A stretch of DNA of 64,000 bases from Fistulifera solaris (GCA_030295235.1 AP026129.1:434001-498000), one strand, 5' to 3'. Shown: positions 1 to 64,000, counted from the first letter of the stretch. The notes: generated by a model not told the origin, from the letters alone. Translations and numbers: made by a program.

Positions 1-1260
1 AATTGCGTCGAAGGGTATTGTTCCGTCCAGTCCCCGTGAGCTCCCAGCCCTTGCAGTACGAATAAAAGAGGAGACATGACAGATGCTACAATGAACTGAA
101 ATGTCGCCAGTAACAGATTCAAGTAGTTCATATTGACCGGCTGTTTGAACTGTAGAAATACGTGTTCTTTATAAAGCTGAGTGAAGACGGGGATGAGCAC
201 AGAAATGCAACCATACTATGACACACAACAAACATCGTACATACCGTGACTATAGCAGCTGGAATGCAGCTCGAGACGTATAACAAGGTATTGATAGCGG
301 TCCTTGTTGGAATCGAATCGGCGTACATGAACTCGTTGGGGTCAATCAGCGTAACAAAAGCTGGAAGGAGAGCAAACATAACGGCGAAAAACAAAATGAG
401 TGATCCCCACACATGTTCTTTGGCCAGGCCTCCATAACCCGACACGGCTGTCCTCGGGGGTAAATCCGAATCTGCGGTACACGTCTCGTTGGCAAGACTG
501 TACAAGGCACTGGTCGTTAGACTGCGTTCCGTCGACGAAGTATGACGACCATCGTCCTCATTACTTGCATTGCGGGTTCTACGGGTATCTTGATCAGACT
601 TGCGGGTGAGCGAACACAGTCCATCCGGATGACCAAATTGAGTGAGAAAAAGCCGTCAGGGGCAGTGTAAATTGTACCAAAATGACGGTCAAAGTGGGAG
701 GAACACGGTAACCGGAAACAAAAACTAAGAGTATGCAAAGCGTATCGAGGAGTGCCATGATCGCCACATCAATCAAAGGTATTCCCAACTTGATTTTCGA
801 GCTGGGTGTTTTCAAAAAATATCCTGTCATGACGATAATTCCCAGCAAGAGGGCATGGGCACCTGTGACGGCTTCTACGGTGAGAAGACGAAAGGGAGCG
901 GTTCGGTCGACTAATAGTTTAAAAGTCGATCGTTCCCCCCGCATACGAGAGGGCCAAAATGACGAACCAAAATAGGACAACGAGATGATTGCGTCGCCTT
1001 TGATCGATAGAGAGCTCCATATCGGAATCCCAAAGGTTTTCGACGTTTGCAATGATCCGTAACGAACTTTTCAGACGATTCCAGACCCAATACACGAAGG
1101 AAGATTGATTACTTTGACTTTGATTGTCATGATCCATCTCGGATTCGTCTTGCCATTGATCATCTAAGGTTTCATCGTACGATTGAGTATCATAGCCATC
1201 CGTCTCGGAGGTAGCCCCGTAATTGCGTATTCGGGTGTCCAGTTGAGAATGTTCGTTCAT
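1..1260 (-). CDS. CRT-like (chloroquine-resistance-transporter-like, DMT superfamily) membrane transporter, 3' end outside window
   Basis: ORFs 919..1266, 594..1052 and 128..505 join through 1-nt indels at homopolymers (~937 G run, ~648 T run) and a GT-AG intron ~178-245. Multiple TM helices with motifs ILVQFTLPLT and SCIPAA..LYKE. Confidence 0.65.
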
Positions 1261-1939
1261 CCTCAACAGAGTTTGTTGCAGTAGCGGTGATTCTCACAGC
1301 CCAGTACTTGTAACTACAGAAAGACTATCGTTTATCTCTTCGAGATTCGTATTACAGTTTGCTGTATTTTAGCATAGTCTTTTGACTTGTAACTAGGCAA
1401 CGACACAAGGAGAATAATATGTTTTCTCCTTTCTTGTCAACACTCGTGCGCTAGCGTTTGCTGGTGTTTTTGTTGTTGTTCTTGTTGCAGTTGACTTGCA
1501 CTGAGAATGAGAACGAGCAACGTGTGTGCGAGACCGCGATTGGATAGAGCACTTTCTAAGAGATACCGTACCATTTACTCTAGGACAGGAAGCAAATGTT
1601 GTAAGCCATTACGACAAATATTGATGTGAGAATTCTGGTTTGACAGAAAGATATTCCTCCACGCATAGCCCGCATTTCTCGTTTTCAAAGATTCACATTC
1701 ATTTGGAGTTCGGAGTCACATCTATTCCTTAGTTTTGATTACACTTTACGCTCTACAACATAGAGTAATTAGGAGGATGAACGCTGCTCTTTGTTGAGGG
1801 AAGAAAAGCAGCAGAAAGAAAAGTTTGGTGACACAGATTACTCGACTAAGAACATCGACGCTTTCGCCATGGATACAGGTACGTTTTTATTGAGTATTAA
1901 GCCTTTCTTCTCTTTTCACAACGTTCTTACAAGATTTAC

Positions 1940-3573
1940 GTGGCAGAACTGGGCTGGATGCATGCTGTTATTAGTGTCGGATTTCTCTTGCTCGTCGGTG
2001 TGCAACAATTTCATCTCCTAATCCCTCCCGATCAATCGTTACATCCACAATCATACGAACCCTGCGACGAGAAGTGCGGTTCCTTTCTCGGTCTCTTTCC
2101 CAAATACAAACTATGTCAAGAAACTACTTCTCAATCTTTATGTACAGCGTTTCCTCACTGGCATCAAAGAGATCATTTTGTATCCTGTGGTGATTGTCAG
2201 TTCGTCGAGTCATCGCCCGAATCCCATGGGGAACATGATGAAAGAGGCATTCTCGTTGATTTTCACTGGGAAGATGCTTGTTCCGATTCGCCGTATGACT
2301 ATGTGGGAACATTAATCTTTTGCGAGCAAGGAAATGGGACGTTTGGCTATCGATCATTGAATGATACGCTCCCTTGTGGCTCGTCATCACCGCTTTTACG
2401 ATTGCGCCCTGGATTGGCGTATCAGTTGCGTCTCATCAACGAGGCCAGCGAACCAACCAATTTACATCCACACGGACTGTACATTTCGGGAGAGGGAAAT
2501 GCCGATGATATTACTCGCTACGCGGGACCCGGAGAATGTTTACTTTACAATTGGACTCTTTCCGATGAACACCTGGATGGAACCTTTCTGTATCACGCGC
2601 ATCGACACAATATCACCAACCATCAAGTCAGTGGAGGAGCAATCGGAATGCTCTTTGTCGATACGGCTACTCCGCAAACCCGACCTTCGTGGGTCGACCG
2701 CGAAAAGCTTTTATTTATACAATCGTCCAAGGACGAAGATTTTGTCAACGGCATGCCCAAGCTCCATGTACCCCTAATAGCCAATACCTGGTATCGGTTC
2801 CGCATAGCCGTCGGAGATGCTCGGGGAAAACTACGCAGCCTCCGATTCGATCCAGAACAATGCGACGTTCGTCTCGTGGCTACCGATGGAGTTTGGCGCA
2901 GTCGCGGTGCGGCGGCCCCCGCTTTTCACTATGAGGTGACCGGATCGACTCGCATGGATTTGGCCGTTGCTTGTCAAGCGTCCAGTGGTATCTGGTATCG
3001 AGTGAATTCGACGGACGACGAAGAACCAATCGTTGTCATGGCCGTACACGTATCCGAAGATGTTTCGCAACTCAATAAGCTAGAAGACTGGATCCCCCTC
3101 GACCTTCTCATTTACAAAGTAGAGCAAACTTTGACATGGACGATACTTGGAACATCACCATTTCGAAGGAAACTGGAATAAATGGCTATCTATACGATCA
3201 CGAACGACCCATTGAGACTTTTGAATTTGGCCAATACCATCAATGGCGATTATACAACACGGACCGCCATCCGTTTCATCTGCACATCTATCATATGCAA
3301 ATTGTGACCCCGGGTGGATGCGGAAACATTTTTGAAGAGGGTGAATGGTACGACACAATTAGTGCCGACTCCGCTGTTACAGATCACTGTACCGTCCGAT
3401 TTCACATGAACGCCTTTTCGGGACGAACCGTTTTGCACTGTCATCAGTTGAGCCACGAAGACTTGGGTGTGATGGTGTGGACGGACGTGATTGGTGGTCC
3501 CGACAATAGTTTTCTGCAGGTGAGAAGTCAAGAAACGGCGTTCTGCGAAGTCTGTGCGCGGCCTTTACCTTAA
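1940..3573 (+). CDS. Multicopper oxidase (laccase/CueO-like) with N-terminal hydrophobic segment; start uncertain
   Basis: All four Cu-binding motifs: TNLHPHG, FLYHAH, HPFHLH, HCHQLSHEDLG. The two ORFs join via a missing C in the C run at ~3085. A possible upstream exon is linked by intron 1879-1933. Confidence 0.9.
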
Positions 3574-4100
3574 CTTATTCATAAAATTATATTTTTGAAG
3601 CGTATCTTAAGGAAGTGTCGAGTAGACGATAGACGAGCATTACCGTATGCATTGACCAGGCCACAACCTCTACTCCGAATCGGATGGCAGCCCCCTGCTA
3701 ATTGTCACGGCGATGACTTGGTAATCCGTGTGATTTAGGCAACACCTAGGGAGGAATTAATGAATCTTTCATAGGGATAGGACATAAGTACGCTAATCTC
3801 TCAATTTATTTTATTTTATTTAATCCATTCACGTTCACGACTGGTCAGCGCACGACCTTCGCCCGTCCTTTTGCGGCGATGCGATGAAAAGAAAACTTGG
3901 CGCAAATAATAATAAAAAATTAATAAATGCGCAACAACATCGCAATGGAAACTTAGGATAAACATAACTCCTTTCGCAATCAATTGTTCTTTGAAGTCCT
4001 CTTCTTTGTTTTTATTATGAATGCGATTTTCCAGCGACTAAATTACACCATTCGACAGCGCGTGACGGATACAATCTGTTGGGTGCAGCAACAACGTCAC

Positions 4101-4421
4101 ATGTCCAAGTATTTAAGCAAGGCGGCCAAGAAGCGATTAGTACTGACAACAAAACGTGCCCACAAAGGTTTCTACAAAGGAAACGGAGCTACCAAAGAAG
4201 GAAGATTGACAAGCAAAGGAAAATTTATTGTTGACCCTTTAAGGCGATTGGAGTTAGTAGTTCCGGATTTGACAGGTTTCAAGGTACGTCCCATGGCAAA
4301 CATGATGTTGTGCATCGTCTACACTCTAATTTTCTTCGGCACTTCTCAGCTAAAGCCATACATTGCCCGAAGTGTCCCTAGAGTACCTCCTGAGCAGCAG
4401 CGAAACCCGATCAGCCGCTAG
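4101..4421 (+). CDS. MRPL41: Mitochondrial ribosomal protein mL41 (MRP-L27 family)
   Basis: LTTKRAHKGFYKGNG...KGKFIVD...VVPDLTGFK|LKPY; GT-AG intron 4284-4349. Confidence 0.85.
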   Translation: MSKYLSKAAKKRLVLTTKRAHKGFYKGNGATKEGRLTSKGKFIVDPLRRLELVVPDLTGFKVRPMANMMLCIVYTLIFFGTSQLKPYIARSVPRVPPEQQRNPISR

Positions 4422-5010
4422 TTTGTCTAAAACAGACGCTACTTAGAAACAACCATTCGACGAAGAAATAAGTAATTATTAACCATTATCCTAACGCTCC
4501 AAGCTTCTAACGATTATGTTGTTCTCTAGGTCTATTACTATTTGATTGGACTTGCGGGTCGATAACATCCAGGACTGCAACAAGTTGAGTGGGAAACCGT
4601 TAGGAACCGTCAACCGTCAGTACGGGCTATCGTGGACATTGCGTTCGATTTCAAGGATCGAAGTTGTCGAGATTTCATTCCGACAATCACATCGTCAATG
4701 ACAACAAATCCGTACGCATGACGACCTTATGATGGTTTCTTGATTTATCCATGAAGCGAAATTGGGCAATCAATTATTGTATTGAAAATCAGTATTTTTG
4801 ATTTCCGGGACTGCATAAAGAGTAAGTCGGGTCGGAATCGTCATCATCATCACCACTGTGTACTCCGTAGAAGATAGTGCACACATTTGTCTGGTCGTCG
4901 GTCGTCGCTCATCGTTCCCGGCATTCGGCATCCTCCCGCCGCGCATTATTGCTTTCTTTAAAATAAAGAAAGCGCTTGAGCATCCTTGAATTTAGTGGCT
5001 TACCGACGAC

Positions 5011-5481
5011 ATGATCGCAAAGGATTACACAATGTTAGAGAAACTCAAATTAACTTTGGGAAAGGCCTTGGCTGTAAATTCAAAACCCACGGAGGAGACG
5101 TTTTCTGAGCTACCCGATGTGCTAATCTGGTTTCGTGCTGTCTTGGGTCTCGCGTATGGCTTGTTCATGGGATTGAAGGGGATTCGCAGCGGTCCAGCTT
5201 TGGTACAAGCTGTGAACCTTATTGTTTTTGTTCCCTTCATGTACTCCCGTTTCTATCTTGGTGTTGAGATGGATCATTTTGCGTCGCAAATTTATTTTTC
5301 GGGCACGTTCAATGCCCTTGCGCTGTTCTTACTTGTATGGATCTGTCTGTACACGGCGGAGCATGAAGAGGATGAAATTCGGTTAGCGTCTTTATTAGTA
5401 TCATCGAGCGTGGTCGGAGAATTAACACCGGATGCCGCCATCCCATTGTTGGAGGCAGTTGCCGAAGAGTCTGAGTTTTAA
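5011..5481 (+). CDS. Rab5-interacting protein family (RAB5IF/EMC6-like) membrane protein
   Basis: Three TM segments, DVLIWFRAVLGLAYG and ALFLLVWICLYT pattern. Confidence 0.7.
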   Translation: MIAKDYTMLEKLKLTLGKALAVNSKPTEETFSELPDVLIWFRAVLGLAYGLFMGLKGIRSGPALVQAVNLIVFVPFMYSRFYLGVEMDHFASQIYFSGTFNALALFLLVWICLYTAEHEEDEIRLASLLVSSSVVGELTPDAAIPLLEAVAEESEF

Positions 5482-6008
5482 AGGCAAGCACCGCGCCACT
5501 GATGAAGAGATTATCACGGTGTTGTGGGTTGGAGAAAACATTGAGTACCTAAAATATGCATATGACATCCTTTAATTTTGATAAACATGGGAGTAGACGT
5601 TTGTTCTCTGAGCATACCACGTCTCTTTGCAATGCTAGTAAATACAGTTACATTACCGTAATCATCATTTCAGGAAATAGGAAGTGGATGGTGAAGCTTG
5701 ACGAGTGTATTCTCTTTAAACTTTGGCGTCCTATTAGCCTAAAGTGGCTGCCCAGCAATCTGGTTTGCGATTGCGAGGATTAACGATTAACAACTCGTCA
5801 AGGGCTCAGGTACAACGGATGACAGACTGACAGAAGATACCGATTGCCATCCAACTTTTTTTCTTTTCTTGTCGTGTTGCTATTTAATGGCAATGATTAA
5901 TCGACATCGATAATATCGCTATCTCTCTTTCTTTATTATCAGAACAATCTAAAGTAGCAGAGTAGAGCCAGACCGGAGTGTACGGTTTATCAAAGGGAAG
6001 TGTTAGAA

Positions 6009-6844
6009 ATGCCGATCGAAATTAATAAGAGTGCGTTTGCGGCAGTCGACGCTCTCTTCGGCAGAGAAGAACGATCCGAAACAAAGCAACAGCAGCAAAA
6101 GCCAGTCATTGACACTTCACGAAGATTGGGAGTGGGAGCGAAGCCTACAGCAAAAAATCTTGACCCTGTCTCGAGTAAAATTCTTCAGGTCGGTCGCAAA
6201 AGGCAGCGCGAGAACGAAGGTCATGTAGAAGAAAGCTTGTTCGAAAGTGTAGCTCATGACGATAGTGACGAAGAGGATTTAGGTAGGACAGCAATCGATT
6301 CAAACAACAAAGTTGCCGCTACTTCTTCGGCTGTTATTCCTGAGTCGACAACGAAGAAGCGAAAGAATGGAAAAAAGGAGCGAGCTTCGAGCAAGGCGAA
6401 CGGAGAGCACAGATCAAAATCTGACAGTACGCAGCCAGCCAATTTCTCACAAGATACTTGTAATAGTTTGAGCCAGATTGAAGACGCGGAACAAGAACCA
6501 AAGGCCAGTACATCGTCGACAAAAGAAAGCGACGAAAGATTCGCAGTAAGCAAAAGAACATCTACAAAGATCAGCGCGAAAAGAAACCGGAGCATCTTAT
6601 TGTTGGTAGCAAGAACTACAAAGGTAGACCTCTGACAGCCGAGACGCGCGCTAAATTGAACTTGCCAGCGACCAAATCCTCCTCGAATCCAAGCTTCTCC
6701 GGGACGTGGACTGGAGAAGGGGCGCAAGCCAGCGAAGGCAAAACCGAAGAGTCTCATGCTGTCGAAAAGACTGAGCTTCGCCCATCGAAAGATTCTGTGA
6801 AGAAAGAACCGTCCTAAAAGCCCAAATTCAAGAACTTGAAATGA
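6009..6844 (+). CDS. Uncharacterised basic, probably nuclear/nucleolar protein
   Basis: ORF 6000..6635 continues after an A-run indel at ~6521 as KRKRRKIRSKQKNIYKD...GRPLTAETRAKLNL. RRLGVGA motif; 3' end approximate. Confidence 0.55.
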
Positions 6845-6871
6845 AGAATGGTAGTAAATGGAGATAGCTTT

Positions 6872-7289
6872 TTAGTCAAGCCCTGCATCGGCTTCTCTTT
6901 CGAGCCGCTCTCGCAGTAAAGCCACGATTGCTTTGTGTGTGCGGCGCTCTAGTTTTTGTAGTTTTGGAAGTATTTCTCGTTTCAGATCAGCATTGACTTT
7001 TTTTGGGCGCAGCGGCAACAATGTCCTCATGTCCGCGAATTTCCGGTAGTTCTGCTTTCGCCATTTCTAATGCTTCTTCCAGGACGCTCTTTTCCTGACT
7101 TGTTGCTTTGATCCTCTTGGAGGGAGGTTCTTCCGAAGTAATATCCAAGGTGGGATCGGATGGTGTGTAGTTGCGAAACTGAACAACTTTTGTTTCTTTA
7201 TTGCTGTCATCGCTGTTGGTCACCGATGGTTGTTTGCCTCGTCCAGCTTTTGCTGCCAGAGCAGCCAGTCGCGCTTTACGTTCTTCCAT
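6872..7289 (-). CDS. CWC18: Splicing factor Cwf18/CCDC12
   Basis: MEERKARLAAL...FRNYTP...APKK then, after an extra A at ~7000, VNADLKREILPKLQKLERRTHKAIVALLRERL. Confidence 0.85.
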
Positions 7290-7607
7290 GGTAATGGTTG
7301 ACGTAAATATTTTCGTATGATTAACAGCCCAACGGTACTTGTAAAAGAAAGGAAGAAGGAAGGAAATGAATATTACTCGGGAAAGGTTTCGACTTGCGAT
7401 ACGTGTGGTGCTCACGGCGGTGCGGCCGCAATAACGTCGTGTGGTAAACGGGTGTCGTGTAGTTTTCATGAAGACGCACCGGTTCTCATTCGCTTCATTT
7501 TTTCGAGGCTTATCTCTTTTCGCATTATTGGTGGACAGAAAAAGTCATCGGCAAAAACAACAAATGCTTCTTGATCCTGCAGAATCTTATCACCATACAT
7601 CAATCCG

Positions 7608-8477
7608 ATGAATTTGTTAACCTGGATAGCTCATGCGGAATCGAATCATCCGAAGCATTTGAGTTGGAGGCATCCTTCTGCCGTCCTCATTGTCCACTAC
7701 GGTGTGGTGTTTTCCGTCAGTATTTCCCTTCATGATTGGCTCGTCAATTCAAACCACGACGTCCTTGTTGAACCTTCAGCCGTCCCATGGAATGTGATAC
7801 TCTTTGTTCTTGGTTATGCGACTTGGCTACTTGTCTGGAGACTACTCTTTTGCGAGCCAATTGTCTTTCGTTCCTCCATACTCTACGAATACTGTTGGCT
7901 CTGCAACTTGACTCTCGTTCTCGGTGCCGCATCACTCGCTTTACGGAGGCCCGCCATAACAACAGCCTGCTGTGTTACTGTAGGTATTGATCAGTTGCTT
8001 TGGTATGTTGACTTGCTGGTGTACCTTTTATCTGGAAAATTCCCGATTGGCGTGGCCGGTTACTTGTTGTGGGAAAATACTTCCTGGTCGACTCGCATTA
8101 CGTGTACGCATCATCTGTGGACTATTCCTCTCTTTTTATGTGCTACTCGAGGACTATCGACCGTTGCTTTGCCTCTGTCTGCTATGATCATGGTGCTAAA
8201 CGTCACGCTGAGTCGCTTCATGACGCCCATCGCTATTGAAGCGATTGATGTGAAATGTAGTGAGAAAAGCAAGCCAAAGTTACTTCGCAAATATTTGAAT
8301 GTAAATCTATCTCATGCTCTCTGGAAGGATATCAAGATATCATGGCTGCAAATTAACTACGACAATCCTCCAGCGTTACTGTATTTGTGGCGACTGTTAT
8401 GGCGATGGGAGGTATTCAACGTACTCGTTTTTGGATTATTGCGTCTACTTTGCTACTTAGTATTTGGCAGATTATGA
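7608..8477 (+). CDS. Uncharacterised multi-pass membrane protein
   Basis: Intact 289-aa ORF with about 6-7 hydrophobic helices and conserved-looking WLCN, DQLLWYVD and HHLWTIP motifs. Confidence 0.75.
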   Translation: MNLLTWIAHAESNHPKHLSWRHPSAVLIVHYGVVFSVSISLHDWLVNSNHDVLVEPSAVPWNVILFVLGYATWLLVWRLLFCEPIVFRSSILYEYCWLCNLTLVLGAASLALRRPAITTACCVTVGIDQLLWYVDLLVYLLSGKFPIGVAGYLLWENTSWSTRITCTHHLWTIPLFLCATRGLSTVALPLSAMIMVLNVTLSRFMTPIAIEAIDVKCSEKSKPKLLRKYLNVNLSHALWKDIKISWLQINYDNPPALLYLWRLLWRWEVFNVLVFGLLRLLCYLVFGRL

Positions 8478-8598
8478 CAAAACAATAAACTTTATTTATA
8501 AGCAGGAACAAAATATGCCTTAATCGACCAGCTTTATTGCGATAACATTAAACCGCATCGGACGAAGTTCCAACGATCAGTTAGAATTCGGTATGCAA

Positions 8599-9406
8599 TT
8601 AACAACAATTAGGTGCCTTAGGAAGACCAGCCCCCGTGGATAGGTCAATGCCTTTCTTTTCGTCTTTGTCTGTGCCGCTCGCAACTCTTTGCCGAATCAA
8701 CTCTCCTGCCATGGTCAAGAACGCTTCCTCGACATTCTTTGCCGATTTTGCCGAAGTTTCTATGTATGGAATGCCCAATTCCGCGGCAAATTCCTGAGCC
8801 TGTTCTGTCGTCACTACTCGATCCGCTGTTCGATCGGATTTATTTCCGACCAACAATTTCACTGTACCTTCCGCAGCGTAGCGATTAACTTCTTTCAGCC
8901 AGTCATTCACATGGTCAAAAGATTCGGTACTCGTAACATCGAACACCATAATGATGCCATCTGCTCCGCGATAATAAGCAGAAGTAATGGTGCGGAAGCG
9001 CTCCTGCCCAGCCGTGTCCCAAATCTGAAGTTTTACGGTCTTCTTGTCAAGTTTTACCGTTCGGAACCGGAAGTCAACGCCGATTGTGCTAATATACGAT
9101 TCCGTGAACGCATCGTCCTACAATCAAAAAGCAAATGAGTTAAGAAGATGCACAACAAAAAAGGCTAGCCTAGGCCAGCCCTGATGTAACGATCAAAGAA
9201 CTCTATTTTCTATGCCTCAAGAAATAGCACAGGCCGCCGCGAACGAGGTAACAAACTAAAGGGTCGTCATTGTTCATTGTTGCGTAATGACTACTCACCG
9301 CAAAACGAAGTAACAAGCACGACTTTCCAACACCACTGTCACCGATCAAAACAAGCTTAAAAAGATAGTCATAATCTCGTTGTTTGGAAGTGGAACCAGG
9401 AGCCAT
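8599..9406 (-). CDS. RAB1: Rab1 small GTPase
   Basis: [47 protein letters not shown] and C-terminal CC; intron 9118-9298. Confidence 0.95.
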
Positions 9407-9503
9407 GATGAAAGATTTGCTTCGAATAGAGAGACTAATATGTTATTTTCTTTTTGTCGTATTACAATGAAATGACATGAAAGGCTTTGTTGCTTGTTGA
9501 CCC

Positions 9504-9733
9504 TACCTGGTACCAGGTACCGTACCAGTATCGCGCACCGTTGCGGAAAGTAAAAGTGAAGATGTTTTTTATTTATTAGATAAATTTTCTGTGATCTAGG
9601 GACTATAAAAATTATTGTGCCACTCCGACGTGTCATTGTTCATTGTGAGAAGAGCGTGCCCCGCTAAATCTATGAGCTAGGTATCACCGGTACCGGTACC
9701 GTACCGGTACAAGTACAAGTACCGGGTACGTAC
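9504..9733. repeat. GTAC/TACC(A/T)GGTA-rich tracts upstream of Rab1
   Basis: TACCTGGTACCAGGTACCGTACC (9504) and ACCGGTACCGGTACCGTACCGGTACAAGTACAAGTACCGGGTACGTAC (~9686-9733). Confidence 0.8.
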
Positions 9734-10560
9734 TTGCGATACATTGCCCAAATTCGCCACGACTGACTACCGCTTGAGCTACATTGATTGTTTAATCATG
9801 ACTTCATTAAAATCAACAATTACCTTTAGTTGTTTTTGTAGGACGCATCTCGATTCTTCATGATGTCGAAAAACCTTGGGGATCGCCTTGTTCTCCGTTA
9901 CCAGGTATTGCCCTTTGTGTAGGCGACCTTTTGTCACGACTGCATTTCAGTCATGGGTCATTATACGCTGGGCGTCGAGAGATTATATTGAACGTCAATG
10001 GCACGTTAATAATATAACTTTCCTTCCTCATCCTCATGATTTACCCCTCAACGTTTAAAAATATAGGGTGTCGAGCATGTCGGAATTCGTAAGAAGCTTT
10101 CAGCTATCTAATTGACAAGAGTGCAATTGACGTCGGTAACTAGGATCACAAACTGCCAACTGTTTGCAGGCTGCCCTTGGTAAACTTGTTGAATTCCAGT
10201 TGCTTATCTCTATAAGCTACTCTCGCATTATAATTCTCACTACCAACGTCGAAAACTTAATCACATCCGCTTGAGAACGGTCTGAGATTAGTGACCAAAT
10301 CCAGTTCCCTAATTCTGAAGTCGAATTCGCACTTTTTCGCCTATCACGGTCAATTATGAAGGAAAGTTTGCAGATCGCAGATGCCTTAAAAGCGAAAAGA
10401 TGCAAGGTAGGAGGAAGGTTCTTGGTCAGCTGCAAATTAGAAGCAAGCAAGCGAGGACTGGGAACGTCCAACATATAACTTAGTCCACGATCAAATGGTA
10501 TTAAAAACGGATTGTTAAATTATTAGCTACATTTGACCGTGGTACCAATAAATTTTTCGC

Positions 10561-13503
10561 TCATTTCGGTTGGGGCGGCGTCCATACAAATGTTTCTGGA
10601 GGTACTGTCTCACCTTCGGGCTCGTCAGCTGGACTTCTCAACGTTTCAAGCTCATCATCTTCTTGAGTGGAAGTATCTTTCAGAATAATCACGCCCATCG
10701 GCGTTGCCGTCAAGCGGACCGGCTGGTAGCGTTGTTCAAGATCGTACTGACAAACTAAAGATTGTGAAGCAGTGATGCGTGAAGGATTGCTTACTCGGAA
10801 CTCGGATGGCTGGGTTACCTTGCGCTCGGTTTCCGCTTTGTTTTCGACAACTTCTTTTTTAATATCGTCTTCCTTGATTTCTTCTACTTTGGGAGCGTCG
10901 ACGTCCATTTCTTCGCCATCGATCCCCAATTTAACTCGTTTCCTAGCCAAACGAGCCTTTTCTTTCGCGGTGGTGGACAGAGTAACTGTCTCAACTCGTT
11001 TCTTTTTTCTCCTCTTTCTTCTCTTCCATTTTCTTCGGGTAGGCGAATGCACTGGGTTTGGACTTGCACAAAATGCTAAATTTCTTGGGATATTGAAAGT
11101 TGGCATTCAAACCGATCGTGTAAGTCGGAGTGAGGGCTAAACTCCAAAAGTGCATCATGGGGAACCAGTGCCAGTGCTGCAACCATAAACACAGTCCCAC
11201 CGCACTCGTCATTTTGTTAAAACCCAGGCGAGATCCGAGTTTTAAAGCGCAATTTCGTCCGCCGGTGTCGATAATACCAATCGACATAATCGCACCCATT
11301 TTGGTCATAGTGCTTTGATGCTTTTCTCCAACAATCGAGAACAACTTCTCTCTGAAAGCACGAGTCTTCTTCGAGTCGCTGCACTGCATGTAAATCATCG
11401 CAGTGCCCATCAGCGCTCCTTGACGCACATAGTCTGTCATGTCATCTAACATGGGTTCAAGTAGTGCGATGCTCTCTGGATTTCCAGTACCAGCCATGGC
11501 TATACCAACGGACATACAACTCGCATAACGAACGTGGGGATTGAATGACTCCAAAAGTAGTTTCACAAGCTCTGGTACTCGACCGGGCGTCTTGTATAAA
11601 ACGAAGGCAAGACCTAAGACAGCAGCCATGCGGACATCGTCACTGACGTCGCTGACAGCAGTGTGCAATAGAATTCGGATGGCCTTGTTGCTTCCAGTCC
11701 CGCAATATGCCATCGCCAATGCATACTGAGCACCATATCGCATGATAGGGTCGCGGTCACTACGCATCTCTTCAATACACGCATCAGCATTGTCTTCCTG
11801 ACCGTAGTTAATAAGCGCAAGCCCCATGGCAATTCCACGAATGATTTTTTTCGTGCTGTGTTTCTCGCGCGTAATTCTTGAGTTCCGCAACCAACTCCGA
11901 GAAATCTTCTGAAAGCTTGCCGTTAGGATTTCCAGCCCCAGTACCGACTAGCACGAGTCCCAAACTGATTCCAGCAGCTTCACCGGAAACCGCAGAGTCT
12001 GTGTCGAGCAATTCCTTTAGTTCTTTACAAATAACAAGATCAGCAGAGCCCATTGCCGTTAAACCGACGCCCAACGCAGCTCCATGACTCTGAGCTTCGT
12101 TTGCATGAGAAGTTCTAAGATGCCCCCGAATGTATTGTAAGGACTCGTGGCGCTTGGCGGCAGATGTTCCTGGCTGGGCGTGAATTAGACCAAGTGCATA
12201 CAAACTACCACCTTCAGCGAATCCCCCAGCAGGGCTTACTTCTCCTTGTCCCTCTTCAGGAAGGTAAGGCTGAAGCAAATGTATGGCTTCGGTTATATGA
12301 CCAGAATGCACAACTCCCAGGGACGCAGTTGCCGAAAACTTCGCCCTAGCAAAAGACATGAGCGACCAGAAATTTGATCAACGTCCAAAGAACATACTTT
12401 CGTGAACACTTACCAGTTACTAGCTTTCTTCATCCAGTCGAGATGCTTTCGTAAGAAAGAATCATTGGTCGTTCCTGTATACAGATAACTGTGTGTCATG
12501 ACGGCAGCATGGTGTAGCACCGAACTGCGGCTGCCGCTCGATCTTTCCTCTAAAGCCTTTTTAAGGTTTTCCATGATCAAAGGATCTGCATGACTGTGCT
12601 TATGAAGGAAAGAAAGGGTTATTTCACCAGGGAAACCGTCCAACAGAATTTTACGTGCTTGATCAAACCCCTCATTGGGGATCTCTGCCGCAACGGCTTC
12701 AACAAACGCTTGATCTCCCGTATCCATCAGATCGAAGCACAACTGCAACCCCAGTAGTTTGTCATCTGATCCGAGAAGTTCCACAAGCGTCTGAGCAACA
12801 GATTTCGGTCGGTTCAACAATTGGTATACCACAACGAGATCGTAGGCAGCCTCCGTTCGCGGTTTCTTTTCCAAGCAATCGGCCACAACTTGTAAGGCTT
12901 GTTGACGAAAGGATTTCGCCGCAACATTCTCCACGCACGTTTTCCAAGCATATTCTAGGAACGCGGTATCTTGCGATGCCAAAATTTCCTTCAATTTTTC
13001 AACTTCCTGTGCCTCAAGGGCAATTCCTAGAGCGTGTTGATAATGACCTGCCTGACACGAAGCATCCATCAATCGATAAACCATGCTTTGCAGTTGATCT
13101 TTGGAAACAGAAACACTTTCGTCTTCTTTTACTTTCAAAAAGAATCAAGTGCTGCAGCAACGAGACGCTGGACGTAAGGACTGTGTTGTTCGAGAGGATC
13201 AAAATGTTGAGGACCGGCCTCCAAGGCCAGTCGCAATGCTTGCTGCGGTTCTTGCAAATGGAAAAAGACCCGAGACGCTACAGCAGCAGCGGCTTGTCGA
13301 AGCTCGTTTGGAAGTTCGTTGTTTTCGGCCATACTCTCTAAATCTGGCAAACATTCCGCGATCTGATGCCACAACGTGTTCACATGCGTTAATAATTGCG
13401 AGACGGCGGCGGTCTGTAACGCAAGGTCATCTTCTTGCAGAAGCGCCATCCAGCCAGTCGCCGAGGGAGCTAGGGCGGAAGCATTGCTAGCAACAACCGA
13501 CAT
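10561..13503 (-). CDS. RPN2: 26S proteasome regulatory subunit RPN2/PSMD1
   Basis: NW|AKFSATASLGVVH, PC repeats, VSDVSDDVR, FNPHVRY, KPSAFAYP. Intron ~12347-12413 and homopolymer indels at ~13138, ~11847 and ~11005. Confidence 0.95.
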
Positions 13504-13862
13504 TCTGTTAATCAAATGAAAAGGAGACTGGAAAGCAAATCAATGCGAGGCATTTACATTCATTGCCACGTCTTGTGCAAGAGCTTCAGGTCGAAGATCG
13601 GCTCATTTCGTTGACCTTCCTTTTGGCAATGAAGAGCGATGTATAGGCTAAGCAGTATCTCATTACCCGTACGACGTCAAGCATTGCGATCACGACTTGT
13701 CCCGCTTTTCCCTTTATTTGAGACGAAGACCAGAAGACTCACAGCTCGTGACTGGCTATTTGGGTCGCAAAACACTCTATTCGCAACAACAAAAACAAAT
13801 CCAATCTTTCGCATCATTTATGTTTCATGCTGCGTCCCAACTAACTTGATTCACCTTCGACC

Positions 13863-14853
13863 ATGGACAGTAAACAAAGGGCCCGAGAAATCGTAGAGAG
13901 AGAATTTCGTCGCAGCAAACGAAAGAACAAAAATGCCGACGACTCATCGGATGATGACGAAAGGGGCAGCCAACGGAGAAAACGTCCTTTGCTAACGCCC
14001 ACGCAAGTCAAAACCAAAGACCAAAAACGCCCCGGTAGCTGACTCTCAATATCGTGATAGGGCACAGGAACGAAGAGAGGGAAAATCGAAAAGAGATGAC
14101 GAAGATGGCATCTTTGATTGGAAGCAAGACAGGAACAAAGAATCGATTTCAGTAGCTCCCATAGAAAAAGAATATCCGGTAGAAAATACAACCGGCCGAT
14201 TTCAAACGAAAGAAGAAGCGCAAGAGTATTTGCAAAGCAATCCTTCGGTATCTACCGTCTTGGGACGAGCTATAGTGCGCTTCTGGCAGTCACGGTGGCA
14301 AAAGTGAATCTCAACGCGCCTCTCAAACTCTCATCGTCGGTGTATACCATGACAACAGAAACTTATCCTTCTCTTCTGATTATGCCATCGGAAAAAACCT
14401 ATCCATCGACGACCAACAATTCTATGCGTCCACTTTTACCAGACGATTTGTTGCAACAAATTCACCGTGCCTGCAGTAAAGAGAAAGATTGCCCACAAAC
14501 GACAAACGGAAAGGAGCCACTGCAGAAAAAAAGCGATAGTCGCGGATGACGATGACGACGAAGAAGACATTTTTGATAATCTAGGAGATGACGATGATAA
14601 AGAGGATTCGGAACAAGACACGGATGCGCCGACGAGGAAAGGTGAAAAGGTCGTATTATTTCAACCCGAAGAACCAGAGGAAGTAGCGCCCGCAATAACA
14701 TTTCCGGTAAGAAGACGGAACCAAGGCTTGGAACGCTTTTCTTCGGCCCCTTCCGAAGTTGACTACCCCGAGGATGAGAGTAGCGAGGATGAAAAGAGCT
14801 CGAAAAGAAAAGGCGTAAAAAAGGGAGGAGCGGATCTGACAGCGAATAGGTAG
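13863..14853 (+). CDS. RED/IK-like N-terminal domain protein (putative splicing factor)
   Basis: ATG at 13863; YRDRAQERREG motif at ~14049-14081; acidic DDEEDIF tract in 14467..14853; several homopolymer indels. Confidence 0.55.
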
Positions 14854-15481
14854 TAGAAAATTGGTTATCTATGATCTTTATGCAGTTGCATCTTTGAGTC
14901 TGCTTCTTGTCAAACAAAAGGCAAAGTGTTTAGCCCATAATTATTTGGCTTTGGACCAATGCTTTGCTCTCCTTTTTGTTAGCGGTACGATAGCGTTGAC
15001 TTTAAAGGACTGGTGAAAGTGAAAGCGTCGCTAATATACTTCTTACATTGTCGGAATTCAGCAGGAAAACTTATACACCATACTTCAAACCGAACTGGTC
15101 ACAACTGAAGAGGCTTGCGATCTGGGTGATATGACATTCCCTAGAAAAGAATTATCGCCTGAGAATTGATTACTAGTGAAGAAGCAGCACCAGGGAGTCG
15201 AAGAGCCTGGATCGCTTAACTTGCATATGTTTCGTTATTCTCTAACGGAATTGTGAAGGGAATTTTTGAGGACCACTCTTCATTCCCAACCAGACCGCAA
15301 GACACTTGTAAAGCGGCGATATGTAACTTCTGGTGCTCAGTTATAACGTATTAGGTATAAAAGGAGAAAAAATGCAGTAATTGAAAAGGAAGTCTTCCCT
15401 GTTGTAAGCCTTGTGTGAGGGCGAACGAATGAGGCCCGGTAAACAGTAATGAGCCAAATTCTTTGCACTTGCCTTGAGCCT

Positions 15482-15561
15482 GGAAACGACGTTAAAATTC
15501 TGCCTCCAGTACACGATTCTACGTAGCGTCAACGACGACGCAGAATTTTAACGCCGTTTCC
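15482..15561 (-). repeat. ~80-bp palindromic dispersed element, copy 1 (inverted relative to copies 2 and 3)
   Basis: GGAAACGACGTTAAAATTCTGC...GCAGAATTTTAACGCCGTTTCC; its reverse complement aligns end to end with 28297-28376 and 33285-33365. Confidence 0.95.
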
Positions 15562-15940
15562 CGGTGCCCGCCCGTTGCCTTTACCTCTCTAGTACCGGTA
15601 CCAGGTACTACCTGGTATCGCCTTTCAAATGGTTATGGATTTTACTTGTCGAAGCGACACCGAGTTGCATGGATCATAACATTCTAAAACAATTTACCCA
15701 ATGTGGTCGGTGTGTTGATGGTAATTCGTAAGTGGAAACAACTTTCATTACTCACCTTAGGCCGTTCCTAACTTAAAGTTGGATAACCTTAAAGTTCGAT
15801 TTACCCCAGTGTGAGATTATGGGTTGTCGTCTACACAATTGATTATAGTCGTTAAGTGGTTTTCGATTATTATCTACAATCCATACTTTTTCGTGTCGTT
15901 CAACTAAGTAAAATCCCCCGAATTTCACAAGGCGATTTAG

Positions 15941-16012
15941 TACCAGGTAGAATTGCAGTACCGTACCTGGTACTGGTACCGGTACCAGGTACGTAGTAAC
16001 TACGTAGTAGTA
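15941..16012. repeat. GTAC/TACC(A/T)GGTA-rich tract
   Basis: TACCAGGTAG...GTACCGTACCTGGTACTGGTACCGGTACCAGGTACGTAG, about 140 bp upstream of the next CDS. Confidence 0.8.
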
Positions 16013-16145
16013 ACATGCACCAAGATCCAAGATGAGCAATAGTTTTTGTCAACTCACAATCATTCGACTTGTTAAGGAAGGCAAACCAAGATAAACCAGG
16101 ACGCTAAACAGCTGATTGCTTGGCGATGCATGCAAAATAGTTGAT

Positions 16146-19100
16146 ATGACTGCTAGTAATGCACCAGCAAGTGCTGCTGGAAGTTCGGCAACCTCTAAGA
16201 TGAATGACGTTGAAGCGCTTCACGAACCTGTCGAGACGCAAGAGTTGTCGGCAATTGAGACGGTTCACAATAAAACTAAATTGTCGGGTCAGGGTCCAGC
16301 AAATTTTCCGGATGAATTGCCCTCTTGCAATTGCGAAGCGCCTTCCTTTTCGTCTGCTTTGCAAATGAAAGACCCCGCCGCGAAGGAAACTACAACGACT
16401 CGTACTTGCCCACCAAAAAAATTTCAGCAAGTCGACGATACACTTGCAGATTCTCTCCCCGAGAATGATGAAATTATCTTAGCCGAAAACAAGCTTAAGA
16501 CGTTACCATCGAATGAGCATGAAAAGAATTCATCAACATATAAAGGACCGCCAATAGTTGATACAGGCAATCCACGCGACGGCACGACAAACAAGGAAGC
16601 GCACAATCACAGGCTCTCGGAAAATCGAGAAACTCCTGATACTCCTGTTTTACAAGAATCGCAGAATGTGTCGGTGGGAAATAGCCGGCCCGACACTGTT
16701 GTTGTCGGTGGCGGCGAAAATGTTACCGGCGATCCTTCGCAACAAAAGAATTTATCTGACCCAACAATGATGATACAGCAAAACACGTGCATATCCCAAC
16801 AAGTACCGGAAACAGGACATCAATTTATACCGGCAATAGATGCTGCATCAATACGTCGTCCCGCGATCGTTGAGGGGACACCCGTTCTTCCAGTTATAGG
16901 TATCCCAGTGGCAGACAACAGCGCTTTGGCTTCTACTGCAACTGAGAACGTCACACAGTCGCAACTGAACCTCATACACACTGTTGTTGCACCAGAGGGG
17001 GCAACTGTCGTGGGTATGGTAGGAACAACACCTATCGTCAGGCTTCCGGATGCTTCAAAAGACTCGTAACGAAAAAGAAAGGCAGATTTAAGGTTTTTCA
17101 ACCGGTCATAGATGTCGTGCCAGTTGATTCTACTTCGAGTTCGCCTAGCACGACCATACAGGCTCCTACGGAAATGGCTCTTGCGGATCCCAACATGCCG
17201 ACCGTAGGAGGACAAGAGACGACAGGCGGTGCCGATCCAGAACCTGCAATGTTAATCAACCAACCTCCACTCCCATCCAACAATCCGGATGAACCCCAAA
17301 CATTCGAAGGGACAGGAGCTCCTGTAGTGAAACGAAAAGGTCGTTTCTTCGTTACAAATCTGAAAGATCCTGCCGTGATTGCTATCAACATTCAGCCCCA
17401 AATGGTCAATGGCGTACCAATATCAAACGCACCAGCAACTCAAACAACGGTTGAATCTTATCAGTTAACCTCAACTTACGTTCAAACCAGTGCACCAAAT
17501 ATTGCTGTTGCACCCGGTGCTGCGGATTTGTATCAATCTGTTGCAACGGCGGCACCCTCAGTCAATAGTCAAACGGTCATGCTATCCACAGTTCCAGTAC
17601 TCCAGCAACATCATCCTCAGCCTCAACCTCCACAACCAGTTCAATACGATCACTCGGTAGTGTCACAGCATCATTCGGGGGTTCATGTTCAAGAAACTTT
17701 TCACTTAGACCGCAATACCCAACGTGCTACCGAGCCGCGACAGTCATCGATACAGCAGCCAAACGTGACATTGCCAGGCGGCGCGGAAGGAACGAATCTT
17801 CAAAGTGATGTTTGGCCAGCCGAATCTCAAGTCGCATCAGAGAAGGTAGATAGTCCAAGTGATCGACCAATAGAGCATTCTGAAGCGTCACAAAACCAGA
17901 AACCACTTGCTCGACGGTATCAGTCAGTGCCAAAAAGTGGGCGGGAAGAACACCTTGCGCCCACAGGCCTTGGAAAGGTTTTTCATTTTCTTGATCAAAT
18001 GCGAACTGAAGTGACGCAAGCGGACAAGCTGATCAAGACGCTACAGACCGAGAACCGTCTATTGGTAAGTTACGGAATTCGCTTATTGTGGATCGGAAAC
18101 CTACTGTAACTGAATTGATACGCCTACAGAAAGAGAGAAACAAGGAGCTGGAGGCAAAAGTTATAGACGGTGACAGGAAGTTTCGAGAGGAAAAGGCGTT
18201 TAGGGAGGCTACTGATGCAAAATTGAAGGCTCTTCGGAAGAAAGTGCGCTCCATGAAAGAAGGTTCCGAGATTCAGAAAGAAGACGATAGTACCTTAACG
18301 ACTGCCCAACAGTCAGAAAACGCAGAAGCTGACCAGAAGAAGGCATTGTCGGGAAGTATTCAACCAGGCTCTGGGCACGCCGCTGCCAACCAAAAAGCAA
18401 ATTTGCCGCTACATGATGGACCCAAGAAAAGTAACCATGCAGCACATTCCCTACCAGCTACTCCAGATACAAAGGTTAAATCAAACGCTACATCACCTGA
18501 ATTAATGATGTTGCAAGTCGCTTCCGATAAAGAGCTTCCCCCGACACCTCCTTTTTCAAGGAGAAAGGGCTCTTCATCGTCAAATGTTCCAGTACCAAAA
18601 CCTAGTCCCAGTCATAGTCGAGTGAAATCCACACCGCATCTCCCAACGCACTCAGGGTTTTTAAACAACGGTCTTCCAAATCAACTGACTCGGAATAGTG
18701 ATACGTCGTCAACATCCCATTACGCTCATGTCCCACAAAGCGCAGGCGTTACACAAAGGGAGCACAGGGCCCCACGACTTGCCTCGACAGAGTTTGATCC
18801 TCTTGCGCCGAAAAAAGCGTCTGCTGCCCAGGTCGACAGCTCACATATCAACTTTGACCCTTTTTCGTCTGTTGCTTCACCGAACCAACACATAAGTGCG
18901 GGATTGCAAAGCAGCAACGGCACTCCGACTCACGTCATTCAGCCGACGTCTCTTTTTACTATGAACCAAACCACTGTACCAATTCCTGTTCATAGTCAAA
19001 CTGGGACATCTTTCGAACTCTTTGATTACACGACAATTCAGAATCAGCCGAAGACACAGCAGGATTTGTTACAGCAAAGCAATTGTCAAGAATCGCATCA

Positions 19101-19383
19101 GCAAATTCTTCTTGTACCGCAGCAAACGCTCGAGGTTTTAACGGACAATCAGATGTATCCAAACGCTTTAACTATGGGAAGTGCGAGCAACGTGCTCATC
19201 GAGCAAAATGTCTTGAACGTTGCGACTTCCGGGATGTGGGGTCCGCAGCCAGAAGAAGTGACAGTGGCACACGTAGAGACACAGCCAAAGTCAGATTTCG
19301 CCCAGGCACTAGCGTCGCAGTCCAGACTCAGCTTGCCATTGGACCCATTTGATGACTTGTTGAGTCGAGTCAATCAATCATAA
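16146..19383 (+). CDS. Large low-complexity protein with a central coiled coil and two KGRFxV motifs
   Basis: ORFs 16116..17069, 17117..18109 and 18088..19383 join via an A-run indel (~17058) and an intron (gtaagt ~18065 to tacag ~18129). Coiled coil LDQMRTEVTQADKLIKTLQTENRLL|KERNKELEAK. Confidence 0.7.
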
Positions 19384-19521
19384 CTCGCAATTGGTGGAAG
19401 TCAAGTACATGGTCGTATTTATATTTTGCTTCATTAGAATATGTATTATATCCATATATAAGAACAATTTAAAGAACAAAACTTGCGAGCTTCGCCAACT
19501 GACTTTGATTCCTTCATCGCG

Positions 19522-20690
19522 TCACCTGTACTTGCTGCCTTCGTCTTTCCGTGCTAACAACTCGTCGGCCTCATCCAATGGTTGGCTTTGTAATAACTCG
19601 ACGACTCTACGCAGAACACTAACCAAGAGTATTGGAGCGCGAACCAAACCAACAATGAATGTCTCCAAAATACCCAGCGGTGAGTTTCGATCATTATCCA
19701 TAGGGCGTTTCTCCTCCAAAATTCGTTGAATACTTTTCAGGCGCAATCGTTCCGCATCACTGAGCTGCGCTAACGTTTCATAAGCCTTTTGCTCTGCTTC
19801 CCCCAATGGCCCTTTGTACTTGGCATCTTTTGGTCGAAGGAATACGCCTGGTGCATTCATACGCTTTTCGGCAGCTCTCTTTTGCTCCGCATCGAATAGC
19901 TCTAGTACTTTGGCTTCAAGTTCCCCCAGCGGCCCAGGAACATCCAAAGGACGAACAACTTCACCACCTCTCCGTCTGCTTTGACTCATTCGCAATAACT
20001 CAGCATCTCGAATTTCTTCAAAAATACGGACCGCTCTGTATTCGGCTTCGCCGAGAGGACCGCGCATCGATTCATCCAAATCCTTGGGTCGGATTGTCTT
20101 TGTACGAACACGCTCACTTTCAGACAACTTGATTCGATCGAGAAAGTCGCTCGCGGCACTCTCAAGAAAGCCCAGCGGCCCTAGTTCTGTCCCCGCATCT
20201 TTCGGCCTCACCAACTGCCCTCCTCCATTGACAATACGTTCGGCTCGCCTTCCTTCTTCTTCGACGACTTGCGACAACCATTCTACTGCGGATTTCTCCC
20301 ATCGACCCAAGGGGCCTAACGAACTCTCACTCGCATCCATCGGGCGAACATACATAGGATCCTCACCTCTCATGCGTGCAAGACTCTGTTCGAGCATACG
20401 CTCGGCTTCTTTGCTTTGAAGATGTCAGATCTCCATTTATAGTCTTGAAGACTGAGCTGAGCGAGGTTGCGTGCTAGCGATTGAAAGATTGTTGTCTCTT
20501 GTTGTTCTGTATCAGATGATGGTTCTGGGTTGGAATTACCGCCGTACAGCTCGCCTTTGGGTTCTCGCGGAGAAACTGCGCAGAGAGCAACATGCGCTCG
20601 ACCAGAAATGGTGTTTGTAAACGTAAAGCAATCGACGCCGGCGAGGAACATCAACGCCATCAGGCACAAAGAATGTCGCGCTTCTACCAT
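19522..20690 (-). CDS. Uncharacterised plastid-targeted repeat protein (6x RPxD..GPLG..E)
   Basis: Signal peptide ending VDC-F plus a transit-like segment; ORFs 20370..20690 and 19522..20397 join via an A-run indel at ~20410. Confidence 0.8.
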
Positions 20691-21443
20691 AGTCTACCCG
20701 AATTATATTGTGACGATAAGTTTTATCAAAAGAAAGCAAATGCTCGCAAGAGTTAAAATAGTAATAATGCAGACCTTTCTTACTGTTCATTCATTGCAAC
20801 GAAACAGCGATTGAGTTGAAACCGGTACAAGTAGTTGTTGGGAAACGCGTTGATGGAGTCACCGCGCACGAATACTTTGTAATCATTGCGTGTGTTTGGC
20901 TGTTGGTGCGACAAGTTCTGGTAACATCGCGTCATACCTCACACACGTCATCGCTCATCGCCGTACTTAACGCCAACCCCAATGCAGAAGCATAGACGGA
21001 GTGTTATGAGAGACGTGGCTTGACGTGGATGACGTACCCCTACTTTATTCCTTTCTGTGTCACAAGAAACATGTGACGTTGATCGATGATGGTTGATGCA
21101 GAGGGTTGATGGTTGATGGTCCGTTTGTGTGTTTGTGTGGTCCACTTTTGTCCGTCTTTCACCTCGTCTTTTCGTCATCGTTGGCGCCAAGGTCGGATAA
21201 AGCGTTCTAATCCGAACGAACTACAACGACATTCATTCCAAACTTCCCTCTAGGTTAGTTACAAAATTGAGTTATCGAGATACTGACACGGAAGGTTTCT
21301 CTTTTAGGACTAAGCTGGAGTAGTTAAGAAATCTGTTCTACGTAATATCATTCTTTCGAAGTCTATAATTTTTGCTAGGATTGTAAACAAAGTTGTTTAA
21401 TATTATGGAAAAAATATAGACAAGTAAACAGCATCAATCATCT

Positions 21444-21818
21444 TCACCACCCTTCTTCCATTAAAAACTCATCAAAGCTCAGTCCAGGGCTCTCTTCACG
21501 GAGGAAATCGGCAATGACGTACTTCATGTACTCCACTTTTCCAAAAGACAGTTGTCCCTCTAGCCCGCCCATCACAGGTAATTCAAAGCAACCTAACACT
21601 GGTAATAGTGAATGCTCGGTTTTATGGCTCATCTTTTTGATGGTGTCGATAGAGTGAATGAGGTCGAACTGGAGCTCTTCGGGAACAATGCTCTTGGTTA
21701 CACCGACAACCACTCTCGAGGTATTTGATGGAGTCACCAGAAATGAAGGTTCAGCCTCCAGTAACTGAAAGGATTCCTGTTTCACAGTCTTGGTATCTTG
21801 CTCTCCTTTCTTTGATAT

Positions 21819-21854
<36 letters not shown>

Positions 21855-22364
21855 TGCCGAGATGTATGATAGTGATGACGACGACGGCTCTGGTGATACC
21901 CACGGCATGGCATAAAAATCAGGTTCTTGGTCAGGATTGGACTTGCTGCGAACTCCTGTTCCTTTTATTTGGATACGAGTGATTTCCTTGACCAGGTAAG
22001 GTTTTCCTCGTAGAAAAAGCTCATGATAATAACAGCCTTTGTCTTGTCCTTGAGTCAATCGTAAAAAACCGTACATATTACACTGACGGAGAAAGCTCTT
22101 ATACTTGGTGATCTTAAATCGGCCGGCAAGGATCGCTTGTAGCTCTTTTGGCTTGTGAATGGCAAAGCATCGGCCATGTGGCTGCCAGGAGATAATATGG
22201 TCAATTTGGTCGTGATGGGCTTGTTCAAGAAGCGCAAAGAGGCGCATCGGAAACTTGTTGAAAGATTTGGCTTCGTTGGATGGCATGTCGTTGGCATGAT
22301 CGTGATAGTTGTGCTGCACAACGGTGTTTTCAGGTGGGTCGTTTTTGTTGGTCGGTCGGCACAT
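21444..22364 (-). CDS. Heat-shock-factor-type transcription factor
   Basis: FPMRLFALL...IISWQPHGRCFAIH...SFLRQCNMYGF...YYHELFLRGKP DNA-binding domain, with flanking VQHNYHDHA and EPDFY motifs typical of diatom HSFs. Confidence 0.92.
21819..21854. repeat. (GTC)n microsatellite encoding poly-Asp in the HSF gene
   Basis: About 12 tandem GTC units. Confidence 0.9.
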
Positions 22365-23239
22365 TTTTTCACAACACTTTGTCGGAAGAGGTGCGATGAG
22401 TCGATGACAGAAAGATGCGCTCGCGGAAGATAATGAGCAATCCAGTTAACGGAATGAAGTCGTCGAAAGGATTCTGATCAAAAAGAATCTGGTGGTCGCA
22501 GAAAAAAATAAGCAATCCGATCCAATGGATACGATTTTAAGTTCTTGTTTGATATTGTATGTTACTTCTTGCCAAAGGTCGGAAGTTTGGCCGAGCCCAG
22601 GCAAAAAATAATGCAACAGTCACCTCACACACGGTTACATGTCCGTGATGTACTTTATATGATATTGGAAACAATTCTTACCATTACGACAAAAAAGCAC
22701 TAATTAAACGTAAGCCCCTATGTCACAAAGTACACTCCAGTACCGGACACGGCAAAATGATTGGTGCGTCGACGATCGACGACTGACATTACTTTAACAG
22801 GGCTTGACAAAAAAATTTACAGTGACAATTTATTGATAATTTCTACATAAGCAATTAGTACCGCATAGAAGTCAAAAATTCCCGAGACCCGCGAGCACTT
22901 TTACTTTAGAAAGCCCAGTAAAACTGAAATTTCAGTCATGGATGCAACGAAAGTGACATCACCATTTTTCTTCCTCTCGCTTTGAACTTTCGCAACGAGC
23001 GTTTTGCACGTGCACAGAAATTTCGGCGGAAAAACACGGAAAAGATTTTGAGTGGCATGAGAACTCGTGAGTGAACCGATGAGTGAAGTACGGAAGGACG
23101 GATCTTTTGTGTGTGCATTCGATCTTTCTGGAATTTCTTTTCATCGACGACCTTCTACAATCGTGGGGGGTGGTCGGGGGTCGGGGTAGCGTACTTGAAT
23201 TGCTTGCTTCGGTCGTTTCTAGCACATTGAACACCACTC

Positions 23240-25359
23240 ATGTCGTCGATGTCCTTGCGGAAGCGTCGCGACGCTTCTTCCGAAATTACCAGTGAAGATT
23301 CTCGAGAGGATGACGATGCATTTGACGACGCAGTTGAGAATGACGACAAGAAATCATCGTTCTATTTTTCATCTGCTGTACGCCACATGGCATGGTGGAG
23401 AATCGCGTTTTTTCTTATCATGTGGATGGAATGGAATTCCGATAGTGTCTTGACACCGTTCGGGTCTCTCGATATCACAACAGATGTCAAAATGCAAAAA
23501 TCAGGACATGATGCCTGGTTTCGATACGAGCACTTGACTTGGGTGCAGACTCTTCATAAACTCTTATCAACAACTTCAATCGGTCCCTATCTGAAGCCAA
23601 CAGGGCACGTGTGCTGCTTCATTGCAGCATTCGGCAAAGACTTGCCGCTCCTTTCGAACACGATATGGAAAGTTGCAACGTTGTCGTTTGTGATTCTGTA
23701 TAGCATTCGGTTCTGGGCAAAGGCCACAAATTTTACCAATCACAACTATTTATTCCCTTTGCTCATGTTCTGGACGCTCCTATCCGGAGGAGGAAACTTA
23801 TCCGGGCAGGTATTATATCAGGGCAAGACCAGCACGCTTCGAGATGATGGTGCATGTCAAATTGCCATCATTGCCCTCCGCTTCCAATTTGCCATTTTGT
23901 ACGGATACGCGAGTTTATGGAAAATAGTACACGAAGATTGGTGGGCGGGACGAATTGTAGAAGGTATCTTTGTGTCATTCGAAGAGAATGGCAGTTCGCG
24001 GGGTATTCCTTGGAAGCGTTTGTCGCATGAGTATCCCCATCTCTTCGTCATGGTTGCGTTCTCTGGCCTATTGCTGGATTTCAGCATGTTCATTGTGTTG
24101 GCCTTTACAAAACCGAGTCGCGCTACGCGAAACTGGTTCTTGGCCTTTACCTTGGCATTCCATCTCTTCACTACTGTTGCCATGTCGAATGTCATCGGAT
24201 ACTCTTTTCCATCGACTTGCATAGCGGGATTGATTCTATTCTTGCCTCTCACTCAGGCGAAAGAAGGCCCTGACTCTTTGGGACATGCCGACGCTGCGTT
24301 GGGGCGATGGTTGATGTTTTATGCTCAAGAGATATTGAGTAAATCGAGCCGTGATCGGTCACGTTCATTGTTGATCTTTTTTCTTTCTGTTTTGCGCCTG
24401 GCAATTCTTCATGCCTTTGCGCATGCTAGTCGTATCGCAAGGGAATTATCCTTACAATCGTTTGGGGTACCGCTACAGTTGGACCATGATGTTGCACAGT
24501 CTAGAGTACGGAATCGTACGGCACGAATTTGGTCAACCATCGACCCTGCTTTTGTTGAGCTATTTTGTACCCACGTGTTTTACACCGAATCGCAGCGACA
24601 TATTTATGCCACGGAGTCTATACTTTGGTCCTGGCTCAGAGCATCCTATGCAGGATTCTCGCAGCGTGCCAATGTATCAAATTCTGAGTAAGCGAGAGTC
24701 GGCAATGCTTGATGTTTTTCCATCACATCTTATCGCTCCAGTTGGAGCTGGTGTTGCTAGAGTTATCGATCAATCCGTCGGTCCGAATGCGTGTGCGGCA
24801 AGTCTTGCAAGTTATAATTTGCCTGCATCACAACTTCGGCTGGGAATGCACGGCACTTTTTCGGAAGACTGAATCAGAATGGCCCATACTGCCGTCTGGT
24901 AGATCCAACAGTGGACCTCGTCTCGGTCATGGAACAGCAAGCGAAATTGTCATACTTTGAAGTCTTGTGGAATGCAGTTTGGGACCGGCGTCCGACAGAA
25001 TACATGCTGGAAGGTATTGGTAGTATGAGAGAAAGGTCATTCTATCATCAAAATAAACTAGAAGAAGATGGCTGGAAGAATGTGCGCATCTTGGCTGATC
25101 GGGCTGCCTGCCTCTCCGCACGACCCATATGGTTTCGACCCATGAAAGAGACTACACGATCAAAGTGCTTGAACTGCCTCAGAATACCGTAGTCGGGTTA
25201 CTCGTCGAAAGGTCCATGAACATTTTGTTAAAGTATGGTGATTCACAACAAATCCGAGATGTGATGGAGTTCGAAATTTTAATGCCAGTGAAAGATCAAG
25301 AACCAGCTTGCTCGCAATCTGTTGCTGAAGATACGCTGATTGCCATAATGTGGAAATAA
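23240..25359 (+). CDS. Vitamin K-dependent gamma-glutamyl carboxylase-like (HTTM + VKG_Carbox) membrane protein
   Basis: NHNYL, YGYASLWK..EDWWAG, FHL, GYRYSWTMMLHS and RLVDPTVDL resemble GGCX motifs. Four ORFs join by homopolymer indels at ~24380, ~24858 and ~25145. Confidence 0.75.
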
Positions 25360-25456
25360 AAGGTAGTTGACGACTTTCGTTATCTATGACCGAGTACGAG
25401 ATTGTAGACTGTGCCAATTTAGACCGATTAATTACCAGGTCAGGAATCTATACGTA

Positions 25457-25716
25457 AAAGATAGTCCTCTCTGATTATCGCAAGCTGTTGCTCTTGGAAA
25501 ATTTGCTGACTTAATCGAATTCGGATCTCGACGTGTCTCTGATTATCGCAAGCTGGTGCCCTTAGAAAATTTTGCTGACTTCACCATATTCGGATCTCGC
25601 TGTGTCGAAAAAATATGTGTATGTGAAAGATAGTCCTCTCTGATTATCGCAAACTGGTGCTCTTGGAAAATTTTGTTGATTTCACCATATTCGGATCTCG
25701 CCGTGTCGAAAAAGTA
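25457..25716. repeat. Three diverged tandem copies (~70-90 bp) of the 5-phosphatase C-terminal coding end and stop
   Basis: Unit CTCTGATTATCGCAA.CTG.TGC.CTT.GAAAATTT.G.TGA.TT.A.C.ATTCGGATCTCG..GTGTC starts at ~25469, ~25537 and ~25638. Confidence 0.9.
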
Positions 25717-27972
25717 TGAGATGCGCCAAGATTGGAGTCCCCTCCCATTCGTCTCTTAGTTTGGGGTGCATCCATTCTTCCCGACATCCGTGCTGATTCT
25801 GCAGGGCTCGAATTTGACGGACGCTGAATGGTCGAAGCAGAACCCGATGTACCAAGTATAGCTTTAGCTGTGCTTTCTGTCAACCACCATGCATCTAAGG
25901 TAAGCCGGATTCGCCCATTCTCCAAACCGTTCTTGAAGATTGGAGCGTCTACGGTGATTGTCTTGACTGGGTCTTGTTCGTGTAAAGGCTGATTATCTGT
26001 TTTGCGTGAATCTGCTGTGAACTGTTGACTTGACTCGTCGCGACGAAACAGATTCATAATGCTTCCCCGGCGTGATGTTCTTCTCTCAGATGCGTTTGCT
26101 TGATTTTGTCGCAACTCACCAGGTGGTCGGAAATCTTTCAAAAGTACGCCCAGATTGTAAGAAAACGACCCCAACACATTATCAGAAGCACTAGGAACAA
26201 GTTTTGAATTTTTGCAGTCCATGACGGTGAAAAGACCAAAGCTCCGGTCATATCAAGCGGGCGCCCATCATTGTAAAATGTTTTGACTTCGGTATGAAAT
26301 ACTTCTCCTTCCCACAAAGGCTGAGCGGTCTGTTTCTGGACTGGCGAATGGGGCCAACCCTGGGGCGTTCTCTCCACAGGGCCTCCCCACTCGTCACTCA
26401 TGATGGAACTGTAATTGGAGAAGCAAGGAAAAATTTTCCTTTTGAGACGTTCCAGTCGACTCGTCGACGATTTGATAGCTTCTTCTGGTATGGAAACCAT
26501 AGAAATGTAGGGATTCGGTAATGAATTCCCCACTGCACCCATATTCACTGTCACATCCGACACAAATAAATATAGACGCTCCCTATGAATAGAAGAGTGA
26601 GCCAGCGGATTGTGATTCATGTGAAGGAAATCACCGGCCATTTGCATCGCAGATCGACGCCTCGCCATTTTCGGCCGCGCGGTCGCTGCCGCCTCATTCA
26701 GTTTTATAGCGAACGCAGCTCGTATAGGTTTGTGGTCGGAAGACTTGAAATCATCTACCGGCTCATACAATAAAGGTCGGACACTATTTTCCAAAAGGTG
26801 ATTCGATTTCCACAGAATTCGGTCTGTGTATGACGGTCGTCGCTTTTCGATGTAGCTGTATCCCGGTGACCGTTCGACTTTAAAAGTTGGCGGGAAGTTG
26901 CAGAATAGAGTTTTGAATCCAACCAAACAGTCTTTGACCCGCAAAGCTTTTTGCAGCTCATCCGCTTGGTTGAGCGTATTCCAGTCTCTTTCTTCTACTA
27001 AAGCTCGGAGCTTCTGTCGATGCTCGGCTTCATGGTGACCGTGGGCGTAGGCAGGTAGCTCGGTTCGGAAATTCAAGTCGCCCATGACGAAGCAATGGTG
27101 AGAGGTTAAGCTTGCATCGTGAAGCGTAGAACTCGGTTTCGCACCGCCCAATATATCACTGAGGGACGAACATCGCATCTGGTATTTGGCAGCCCCTTCA
27201 TGAGCTTCCAGATGTGCTGTTAGGAAACTGAGACGCGTTCTTTTATTAACGATCAATTCAGCAATGATCCCTCCCTTGTTGGCCAAGCCGGCTCTTCCCG
27301 TGTTTTGCGCTTTTGTGTACATAACGTCCACCTCAATGTCACGCTTCTGATGGTAAACAAAAATCTCCAATCGCATTTGTCCCCGTTGATAGGAAACAAT
27401 CCGTTCATAGGAAGGCAGTCGTTTCGTCATCATTTCATGCAATACGAATGTCCCTAGATCCCAGTTCGAGTCTACTACCGCAGCAATCATGGCGGATTCG
27501 CCCGTTTGTCCCGATTCCTTTCCCTGCACGTCTGCCAGATTCGGTCGGCCTGTTTCTCCCATTCGGTCAACGACACTTCTTCGGACCATGGATGATTTGA
27601 TGTGATCTCGACTTGCCGTGTAGGAAGATAAGTCATTCACTGCTTTCGCGATTCCCTTTTACCTTTGCGGGGTTTTCGTTTGGATTGCGTTCCGCTTTCC
27701 GTCGAAGCAGCGTCTTTGTCGTTGAGATCTTCTTCCGTCGGCGGATCGAATGTTGCTTCTTGCATACCAACGACAATGAGATCGAACTTGTCCTCATCTA
27801 CAAAATCTTCAAACGTGCTGAATTGATCTCGCACGGGATACTTTGCTGGATACTGCAACACTTGGTTGCACTGACCGTCCTCAGGCAACCAGAGAGCCAT
27901 GCTTTCTTCGTCGGGCTGGGCATTTCCGAGGTTCGCTGAGCAGACTAAGATTTGCAATTGCCCGTTCTTCAT
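25644..27972 (-). CDS. Inositol polyphosphate 5-phosphatase
   Basis: SANLGN, VGMQE, NKGG, AHLEAH, MGDLNFR, FPPTFK, PSYTDRILW, SDHKPI. Indels at ~27658 and ~26233. Confidence 0.92.
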
Positions 27973-28296
27973 CGCTCCGGATGGTTCGCCGATACTTATA
28001 GCTAACGAACGACTATGAACCGGATTTAATTGGCGCTCTTTAGATGTATGATGGGTAAGACAATTGCCAGCTGCCTCGAAAGCAAAATAATGATGATGAG
28101 ACACGACGCTCTGCGTGCCTTTTTCGTCCTCCCTTCAGCGTCCGCGCCTCGGCGGTCCGCGGCGTTGGCATTTTGCTTTGCCGTGACTTGGACGTGGGGC
28201 ATTGTCTGACGTCACCGCTACACTTAACGGAACACAAGTCGTTGCGGGGTCATTTGTGGTCATCAAATGACCAGGAACGTGTCCCCCTCCGAACCA

Positions 28297-28376
28297 GGGA
28301 ACGGCGTTAAAATTCTGCCTCGTCGTAGACGATACGTAGAATCTTTTACTGGGAGGCAGAATTTTAACGTCCCTCC
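28297..28376 (+). repeat. ~80-bp palindromic dispersed element, copy 2
   Basis: GGGAACGGCGTTAAAATTCTGCCTC-31 nt-GAGGCAGAATTTTAACGTCCCTCC, with a perfect 17-bp inverted repeat. Confidence 0.95.
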
Positions 28377-28640
28377 AAATCATCATTACTGGTATTATTT
28401 GTGTAGGCTTGAGAAGAGCAGGCTGTCGCAACGTGTACTACACACTCGCGGTTTTCGGAGTAGGGGGTAGACCACAATGACGGCAGATGAGGGATGAGGA
28501 TAAAGCATATGGGTATACTACGGATCAGCTTTTCAAGTGATCATCATTATTTGCTGCAAACGACGCGATGCGCGTTAGCGCGTTTTACTTTTCTTCATTT
28601 TCGAATAGGTTGCAACCTTGAAAGCTTTTGCCTTTTAAAG

Positions 28641-30110
28641 ATGATGATGTTTCATTTAAATAAAAGAATATTGCTATTGCTGCTGTACCAAGTGGTCTAT
28701 TCCCATGCCGGTTTTCGGTGGGGGTGGCTCAGGTTTAAACGACAGACTCATTCCGAACCCACACGACCAACGAATCGTGACAGTTCCCCGAATGATGCTT
28801 TGTTTCTTCACCAGCAATCATGTCCTTCTCTACTGGAAGATCCATCACACAATTCAGTAGGACGAAGCTCCTATGATGCGACGGCCGTAGCAAAGACTGC
28901 GGTGCAATGGAGTTTGATTATCTTTTTGGCCCGATCGATCTGGCAAGCTTTCAAAGATGTCGCGGAAGAAATTGCATCCATGGATAATTCCGAAGAAGAT
29001 TCAAAGCTACTAAATTTCCCCCTTAACAGAGTTGCTGGAAGCAAGGAAACATCATTGATTCATCGAATCGCATGGAAGTTGAGCCAATGTGGTATTCCTC
29101 TTCAATCTTCAACCGAACGTTCGGTAGAGTCGATTTTGCAAAAACTGACCAAGAATGAAGCGGCATTGCTAGACCAGTGCTTGTATATCCCATCAGCGCA
29201 CCCCAAAATAGCTGGCTTCAACGAAATACAAGAAGAACTTCAATCCATTCTGAATCAGTATCTTCATCAAGGTAATTCAAACCAGCATCCCTACTCGAGA
29301 CTATTTGAAGATGACAAGAGTCATCACGTCTTATTATACGGCCCGCCAGGCATGGGAAAGTCGCTTCTCATTAAAAGATTGACCACTCAAATACCAACGG
29401 TTTTGCTGACACCCAGTGTCTTGCTACGAAAGTGGGTCGGTGAAACGAATATGCGAGTTCGAACGCTCTTCACAGCATTGCAAAAACTAGCCCCCGTCAT
29501 GCTGTGTCTAGACGAAGTGGACGGCTTGTTCCGGGAACGCCAGATTCAAGAGCACGAGGTATCGAGGGATTTAAAGACGGAGTTTCTGCAGTGGTGGGAC
29601 GGTTTGTTATCGGGTGAGAAAATATGGATTGTAGCAGCGACGAACCGACCATTTGAAGTAGACTCGGCAGTCTTGCGCCGTTTGCCTCGTCAGTTTTATA
29701 TTGATCAACCAAATCTTGCAGCACGAAAAAAAATGTTACGCAACTTGTTAGAGGGATTGCCGCACGACATTGATGTCGAACACGTCGCCTTTCACACCGA
29801 TGGCTTCTCGGCTAGTGACTTACGGCGGCTTTTACAATTAGCTGCAAAAGGATGCAAAGAACTTGATACCTATGTTGAAATGACGACAGGTCATGTATTG
29901 GGGGCGTTAGACTTCGTGCAACCTACTCCTCAGACTCCAGCGTATCGAGCTGCCTTGAAGAAATATCTTTCTCCACAGGGACAGCAAGCTCGATCACCAT
30001 ACATTGAACACTATCAAATTGAACTTGAACTTGAGTCTGACTCTGACGCTGATAAGAACGGAGCAGATGAGGAGTGTCTCAGTGACGATGACGCAGATGA
30101 TGACCCTTGA
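28641..30110 (+). CDS. AAA+ ATPase, Msp1/ATAD1-spastin-like
   Basis: Walker A GPPGMGKS, pore loop KWVGE, Walker B LDEVD, KTEFLQWWDG, ATNRP, AVLRRLPR; N-terminal hydrophobic segments. Confidence 0.88.
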   Translation: MMMFHLNKRILLLLLYQVVYSHAGFRWGWLRFKRQTHSEPTRPTNRDSSPNDALFLHQQSCPSLLEDPSHNSVGRSSYDATAVAKTAVQWSLIIFLARSIWQAFKDVAEEIASMDNSEEDSKLLNFPLNRVAGSKETSLIHRIAWKLSQCGIPLQSSTERSVESILQKLTKNEAALLDQCLYIPSAHPKIAGFNEIQEELQSILNQYLHQGNSNQHPYSRLFEDDKSHHVLLYGPPGMGKSLLIKRLTTQIPTVLLTPSVLLRKWVGETNMRVRTLFTALQKLAPVMLCLDEVDGLFRERQIQEHEVSRDLKTEFLQWWDGLLSGEKIWIVAATNRPFEVDSAVLRRLPRQFYIDQPNLAARKKMLRNLLEGLPHDIDVEHVAFHTDGFSASDLRRLLQLAAKGCKELDTYVEMTTGHVLGALDFVQPTPQTPAYRAALKKYLSPQGQQARSPYIEHYQIELELESDSDADKNGADEECLSDDDADDDP

Positions 30111-30752
30111 GACATACCTAAACTTAGAAAACGTTTTTGGAGGTATTCTTGATAGTCTCAAGCAACGCATTTGCTTGGCTTGACATTTTGGACCATGGTT
30201 TGAAGTTGTTTCGCCACAAGGTCTCTTCTTTTGTGGGTCTACCAGGTACTCTCTACTCCGTAGCTAATTGCTGTCGATCTCTATCCCTAACACTCGTGAA
30301 TGATGGTTCCAAAGAAACGTTCGCGACGACAAATCACACCTCAAGAAACAGTTTGGGAAGACGAAAAGAACATAGAACATAGCACTATCTTTAGTACTCA
30401 TTTCTATTTCTGTTTTTAACCACGTTCATTAAAGAGCTATACAAAATTCTCTTTTGGCTTCCAAAGAAGTCGCCGTGACCCGTGATCGTGACCCGTGACA
30501 ACATTCATAATTTATAGTAAACGAGGAAGGAAGGAGCACAAAGCACTAAAAAAATCAAACGGGACATTTTGAAATTGCGACCTGTTCTGGCTTCTGACCT
30601 CCAGCAGCAAATTCAGACCGCACCAGCTCCGCAGCAAGAACTTGCACAAGCAACACGCCGTGTTCTCAACTGATTGATGATTTCTCGACTTGTTGTTATT
30701 CGTAAAACGATTTCTCCGTGTTATTATTGTTACAATCAATTAATCATTCACA

Positions 30753-32386
30753 ATGTTTGACAGTCTCGATGACATCAAGCTGATCCTTGAAGAGGACATG
30801 GGCAGTGAAGGAAATCTAAATTTCGACCCCATGGATGATTTGGATTTCCTCAACGATGACTTGTTCACCGACCCTGCACCTAAACTTGCGCCCAGCTCAG
30901 TCTCTACACCCTCTTTTGGGTCTCCGAGTTATACCATGACCAGTAAGAATCCGGAGTCGACGGCGAACGCAACGTTCGATTTCAAATCCACACCTTCAAA
31001 TGCGAATACAACCTTTAGCTTTAATAATGATGCACGATTGCCGAAGAGTGGGCTCGGGGGTTATCTCGACAACGTCAGCTGAACTCGCAATCGTTAGTAC
31101 AGCGGTCGGTGTCTACTTCCTCTATGCGCAATCATCGATCCCTAGCTGGCAATAACTTATCATCATCTTCGAATGCGACGTTTGAAACGAAAAGTAGCAA
31201 CCCGGTTGCGTCGTTTTTGCAGCGGCAGAACCAGCTTAAAGAACAACGGGGGAACGCTTCCATGGCAAAATCCTATTCTATGAATTCTGTACGTAAGAGG
31301 AACTTTGGTACGATTGACGAGCACAAGCCGAATGCCACGTTCGACGACCATGAACCTTTGATGTCGAGAAATTCAATCGCCTCATTTTTGAAGGCTAAGC
31401 AAAGCGCCCCGGCGCTAGGGCGTTCTATTTCTACGTCGCTTATGAAGCCAAATCATCAGGTACTACAGCAATCGGATCATACGTCGCATACTCTCAATGC
31501 AATCCTTTCCACGCATAACTTAAAGAAGGCTAGGATGGGGTCGACGGAAATGAATGGTGGGGGGAACGCTCACTTTGATTTCGACATGGGCTCCCGCTCT
31601 TCGGCAAATCCCTTCATGAAGACCTTAAGTCAAAGCAATAGTCAAGCACTCTCTTCATCAAAGTCAGCTAACCAGTTTATGCAACAGATGGGTCGGCTTC
31701 AGACAAAATCCATGAAAAGCGCTTTCGTTTTCGAGCGCGACAACAAGGAACCTCCGAACCAGAGAGGAGAAGAAATAGAAGGACCCATGGATGAAGCTTT
31801 GCTACACAGTTCGTGTAAACTGTATCATGACAATCTAGCTGTTGTCGAAAGCGCCTTGGGACTGGATCCATCTGCGGTGAGACGCTCAATCCCTACACTT
31901 TGCAGCCGTCAGTCCAATTCACTATGGAAGCGATCAGGAAAGGAAGGTAAATATTGCTATCCTCTTAATATTGCTTTATACTTTCAAGCGCCTCTCGATA
32001 TTATTCGATTGCTGGCTAACGCTGGATCAGATGTGTTGGGATTCAACGACGGTCCTGATGGTGCTGGAAGTTTAGGCATTGCTATATCTTGTCACAATGC
32101 CTCCTGGCCCGTTGTTCAATTACTGTTGAGCGTGAACCCCACGACCGCATCAATTGTTGATAGACTGGGAAATTTCCCTCTGCATCGTATCTTACAATCA
32201 ATGCCAACCGAGCAGACAGTTACTGCGATCTACGAGGCATACCCGGAGGCTTTGACAAAGCGGAACTTCCACGGGAAGACGCCTTTGGATTTAGCTGTCC
32301 ACAACGTTACTTGCCCAGAAGCTGTTGTCAACGCTCTTCAAAGAAGGTCCTATTCGCGGATGGAACGCAATGCTCAACATATGTGA
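30753..32386 (+). CDS. Protein with C-terminal ankyrin-like repeats
   Basis: GNFPLH, GKTPLDLA and YPLNIAL motifs; the two ORFs join via a G-run indel at ~31057. Confidence 0.65.
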
Positions 32387-33284
32387 AAAATTTATGCGAC
32401 GTCAAGGGATTGAATTCAAGAAAGTATTTTTGTCTAAAAATTGGGCTGTATCTGTTCGGGTTTAAAAACACCATTTTGTCAGCGGAATAATGGCATGAGC
32501 TCAAGTGGTAGCTCATGTTCATGGTAGGCTGCTGCGAGATCTTGGAGTGTCGTGCTGGTGGTCGCTGGCCTATCAATCGGTTCATAACTAGGCGATAGCC
32601 TTCTCGTACTCTCGAGCCTGCCTTTACTGAGACGATTCATGCGTAGCCAAGGATCGCATAAGCCGGTAAAATGAGTTGATAAGCTATGAAGTGTTTCCTA
32701 TCTACATGTTCGCTTAGTTCAAGATAGCAGTCCTCTAACAATGCATTTAGTTGGCGGTGAAAACTAGACTAGAGCTAATAGATAACAATTTCACATCTAA
32801 TAACTATGCGTAATGTTTGACTATTAGCCATGGATAATGGATAAATGTCTCAAGACAATACGATTTTGGTCAATTTATGTATTGGCGTTGACAAAACGTA
32901 TGTTCTTATCCCAAGTCCTTTAAGTCATGTTGGTGATGAGAGAGTGGAGCAACTACTGCTGCCAGGTACTGGCCGCGTTTGCCCTGGGTCATGTTGATCG
33001 TCTGTTCCCAAAGTTCCTAATAGCAATACCTCCACCCTCCACATCGAAAGTTCTTCATTGAAAATGGAGCCTAGCTGGGCGCAGTTTTTCATTGACAAGA
33101 ATAGCTAAGAAATGACACGGCTACATAATTCTAGAGAGAATGCGTTGGACGGTTTCCGGGACTGGATATTGATTGAGTCGTGAGTGGTTTGCATACGAAC
33201 TACGGTGGTAGTAATCTCATTGAGTCGCATCGAGTCTCTCAGGTCACAGGCCTGAAAAATCATGGGCCACCTACCAGAGCCTTT

Positions 33285-33365
33285 GGGAACGGCGTTAAAA
33301 TTCTGCCTCGTCGTAGACGCTACGTAAAATCCTGTACTGGGAGGCAGAATTTTAACGTCCTTCCC
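33285..33365 (+). repeat. ~80-bp palindromic dispersed element, copy 3
   Basis: GGGAACGGCGTTAAAATTCTGCCTC-31 nt-GAGGCAGAATTTTAACGTCCTTCCC. Confidence 0.95.
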
Positions 33366-33781
33366 GTACCAGTACTTGTGCCGTAGTTTTCTACGGCAAC
33401 AAAATGCAAGGCCATGCACTAAAGGGCCATTTCGACCACGAAGAGGCCGCGAAAGATCTCTTTCAAGGCTATTTTGATGTCTGGTGTTATTTGTTGTGAC
33501 TGTGAGGCAACGAAACGTGCAAAGCCTCTTCTTGGAGCGACGAACAAGAACTCCCTTTACTTGTAGGAAGCCAATCAGCCCTCTTCTGAGGTGAGTTGAC
33601 GAAGCGGAATGAAACCATGTTGCTACGTTTTCGTGAGACTCTTTGCGGTGCGAGCAACTTCATAGACATAACGGATTGGCGACATATTTGGTGTATGAAG
33701 TTATAATGCTCTTCATCAGTGCAGCTAACTCACTTTTTCCACATTTATTCTGCAACAGCAGACAAGAACGTAAGATCAAAG

Positions 33782-35127
33782 ATGTCCGAAACCCCTATTG
33801 CAAAAACTGGTCGTAAAGGCGACCCGAGGATGCATCGTGCGGTTGCGGCGCGCCTTGCCAACCCGAATTTGAGCTTATTCCAAGCTCTGAAAGAAGGAGG
33901 TTTTGATTACGCAGATGACGAAGACGGCTCGTGTCTTGACGGTGATAATGTCAAACTCGGTCAGCGAAAAAATCAGCTCAGTCGCCGCGTCAGATTGGCT
34001 CGGAAACATGATCTGGATTCAAGCGGAAACTCTTTGAATAGAAAGAAAGCCAGAAAAGGCGACGTTGATGAATCTGACTATTTGAACCAGCAGGCGCTGC
34101 TTGAAGAGGAGATGAAGAATATGGATGACATGCAAGACTCAAACTCACGGACTATCCGAGCAAAGTTTCATCCAGATTATCATCCGTTAGTCTTACAGCC
34201 TCATCTACGAGCTAGCGCTGCCACAGCCTCTTTCTTCAATGCAACCCCCAATCGACATTCGCTTCGGCTCCGATGTTTTCTTTTGGTGCGGGTGGAGCCG
34301 CAACTGGAGCCTCAGGTGTTGCTGTAGCCTCATTGACAAGAACTGCTTCGAGCATAGGTATGAGCTTGGAACAGCTGGCCTTAGTATTACAGAATCCCCA
34401 AATTTTGGCTCAACTTGTCCAGTCAGCGACGGATGCAACGGCAGCGACATCTATGCCTAATTCTAGTCCAGCACGAGGTTCCTCAGCTACTCCAGCTTGG
34501 CAACTGACTAGCATTAAGGACATAGCCCTTGCTATTTTCCGGAGCAAGTGCCGACCTCTTTACGAGGCAACCATGTTACAAGCAGGTTTCCCCGTTGAGG
34601 ATACGAAAGAACAATCTCGAATTTATCTACAATTCGCCTGGGAAGCTTGGCAAGATGAAGGAAAGCGTTTGCAGCGGATGATTTTTGACGAAACAAATGC
34701 CAAAGTTGAATTCGAAGGCATTCATCAAAAACAGGAATCTGCTGACCGCGACCATCATGAGCATGATCAGGATCACGAAAAGCGGCATATCCACCGGTTG
34801 GAAGGCAAATGCGGGCATCGAGCCATTCTTCATCAGCCTCCCAATGGAATCCCTCACATTGATTTCGTCGTCGGGGATACGGTCGAATGTTATCAAGGCC
34901 ATAAGCCAAGTCTACCTATTTGGCCTTCCAAGTATAGTTGCCAGGATCTAAGCTGCGAGCTCGATGCTTGTAACTCGGAAACGCAGTCACTAATGACGCC
35001 TATGAATATTCCGGATCCGAAAATCTTCAGAATGGATGAAATCAATATTGACGGAAAGGAGTGGGTATCTGACTTCAACAACGATGAAACGATTGTTGGG
35101 CTAATAAAGCTGGGTGATTCCGTCTGA
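33782..35127 (+). CDS. Uncharacterised protein with a basic N-terminal helical domain and a C-terminal His/Cys-rich module
   Basis: ORFs 33719..34327 and 34273..35127 join via an indel near 34230-34250. RKGDPRMHRAVAARL...QRKNQLSRR and HHEHDQDHEKRHIHRLEGKCGH...HIDF. Confidence 0.7.
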
Positions 35128-35167
35128 TTGATGTGTGAGAATTATTCGCGACTGAAAAGAATTTACT

Positions 35168-35749
35168 TTATAAAGGTCTTTGTGATTTATCAAAGGCTTC
35201 ACCGTCGACTAGGTCATCGACGTTGGTTTCCGTAGCTGATGGTCCCTCCACAGTGATATTCTGTTTAAGTATTTCTTCCGCTTGACCATACCATTCGCTT
35301 AATTCTAAGTCATTGTTGTGCCTTTGTAGAAACTGCTCTAAGTCTTGTATAGATTCATCAAGACGTCTCTTGGAATCGGGCACCATCATATAACTCTCGT
35401 CCAGAACTTGCTGGAAGCGCTTGACATCGTATGAATCTTTGCTCGCATCCGCTTTGATTTCACCAAGCTTTTCCTCGTTGTCTTTGACTTCTTTGAGATA
35501 GTACGCATGTTCTTTCATGAGACTTGACATCTGGAAGTGAGTGAAATATTGTCTAGCAAGCAAATCGCTCCTTCTTTTAAAATGCCAGTAAACTTATTTT
35601 CCTAGAAACATTTGCTCACAAAAAAGGCTCGCAGTTTCTGACTGACGATCTACTTTTAACCTGATGAAAGGAATCACTTACCGCTGGCATGTTTTCGTTT
35701 TGATCATTAGCTCTCGATGAGGGTCAGCAGCAGTTGCGTTTCGAGGCAT
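35168..35749 (-). CDS. TBCA: Tubulin-binding cofactor A
   Basis: RELMIKTKTCQR|LMKEHAYYLKE...YDVKRFQQVLDESYMMVPDSKRRL; intron ~35524-35681. Confidence 0.88.
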
Positions 35750-36247
35750 GTTTGCAAGATCAAGCGCGAGTACTAAGCACTCCTTTGAAAGAAATTTGTT
35801 GACAGAGAAGATTTAGATGACACCTCCTTGCTGCCTTTTATCCTTTCCGTCACTTGTTTACAGTTTCGCACTGCCAACAAAGTGTTGAGGTGCGCTCCAT
35901 CGTCGATCACCACCAAATTCCCCCCTGATCCAACATTTCGAATTATACTATAGTCCAAAGTGTCGACTTCTTCACGACTGGATTTTGGGCATGATTCGTG
36001 ACCTGTTACAAAATTTATGTATACCTGGTACCTGGTAGTCGGCTCGGGTGCTCATCGACAAAAAGAAAATCCGAAACAAAGAAAACACTCACACCTGCAC
36101 CACACTCGTCGCTTCGCCTCTGCACCGATTTCGGGCGGGATCTCCGTTGCGACTGTTATAATCTTCATTATTTCGATATTTGAGTGCTCGATTACAACTT
36201 CCAAACATTACTTTGAGACTCTTAGACCTTGAAAAGTTCACATCAAA

Positions 36248-39200
36248 ATGAGACGACGCAAGCCGTTCAAACAAGTCGATGGAAATCGTCGCGATCGACA
36301 GCAAGATTCCCCACCCAATGATGCGCAAGATGATTCAAAGAAAGATGCATACTCACCAACAGCAAGTATTGTTGCGAAAACTCGGCATTTAGTCAACGAT
36401 GAGGCATTCAACTTTCTGTCGTCGTCGTTGGAGCTCAAATTTGCGCGAAAGCACGAGGAACGCCAGAAAAAGGCGAGGGTCGAAATCGCGAAAGCAAGAG
36501 AGCGATCAATCAAAGGAAAAACCATTCAGCTTGATAAGAAGAACAACGCAAATATTTCTCACTTTGGAAGCCAGACAAAAACGCCTAAGATCAGTAATTG
36601 CACAGGGAACGATAGCAACAAAGCAGCGCCGAAAACGACCAAAGTTGAATATGTGGAAAGAATCAATGATGAAGAGCCACGGCGTGTGCATGTCGAAGGC
36701 AGCAACCAAAAATCAAAGTCAGTCCTGCCTTTGAAAACGCCGAAGCTCGCGACGATAGAAGAAGAAGATCCTATGCAGCTTTCAGATACGATCGGCGCTG
36801 ACGAGCAAGCCGCATTGCGCAACGGCCAGTTGGAGAACTCACCGGTCGTCGAAGAGGAACAAAACGCTTGCGGGCCCGACCTTAACGATAAAGAGAAGGA
36901 TCAACATCGTGAAGATTCAAACAGCAAAAATGTGATGGACTACGATCAGACAAATGACGATAATTTTTACATTCAAGGAGCTACGTTGATGACACCGGTC
37001 GCGGAAGTAAAAGCTTCTTCTGTGGAAAAAGTCGATACGGGCATACCTGATCTCTCGTCGCGGCTAGGAAAACATTTAGAAATAAGAGATGAGAGCCTGG
37101 ATGATATGGAGTTAGTCGCAACTGACGATGAATCGCTGAGGAGCTCTTCGGCCTCTTCGCGCGAAGAATCCAACGATAATGTTTCTCACGGTGTCGAACA
37201 TGCACCTACCCCACCACCTAGCGTTCTTAACATTCCCAAAGCTTTTTCGAAGAACGAGCCAAATCATTTCCCGAATGTCACTAAACGCTTCGAAAGTCCG
37301 GTATTATCAGTCGTTGCGTCGCCTGTACAAAGCTTCTACAAGTCTGGTCATTCATCACAAGGCGTGGCGAAATCCGCACTAAGCAAACGGTTCCAAAACT
37401 CTCCCATCACGCCCAACAGCACATCACTTTCTAAAAAACCTGTCGCTTTCCAGAAAATGGATCGCCAGCGATCGTTACGCCGTGGGAGAGTGGAGCGAAA
37501 AATTGGCGATGGCGAAACACAGCGAGTTTCCGAAAGAAATGTGATTGTTGGTGACGGTCCGCGTCTTGAGAAAGGCGTGTCGGAACAAAGAGAGGAAACT
37601 CACGGGCAGAAGTTGATAGTAGGCTCGCCCGATATGACCGTCGATAAAATATTGCGCGAGCTGATTTCGACTCCTCCGGATAACACAGAAGCTGTTCGAG
37701 CTATGCTAGCCAGCTGTAAGGAAGACTGGTCGCTGCCCGCTGATTCTCTTGGTCAAGGATACGTGATCGAATTTGACCGCACTAGGAAAGAAGGTTTGTG
37801 CGATGAAGCCAGTGAGGTTACGTGCGACATTGATCTTATCTACAAACGAAAGAAAAGGGAGGATATGCCGAAAGCAAGAAAGCGAACCAAGACGTTGATT
37901 GTCGATGATCGTATTGATGAACAGTGTGATCCTTCCGACTGTAGTGCGAAGCAAAAGTCTCCAGATTTAATTCAAAAGACGCACGAAACGATTTTACCAA
38001 AAGCTACATCGGAAATAAAGGACTCCACCGCTGAGCATCGTAATGTAAAGCAATTGCGAGACCGGACAACTCCTTCTGCAGCAATGTCTGTCGTTTTGAA
38101 AAGTAACGGAACTTTCCCAATAACACCGCCAACCAACCCCTACTTTGGGTTCCCGACCCCTTTATCATCTGCAGCAACAACCAAAAACTTCCCACCGAAA
38201 CGAAAGCCCAAATAACCTCTCCTTATCTTTGGACTGCTCAGAGAGCAGGACACCTCATTGTTGAGCCAATATTCCAGCTGATCGATGGCAATTTTTATCG
38301 ACATCCTCCCTTGCCTCCTGGGTGGACAATCTCTGTTTCGCAAACTCGCAGTCTACCTTTCTACCATCATCCGGATTTCGGATCTACATGGTATCCACCA
38401 GTGGCGCTGCCTATGGCGGATGGGAACGTTGTCGGTCGACGAATGCTCGTATCAACACACACTGCTGAGCCCATGGTTCCTTGGAGTGCCTTTGTGAGCC
38501 AATTCATGCAACGTAATACGCAGGTAGCATCATCTGAGGAGAAACATTTCTCAGTATCAGATGCCAACGCGCGCGAAGAATTGTCTTCGTGTGTACTTCG
38601 AAGCGTTCTTCATCGAGAGACACCGAAGTTGCCCACGATAAGTCGCAATGTGGCTTTCTCAGACCATAGTGCTTACAAAGGGAAGGCAAACACTCGCTCT
38701 CACGTACAAGATTGTCAAATTTGTGTTCCATCTTTGGGTGACCAAGATCAGGAAAGCTCACGTTCGGAATCGTCCGAGGGTGTCCCCTCAAAGCAGAATC
38801 ATGAGGGAGTCGTACTCGATCCGCATTTAGGCGACGGCATGGAACACATCGAAGTAGTGTCTAAATTTGCTAGTGACCATCCGGCAGGAAAGATAGGGCA
38901 ACTGCGATCTCAAAATCAAAGTCCAGAGATTTCGGCGTCATCGGTGTCTACCAGCCAAAGTCCTGCCTCAATGGCGACAGGTACCTCTGTAAATTTATCC
39001 GAAAGAAAAATCCAGGGAATCCTTGATACCCCTGCGCATTCAAAGGCTGACAGCCGTGTGCCGCGGAACAGTTTCGAAAGCAACCCCACTTCTCTGCAGT
39101 GGAGGCATGACCTCTATAACGATGACTTTAGGGGCGTCGGATATGAAAGTGAAGACCTGCTCCGCGTACAGGAAACTTGCGAGCCTGATAGAGATTATGA

Positions 39201-39939
39201 GGACAGAGGCGACATGAATTTAGGAAGGAAGCACATCTGTTTGTCGGAGGAGAAAAGTCCAGATCGTGCCAAGAATGGTTGCTCAGACATCGAATTGAGC
39301 TGCCCTCAAAAGTCCGACTCACGTGAGACTTGTCTTGCTCAGTCAAGCGATCTCGAATCGCCGAAGTCTCATCAGTCTCATGACAGCGACTTCCCAGCTC
39401 CCGACGACGACCACAATCACGTCTCGGACAGAGAATCTCCTGCAAGGTATTTGAAAGACACTTATTCCGGGAGCGGCGCTGTCGCTGATCTGCATAAAAC
39501 TCAAAACGGGTTGGATAGTAGTGCTGATGACGATGATGAAAACTGGGATTCCCCTGGGCTGCCTCCCACCAACGAACCTGACAGCCCATACGACGGGCTA
39601 GTTGGTCAATTCACGAATGCGCTCAAAGCGAATTCTATATTTGTTCCTCGCGTGAAACGATGTGAGTTAGATGAATCAAACTCGCACATTCGAAGAGGTG
39701 CAGACGATACTAGTGTCGATTCATGGCGATCACGTGCGTCGAGTCTCATGAGTAGCAGCAGCCATCGCGTCCGCTTTCCACCTATGCCTCTTTGCAGTCT
39801 CCAGTCACTCGAAGCCTGCCCTATCATCAAAATCAGTGTGACTCGGGATGATCGTTCTCGAACGACTAAACCTTCAAACAAAGTGAAGAAGAAAATTTCG
39901 AAGAAGCCAAAGAGAATGCGTTCATCGAAAGCATTTTGA
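36248..39939 (+). CDS. Large disordered protein with a central WW domain
   Basis: LPPGWTISVSQTRSLPFYHHPDFGSTWYPP at 38311; the two long ORFs join via an A-run indel at ~38185. Confidence 0.7.
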
Positions 39940-40022
39940 TCAGAACACTGCACCTTGTTTATGATAAAATTACATAAACTAAGTAGTGATCATCATATCA
40001 TCAGCAAGTAGAGCCACTTGCT

Positions 40023-40577
40023 TCATCCAAGAATTGATTTAATTTGTTCCGGGGTCAGGTCCAGGCGTAGTGGTACAGCTACTAACGGGCTGGTACCAGG
40101 TCGTGGTTTCTTTGGCGTCTCTGATATTTGATACAACACGTAGTCGAGCTGGTCGTAGTCTTTCAATATTTCAACAACAGCTTGTAGATGACACAGGTAA
40201 TCGTACTCGGACGCGTGACGAAAGGGTCGCTTTCCGAGACGGAAGGGGAGGATATTCAGATAGAGTTTCTTAAACCCCATTGATTCTACTCGATTAAAAT
40301 CGACGTCAAAACAAGCGCCCCACTTTTGGTAAATGATATCCCTCAGTGCGTAGCCATCGAAGTCAGCTTGTTCTTGGATCGTGCCTTTAATCTTTTGAAA
40401 GGCCTCGACCGAAAAGTCCTCGTCGGCGTCAGCATCATCTTTCGTGCTTTGACAAGAAATGCGATTGTAAAGTTGGTATCTCGCTCGAAATGCCACGACA
40501 TATTTTGATGAATAAGCATAATATTCACGAGGAAATAGGCTGAAAAACGCAATGAACACAAGAGGAACGATAATCAT
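40023..40577 (-). CDS. DUF3067-like protein, probably plastid-targeted
   Basis: LRDIIYQKWGACFDVDF...YLCHLQAV...KPRPG..AVPLRLDL; N-terminal signal peptide. Confidence 0.7.
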   Translation of the reverse strand: MIIVPLVFIAFFSLFPREYYAYSSKYVVAFRARYQLYNRISCQSTKDDADADEDFSVEAFQKIKGTIQEQADFDGYALRDIIYQKWGACFDVDFNRVESMGFKKLYLNILPFRLGKRPFRHASEYDYLCHLQAVVEILKDYDQLDYVLYQISETPKKPRPGTSPLVAVPLRLDLTPEQIKSILG

Positions 40578-40729
40578 GGTCGACAGGGAGAAAGTGCTGC
40601 TTTCAACTTGGCGATAAAGTTTTGCATTTTTGTTAGCTTCAAATTGAGGTCATCGTACGCACGACGTACAACAAAGCTAGTACTCCGTAGGAACTACAGA
40701 ATGTCCATCTCTACTTTTAAGTCAAAATT

Positions 40730-43249
40730 TCAATATAGATCCACCCAATCACGAGAATATTCATCGTGATCGGAGATGGGACTATCCTCTGAGTTCTGCT
40801 CGAAGCTATTGCGCCGCATCACCAGATTTAAAATACTGGGCGGAGGATCGCCATCTTCGGTGCGCTCAACTAACATTGGTTTTTCGTCTTTCGACGACAA
40901 ATTGAAGCCTTTTCCTAGAACGGGGTACCTCTTTTCCTTCAAGTAAGGCTATGCATTCGTCGAACGCATCTGCGATGCTGTAATGTAGTTTGATCATAGC
41001 AACGTGTTCGTATGCCGCCACTGCGCCCGCTTGGTAATAACGGTACAGATCATCGAGTGATGGGTCTTCAAACAACTATATTTCGCAATGTGAATGAGAG
41101 GACCATGTCAACCGACCACTCGAAATCAAATTCGAGTGCTTACCTTGAAATAGTCTTGGAAAGACACCTGTGGAACGATAGTAGTAGAACCAACAAACTC
41201 CTGTGTCAGCAAAGTAGACGTGAACCCCACCGCGGCTTCTACATCGTCTAAAAATCTAAGTTTTGCCTTCATATCTGTCTTCAAATACATCTCCAAAGCA
41301 GCAAGTAAGAAACCACCGCGCCAACTAGATTCTTGCGTTCCACTTGACCAACGGCTAGGGCGTCCAACTGTACCCTTTGGCCCGAAAAAGAAGGGGACGA
41401 TATGCGGCTGTATATAGCAGGGTCAAAAGTTAGACGCAGTTTAAACCAATAACAGATCGGTATCTTCACTTACGTTACACTGACACACAACAAAAAACTG
41501 GCAGTTTAACATTTCTGCGAGGCCGTTCACTGGAATGTCTTGCCTGATTGAACCGTCAAAATATGTCTCATCTGTATCGCTAATTTTAGTGGAAATTTTG
41601 CCTTTGATTTTGTGTTGCAGACGTACAGGAGGAATAAAACCGGGTACAGCAGCGCTCGCAACAACGGCAGAGGCTATAGTCACGTTGGGAGCTGTCAAAT
41701 GGTTAAGAAGAACAGGTGGAGCCTTCTTCGTAGTCGACGACAACGTGATGCAAAAAACGCGACCAGTCTTCTGATACGCTTCTTCGAATGTCAAATCGCC
41801 ACAGGTGAACCATCCAATAAGTTTCATCCATTCGTCAAAATCGAACATGTTTCCATTGTTCCAAATGCCCTTCAGTCGTTCTCGCCAAGGTCTGGCAAAA
41901 CAGACCAGCTTTTCTACCACTACGTCGGGTCGTAAAGCATGTCGAAGTTCCGCGTCTGTGCGTGTGCACACGATCGCGCCGATCACACTTCCGGCAGAGG
42001 TGCCGGAGATGATATGGGGCAACATACCTGTTTCCAACAAACCTACAACATGGCCAAAATGGTAGCATCCCATCATGGCTCCACCCGATAAACACAAAGC
42101 AGTGCGCCCATAGGCAGCACGAGCTCTCTTGAAAAACTTCAAAAGATCCTCTTTCGCCAACGAAGTATGCTCTGAAATCTGAGGTGTAGGTTGGTGATTG
42201 CTGCCATCAAGCCAATGCAACGTAATATGAACCAGATTTTTCATCAATTTGTTCTTTTCTTCTCTGACTTGTTCCCTCAACTCATCCGAAGAAGCCACAT
42301 TGTCTTGCTGAAGCATGGTTTGCTCCGTCACCCACCGTATGGTCGTTTCCACCAAATTCACAAATTCTGTAACGATATATTTCGGCTCTCCGGTGTTACT
42401 ATACGAAAAGAGATCCTCACTCATGACTCCACCGACATTCTTTCGCGTACATTGCTGTAACACAGCCAGAGCTTGTACCGCATCACCGCTCTCCATAGCC
42501 GCTTTCATGTCTTGCATTAGCTCAAGAACGAACCCCCAATTGTACCTACGATTATAATCTTGCTGCTTGAGCCACAAATGACGTTTTTGTGACTGATCTA
42601 GAGCCTGTGCCGCTTGATACCACTCCGTATAGCTAGCTGCGTTTTGCATCTTCCGTCTCCACGCTCGATGCTTCGGCCTCGCCACCAACGCTTCCGCCAA
42701 ACGAATCGCTAACCGGATCACCACATAAACGCACAGCTCCGTCCAAATTAACAAATAAACAAGACCCAGAACCGGCCAACGAAGAATCCGAGCCGATAAA
42801 CCATGCGAACGACCCGGAATAATCGAAAGCAACGTCAACAGCACCAAGATACCGCCGCAGGACCGGAAAATAAACACTCCGACTTTAAAATCCATCAGCG
42901 GCCACGATTGTGAGAACCACGCCCACCACGATTGTTCATGACGACGAAGAATTGCCGTCAGATTCAATAAATCGCTGTCGCTCATCCGCGTCTCCAAGTT
43001 CGAAAGCCACGTTTCGAGTGGTGTCACGACATCGTGGGATGAAAATTGCGGCAGCAATTGCTGACCAAGACGTGAAAGTAATTCCCATGTATCTTGTCTC
43101 CATCGAATCAGTAAGTGAGGTAAGGTCGATACGAGTGCGGGTAAGATGTGTTCTTTGTAGTAATGGTAAACGGACTCCGGAGTAATCATCGGATGTGACG
43201 GCTTTTCATCTTTTCGAGACGACGACGACGATGATGATGATGACTTCAT
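40730..43249 (-). CDS. Patatin-like triacylglycerol lipase (SDP1/TGL4 type)
   Basis: GRTALCLSGGA, GTSAG nucleophile elbow, LLNHLTAPNV, FDGS; spliced 3' exons (HIVPFF, YYQAG) between 40730 and ~41417. Confidence 0.92.
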
Positions 43250-44269
43250 CGATAAGCGAGTACCGGGCTTTATCCGACTATAGCTGATCTTGATACAGAT
43301 ATCACGGGATATTTTTGTGCTACCTAGCGAGCAGAATGTAAAAGCTTATGGTGTTGAAGTTCGATAGGTGAAAAAGCAAAGAGGAAAAAGAGATTTTTTT
43401 GTCAAAATGGCAGGCGGAACACGAAACGAAAGCGAGGTAAACCTCACGGTACTCGTTCTTCGTAGTTCGGAGAAACGTTGATGTCGCAGGTGTCAAAACT
43501 CTATGTTGTAAAGTGGATCCTGCTGACTCGGTCACGCACATCGAACTCTATACTGACGCATCCAAACGGAAGATCCGGCAGTCATCGTCTTGCCACCCAT
43601 ACGTTAAGCTGCTTGATGCAAAATGCCAAGGTGGACGAAAGAGTTGCGAAGGTCTTAACTCCGCAGTATGACTTATGTTACCAGGTATTCGTCAATTACG
43701 CGTAGACTTTCAAAGCGTTGCATTTTTGCTGTATACAACAGTTTGAGTTCATTTTGATGCCCATTATCGTTTCAGAGTAAGAGCTATGTATGATAATGAA
43801 CGCTAGCATTTAGGACAAACCACCCAACAAAGAGTGGGATCGAAAGTACACAATCTCCGGGTGGCCCCTACAGGTACGGGGTCTAGGTATTTTATATGTA
43901 GACTTTCAAAGTAATACATCTTTGCTCTTTTGACGTTTTAACAGCAATAAGACTATTGTTTGATCTCCTTTTCATTTTTTCGATCGTTGGCATGAGTAGA
44001 ATTCCAATAAACAGTGTCTATTTGCCTAGCGTGGATGATTTTTTCTACGAACCGTCATCACGAGGCCAGTCCTGATTGCATTTCAGTCACGGTTGTAACG
44101 TCGATCTAGTCCGAAACTCCGAAACGAGAAGGATCGCGAGATGAAGCGAACGTCGAACGGCTGCCATTCGACAGGTTTTTCAGTGACACCTTCGTGCATT
44201 TAGTTGATGGATCGGAGCTCGTTCTCCTTGTAATCTATTACTCCTTCTCTTTTGTTTAGAACACATCCA

Positions 44270-45720
44270 ATGTTTCGCAAGAAAGTTTTGCTCTATTTAA
44301 TTCTCTCGTCCTTAGCAACCAGCCAAGCCCTCGTCGTTCCTCGTCCATTCGGTGCCGAGGTACGAGGAGGCGGCGGAGGTGCTAACAAAAGCCAAGTAGC
44401 CCGTCCCAACTCGGCCGCCGCCAGTGAGGCGGGCGAAGGCACGGCTACTATTCCCAATGAAGTTTTTAATCTCGTCAAGAGCATTGTAGGAGCTGGTGTC
44501 TTGAGTCTTCCGTATGGTGTGGCTGCGTTCGGAAACGCCCCATCGGCTCTCACTCCAGGCATCGGCCTGATTGCTTTTACTGGACTCATTTCGGCATATA
44601 CTTTTGGCTTGATCGGACGCATCTGTCAAAAGACAAAAACCAGTAGCTATGCAGATGCATGGGACGTTGCTGTGGGGAAATCCACTTCGGCTTTGATCGC
44701 TTTCTCTTGCTTCTTTGATTGTTTCATGGGCAATCTGAGTTACAGCATGATTCTGGCCGACACGGTCGCTAACCTTGCAGCATCCGCCGGATATGCCTTG
44801 ACCCGCACGCAAGCCCTGTTGGGTGTGACTTCGATTGTGCTATTCCCTCTCTGCATGCTAAAGAACCTGAGTAGCTTGGCTCCCTTTTCGCTGGTTCGTA
44901 TTATGTGAGGTGATGCTATGATGGCTCTCAAGCAACAGATGTGCCTCACAGATCCTTTTCTTGTACACATTAGGTCGGTATTGTAGGCATGTTGTACACT
45001 ACTGCAGCCATGGGACTACGATTCTTCGGTGGCGCCTACAAGGAGGGAGGTGCTTATTTTGCGAGTCAACTGGCAAAACCTGTCTTTGGTTCGGCAGGGG
45101 CGGCCGCGGCCCTTTCCCCACGTAGTCTCATTTTAGCCTGCATGTTGTCGAACGCATACATTGCGCATTTCAATGCTCCCAAGTTTTTGACGGAGCTCAA
45201 GAATAATACCATGTCCCGGTTCCATCAAGTCATTGGTTGGTCTTTCGGTATCAGTATCGCTCTTTACGCTGCTGTTACAAGTTTCGGCTTTCTGACATTC
45301 GGAGCTGCATCCAACGGTCTCATTCTCAACAATTACAGCAACGCAGACGCTTTGGCCTCTCTAGCGCGCATTGCTGTCGCCATCAGTGTTACATGCAGTT
45401 ATCCGCTCATCTTTGTCGGCTGCCGCGATGGTATCCTGGACTTGTTCAAGGTCAAGAAACGAAGCAATAACCTCATTGATAAAATCACAGTGGCTACGCT
45501 GGCTATTGTGACCTTGCTAGCGTCGCAATTGCGCGATTTGGGATTGGTCGCTTCTCTCGGCGGTGCTACCTTCGGAACTGCTTTGGTTTTCGTCTACCCA
45601 ACGATCATGTTCTTGAAAACGCAAGAAAAGAAAACAGCAGAAACCATTCCAGCTGCGCTTATTGGTGTGTTGGGACTTGTCATGGGCGCGATCGGAACTG
45701 TGCTATCATTTCAGGGATGA
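44270..45720 (+). CDS. Amino acid transporter (Aa_trans/AAAP family) with N-terminal presequence
   Basis: VFNLVKSIVGAGVLSLP, AYIAHFNAP, many TM helices; intron ~44894-44973. Confidence 0.9.
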
Positions 45721-45845
45721 GGCGTTGCGATATGGCTCTCTATCTTATAATTAATTTAAATACAACGTGTCAAATATTCTTATACTTGGACTCTTGTTGG
45801 AGCAGTCTTCAAAATCGACGTTCAAAATGCATAAAAATGTGGCTG

Positions 45846-46502
45846 TTAGTTGAAACGAAGTCGCTTCAAAGCTTGAAATTCGTCACCAGGAATGGATTCA
45901 GGATGTTGAGACAATATTGAACAATGGTTCAACAAAGCTTTCGTGACTAAGCTCAGTAATACATTTTGTTGCTGCATACCGGCCGTGTGGTGATCCAGTG
46001 CCGCTGAAATTCGCTGTAACGTTTCCGACATATGTCTTTGGTCCGGTCGATTTGTCTCAATGTCTTCAACAAATCGCGGTTCGGGCTGCTGGATCTCCTT
46101 GCTCTGTCCCTGTAATACTGCTACCAACATATTCCTGGTGATTTTTGGGCTGGCTAGATCGATAGGGCTCTTTCCAGCATTATTCAGCATGAAGGGGTCG
46201 CCTCCTTTTGAAATTAGGTAACAAGCAATATCCACGAGACCATGTTGAAGAATGTAGTGAAGGGGAGTCCACCCAATCTTATTTCGCACGTTGATTTGAG
46301 CTCCAGCTTCGACTAACATCCGAGTGATCCGTTCATCTCTTGACTCGTGCAATGGAGCAAAACCGTGTTCATTGATTTCATTTACATTGATTCCTGAATC
46401 GATAAGCACCTGAACAATGTCACGTTGGGTGTTCTTTACGGCGAAGAGCAGCCGTTCGGTACTCTCGCTTCGCCTCGCGGCCATTAGAAGATGGTCAGTC
46501 AT
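45846..46502 (-). CDS. Ankyrin repeat protein
   Basis: GFAPLH, GWTPLH and GKSPIDLA repeats. Confidence 0.85.
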   Translation of the reverse strand: MTDHLLMAARRSESTERLLFAVKNTQRDIVQVLIDSGINVNEINEHGFAPLHESRDERITRMLVEAGAQINVRNKIGWTPLHYILQHGLVDIACYLISKGGDPFMLNNAGKSPIDLASPKITRNMLVAVLQGQSKEIQQPEPRFVEDIETNRPDQRHMSETLQRISAALDHHTAGMQQQNVLLSLVTKALLNHCSILSQHPESIPGDEFQALKRLRFN

Positions 46503-47342
46503 TCAGAAGATTATGAGAGCGGTCGTTGTGCTTGTGTCCTTGTTGACAAGAGCAACAAAGGTCAGTGGTTGCAAGTTTTTAACACAACAAGTTGACCTTT
46601 ACCAGGTACATGATGTCAAAAATTGTGGGACGAAACAGAAGTACCTGGTACTGGTATAAAAGCGGACAAAAGAAGTGGTGGATCGACGTGTTATTTTTGG
46701 AAGTGACGTGGCCCCAGCAATGTTTCGCACGGCTGCTTTCTACGTTGAACTCAGAAGCCAAAGAGGGTTTTCAAGTAAGGTACCGGTACCGGCACGTCAT
46801 TATGACGTCTTTCTTCTTCGGCATGATTGGGAAGCAAGTCTAGAGAGTCGTCTTCTCTGTACTCTATTTCTTTTTATAGATAGTCAGTAGCTCAAAGAAG
46901 TCCATTGGGTGTTTTACTATTGTTGATGATGTACAAGAGGCCCTAGTTGCCGAGTTTCACACGACTGACTCGCGACTATAAGTGTGTTATGTTTTTTGAT
47001 TCGAGATTCGAGACACAAGTCGTCCATCTAACGTCTGATGTCATGTGACCGACACTCGAGCCTACTACTCCGTATGCCTTACCAGCTTTGACGGAAAGAT
47101 TAGACCATTGATGGCACACAAGAAGTCATGGTATATTGATGATCAATAGTACTTTGCAAATAGATTGATTGATTGTAGATTGTAGGTCGAAACATCAATA
47201 GTTGATGTCAGAGTGCGAGGCAAGGTAAGGTTCAAGCTGAACACTGCTGGATTCGGGTGAAGGGCGTTGAGTTATCCACTCTTCGTAGAAATGGCTGGAG
47301 CGCTTTTCTGCAAGCTAATTGATGAGATTAAAGATCTCTCTG

Positions 47343-48110
47343 TTACACCAATTTTCGAAGTTCTTCTCGTTCGTTAAAAGTGAGTTTTTGCAAGCAAACA
47401 TGCGTATGTAGATCATCCGCACAAGCATTGCGAGTTGTATAGAGCTCAGCAATACGCCACTTTCCTTGAATGGTTCCCTTCCAGAGAAACTCGAGGGCAC
47501 TGCTGTTCAGTATTTGCGTGCGCAAGGAAAAGGCGCAGTAACCGTTATCTTCCAGTAAATCCACAAACCAGTCGATCGCGTCCACGGGAATATGACCATG
47601 GTTGATAGATCCCACACACGTGATTCCGGCAAATCGAACACCGGTGCCGAGCGTTTGCTGCAAGGGACCATCTGGTTTGAGCAAATCCTCGGCGGCGCCT
47701 TCAATCAAGCTGTCGTATGCTTTCTTTTCCTCGGCAATTTTCAACATATCCGGACTGAGATCATACGCAAGTATTTTTCGTTTTGGAAGAAGTTCTCGCA
47801 ACGTCACACCCACCAGCCCCGTTCCAGCGCCAACATCCAGAATTGGCCCATTACTTGACGGTGTCGCCAATCCACCAAGCTCTGCATTGCCGCTTTCCAC
47901 ATAACGACACAGCAATCGAGCCACCATTTGTGGAGCTTTCCATTTGTTCTTTTCGACTTCACTGTATTCGTACAGAGGGGCCCATTGTTGATACGCACGC
48001 TTGCAATCATCGTGCGTTTTTGCCTCGTACACGGCTTGGTACATTTTCGACAATTGTTCGTCCATTTCGTGCTGGCCGAGGCCTGCGTGTAGTGCATTCG
48101 TCTTGGTCAT
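47343..48110 (-). CDS. Class I SAM-dependent methyltransferase (WBSCR27/METTL27-like)
   Basis: YQQWAPLYE, ILDVGAGTGLVG, YDLSPDML...KKAYDSL. Confidence 0.85.
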   Translation of the reverse strand: MTKTNALHAGLGQHEMDEQLSKMYQAVYEAKTHDDCKRAYQQWAPLYEYSEVEKNKWKAPQMVARLLCRYVESGNAELGGLATPSSNGPILDVGAGTGLVGVTLRELLPKRKILAYDLSPDMLKIAEEKKAYDSLIEGAAEDLLKPDGPLQQTLGTGVRFAGITCVGSINHGHIPVDAIDWFVDLLEDNGYCAFSLRTQILNSSALEFLWKGTIQGKWRIAELYTTRNACADDLHTHVCLQKLTFNEREELRKLV

Positions 48111-48494
48111 GCGTAGTTTAGTTTAAAAAGCTTTCAATCAGTCTATACCAGGTAATGGATTTATTGATTACATAGAAAGATCAAGGATTGTGTAAGTTGT
48201 ATTACCAGGTATAGTGCGTCAATAACGACGACTCGTGAAAAGTCCAGTCATGAAAAATTATTGAGAAATGCGTCCCTTCAGTACAAAGTATAAGTAATGT
48301 TTGTGGTCACGTTACCAGGTACACTGGATGATCAAATAATGGCAGCCGAAAAATTTGATCACGCTGCGACGTACCATGCCCTAGTACGATCTTCATCGAG
48401 TTTTACTTGGAGCATCTATGCTGTTGTTGTAAAATGATTCATAATAGTCAGATTAACCGCATAATCAATACAACTTTTCAAATAAACTAGTGCT

Positions 48495-48860
48495 ATGCTC
48501 GCTCGAATATCTCGGCTGGTGTTTATGGTTCGCGGGTCGGAAGGAATTACATCCGCCGTTGACTTTTATCACAAGGCCGTAGGATTGAATGTTCTCCGTA
48601 TGACAGATGAATGGGCTGAACTTTCCGCAGGAAATGGTGTCATTTTGAGTCTCAAAGCGGTATCCGATGAATCTCAATTGAGTTTTGGCTACTCGCCGTG
48701 GATTACATTCGAAGTCGACAATTTACCTCAGCGTATTGCGGCTTGTGCTCAAGCTGGTGCGCATTTGGATGGCCCGATTCAGTACCCAGCACATGGATCG
48801 GTGGCCGTCATGCGCACTCCCGACAATCATATGATAGGACTTTATCAACCATTGAAATAG
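48495..48860 (+). CDS. Glyoxalase/VOC-family protein
   Basis: AVDFYHKAVGL...ITFEVDNL...MRTPDNHMIGLYQ. Confidence 0.85.
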   Translation: MLARISRLVFMVRGSEGITSAVDFYHKAVGLNVLRMTDEWAELSAGNGVILSLKAVSDESQLSFGYSPWITFEVDNLPQRIAACAQAGAHLDGPIQYPAHGSVAVMRTPDNHMIGLYQPLK

Positions 48861-49076
48861 ATCAGATAAGAAATGTGAGACTCCAGTTCTTTGGATTTAC
48901 TATCATTTACGCGAAAGATTGAAGACCGAAAAGCGAGGTCCGGGTTGCTTTTTCTCCCACGATAAATTGCATCGCTTGCAGCTAGACTGCTGCACATTGA
49001 AAAAACAATGGAATGGAAGTTTGTTATTTTAAATTCAATGAGACAACACGATCCATTTTTGAAGGTTAACAATTAT

Positions 49077-49847
49077 TTAAGCGAAAGAGGTCATGTTCCT
49101 GTTGATCGGTGGACTCACACAAGATTGTGGAGCAGCCTGATGGGTCTTTCGCCGCATAGGATCCACTACATCACAGACCGTCTCCGAGTATGTCCAAAAG
49201 GCTTCCGCAACGGTGTGTCGGATGGGGGTGAGAGATTGGTATCTCGCTAAAGCGGAATAGTCATATCCTCCTCTGGCAATATCTTCGTTCGTCAGGACGA
49301 GGTACGTCTTCTCGGGTAGGATCCTCTCCCAACGACATCCATGATGGAGAATATCAATGTCGGATACTCGCTGGCCGTAAGGTCGACTCAGATCGACATG
49401 AAATTGAATGCCCGCCACGCGTGGATACGCCTCGGGAAGTTCGTGAAAATGGAACCGATCAATTCCATGCTCCAGTGCCTCGGCAAGGTTACTGCCGTTT
49501 AACTGGAGAATCACCAACTGTTGATCGAACGGAAACACGCGGTTGAGTTTGTCTCGCGTCAAAGGTCCTGCTTCCAGGTCGGTGTGGCATAGGCCAGCTT
49601 CGAGAAGAACAACATCCATCATTTCATATTCGCCCAACAGCGCCATAGCCACCATGCTGCACAAATCGGAACTCCAAGAGGATGTTTGCGGTATGAACTT
49701 GGCAATATTAGGAATAAGTTCTGGCACTTGTGGGTTGCGGCATGGTTCTACCCTATTCTGGATTCGTGGATGTTGAATGCATTTTTTGTCGATTCGGGTG
49801 CCCATGGCGTAGCCCAGAAGCGCAAGCAGAAACTGGATTTTCATCAT
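49077..49847 (-). CDS. Secreted protein containing only a 5'-nucleotidase C-terminal domain
   Basis: Signal peptide; VFPFDQQLVILQLNGSNLAEALEH, YPRVAGIQF..DLSRPYGQRV, TNEDIARGGYDY. Confidence 0.75.
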   Translation of the reverse strand: MMKIQFLLALLGYAMGTRIDKKCIQHPRIQNRVEPCRNPQVPELIPNIAKFIPQTSSWSSDLCSMVAMALLGEYEMMDVVLLEAGLCHTDLEAGPLTRDKLNRVFPFDQQLVILQLNGSNLAEALEHGIDRFHFHELPEAYPRVAGIQFHVDLSRPYGQRVSDIDILHHGCRWERILPEKTYLVLTNEDIARGGYDYSALARYQSLTPIRHTVAEAFWTYSETVCDVVDPMRRKTHQAAPQSCVSPPINRNMTSFA

Positions 49848-50081
49848 ATTACTCGTCCGACGAGAAGCTTAGCAGGTCATCAGCATTATGGAAATTTCTC
49901 ATTTGGATGGGGAAGGTGGACATCCAATTTTGTGAGAGTCAACGGTCCAACGGCGCACCTCTAAACAAATTTAGAGCCGCTTGCTTTACGACAAAGATTT
50001 CGGCAACCAATTCAGATTTTGGCGATTCGTACGTAGTGTTGTCACATAGGAAACCATTATCCTAGTATTTTATGTTTGAAT

Positions 50082-50909
50082 TTAATTTTGCGATGCAAGC
50101 TTTTGTTCGAGAGACGCAATTTTAGCTTCGAGTGCTTCCAATCGCGGTAGAAAGGCAGCGACGGCATTCTCGGAGTATTTTCCGAGAACATCGGCTTCGA
50201 TGTTTACCAAACTTCCAACGGGTTTTCCTGGAACAATAATCTTCTTTTGCGTGTATTCAATGAGCATGAACGTGAACCAGTTTTCGTCTCGGTCAACGTC
50301 GACGACCGTCAAACTAGTTCCGTCTATAGCAACGAACCCTTTCGGCACAATATACCGAATGATTTCGGGGGACGTTCTGACTTTAATCCACAGGGAGTCT
50401 TTGTCGGTTCGTTTCTCGATGATCTCGCCTGTCCCATCGACATGGCCTTGAACGTTATGGCCACTATTGCGACCACCGATAACGCTAGCTCTTTCCAAAT
50501 TGACAAGTTCACCTGGTTTCAGTAATTTAAAGTAAGTCTTACTCAAAGTCTCTGGCGCCAATCCGACTTTAAATGTATCGTCCGCGAGTGCCGTCGCTGT
50601 CAAACAAACTCCCGAAACACAAATGCTGCAGCCAAGATAAGCACCTTGTAAAGCAACATCGGCCTTCACCGTCAATTCGGTGCCTTTTCCCAAGGTGCCG
50701 TCCCACAGTGTCATGTCATCTCGTTCTTCCAACGATACAACAGTCCCCATTTCTTCGACAATACCCGTGAACATGTGATGCTTCGTGCAAGTGCGTTGGG
50801 TTAAGGACTGAGAAAGAAAGCCAGTCACCACCGGGAGAGTCAATAAAGCGAAGATCCATGAAGCTGGATGCCTTGTCGATACCTTCGTATTGCTACTTGT
50901 CGATCTCAT
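50082..50909 (-). CDS. RIB5: Riboflavin synthase (alpha chain), plastid-targeted
   Basis: MFTGIVEEMG, GVCLT, VNLERA, GHNVQGHVDG, KGFVAIDGTSLTV, VNIEAD; VTG-F presequence. Confidence 0.95.
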   Translation of the reverse strand: MRSTSSNTKVSTRHPASWIFALLTLPVVTGFLSQSLTQRTCTKHHMFTGIVEEMGTVVSLEERDDMTLWDGTLGKGTELTVKADVALQGAYLGCSICVSGVCLTATALADDTFKVGLAPETLSKTYFKLLKPGELVNLERASVIGGRNSGHNVQGHVDGTGEIIEKRTDKDSLWIKVRTSPEIIRYIVPKGFVAIDGTSLTVVDVDRDENWFTFMLIEYTQKKIIVPGKPVGSLVNIEADVLGKYSENAVAAFLPRLEALEAKIASLEQKLASQN

Positions 50910-51114
50910 CGTCTCAAATTGGCGTCTGGTTCTTAATCAATAGTAGAAGAGTGATTTGTGATGGTGAGGTTACAAGTACAGGAACTGCAACGATCACTTT
51001 GAAGTAAATGGTAGCGTCGTCATCGCGATGTGATGGAACTGGAACGTGAGCGGGCGGAGTTTTCGAAACCATTCGCACTCCGCGCGCGAGCTTTTCCGCT
51101 TTGAAAAGTTTCAT

Positions 51115-51180
51115 ACCGTATCGGAGTGGTACCGGTACTCGGTACCGTACCGCGTACCGCACCGTACTCCGCACCGCACC
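51115..51180. repeat. GTACC-rich tract in the divergent riboflavin synthase/SmD1 intergenic region
   Basis: GGTACCGGTACTCGGTACCGTACCGCGTACCGCACCGTAC. Confidence 0.75.
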
Positions 51181-51802
51181 ATGCCACCAGAACCAAAACG
51201 AAGGTCTGTCCTGTACCCGCCCTAAGATAACAACAATTGACATAATTAATGGAAATTCGTACGACAGAAGCCCCTCCTCCCCTCGTCTTAAAGAAAAATC
51301 AGCATTTTTCAACTGAATCATCATCTCATAAAACTTTTATCGCGAGGGAGAGCAACTTAACATCGACTCATACACAAAGTGGTGTCCGTTGTCTCATGAT
51401 TGAAATCCAGTCATGGCAGAGTCAAAGCAACATTTCGGCCTGTAGTAAGGTAACAAGTGGGGCATTTCAACAATTGCGACAAGAGACAAAAACCAGCTTT
51501 CTTTAGAACCATCTACCATTACTAATGCTGGTTCATTTCATAAAGCGTTTTGCGAGGGCAAGCCACATACAATCGACTCAAACATAAAAATGTCGTTCTT
51601 TGTCTCAAGTCAACACTTCGGCCAATAGTAAAAGTAGTACAGTGTTGAGGTTGTGTCCGTCCGGCGATCGCACCTACTTGGTAGTTAAAGGGAACGATTG
51701 CGATGGAGACGATCGAGACGATGAGGACCATTGCAATTGGAGTCCAAAAGGAACCATAAAAATCATTTCTTTATTCTCTTATCGGTGTAATATTGCTTCA
51801 CT

Positions 51803-52202
51803 ATGAAGTTAGTAAAGTTTCTACAAAAGTTAAATCGCGAACAAGTTACGATTGAGCTCAAGAATGGCACCGTAGTACAAGGTACCGTTGTTGGCGTGGA
51901 CGCGACCATGAATTGTCATTTGAAGAAAGCCAAAGTCACTGTGTAAGAATCAAATGAGGTTTATTGTGTCACTGATCCCTTCCGTCCTCACCCTTCTTCC
52001 TTCTTGAAAACAGCCGAGGCAAGAATCCGGTCTCATACACCACTTTGTCAGTACGCGGCTCCACGATGCGAGCTTGGTTACTTCCCGATAGTCTCAATTT
52101 GGATGCTTTGCTCGTCGATGATACTCCCAAACAACAAGCTCCTCGACCAGCTGTAGGGAATCGTCCTATGCGAGGTCGTGGAAGAGGACGGGGCGACGAT
52201 AA
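51803..52202 (+). CDS. SMD1: Small nuclear ribonucleoprotein Sm D1
   Basis: Exon 1 (absent from the ORF track) [41 protein letters not shown]; intron ~51943-52013; LSVRG...[10 protein letters not shown] tail. Confidence 0.92.
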
Positions 52203-52535
52203 AAGCCGCATAACATGCGGTTTTCCAGTAAAACGGTACTCTCCATCGGAAACCGAATCGTGCGCGCACCTTCAGTTGAAATACTTCAGGCGAAAGGACG
52301 GAACAAGAACCGTGGTAGAGAAGAGCAAAGAACGATTGAATCTTCTTGTACGGACACGCTGCGAAAAGAGGGGGTACACATATTTTTGTTCTCATTAAAA
52401 AATAGCAAACGACAATCTAACACAAGAACGAATCTTTTCATTTTGTGTTTTGGCGCTTTTCATGTTCGTATCGGCTTCGTTTGCTTACATCTAAACTACT
52501 TCTTGTGTTGCAGAGTCTTGTGATTGAGGGAAAGC

Positions 52536-52946
52536 ATGAGTCGTCGTCAATGGAAGCGCTTCTGGGTAAACTTTGTGAATTCGGGTAGCTTGTGTACAAG
52601 CCATCGAGAGCATGAGGACGGTAAACCAAAGACGTCAAAATTCACTATTTGTAAAGATACTATCCATCAGTTTCAAAGCCACAGCTACTGCAGCGATAAT
52701 GATTTCGAGAGTCTAGTGGGTTTGACGCTCTTGGAGGATGCGTGTTCCGTCGATGATGATGGAAATGATATTTCTTCTACCTGCTCATCGCTTCAATACT
52801 CGGATCTTGGCGAAGATAATATCAAGAATCTTGCATATTTTGGAGACGAGTCGTTTGCGAAAGTGGATAACAAGAAGAATCTCTATTGCCAAAACGCTTC
52901 GATTGCGCAAACGAGCACGGTAGCATCAACGAGAATCACAATTTGA
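52536..52946 (+). CDS. Hypothetical small protein
   Basis: Open 137-codon frame from an ATG with an acidic/Ser-rich composition; no recognisable motif. Confidence 0.35.
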   Translation: MSRRQWKRFWVNFVNSGSLCTSHREHEDGKPKTSKFTICKDTIHQFQSHSYCSDNDFESLVGLTLLEDACSVDDDGNDISSTCSSLQYSDLGEDNIKNLAYFGDESFAKVDNKKNLYCQNASIAQTSTVASTRITI

Positions 52947-53088
52947 TACTTCCCTTGAAGTTAATTCAACGCTATCATTCCAGGGTTCATTGTTTTGGGA
53001 AACGAAAAGAGGTGTGTTGATAAGAAGAGTTATTATTATCTATCGTAACCCAATTCACAAAATAAGGAACAATGTCATCTTCATTCGT

Positions 53089-53873
53089 TCATGACCAGAA
53101 AGGATCATCCTCAGGTGCAGGTTCCATCTTTGCATCATCTCTTTTCCCTATAACCTGATTTGGTATTAGTAAATAGTCAATATTCATCGCAACCCCTCCT
53201 TTCTCCTTCCACTGTCCCTCGACGTTGTAGTAAAGACGACTCTTTGGAGTCATGATGTGAACCATCACATTGCCATAGTCCAATAATATCCAGCCACTCT
53301 CTGCGCTACCTTCTGGTACTCCATTACCACCCGGTCTCTGTCCTAACTCGTCTTGTACATCTCTGGTGATCGCTGCCGCAATGGCTTGATTTTGGGGTCG
53401 TGAATTTCCCGAGACAATCACCAATACCGAAGTCAAGGTAGAAACGTGATTTACTTGCAACGCTACAATGTCCTCCGCTTTGCGTCCATCTGCCGCTTTC
53501 ACGATACATTCCAGCAAAGGTAATAAGGTTTCGTCGGTGTTAATCGAATACTCATCATCGCCAACTGTGCTGCTCATGGGTTCTTGAATGAATTCAATCA
53601 TTTCTCGCTTGTCGTGTTTTGTTGATGTTGACTGTAATTCGCTATTGCCATCGTCGACTTTTCCGTAACGAGGGTAAATTTGGGAACGTTGACCGTTGCG
53701 AGGAGAAGAAGGTACTCTGGTAAATGATGAGAGACAATCAGCGACGTGGAAAAACGAAAAACCCAGAGCATTTGAGTTTCTTACCTCCCAGTCAGACGAT
53801 CTGCTAAAGACCAAGCCTCTCCGTCATCTGGAGCGTACAGGAAGATTAGTTGAAGCAAAACAGAGTATCTCAT
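53089..53873 (-). CDS. rsfS: Ribosome silencing factor RsfS/Iojap, plastid-targeted
   Basis: AADGRKAEDIVAL...SGNSRPQ...SGWILLDYGNVMVHIM..R.YYNVE. Exon 1 MRYSVLLQLIFLY..GEA-W splices in frame via an intron ~53718-53785. Confidence 0.9.
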
Positions 53874-54542
53874 ATTTCGTAGACCGTTATTAGAAAATAT
53901 AGACCATGGTGAGGATCGATGATGTGTTCATTTATTGTTGTTGCGATGCGATGGCGACGCGCTGGAATGAAAAAGTCTGCGGGGGGCAAAACGAGTGGAA
54001 CTGACGACCGGCGAACAGCTAGTTTCCGATGACAAGATTAATCCAGTCGTGGAAAAGATCGCTTACACTTGGGAGTATAGTGAATACTGATGGACAACTT
54101 GTTGATCACTTTCTTGGATCAAGAGATACATTGGAAATGTTAATCAGCCCTAGAATCCATTTCAAGTAAATAAAACTTATTTTTGTATCAGCGCGAAGCA
54201 TCATCAAGAAAGCCAATCACGCGAAAAATCGTTTGCCACCTGGCTAATGACTCATGACTGAATTCCAGTCATGGCGTAATTCCGCCTACAGTATGGTATT
54301 ATAATAATTTTCCTATTGCACTATCGGGACGGCTCTTGCCGTCAATTAATACAGCACATCTCTAGCAGCAAATGGCATATGTATTTCAGTAAAATATTCG
54401 TTCAACTGGTGGCGTCGGAAGTAGCTGAATATATTGTGCGTAACGACCCTGGTTGACGGTCGTCGACGATAAAAGGTGGACATTCGAAAAAGTAGAACTG
54501 GATACGCCTTCATCGTATGTGCGCTATGAAAGTTGTATTTCC

Positions 54543-54968
54543 TCAAAAGTAGCTATGCCGTCGTTGTTTGCGATGCCGAATTGAGCTGCAAGTAGTGGCT
54601 TCGTCGTCAAGACAAAAAGATGACGAACGCCGCCTCTCCGCTTGACTCTTTCCGGCATCCTCTTTTGTGCTTTTGGACAACGCTGAACCGACAATCTTTT
54701 CGCTCAGCCTTTTATTTTCTTGATCAGATCCCGGAAACTTTACTGGTAGCCCTGTCTTGTTGTTTCCAGAAATAAACCATTGCTCGGGGGACTTTTTTGC
54801 CAAAAGCTTTGCAATGACTAGAGTGTCTTTACTGCAAATTTTTGTTTCCTCCTTTGGTTGATTCATCTTTTCCTGCTTCAATTGCTGTGTATCAAGACAG
54901 GCTGCGCCAGTGTTGAGCTCCTTCGTATCCAAATTGACTGGCAATGCATCATATGAATGGACGTTCAT
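54543..54968 (-). CDS. Hypothetical protein
   Basis: 141-aa ATG-initiated ORF with no recognised motif. Confidence 0.4.
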   Translation of the reverse strand: MNVHSYDALPVNLDTKELNTGAACLDTQQLKQEKMNQPKEETKICSKDTLVIAKLLAKKSPEQWFISGNNKTGLPVKFPGSDQENKRLSEKIVGSALSKSTKEDAGKSQAERRRSSSFCLDDEATTCSSIRHRKQRRHSYF

Positions 54969-56096
54969 TCTCGTGCCGCGCTGTAGCCCCTGTTGTTGAT
55001 TACGAGGACGAACAATAACTGGATGAGGAGAAGACAGCTAATGTACAGGTCAGTTGCATGAGCGGGTGTACAGACACAGAAACAGAACGACGTACTCTAC
55101 CAATCTTCTTCCGCGTCGCAGCTATCTTTTCAACACCGATGCTGGTATTCTGATGAGATACTTGTTTTCCACAAATGTGGTTCGAGCGGTGATTTTTCAT
55201 GAAAATTGATAAGAGTGAATACTGCGTTATGAATGGGAGTGTTTGGAATGCCTCGAGATGGAAGAACATAGTCGTTGCCTTTTTCGAGAATGAAATCTTG
55301 AACAAAACATCACGAAACGAAAAAAAGTGTCACGGAAAGGGAACTCCCCACCGTCGACCGTCAATCTATTCTGAGGGAATGTATCAGCCAGCTCAAAGAT
55401 CACCAATCGAGCCTTCTTTGCTTTATTATTTTTGTGAAGAATCACTTCATAGGCTGCTAGATCGTATGTCATGAATCTAGATTAATCAGTTACTCCGTAT
55501 TAATTAGTTTGGGTTATCATTTCGCTCGTCGACCTGGCTACGGTACGGTACCGGTTCTTGTACCTTGTTCTAGTTCTAGGTGGAAAAGGATGGCAGGTCG
55601 TTTTGTTCGTGTTTCAAGTCATGATATCAATCAGTCACGAAAGACAAACGAGACTCCGACTATACAGTGAATAGTGGGAATAAGTCGTGGGTCCTCCGGC
55701 TTCTGAGTACAACTGGCTCGTATGCTGAACTTGCACTTACACATCCAAGACTCAGCTGGTCCGTTGAGAGGACGAGTGACGAGCGACGCCGCACTTTTTT
55801 CCCGGAAGGGGCGCATTCTGCGCGCAATGCGTCGTTTTCGCTCCAACTATACCAGGTAACACGCCGCCAAAGACTGTGTTGCAAGTGAACTCTGTCATTA
55901 TTATTTTGTGGTTTGCGACGAAACATTCATTCTTACAAATTTTCATCAACAATTCGTTGTAGTCTAATCAGGCGACAGAAATACACGCGCCGCATCAATA
56001 TTTCGAAACGCTAATCCGACCTGAAGCTATTGCATTCGAACGTGGAAACAATCGTGCGAACACCTTGTCGTCTCAGCTGCCGCACACGCAACAACT

Positions 56097-58347
56097 ATGT
56101 CGTACACTCCTCCACAGCGTCCGTTGCACGAGCGTCATGTCTCAACACCGGCTTCACTGTCGGCAATGGGGTTGAGTTCGTTGAGTCTTTCGCCGAAGAA
56201 TAGCCCCGACCGTAATGCGGGTCGAAATCAGCGAAGTACTAGTTTGTCAGCTAACAGCAGGAAGGACCTTCCTCCGATATTTTGGTACATGGAAGCAGGA
56301 GAATGGGAGAAAGCATCAGCTCGTGCGAGGCGGCATCCTCGTGATGCGAAAACATGGGCAACTCTCAAGACAAAGGATTCTCTTGGCAGTCCTCCTTCGA
56401 CGTCTAGTTTCGGAACCAAGCGATTGGCGTTACATCATGCGTGCTTTAAGCTCCGAAGTGCTGGTTCGGTGCCTCCTCCGACCTCCTTACCGCCGCTGCA
56501 AAGATCGTCTCTGTACAATCAGGAAGAAAGTGCGAGAGGCCCGATGACGTTCGAGGAAATAGATCCGTTTATTCAAATCTGCAATTTCATTCTGCTGCTC
56601 ATTCAACTGTATCCTGATTCAGCGGGAGTTCGAGAATCGAGGCATGGTTGTTTGCCTTTACATTTGGCCGCGTTTGCGTCGTGTGCGAGTCGGGTTACAA
56701 GACAACACTCCACAATTATTGAGGACGGTTTGTCGTCACCGGCGGTGCCGGGGCCGGCTCGACCATCCAATATTTCGAAACGTTCCACATCCGATACGAC
56801 AACGGCGACGCTCATGTCGGCCATGCATGCGGAAGAAGGTCTTAATTGTCAACATTTTGCGAGCCGCACCTCCGTTTCAGCTAGTAGCGACAATTTACAC
56901 ATCAATCCTCGTCGTGAAATGATGGCTGTCAAGGTCATCAATGCTCTGTTGGATGCTTATCCTAAAGCAATCCGAGTAGATTCGGAAGGAGGTCGTTTGC
57001 CTTTGCATACTGCGTGTGCTGGTCGTGCGACACCACGGGTTATTTCGACGCTGCTAGCTGCCTATCCTTCGGCGGCTAGGCATCGTAACAAAGATGGATT
57101 CTTGCCTCTGCATTTGTCGGCGCACTGGGGTGTTTCGCATCCGAATGTTGCCATTAACTTGCTGAAGGCATATCCGGATGCAACTGTGGGTCGTAATCGC
57201 TGGGAGAGGACACCGCTCGAGGAAGCCTTGTGTATGGCGGGAGAAAATGGAAGACCGCATCAGGCGGCGCTGGTTCGAGCTTTAAGGAAACACCCTTCTT
57301 TTTGGACACGAAGCGATTGTATGACTGCATTCTTTCCACGGGCCCAAGCTAAAGTCAGCGTGGCAGTTGATGTAGACGAGTCGCTCCCTAGTACGGAAGA
57401 AGATGAAGTACATATGCTGCCTAAGGACAGAGAATTACTGGAAGACTGGTACGTGTGACATAGCAATAGGTGTACCTGTACCCTCCTACTCTCACTTTAA
57501 CACCTTTGCACAGTTATGATGATGAAGAATTCGGTCAAGAGGTGGCGTTTGTGTCCAAAGACAAAGCTTCGAAAGCCGAGGATGTTGACTTGACTTTGCC
57601 ACTAGAAACTCTGATACAGAATCGAAAGTGGGAAGCGGTTTTACAGAAAATTCAGGTTGACCCACTTGAGGCTGAAAAGGAGTTAAAGGTCATGACACGA
57701 GGTGGATTCAAATCGAACACTGGTTTTTTCCCCTTGCATTATGCATGCGAACGAAATCCACCCGCCGCAGTATGTCAGGCTCTAGTTGAAGCTTGTCCCA
57801 TGGCGGTCTTGACACGTTGCATGCCAGGGGGCTGTCTACCGCTGCATATTGCGTGCACATGGTATTGTTCGGCTTCAGTTGTTAAAGTGCTGTTGTCGGC
57901 CGACCAAGGCGGAGCTGTAGTGAAAGATGAGCTCGGCAATATGGCAATACACTCGGCCTGTTTTTCCGGGGCGGATGTGGCTGTCATCGAGGAACTGATA
58001 TTGATGGATCCAAAAAGCGTGCTTGCTCGGAACCATCAGGGAAGTAGACCTATGGATATTTGCAAGAGACTGCGTCACGATAATCGTGAAACTGTTTGTC
58101 AGATTCTTGCTCTCAAACAGGAGGCTCTCGTGCGACACAAGAAATCAATGTCCTCTTCTTCAGGAACGTGGTCTGCGGTCGCCGACGAAGCGCATGAATG
58201 GATTAAAGGGTAAGTCTTTAGCATGAAACATCTTTTAAACGGTTAAAGCCGTCTCACTTGTTATTAAGAGCTGCGAGTGCGGACCGATTTGACGAGCGTG
58301 TGGAAATTTGCAATGAAGATGAGAAAGAAGAACTCCTTTGGATATAA
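56097..58347 (+). CDS. Ankyrin-like repeat protein (diatom-type xLPLHxAC repeats)
   Basis: Repeated LPLHLAA, LPLHTAC, FPLHYAC, LPLHIAC; introns ~57449-57513 and 58210-58268. Confidence 0.8.
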
Positions 58348-58414
58348 ATACTGTTAGTTGAGCAGCGAAACGATTCTTATATAGGAGGGGACTTGTCTGC
58401 GTTATAGATAGAAG

Positions 58415-61400
58415 TTAAATCCACGGCTGCCAGCCGGGGTACATTGAGCTGAGATTACCATGATCTCGGGCGGAATTAATTAGTAACTGGACTTGACCTT
58501 CAACGCTTTGTTGCTCTCCGGCGGTACCATCCTCGTAACCTTGCAACTTTTCGTGAACCCTCGAAATTGCACGAGCCGCTGCTTTGTTTTTTCTCTTTAT
58601 GATCAAAATGGTCATCCTGACCATCCTTCTTCTTTCGGCTTTGCATTGTATCTCCTCGATTTTGAACTTTCATCGGGCTTAAACTCCATTTGTACAAAGG
58701 ATCACTTGCCATCGCGGACAAGATCGTCAAAAGGGCGTTTGTGTTGGATTTTAGCAAATACATAGTCGATTCTGAAATCTTAGTAAATAAACCATCAGTA
58801 CCTGTTATACCCATCCCGTCAATAACATTTCTCGTGAGGCGAAAAGGCACCTTTTCAGGTATAGCCAGAAGCTGCGAGAAAATTGTTAGAAGCAGGACCA
58901 CGAGCAGGATAAAATCTCCCTGGCTGACTCACCTTTCCCTGTTCGAAAACATAACCAAAGTCAATGTGAACCACTTCCCCGGACTTCTCATGAACAAGGA
59001 TATTGGAACAGTGACGATCGCCTATACCGAGAACATGGCCCACCATGCTGCTAACAGCGACTGACCTTGTGAATCGCATTTTCGCGTCATACCATTTCTC
59101 TGGAGCGTGACCAAACCTTTCCAGAAAGAAATAGCGAAAGGAAGGCGAATAGTGCGAGCAGATTCTTTCGAAAGCTGCCAGTTGTGCCTCCCTCGTTTAG
59201 CATCTTGCAGCTCACTATAGCAGATTTTGTTGGCCCACTCGTCGGGAAAATATCTCGGATGCAGTCCGATCTTTTTGTCGACAATAAGATCACCGAATGG
59301 AGCAGAATTTTCGACCCATTCGAGAACCTGCGAACAAGGAAATACTTGTGAGTTTTCCGAACACCCCGATTACAGAAACATTTCATAATGAACGTACACC
59401 GCTGGTAGGAGTCAGGGGTACAATACTGTAGGTAACCAATTGATGCAGCGCGTGCTTTCTGGAGCTTTCGCTATTCTGGTTTTGAGCCACGAATTCGTTA
59501 AGTAGCCCAAAAACCTGTTGCATCACTGCATCTTGTCGGATTTCATCTTGTCCTTTCACCAGTTGCCTATATGATCCCCCCTTCGTTCCTTTACAAACAA
59601 CGATTTTGGGTACATGAACTCCACTTTCAGATGTGATAAAGTAAGCATCAAAACCAAGTACCCGTTCCCCTTGCTTAGGATCTTCTCTACCCTCCCCGTA
59701 GTCTCGTCCCGGGCGGATAGGTGGCGGTTTCGTGAGAATACAAGGCATGAATTCCGAACGACCCCTACGTCCCAAGCAAGAATCCAGTCTTTCGCTTGAT
59801 TTTGCACTTATTGAAGCAAAGTTTATTTTTTGTGCCCTTTTTACCTCCGCCATCGCGAGATGAATGTACGCATCAGAAAGGGTGCGGTAGCTTTCGAATA
59901 AGCAGGATACGAACCCAGGGTCTTTTTGCTTTACAGTCTGAACAATCAAATGCGCTGCCTCAATTTTGCTGTCGCTGGTGTTTTTCAGAAAAGTAGCAGC
60001 GCTTCTGCCGTCTACTCCTTTCCCCACATTATTGCCGTTGCAAGCCGCAATCAAGTGCACCAGACAATGGTACGGATGGTCAAGGCAGAGTTTGACTATG
60101 AGGCCTTGTAACCTTTCGTGATGGGAGGCATTGCCCAAAGTATTTTCAAGTCGAGCGAAAAGTTGGTTCGCAAGAGGAACAAAGCGAAAAGATGGAATTC
60201 TTTCGATAGCTTCGTGGATTAAGTTGTCAACGTCGTCATTGTACAAGTTTTCCTCTATTGCAGAAAACCAGACGCCGATTAATCTGTAAGCGAAGGTTGA
60301 TAAGCCTAAACTTCGGTTTGTCCCTACTATCATAAAGGCCTGTGACGTTGCTTCCAAAACAACCTTTAAGTGTGCATTCAATGCCGTAAAGGTTTCAGAC
60401 CTTTCGGATTCCATTTGCCTAATTTCCTTGCTGAGGTTATGTTCAAAGATGGCAAGATCGGAGGGATCTTTGCTTTGCTTTGACGACGTCTGGCTACTTT
60501 TTGAAGCCTTTTGCATTCATCTAGCTCCACTCTTCTTGACGCCAAGCATTTCTCTGAGCGCTGGAATTCCAAACTATTGATGCGCTTCAAACCAGACTCG
60601 AATAGCACATGACCAAGCGAGCTCATCGTCAGGAGGCATTCAGAAGCGCGATTGATGTTGGATTCTAGGTTGGGGTTACTTTTCAGAAGACCAATGGCAA
60701 TATCTTTTCCAGGTGACAGAACATTCGTTAGTACGTGATGAATTGGGTCGGTTTTATACTTCGCCATCCACCTGCTACAGTTAAGCATCAGTTCAGACAA
60801 GAGAGCTTGTGAAGCAACAGAAAGTGAACCCATTTGTTGTGAAAGTCGTTCAATTGTACGTTGCGTGCTCGTAATTGCCGAAGTGAAGTTGCCACTTTTT
60901 TCTAAAAGTAGAGTTTCTTCCATGCGAAGTCTTAATGTCATTGGAAGAAAAGATTCCGACTTAGCCAGCTTCTCTTTCTGGCTATTAAGAACGGTATGAA
61001 TACGACTCAAGGCGCCAGATGCCATTCTTAAGTCGCCACATTTTAGGCTCATTGAACTCGTTTGCCACAGCTGATCAAGTAAAAGGCTGAAATGTTTGCT
61101 TTCTTGGCCAGAATTCTTTTTTGATGTTGTGTCTCAGCACAAGCTCTCGACAATAAAGAGGCAGCTCCCGCTGACTTCTGAATGTTCCACAGTCCTCCAA
61201 AGCCGGAGGGAGACGAACATCATCGGATTCATCACTTCTCACGAATCGCTGCCAATCATTGAGTGACCTTAAATAACTTGCTGCTCGAAAGATACCTTCA
61301 CTTTCAGACCGAGCATCCATATTGAAGGTTGAAAGAAGTAAGTTCCATCGAGCCTCTTCTACGTGCTCGCAGCAAGTGTTGTAATCTGATCTTTCCATGG

Positions 61401-64000
61401 CTCTCGCTGCGTTCACCGCTGACTCAAAAAATCCAGGACGCAAGTCCATTCCTTCTTGTGACAAAGAAAAGAAATAATTGTTCTCTTGGAATACGCTGTC
61501 AGCCCAACACATTCTGGTTAACTGGCATTTGTACCACTTTTCTTTCATTTTCGCCGTATCATTTTCTGAAAGCACTATGGACGGGTTCATTGATGTACCT
61601 GAAATGTAATGCTGCAAAGCGAAATCAAGCCCAAGCTGATCAAGGCCATTTGCAAATCCAATAGTCGCTTGGTATTCGTTGAGAGAATGACAAGATTCAA
61701 AGACGTCATCCTTCCCCCTTAACATCGACAGAAAGTTTTCCGGAGAGTGTACGTCTATGTCAGCCACGAACTGTGTAAGGGCTTTCAGGTTGTCAGTTTC
61801 TTCTAGCTCTTCGTAGCATCTCCTTAGAGTGGACAAAAAATTTCGTGAGATGAAAGCTAACTCCGCGCTCGAAATGCTCGTGTGTCGGTGCGAGATTTTG
61901 CCACTAATATGCCCACTCCCACACTGAGCTGTTACATTCTTGGCCACAATAGCATTTATGCTTTCCCTCGTCCACGATGATCCCCCAAATTGACTGTCTG
62001 CGTACATCTCCGCGTAAAGTATAGCAGCTGTGACTCTCCCCGCTTTCAAGAATGCTCGCATTACCAAGTACCCATCTAGATGCAAGATGACTCCGAAACG
62101 CAACCCACTCCAAGGTATAGCCCGTACACAAGAACAAACACTTGCACGGGAAGAGTTTTCGTTCTTCTCGTTCTTGGAAATCTCGTCTGTTAGTCGGCTC
62201 TTTCTCTGGCTGCGCGATGACATAAATTTTGCTTGAGTTGCGTGCCGTAGAACTTCAAGGGTATTCAGAATAAGATCCAGATACTGTCGCTCTTGGCTGT
62301 CACAAGTATGACGATCTCCCGTGCACTGTTTCAATAATGTCTCAAAACATCCTCCGATTTTGTCAATAAGATCCTCTTCCGCGGGTGCTTGATGTGTGGC
62401 TCCATCCGGTGCACGATGCAGCAGATCAACTATCAGCGCTGGAAAAAGTGCTGCAGCAACACTCGATTCAAGGAATGTTATCTTCTGCAACAACCAAAAG
62501 AATTCCATCTCATTCTTATTGACTTCTCCGGATACACTATAGAGGCAAAGTATAATTGACGGGACAATCGCACAGAGCCATTCCTCAAAAGAAGAGCTCC
62601 GCGCGCTACTCCACGCCTCCGGTGCCCAACACCAAGAGGTAACACTATCTTCATCAACGCCACACTTGGTACGGATCAAGGCAATTTCGTGCCCCTCGAG
62701 GAACAGTTGTTTGTCAATAATAATTGTGCTTCTCTTTGTGTGTGAATAAAATATCTCAAGTAAGGCGCTCACCTCGTTCACGATGAGACCGCGGCACTCC
62801 GCCCCGACACGAGTTGACAAAACGGAAGTAAGCGTGTGGGCTGAAATTGACGAGTTCAAAGGATTCGGAGATTCAAGCACGACTAACAGAGTTTCAATAC
62901 ATCTTGCCTGCAGAGTCCGAAGGAGACGATTGTCTGTCACAGCCGAATACAACCAATATTCGCCGACCAGTGGGTATTCTTTGTCCCACAAAATGGTCGA
63001 CATATTCAGTTCACCGAAGCACCGACTCGCAGCTAAGCGAATCTTTCGCGGAAAGCCAGATGAACATAGCAGGCCGAGAGTTTGAACATGGGATGATTTT
63101 AATGGCTGAAGCATTACCTTTCCACTTCTTGAATCGTGTAAAACTTTTTCAAGCCTTACAAGCTTGTTGATGAGTCTGTTCTTGTAAATAGCTGGATAAT
63201 TAGACAGTCTTGTCTTCCCTCGATTTATATTTTCTCCCTGTCCCGGCACATCGCTGATGAAGGTGGCAACGTCGATTTCGGTTCCACTCACAAAATCAGT
63301 ATTTGTGCGGCCTACAAGCTTTTCAATCGCGCCCCGAACGTCAAGTAGGCTTTTGAAATCTCGTAGGCTATCTCTTGAAATAGAACTAAGCCTACTTGCT
63401 TGATATGCTTCAACAAGCTTCGTTTCGAGACTTTGTGAATTGGAGCACTTTGTCACAAAACTAGAGACAAACGACAGACACGCTTCAACAATAGCTGATC
63501 GTTTCGGACAACGTTTGAAAGGCGTACTCATATCGAATGTGACGCTTTCGCACCACCTCCATGTATCTCCAAGCAAATGCCTACTGATGTTATGTCCACC
63601 AATTAAACCAAGACTTCGGGTCAACTTGGCGTGACGTGCTGATCTAGACAGCTCAGTCTGATCGATGAGGAAGCTAATGCTTTCGTCAAGGACCTGGAAT
63701 ACCACAAGTAGTAAATCTCCAAAAATATCAGAAAAGAGTGATTCGCCGCCGACGTTCAACAGCTTATTCGAGAGGAGCGTCAGTAAAGGTAAACAGAAAA
63801 TATGTATCTTCTGAAAGGTCCCATCACCAAGCACACATGACACTAGCTTGATAGCAATTTGGCAAAAGAAATACACCGGGGATCATTTTCGGCTAATGTC
63901 TCCCCTAGTGCAATCACGTTCTCGAAAGGAATCCAAATGACTCTTGGTGATGAGAATTTCAGTCTGACACACATCAAATACCTTGCATAAAAGAAGAGTA
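58415..64000 (-). CDS. ATM: ATM/Tel1 PIKK kinase, 3' part (FAT, kinase, FATC)
   Basis: QLVKGQDEIRQDAVMQQVF, LGIGDRHCSNIL, VHIDFG, PEKVPFRLTRN, FATC NLSSMYPGWQPWI; several introns and homopolymer indels. Confidence 0.92.

Follow-up and report, generated by a model that had tools for sequence, protein, structure and literature searches.

The genome of the diatom Fistulifera solaris carries a large family of 79-bp MITEs, and sequence comparison makes it probable (roughly 0.8, in our estimate) that they are moved in trans by a diatom PHIS-type (DDE_Tnp_4) cut-and-paste lineage with the same ends. Three copies lie in the window, the whole stretch of 64,000 nucleotides analysed here, which corresponds to C10:434001-498000 of a 62-contig, 51.7-Mb genome. 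An earlier note had placed three palindromic elements in this stretch and had offered three origins for them: a small non-autonomous mobile element, a hairpin RNA or small-RNA precursor, or a dimeric protein-binding cis-element. All three elements were found at those positions, and the first origin has the support of copy number, target duplication, empty sites and ends in common with a transposase-bearing element. The features are listed below by position in the window; C9 is a contig collinear with the window (identity mostly about 84-92%), and L097 is a long element on contig C7.

15480..15482, + strand: left flanking triplet of copy 1, CTG, one transition from a perfect duplication with CCG
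15483..15560, - strand: MITE copy 1, subfamily A, 78 bp, spacer one base short
15561..15563, + strand: right flanking triplet of copy 1, CCG
28298..28376, + strand: MITE copy 2, subfamily A, 79 bp, absent from the matching C9 site; flanked by CAG on the left and by a degraded triplet, AAA, on the right
28560..28580, no strand, approximate: empty site, where C9 has a subfamily-B copy and the window has none
33286..33364, + strand: MITE copy 3, subfamily A, 79 bp, absent from the matching C9 site; flanking triplets TTG/CGT, degraded
33286..33309, + strand: left terminal inverted repeat of copy 3, 24 bp, first 16 bases identical to the L097 end
33310..33340, + strand: spacer of copy 3, 31 bp, with a 5-bp mini-palindrome at 33312-33324
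33341..33364, - strand: right terminal inverted repeat of copy 3, inner 14 bases matching the L097 subterminal repeat at 13/14

Each element consists of two 24-bp ends and a 31-bp spacer and contains no gene. The description of the copies as near-identical holds (94% between copies 2 and 3 over 80 nt), as do the reverse orientation of copy 1 relative to the other two, the unrelated flanks, and the 17-bp arm with one mismatch in copy 1 and none in copies 2 and 3. The mini-hairpin CGTAG-acg-CTACG has its perfect form in copy 3 alone. The unit of about 80 bp is real, but its best cut is 79 bp (78 in copy 1), and the outer G and C that had been counted into it may be target bases. When the six strands were folded as single-stranded DNA, each beat 200/200 shuffles (z -4.9 to -7.1).

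From three copies in 64 kb a large genome-wide family had been predicted, and such a family exists. Both 11-bp arm cores occur exactly in at least 250 places (control 0), and exact end patterns identify at least 129 right ends and at least 67 left ends (control 0 each), all three counts being lower bounds. A DNA search of the genome returned 411 candidates, the best 40 of which were scored and proved 95-100% identical; the two-arm pattern was found 0 times in viral contigs and 0 times in prokaryote genomes. We collected 147 rows for the study of flanks and dropped three (one copy found in both orientations and two duplicate loci), leaving 144 copies that lean towards the well-kept ones, since they were chosen from top hits and exact patterns and are not a random sample. 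The length between anchored ends is exactly 79 bp in 131 of the 144, and similarity between copies stops sharply at the boundaries of the 79-bp unit. The intergenic placement reported for the window copies extends to the family: among the 74 copies in loci of at least 3 kb, only seven lie inside a 150-codon open frame, compared with 60% of window positions, as expected of surviving insertions.

The family is thus a MITE, a non-autonomous class II element of a known kind, with every testable feature of one: it is short and non-coding, has terminal inverted repeats and many dispersed copies of uniform length, duplicates its target, is absent from related sites, and shares its ends with a transposase-coding element.

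The target duplication is a property of the family. No consistent duplication had been seen around the window copies, which is correct for those three but not for the family, in which 50 of 144 copies have identical 3 bp on both sides (14.2±3.3 with shuffled flanks). These perfect triplets are CTG (19), CAG (13), CCG (9), CGG (6) and others (3), that is, 32 CWG, 15 CSG and three of other classes, with TWA in none. Where both flanks are CNG (59 copies), the middle base is the same in 47, against 16.6±3.3 expected; if a one-base shift of the end is allowed, a duplication is present in 67/144 copies against 25.3±4.2. Rebuilding the target gives TAC-CNG-GTA, a weak palindrome. A perfect triplet is missing from 94 of the 144 copies, all three in the window among them, and the 12 middle-base mismatches among the 59 exceed what spacer divergence predicts (p 6e-4). 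This excess calls for a further process that alters the ends; adjacent rearrangement, conversion and assembly error are examples of what it might be.

The length of the duplication can be read in two ways, because a 3-bp duplication around a 79-bp element and a 1-bp duplication around an 81-bp element (G...C) leave identical filled sequences at CNG sites. The second reading keeps the same MITE and partner clade, and has the element prefer C-N-G sites and duplicate the middle base alone. In copies with a matched middle base, departures from CNG are distributed 13 outer to 3 inner (p 0.02), as that reading would have it, though the 13 include at least one indel artefact, L191. The 54 exact A-type ends keep G at -1 in 45 cases and C at -3 in 34 (p 0.03), yet G at -1 (0.78) is conserved less than element positions (0.89-0.97). 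An 81-bp cut would also make every related end that we saw begin with G, and beyond the diatom clusters the structural neighbours of the transposase include THAP/HTH-type proteins, an ISL2EU architecture; the ISL2EU branch of PHIS has duplications of 2 bp and 0 bp (PMC4122938, available portion). Most PHIS groups, however, are reported to make 3-bp duplications (PMC4482050, in part), and the perfect non-CNG triplets of three copies (CAT, ATG, TGG) would have to be coincidence if one base were duplicated, a rough likelihood ratio of about 6 in favour of 3 bp. We therefore regard the 1-bp duplication as a possible but minority reading and put the odds of 3 bp over 1 bp at about 3 to 1.

The window holds none of the genome's 24 DDE_Tnp_4 matches, in agreement with the reported absence of a transposase there. 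A search for longer elements with the same termini and a transposase, as had been proposed, found L097, though it is broken. It carries the one MITE-like long-element end among the 20 DDE_Tnp_4 loci first examined. Its terminus equals the MITE end at 16/16 bases, the exact 16-mer occurring only at this locus, and its subterminal region holds six tandem palindromic repeats that match the MITE inner arm at 13/14 bases, a match with a background of 1 per 1.15 million bases. From the end inwards follow the six repeats, a helper gene, a broken DDE_Tnp_4 gene (E 3.5e-11; stops and a frame break in the transposase), a B-type MITE and further frames. A second end was not found in C7:108000-133390, and four C8 stretches compared with L097 as its guessed partner had no similarity to it.

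Longer gene-poor derivatives were also found. L126 (2.42 kb) has 235-bp inverted ends, an end match of 20/22 and CTG/CTG flanks; L141 (CAG/CAG) and L147 (CGG/CGG) have MITE-type end and target; and the 271-bp L334 has a MITE-type end with degraded flanks. The unpaired end L326 (C7:66955) has neither transposase nor helper in the first 1.5 kb inward, and an intact master may lie beyond. A sister element, L100, is whole (5.57 kb, flanks CAG/CAG), and its open transposase of 302 aa is 58% identical to that of L097; its end matches the MITE end at just 8/16 bases. The two transposases pair at 100/98 support in a tree that has long branches and contains no named references, and which serves for this pairing only. 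An intact element with MITE-type ends was not found. The partner clade is identified, and no live master for the MITE was found.

The transposase matches PF13359 over the cut-off and contains the D-K-D-D-P-R-E motif, with invariant residues D138, K162, D194, D216 and E253. Motif spacings are near those given in the available part of PMC4122938, the P-to-R gap being slightly shorter. By this DDE core, as read from the sequence, the partner element is assigned to the PHIS superfamily. The long elements carry one or two genes beyond transposase and helper.

The helper belongs to a family of 2,368 representatives at E 0.001. In the predicted structure (pLDDT 93.7) it folds into three small helical modules, whose resemblance to FF, homeodomain and SANT/Myb chains (Z 4.5-6.1) falls short of a trustworthy level; Foldseek gave no match at E 0.001 or better, an Atlas feature search gave no usable match, and no Myb family occurs in the best 25 of the 52 Pfam families of 116 helper members. 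DNA binding by the modelled protein is plausible. A metagenome scan with a single transposase yielded 25 candidates and 0 confirmed, and one with a transposase alignment yielded 260 relatives, of which 80 were kept. The helper adjoins the transposase in 29 of these 80 loci, and in 19 of the 28 that are at least 3 kb long. Paired ends surround the transposase in L290 and L305 (both CAG/CAG); L261 has paired ends with an imperfect repeat, CAG/CTG, and L232 and L247 have paired ends with no matching triplet. None of the 80 has a convincing MITE-type end, the matches all having three mismatches, and a PDB sequence search with the transposase profile gave 0 matches. A transposase of this genome is 100% identical to a protein recorded under Fistulifera solaris, and its other relatives with a name also come from diatoms.

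In the history that we propose, an element of the L097/L126 family lost its interior and so gave rise to the MITE. By analogy with Harbinger-type elements, the transposase and the helical helper would bind the AAA(A/T)TCTGC motif in each arm, the bound MITE would be excised and joined at a staggered cut, and repair of that cut would leave the target duplication. Contigs of four sequencing runs contain no joint that skips a copy; such contigs are uninformative on absence.

A different enzyme might move the MITE, for example that of the canonical TWA-type Harbingers in the same genome, in which case the common ends would be coincidental or merely ancestral. Canonical Harbingers with long open frames are indeed present, and the search for a whole master with MITE-type ends came up empty. 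The ends of these Harbingers, however, match the MITE at only 3-7 of 16 bases, their duplications are TCA, TAA or TTA, and a MITE-like end occurs at 0 of the 19 other transposase loci first examined. We consider another enzyme improbable.

Tourist-like PIF/Harbinger MITEs such as mPing (PMC2836001, in part) are likewise short, gene-less elements with inverted ends and many copies near genes, and they too share their ends with a DDE_Tnp_4 element; a 3-bp duplication is probable here. Tourist and canonical PIF/Harbinger elements differ in their TWA target, which is found in 0/50 perfect triplets of the C-N-G-directed MITE. Typical Tourist elements are longer than 79 bp, and this one is very small in comparison. 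Identity between the partner transposase and a TWA-type Harbinger from the same genome is 19% (hhalign probability 22.6), and the clade profile missed 14 of the 22 DDE loci in its own genome, including the three TWA-type ones tested.

The target more closely resembles that of NuwaI, which includes Harbinger3_DR and likewise has a palindromic target centred on CWG, its core being ACCWGGT (PMC4482050, PMC3016246, both in part). The Harbinger3_DR target is reported as AAACACCWGGTCTTT, with core ACCWGGT (PMC3016246, available text), and the MITE target consensus has that same core. NuwaI elements also combine a DDE_Tnp_4 transposase with a separate helical helper gene and G-rich ends (PMC4482050, available portion), where the 23 families listed are all from animals. 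The differences are several. NuwaI duplicates CWG, the class of 32 of the 50 perfect triplets here, while CCG and CGG make up 15 and the long elements have CAG, CTG or CGG; the NuwaI helper has Myb/SANT, whereas the helper here has no Myb/SANT Pfam match among the families listed; and NuwaI ends are usually GGG, whereas those here, given a 3-bp duplication, are GGA, GAA, GGC or CAA. Indirect signs, drawn from comparisons that included no named Nuwa sequence, suggest a placement of the transposase outside the Nuwa clade. Nuwa clusters with canonical Harbingers (PMC12730594, in part), and we did not file the MITE under NuwaI, given how far the transposase stands from the TWA-type Harbinger and how its structural neighbours resemble ISL2EU.

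Those neighbours, the nearest predicted structures beyond the diatom clusters, include proteins with DDE_Tnp_4 and HTH_Tnp_4 (in some with THAP) at TM 0.74-0.78, and in them lies the likeness to the ISL2EU/Spy branch (PMC4122938, available portion). There is a likeness to the bacterial IS5 family (ISL2-like) as well: NCBIfam IS5_4 is matched by 33 of 55 members with E values no higher than 0.1, the best being 3.9e-7. ISL2EU elements, in contrast, have a THAP domain and a YqaJ nuclease, neither of which is matched by the seven frames of L100, and ISL2EU/Spy targets are AT or AAATTT, not CNG. More tentatively, the lineage might be an unnamed diatom group of PHIS, nearer ISL2EU/Spy than Nuwa, with an independently acquired Harbinger3-like CNG target, a new three-module helper, extra genes and a 1-bp duplication; we hold this as speculative. 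If it were true, a 1-bp step would join the PHIS series of 0, 2 and 3 bp, and about 80 bp would be the natural minimal substrate.

We found no description of the MITE family in a literature search whose scope lay outside Repbase, Dfam and most subscription papers. The available text on brown-alga Harbingers with ANT and TNA (PMC12477816) describes no such family, nor does that of a study of another diatom with a MITE search and PIF-Harbinger (PMC7466962). The family is apparently unrecorded so far, its kind already known.

Comparison with C9 bears on the two remaining origins. Five sites could be aligned between C9 and C10, and in all five the partner contig is empty; a sixth, that of copy 1, is unalignable. 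Copies 2 and 3 and one further C10 copy are absent from C9, and two C9 copies are absent from C10. The empty sites are too diverged for the exact pre-insertion sequence to be read.

With 0/5 alignable sites common to both chromosome sets, a host cis-element bound by a dimeric protein and selected upstream of genes is unlikely as the reason for the family's existence, and the cis-element put forward for the window copies is accordingly unlikely as its origin. Each chromosome set did independently gain a copy in one short gap near 28300-28570, and copies are biased to intergenic DNA; a gene-dense genome nevertheless puts most gaps near a start codon, and the target duplications indicate insertion. 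We give such selection very little credence, while later co-option of single copies is possible.

Least probable of all is a family of hairpin non-coding RNAs or small-RNA precursors with structure under selection, a role left unsupported by the absence of compensatory changes (0 of 109 changed pairs: 0/56 in the arms, 0/53 in the mini-stem) and with 0 Rfam matches in the window: the strong folding, computed as single-stranded DNA, is produced by the inverted ends themselves, the mini-stem is about as variable as its loop (4.3% vs 3.6% per site, subfamily A), the lower variation in the arms is due partly to copy selection, copy positions are not conserved, and contigs of runs X2-X4, whose RNA origin is a guess, include differently flanked copies, which places at most some copies in transcribed DNA. 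The three window copies are thinly covered in the X2-X4 contigs, a low cover that is not readable as silence.

The family may also carry a record of the genome's history. Subfamilies A and B differ at 7 of 79 positions, and most diagnostic bases fall in the 31-bp spacer. Typing by five inner positions assigns 104 copies to A and 40 to B, and subfamily sorts with contig for 142 of the 144. Among the 26 contigs with at least two copies, 24 are single-type; the exceptions are lone A copies on C1 and C23. The two consensuses were drawn from contig sets noticed beforehand, and the pairing of chromosomes is shown directly for C9/C10 only. F. solaris has been described as allopolyploid with two subgenomes (PMC5935921, in part), and the contig-wise sorting is consistent with an allodiploid in whose two parents the MITE spread separately. 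The two subfamilies appear to mark the two parental chromosome sets. The MITE would have been present before the parental species split and would then have spread separately in each, with little movement since hybridisation; the sole master found with matching ends, L097, is decayed.

The class of element is ordinary, and its use lies in marking subgenomes and in reading out an unusual diatom PHIS lineage. The subgenomes of this species were separated earlier by GC and codon use, and progenitor-specific transposon relics were named as an alternative method that requires better assemblies (PMC5935921, available portion); the MITE family could provide a marker of that kind, and its two off-type copies (C1, C23) suggest that segments were exchanged or that some jumps came late. 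We found no description of this diatom transposase lineage in the literature searched, and hundreds of insertion sites now give its target preference. The MITE also offers a very short cis-acting unit on which a gene-transfer tool for diatoms might be built, and it is linked to a little-described diatom transposon lineage in a hybrid genome.

One unpaired end of a longer element recalls the MITE. It is near-identical to the MITE end, is preceded by CCG, and was viewed for 1.5 kb inward:

F. solaris genome (G000), contig C7, 66955, minus strand: unpaired long-element end (L326)

The terminal motif is also common to the MITE and several gene-less families, both those of 1.25-1.3 kb (L141, L145/L320 and L147) and one of 271 bp (L334). 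Two truncated ends bearing this motif (L149 and L333) continue into telomere-like repeats.

The flanks of single MITE copies are in places unusual. At two loci, L198 and L013, a 10-bp duplication takes the place of the 3-bp one, with 10 of 10 and 9 of 10 bases matching, respectively, and each duplication covers two CNG sites at a spacing of 7 bases. At a third, L158, 15 bases of one flank form an exact inverted repeat of the opposite flank, and the MITE is therefore the middle of a larger palindrome.

Double copies (L011, L332, L134, L135, L136 and L171) occur in nested, head-to-tail and inverted arrangements, some of them inserted at CTG within the spacer of another copy. Outside the window, many copies occupy GTACC-rich palindromic tracts, and the window itself holds intergenic tracts of this kind, similar to the target that the MITE favours:

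9504-9528, 15584-15609 and 15967-15995: GTACC-rich palindromic tracts, intergenic

Other repeats were recorded in the window:

25446-25718: direct repeats close to a gene end, each 59-82 bases long and set 68-101 apart
9933, 44069, 51393 and 54251: second dispersed short palindromic motif, about 24-28 bases (families D2 and D8)

On C9, the contig collinear with the window, the position partnering the gap at copy 1 (L108:8600-9500) is a repeat-rich, unrelated stretch.

Among larger elements, the genome carries complete canonical Harbinger-type elements with duplications of TCA, TAA or TTA (L089, L090 and L096), and a 3.9-kb family of five copies with subterminal inverted repeats (L091, L093, L094, L099 and L103). 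Inverted duplications of large size occur as well. One of the two is old, at about 71-75% identity, and the other is recent (1.5 kb, 99% identity):

L322, 2866-7674: large inverted duplication
L093, 670-9991: large inverted duplication
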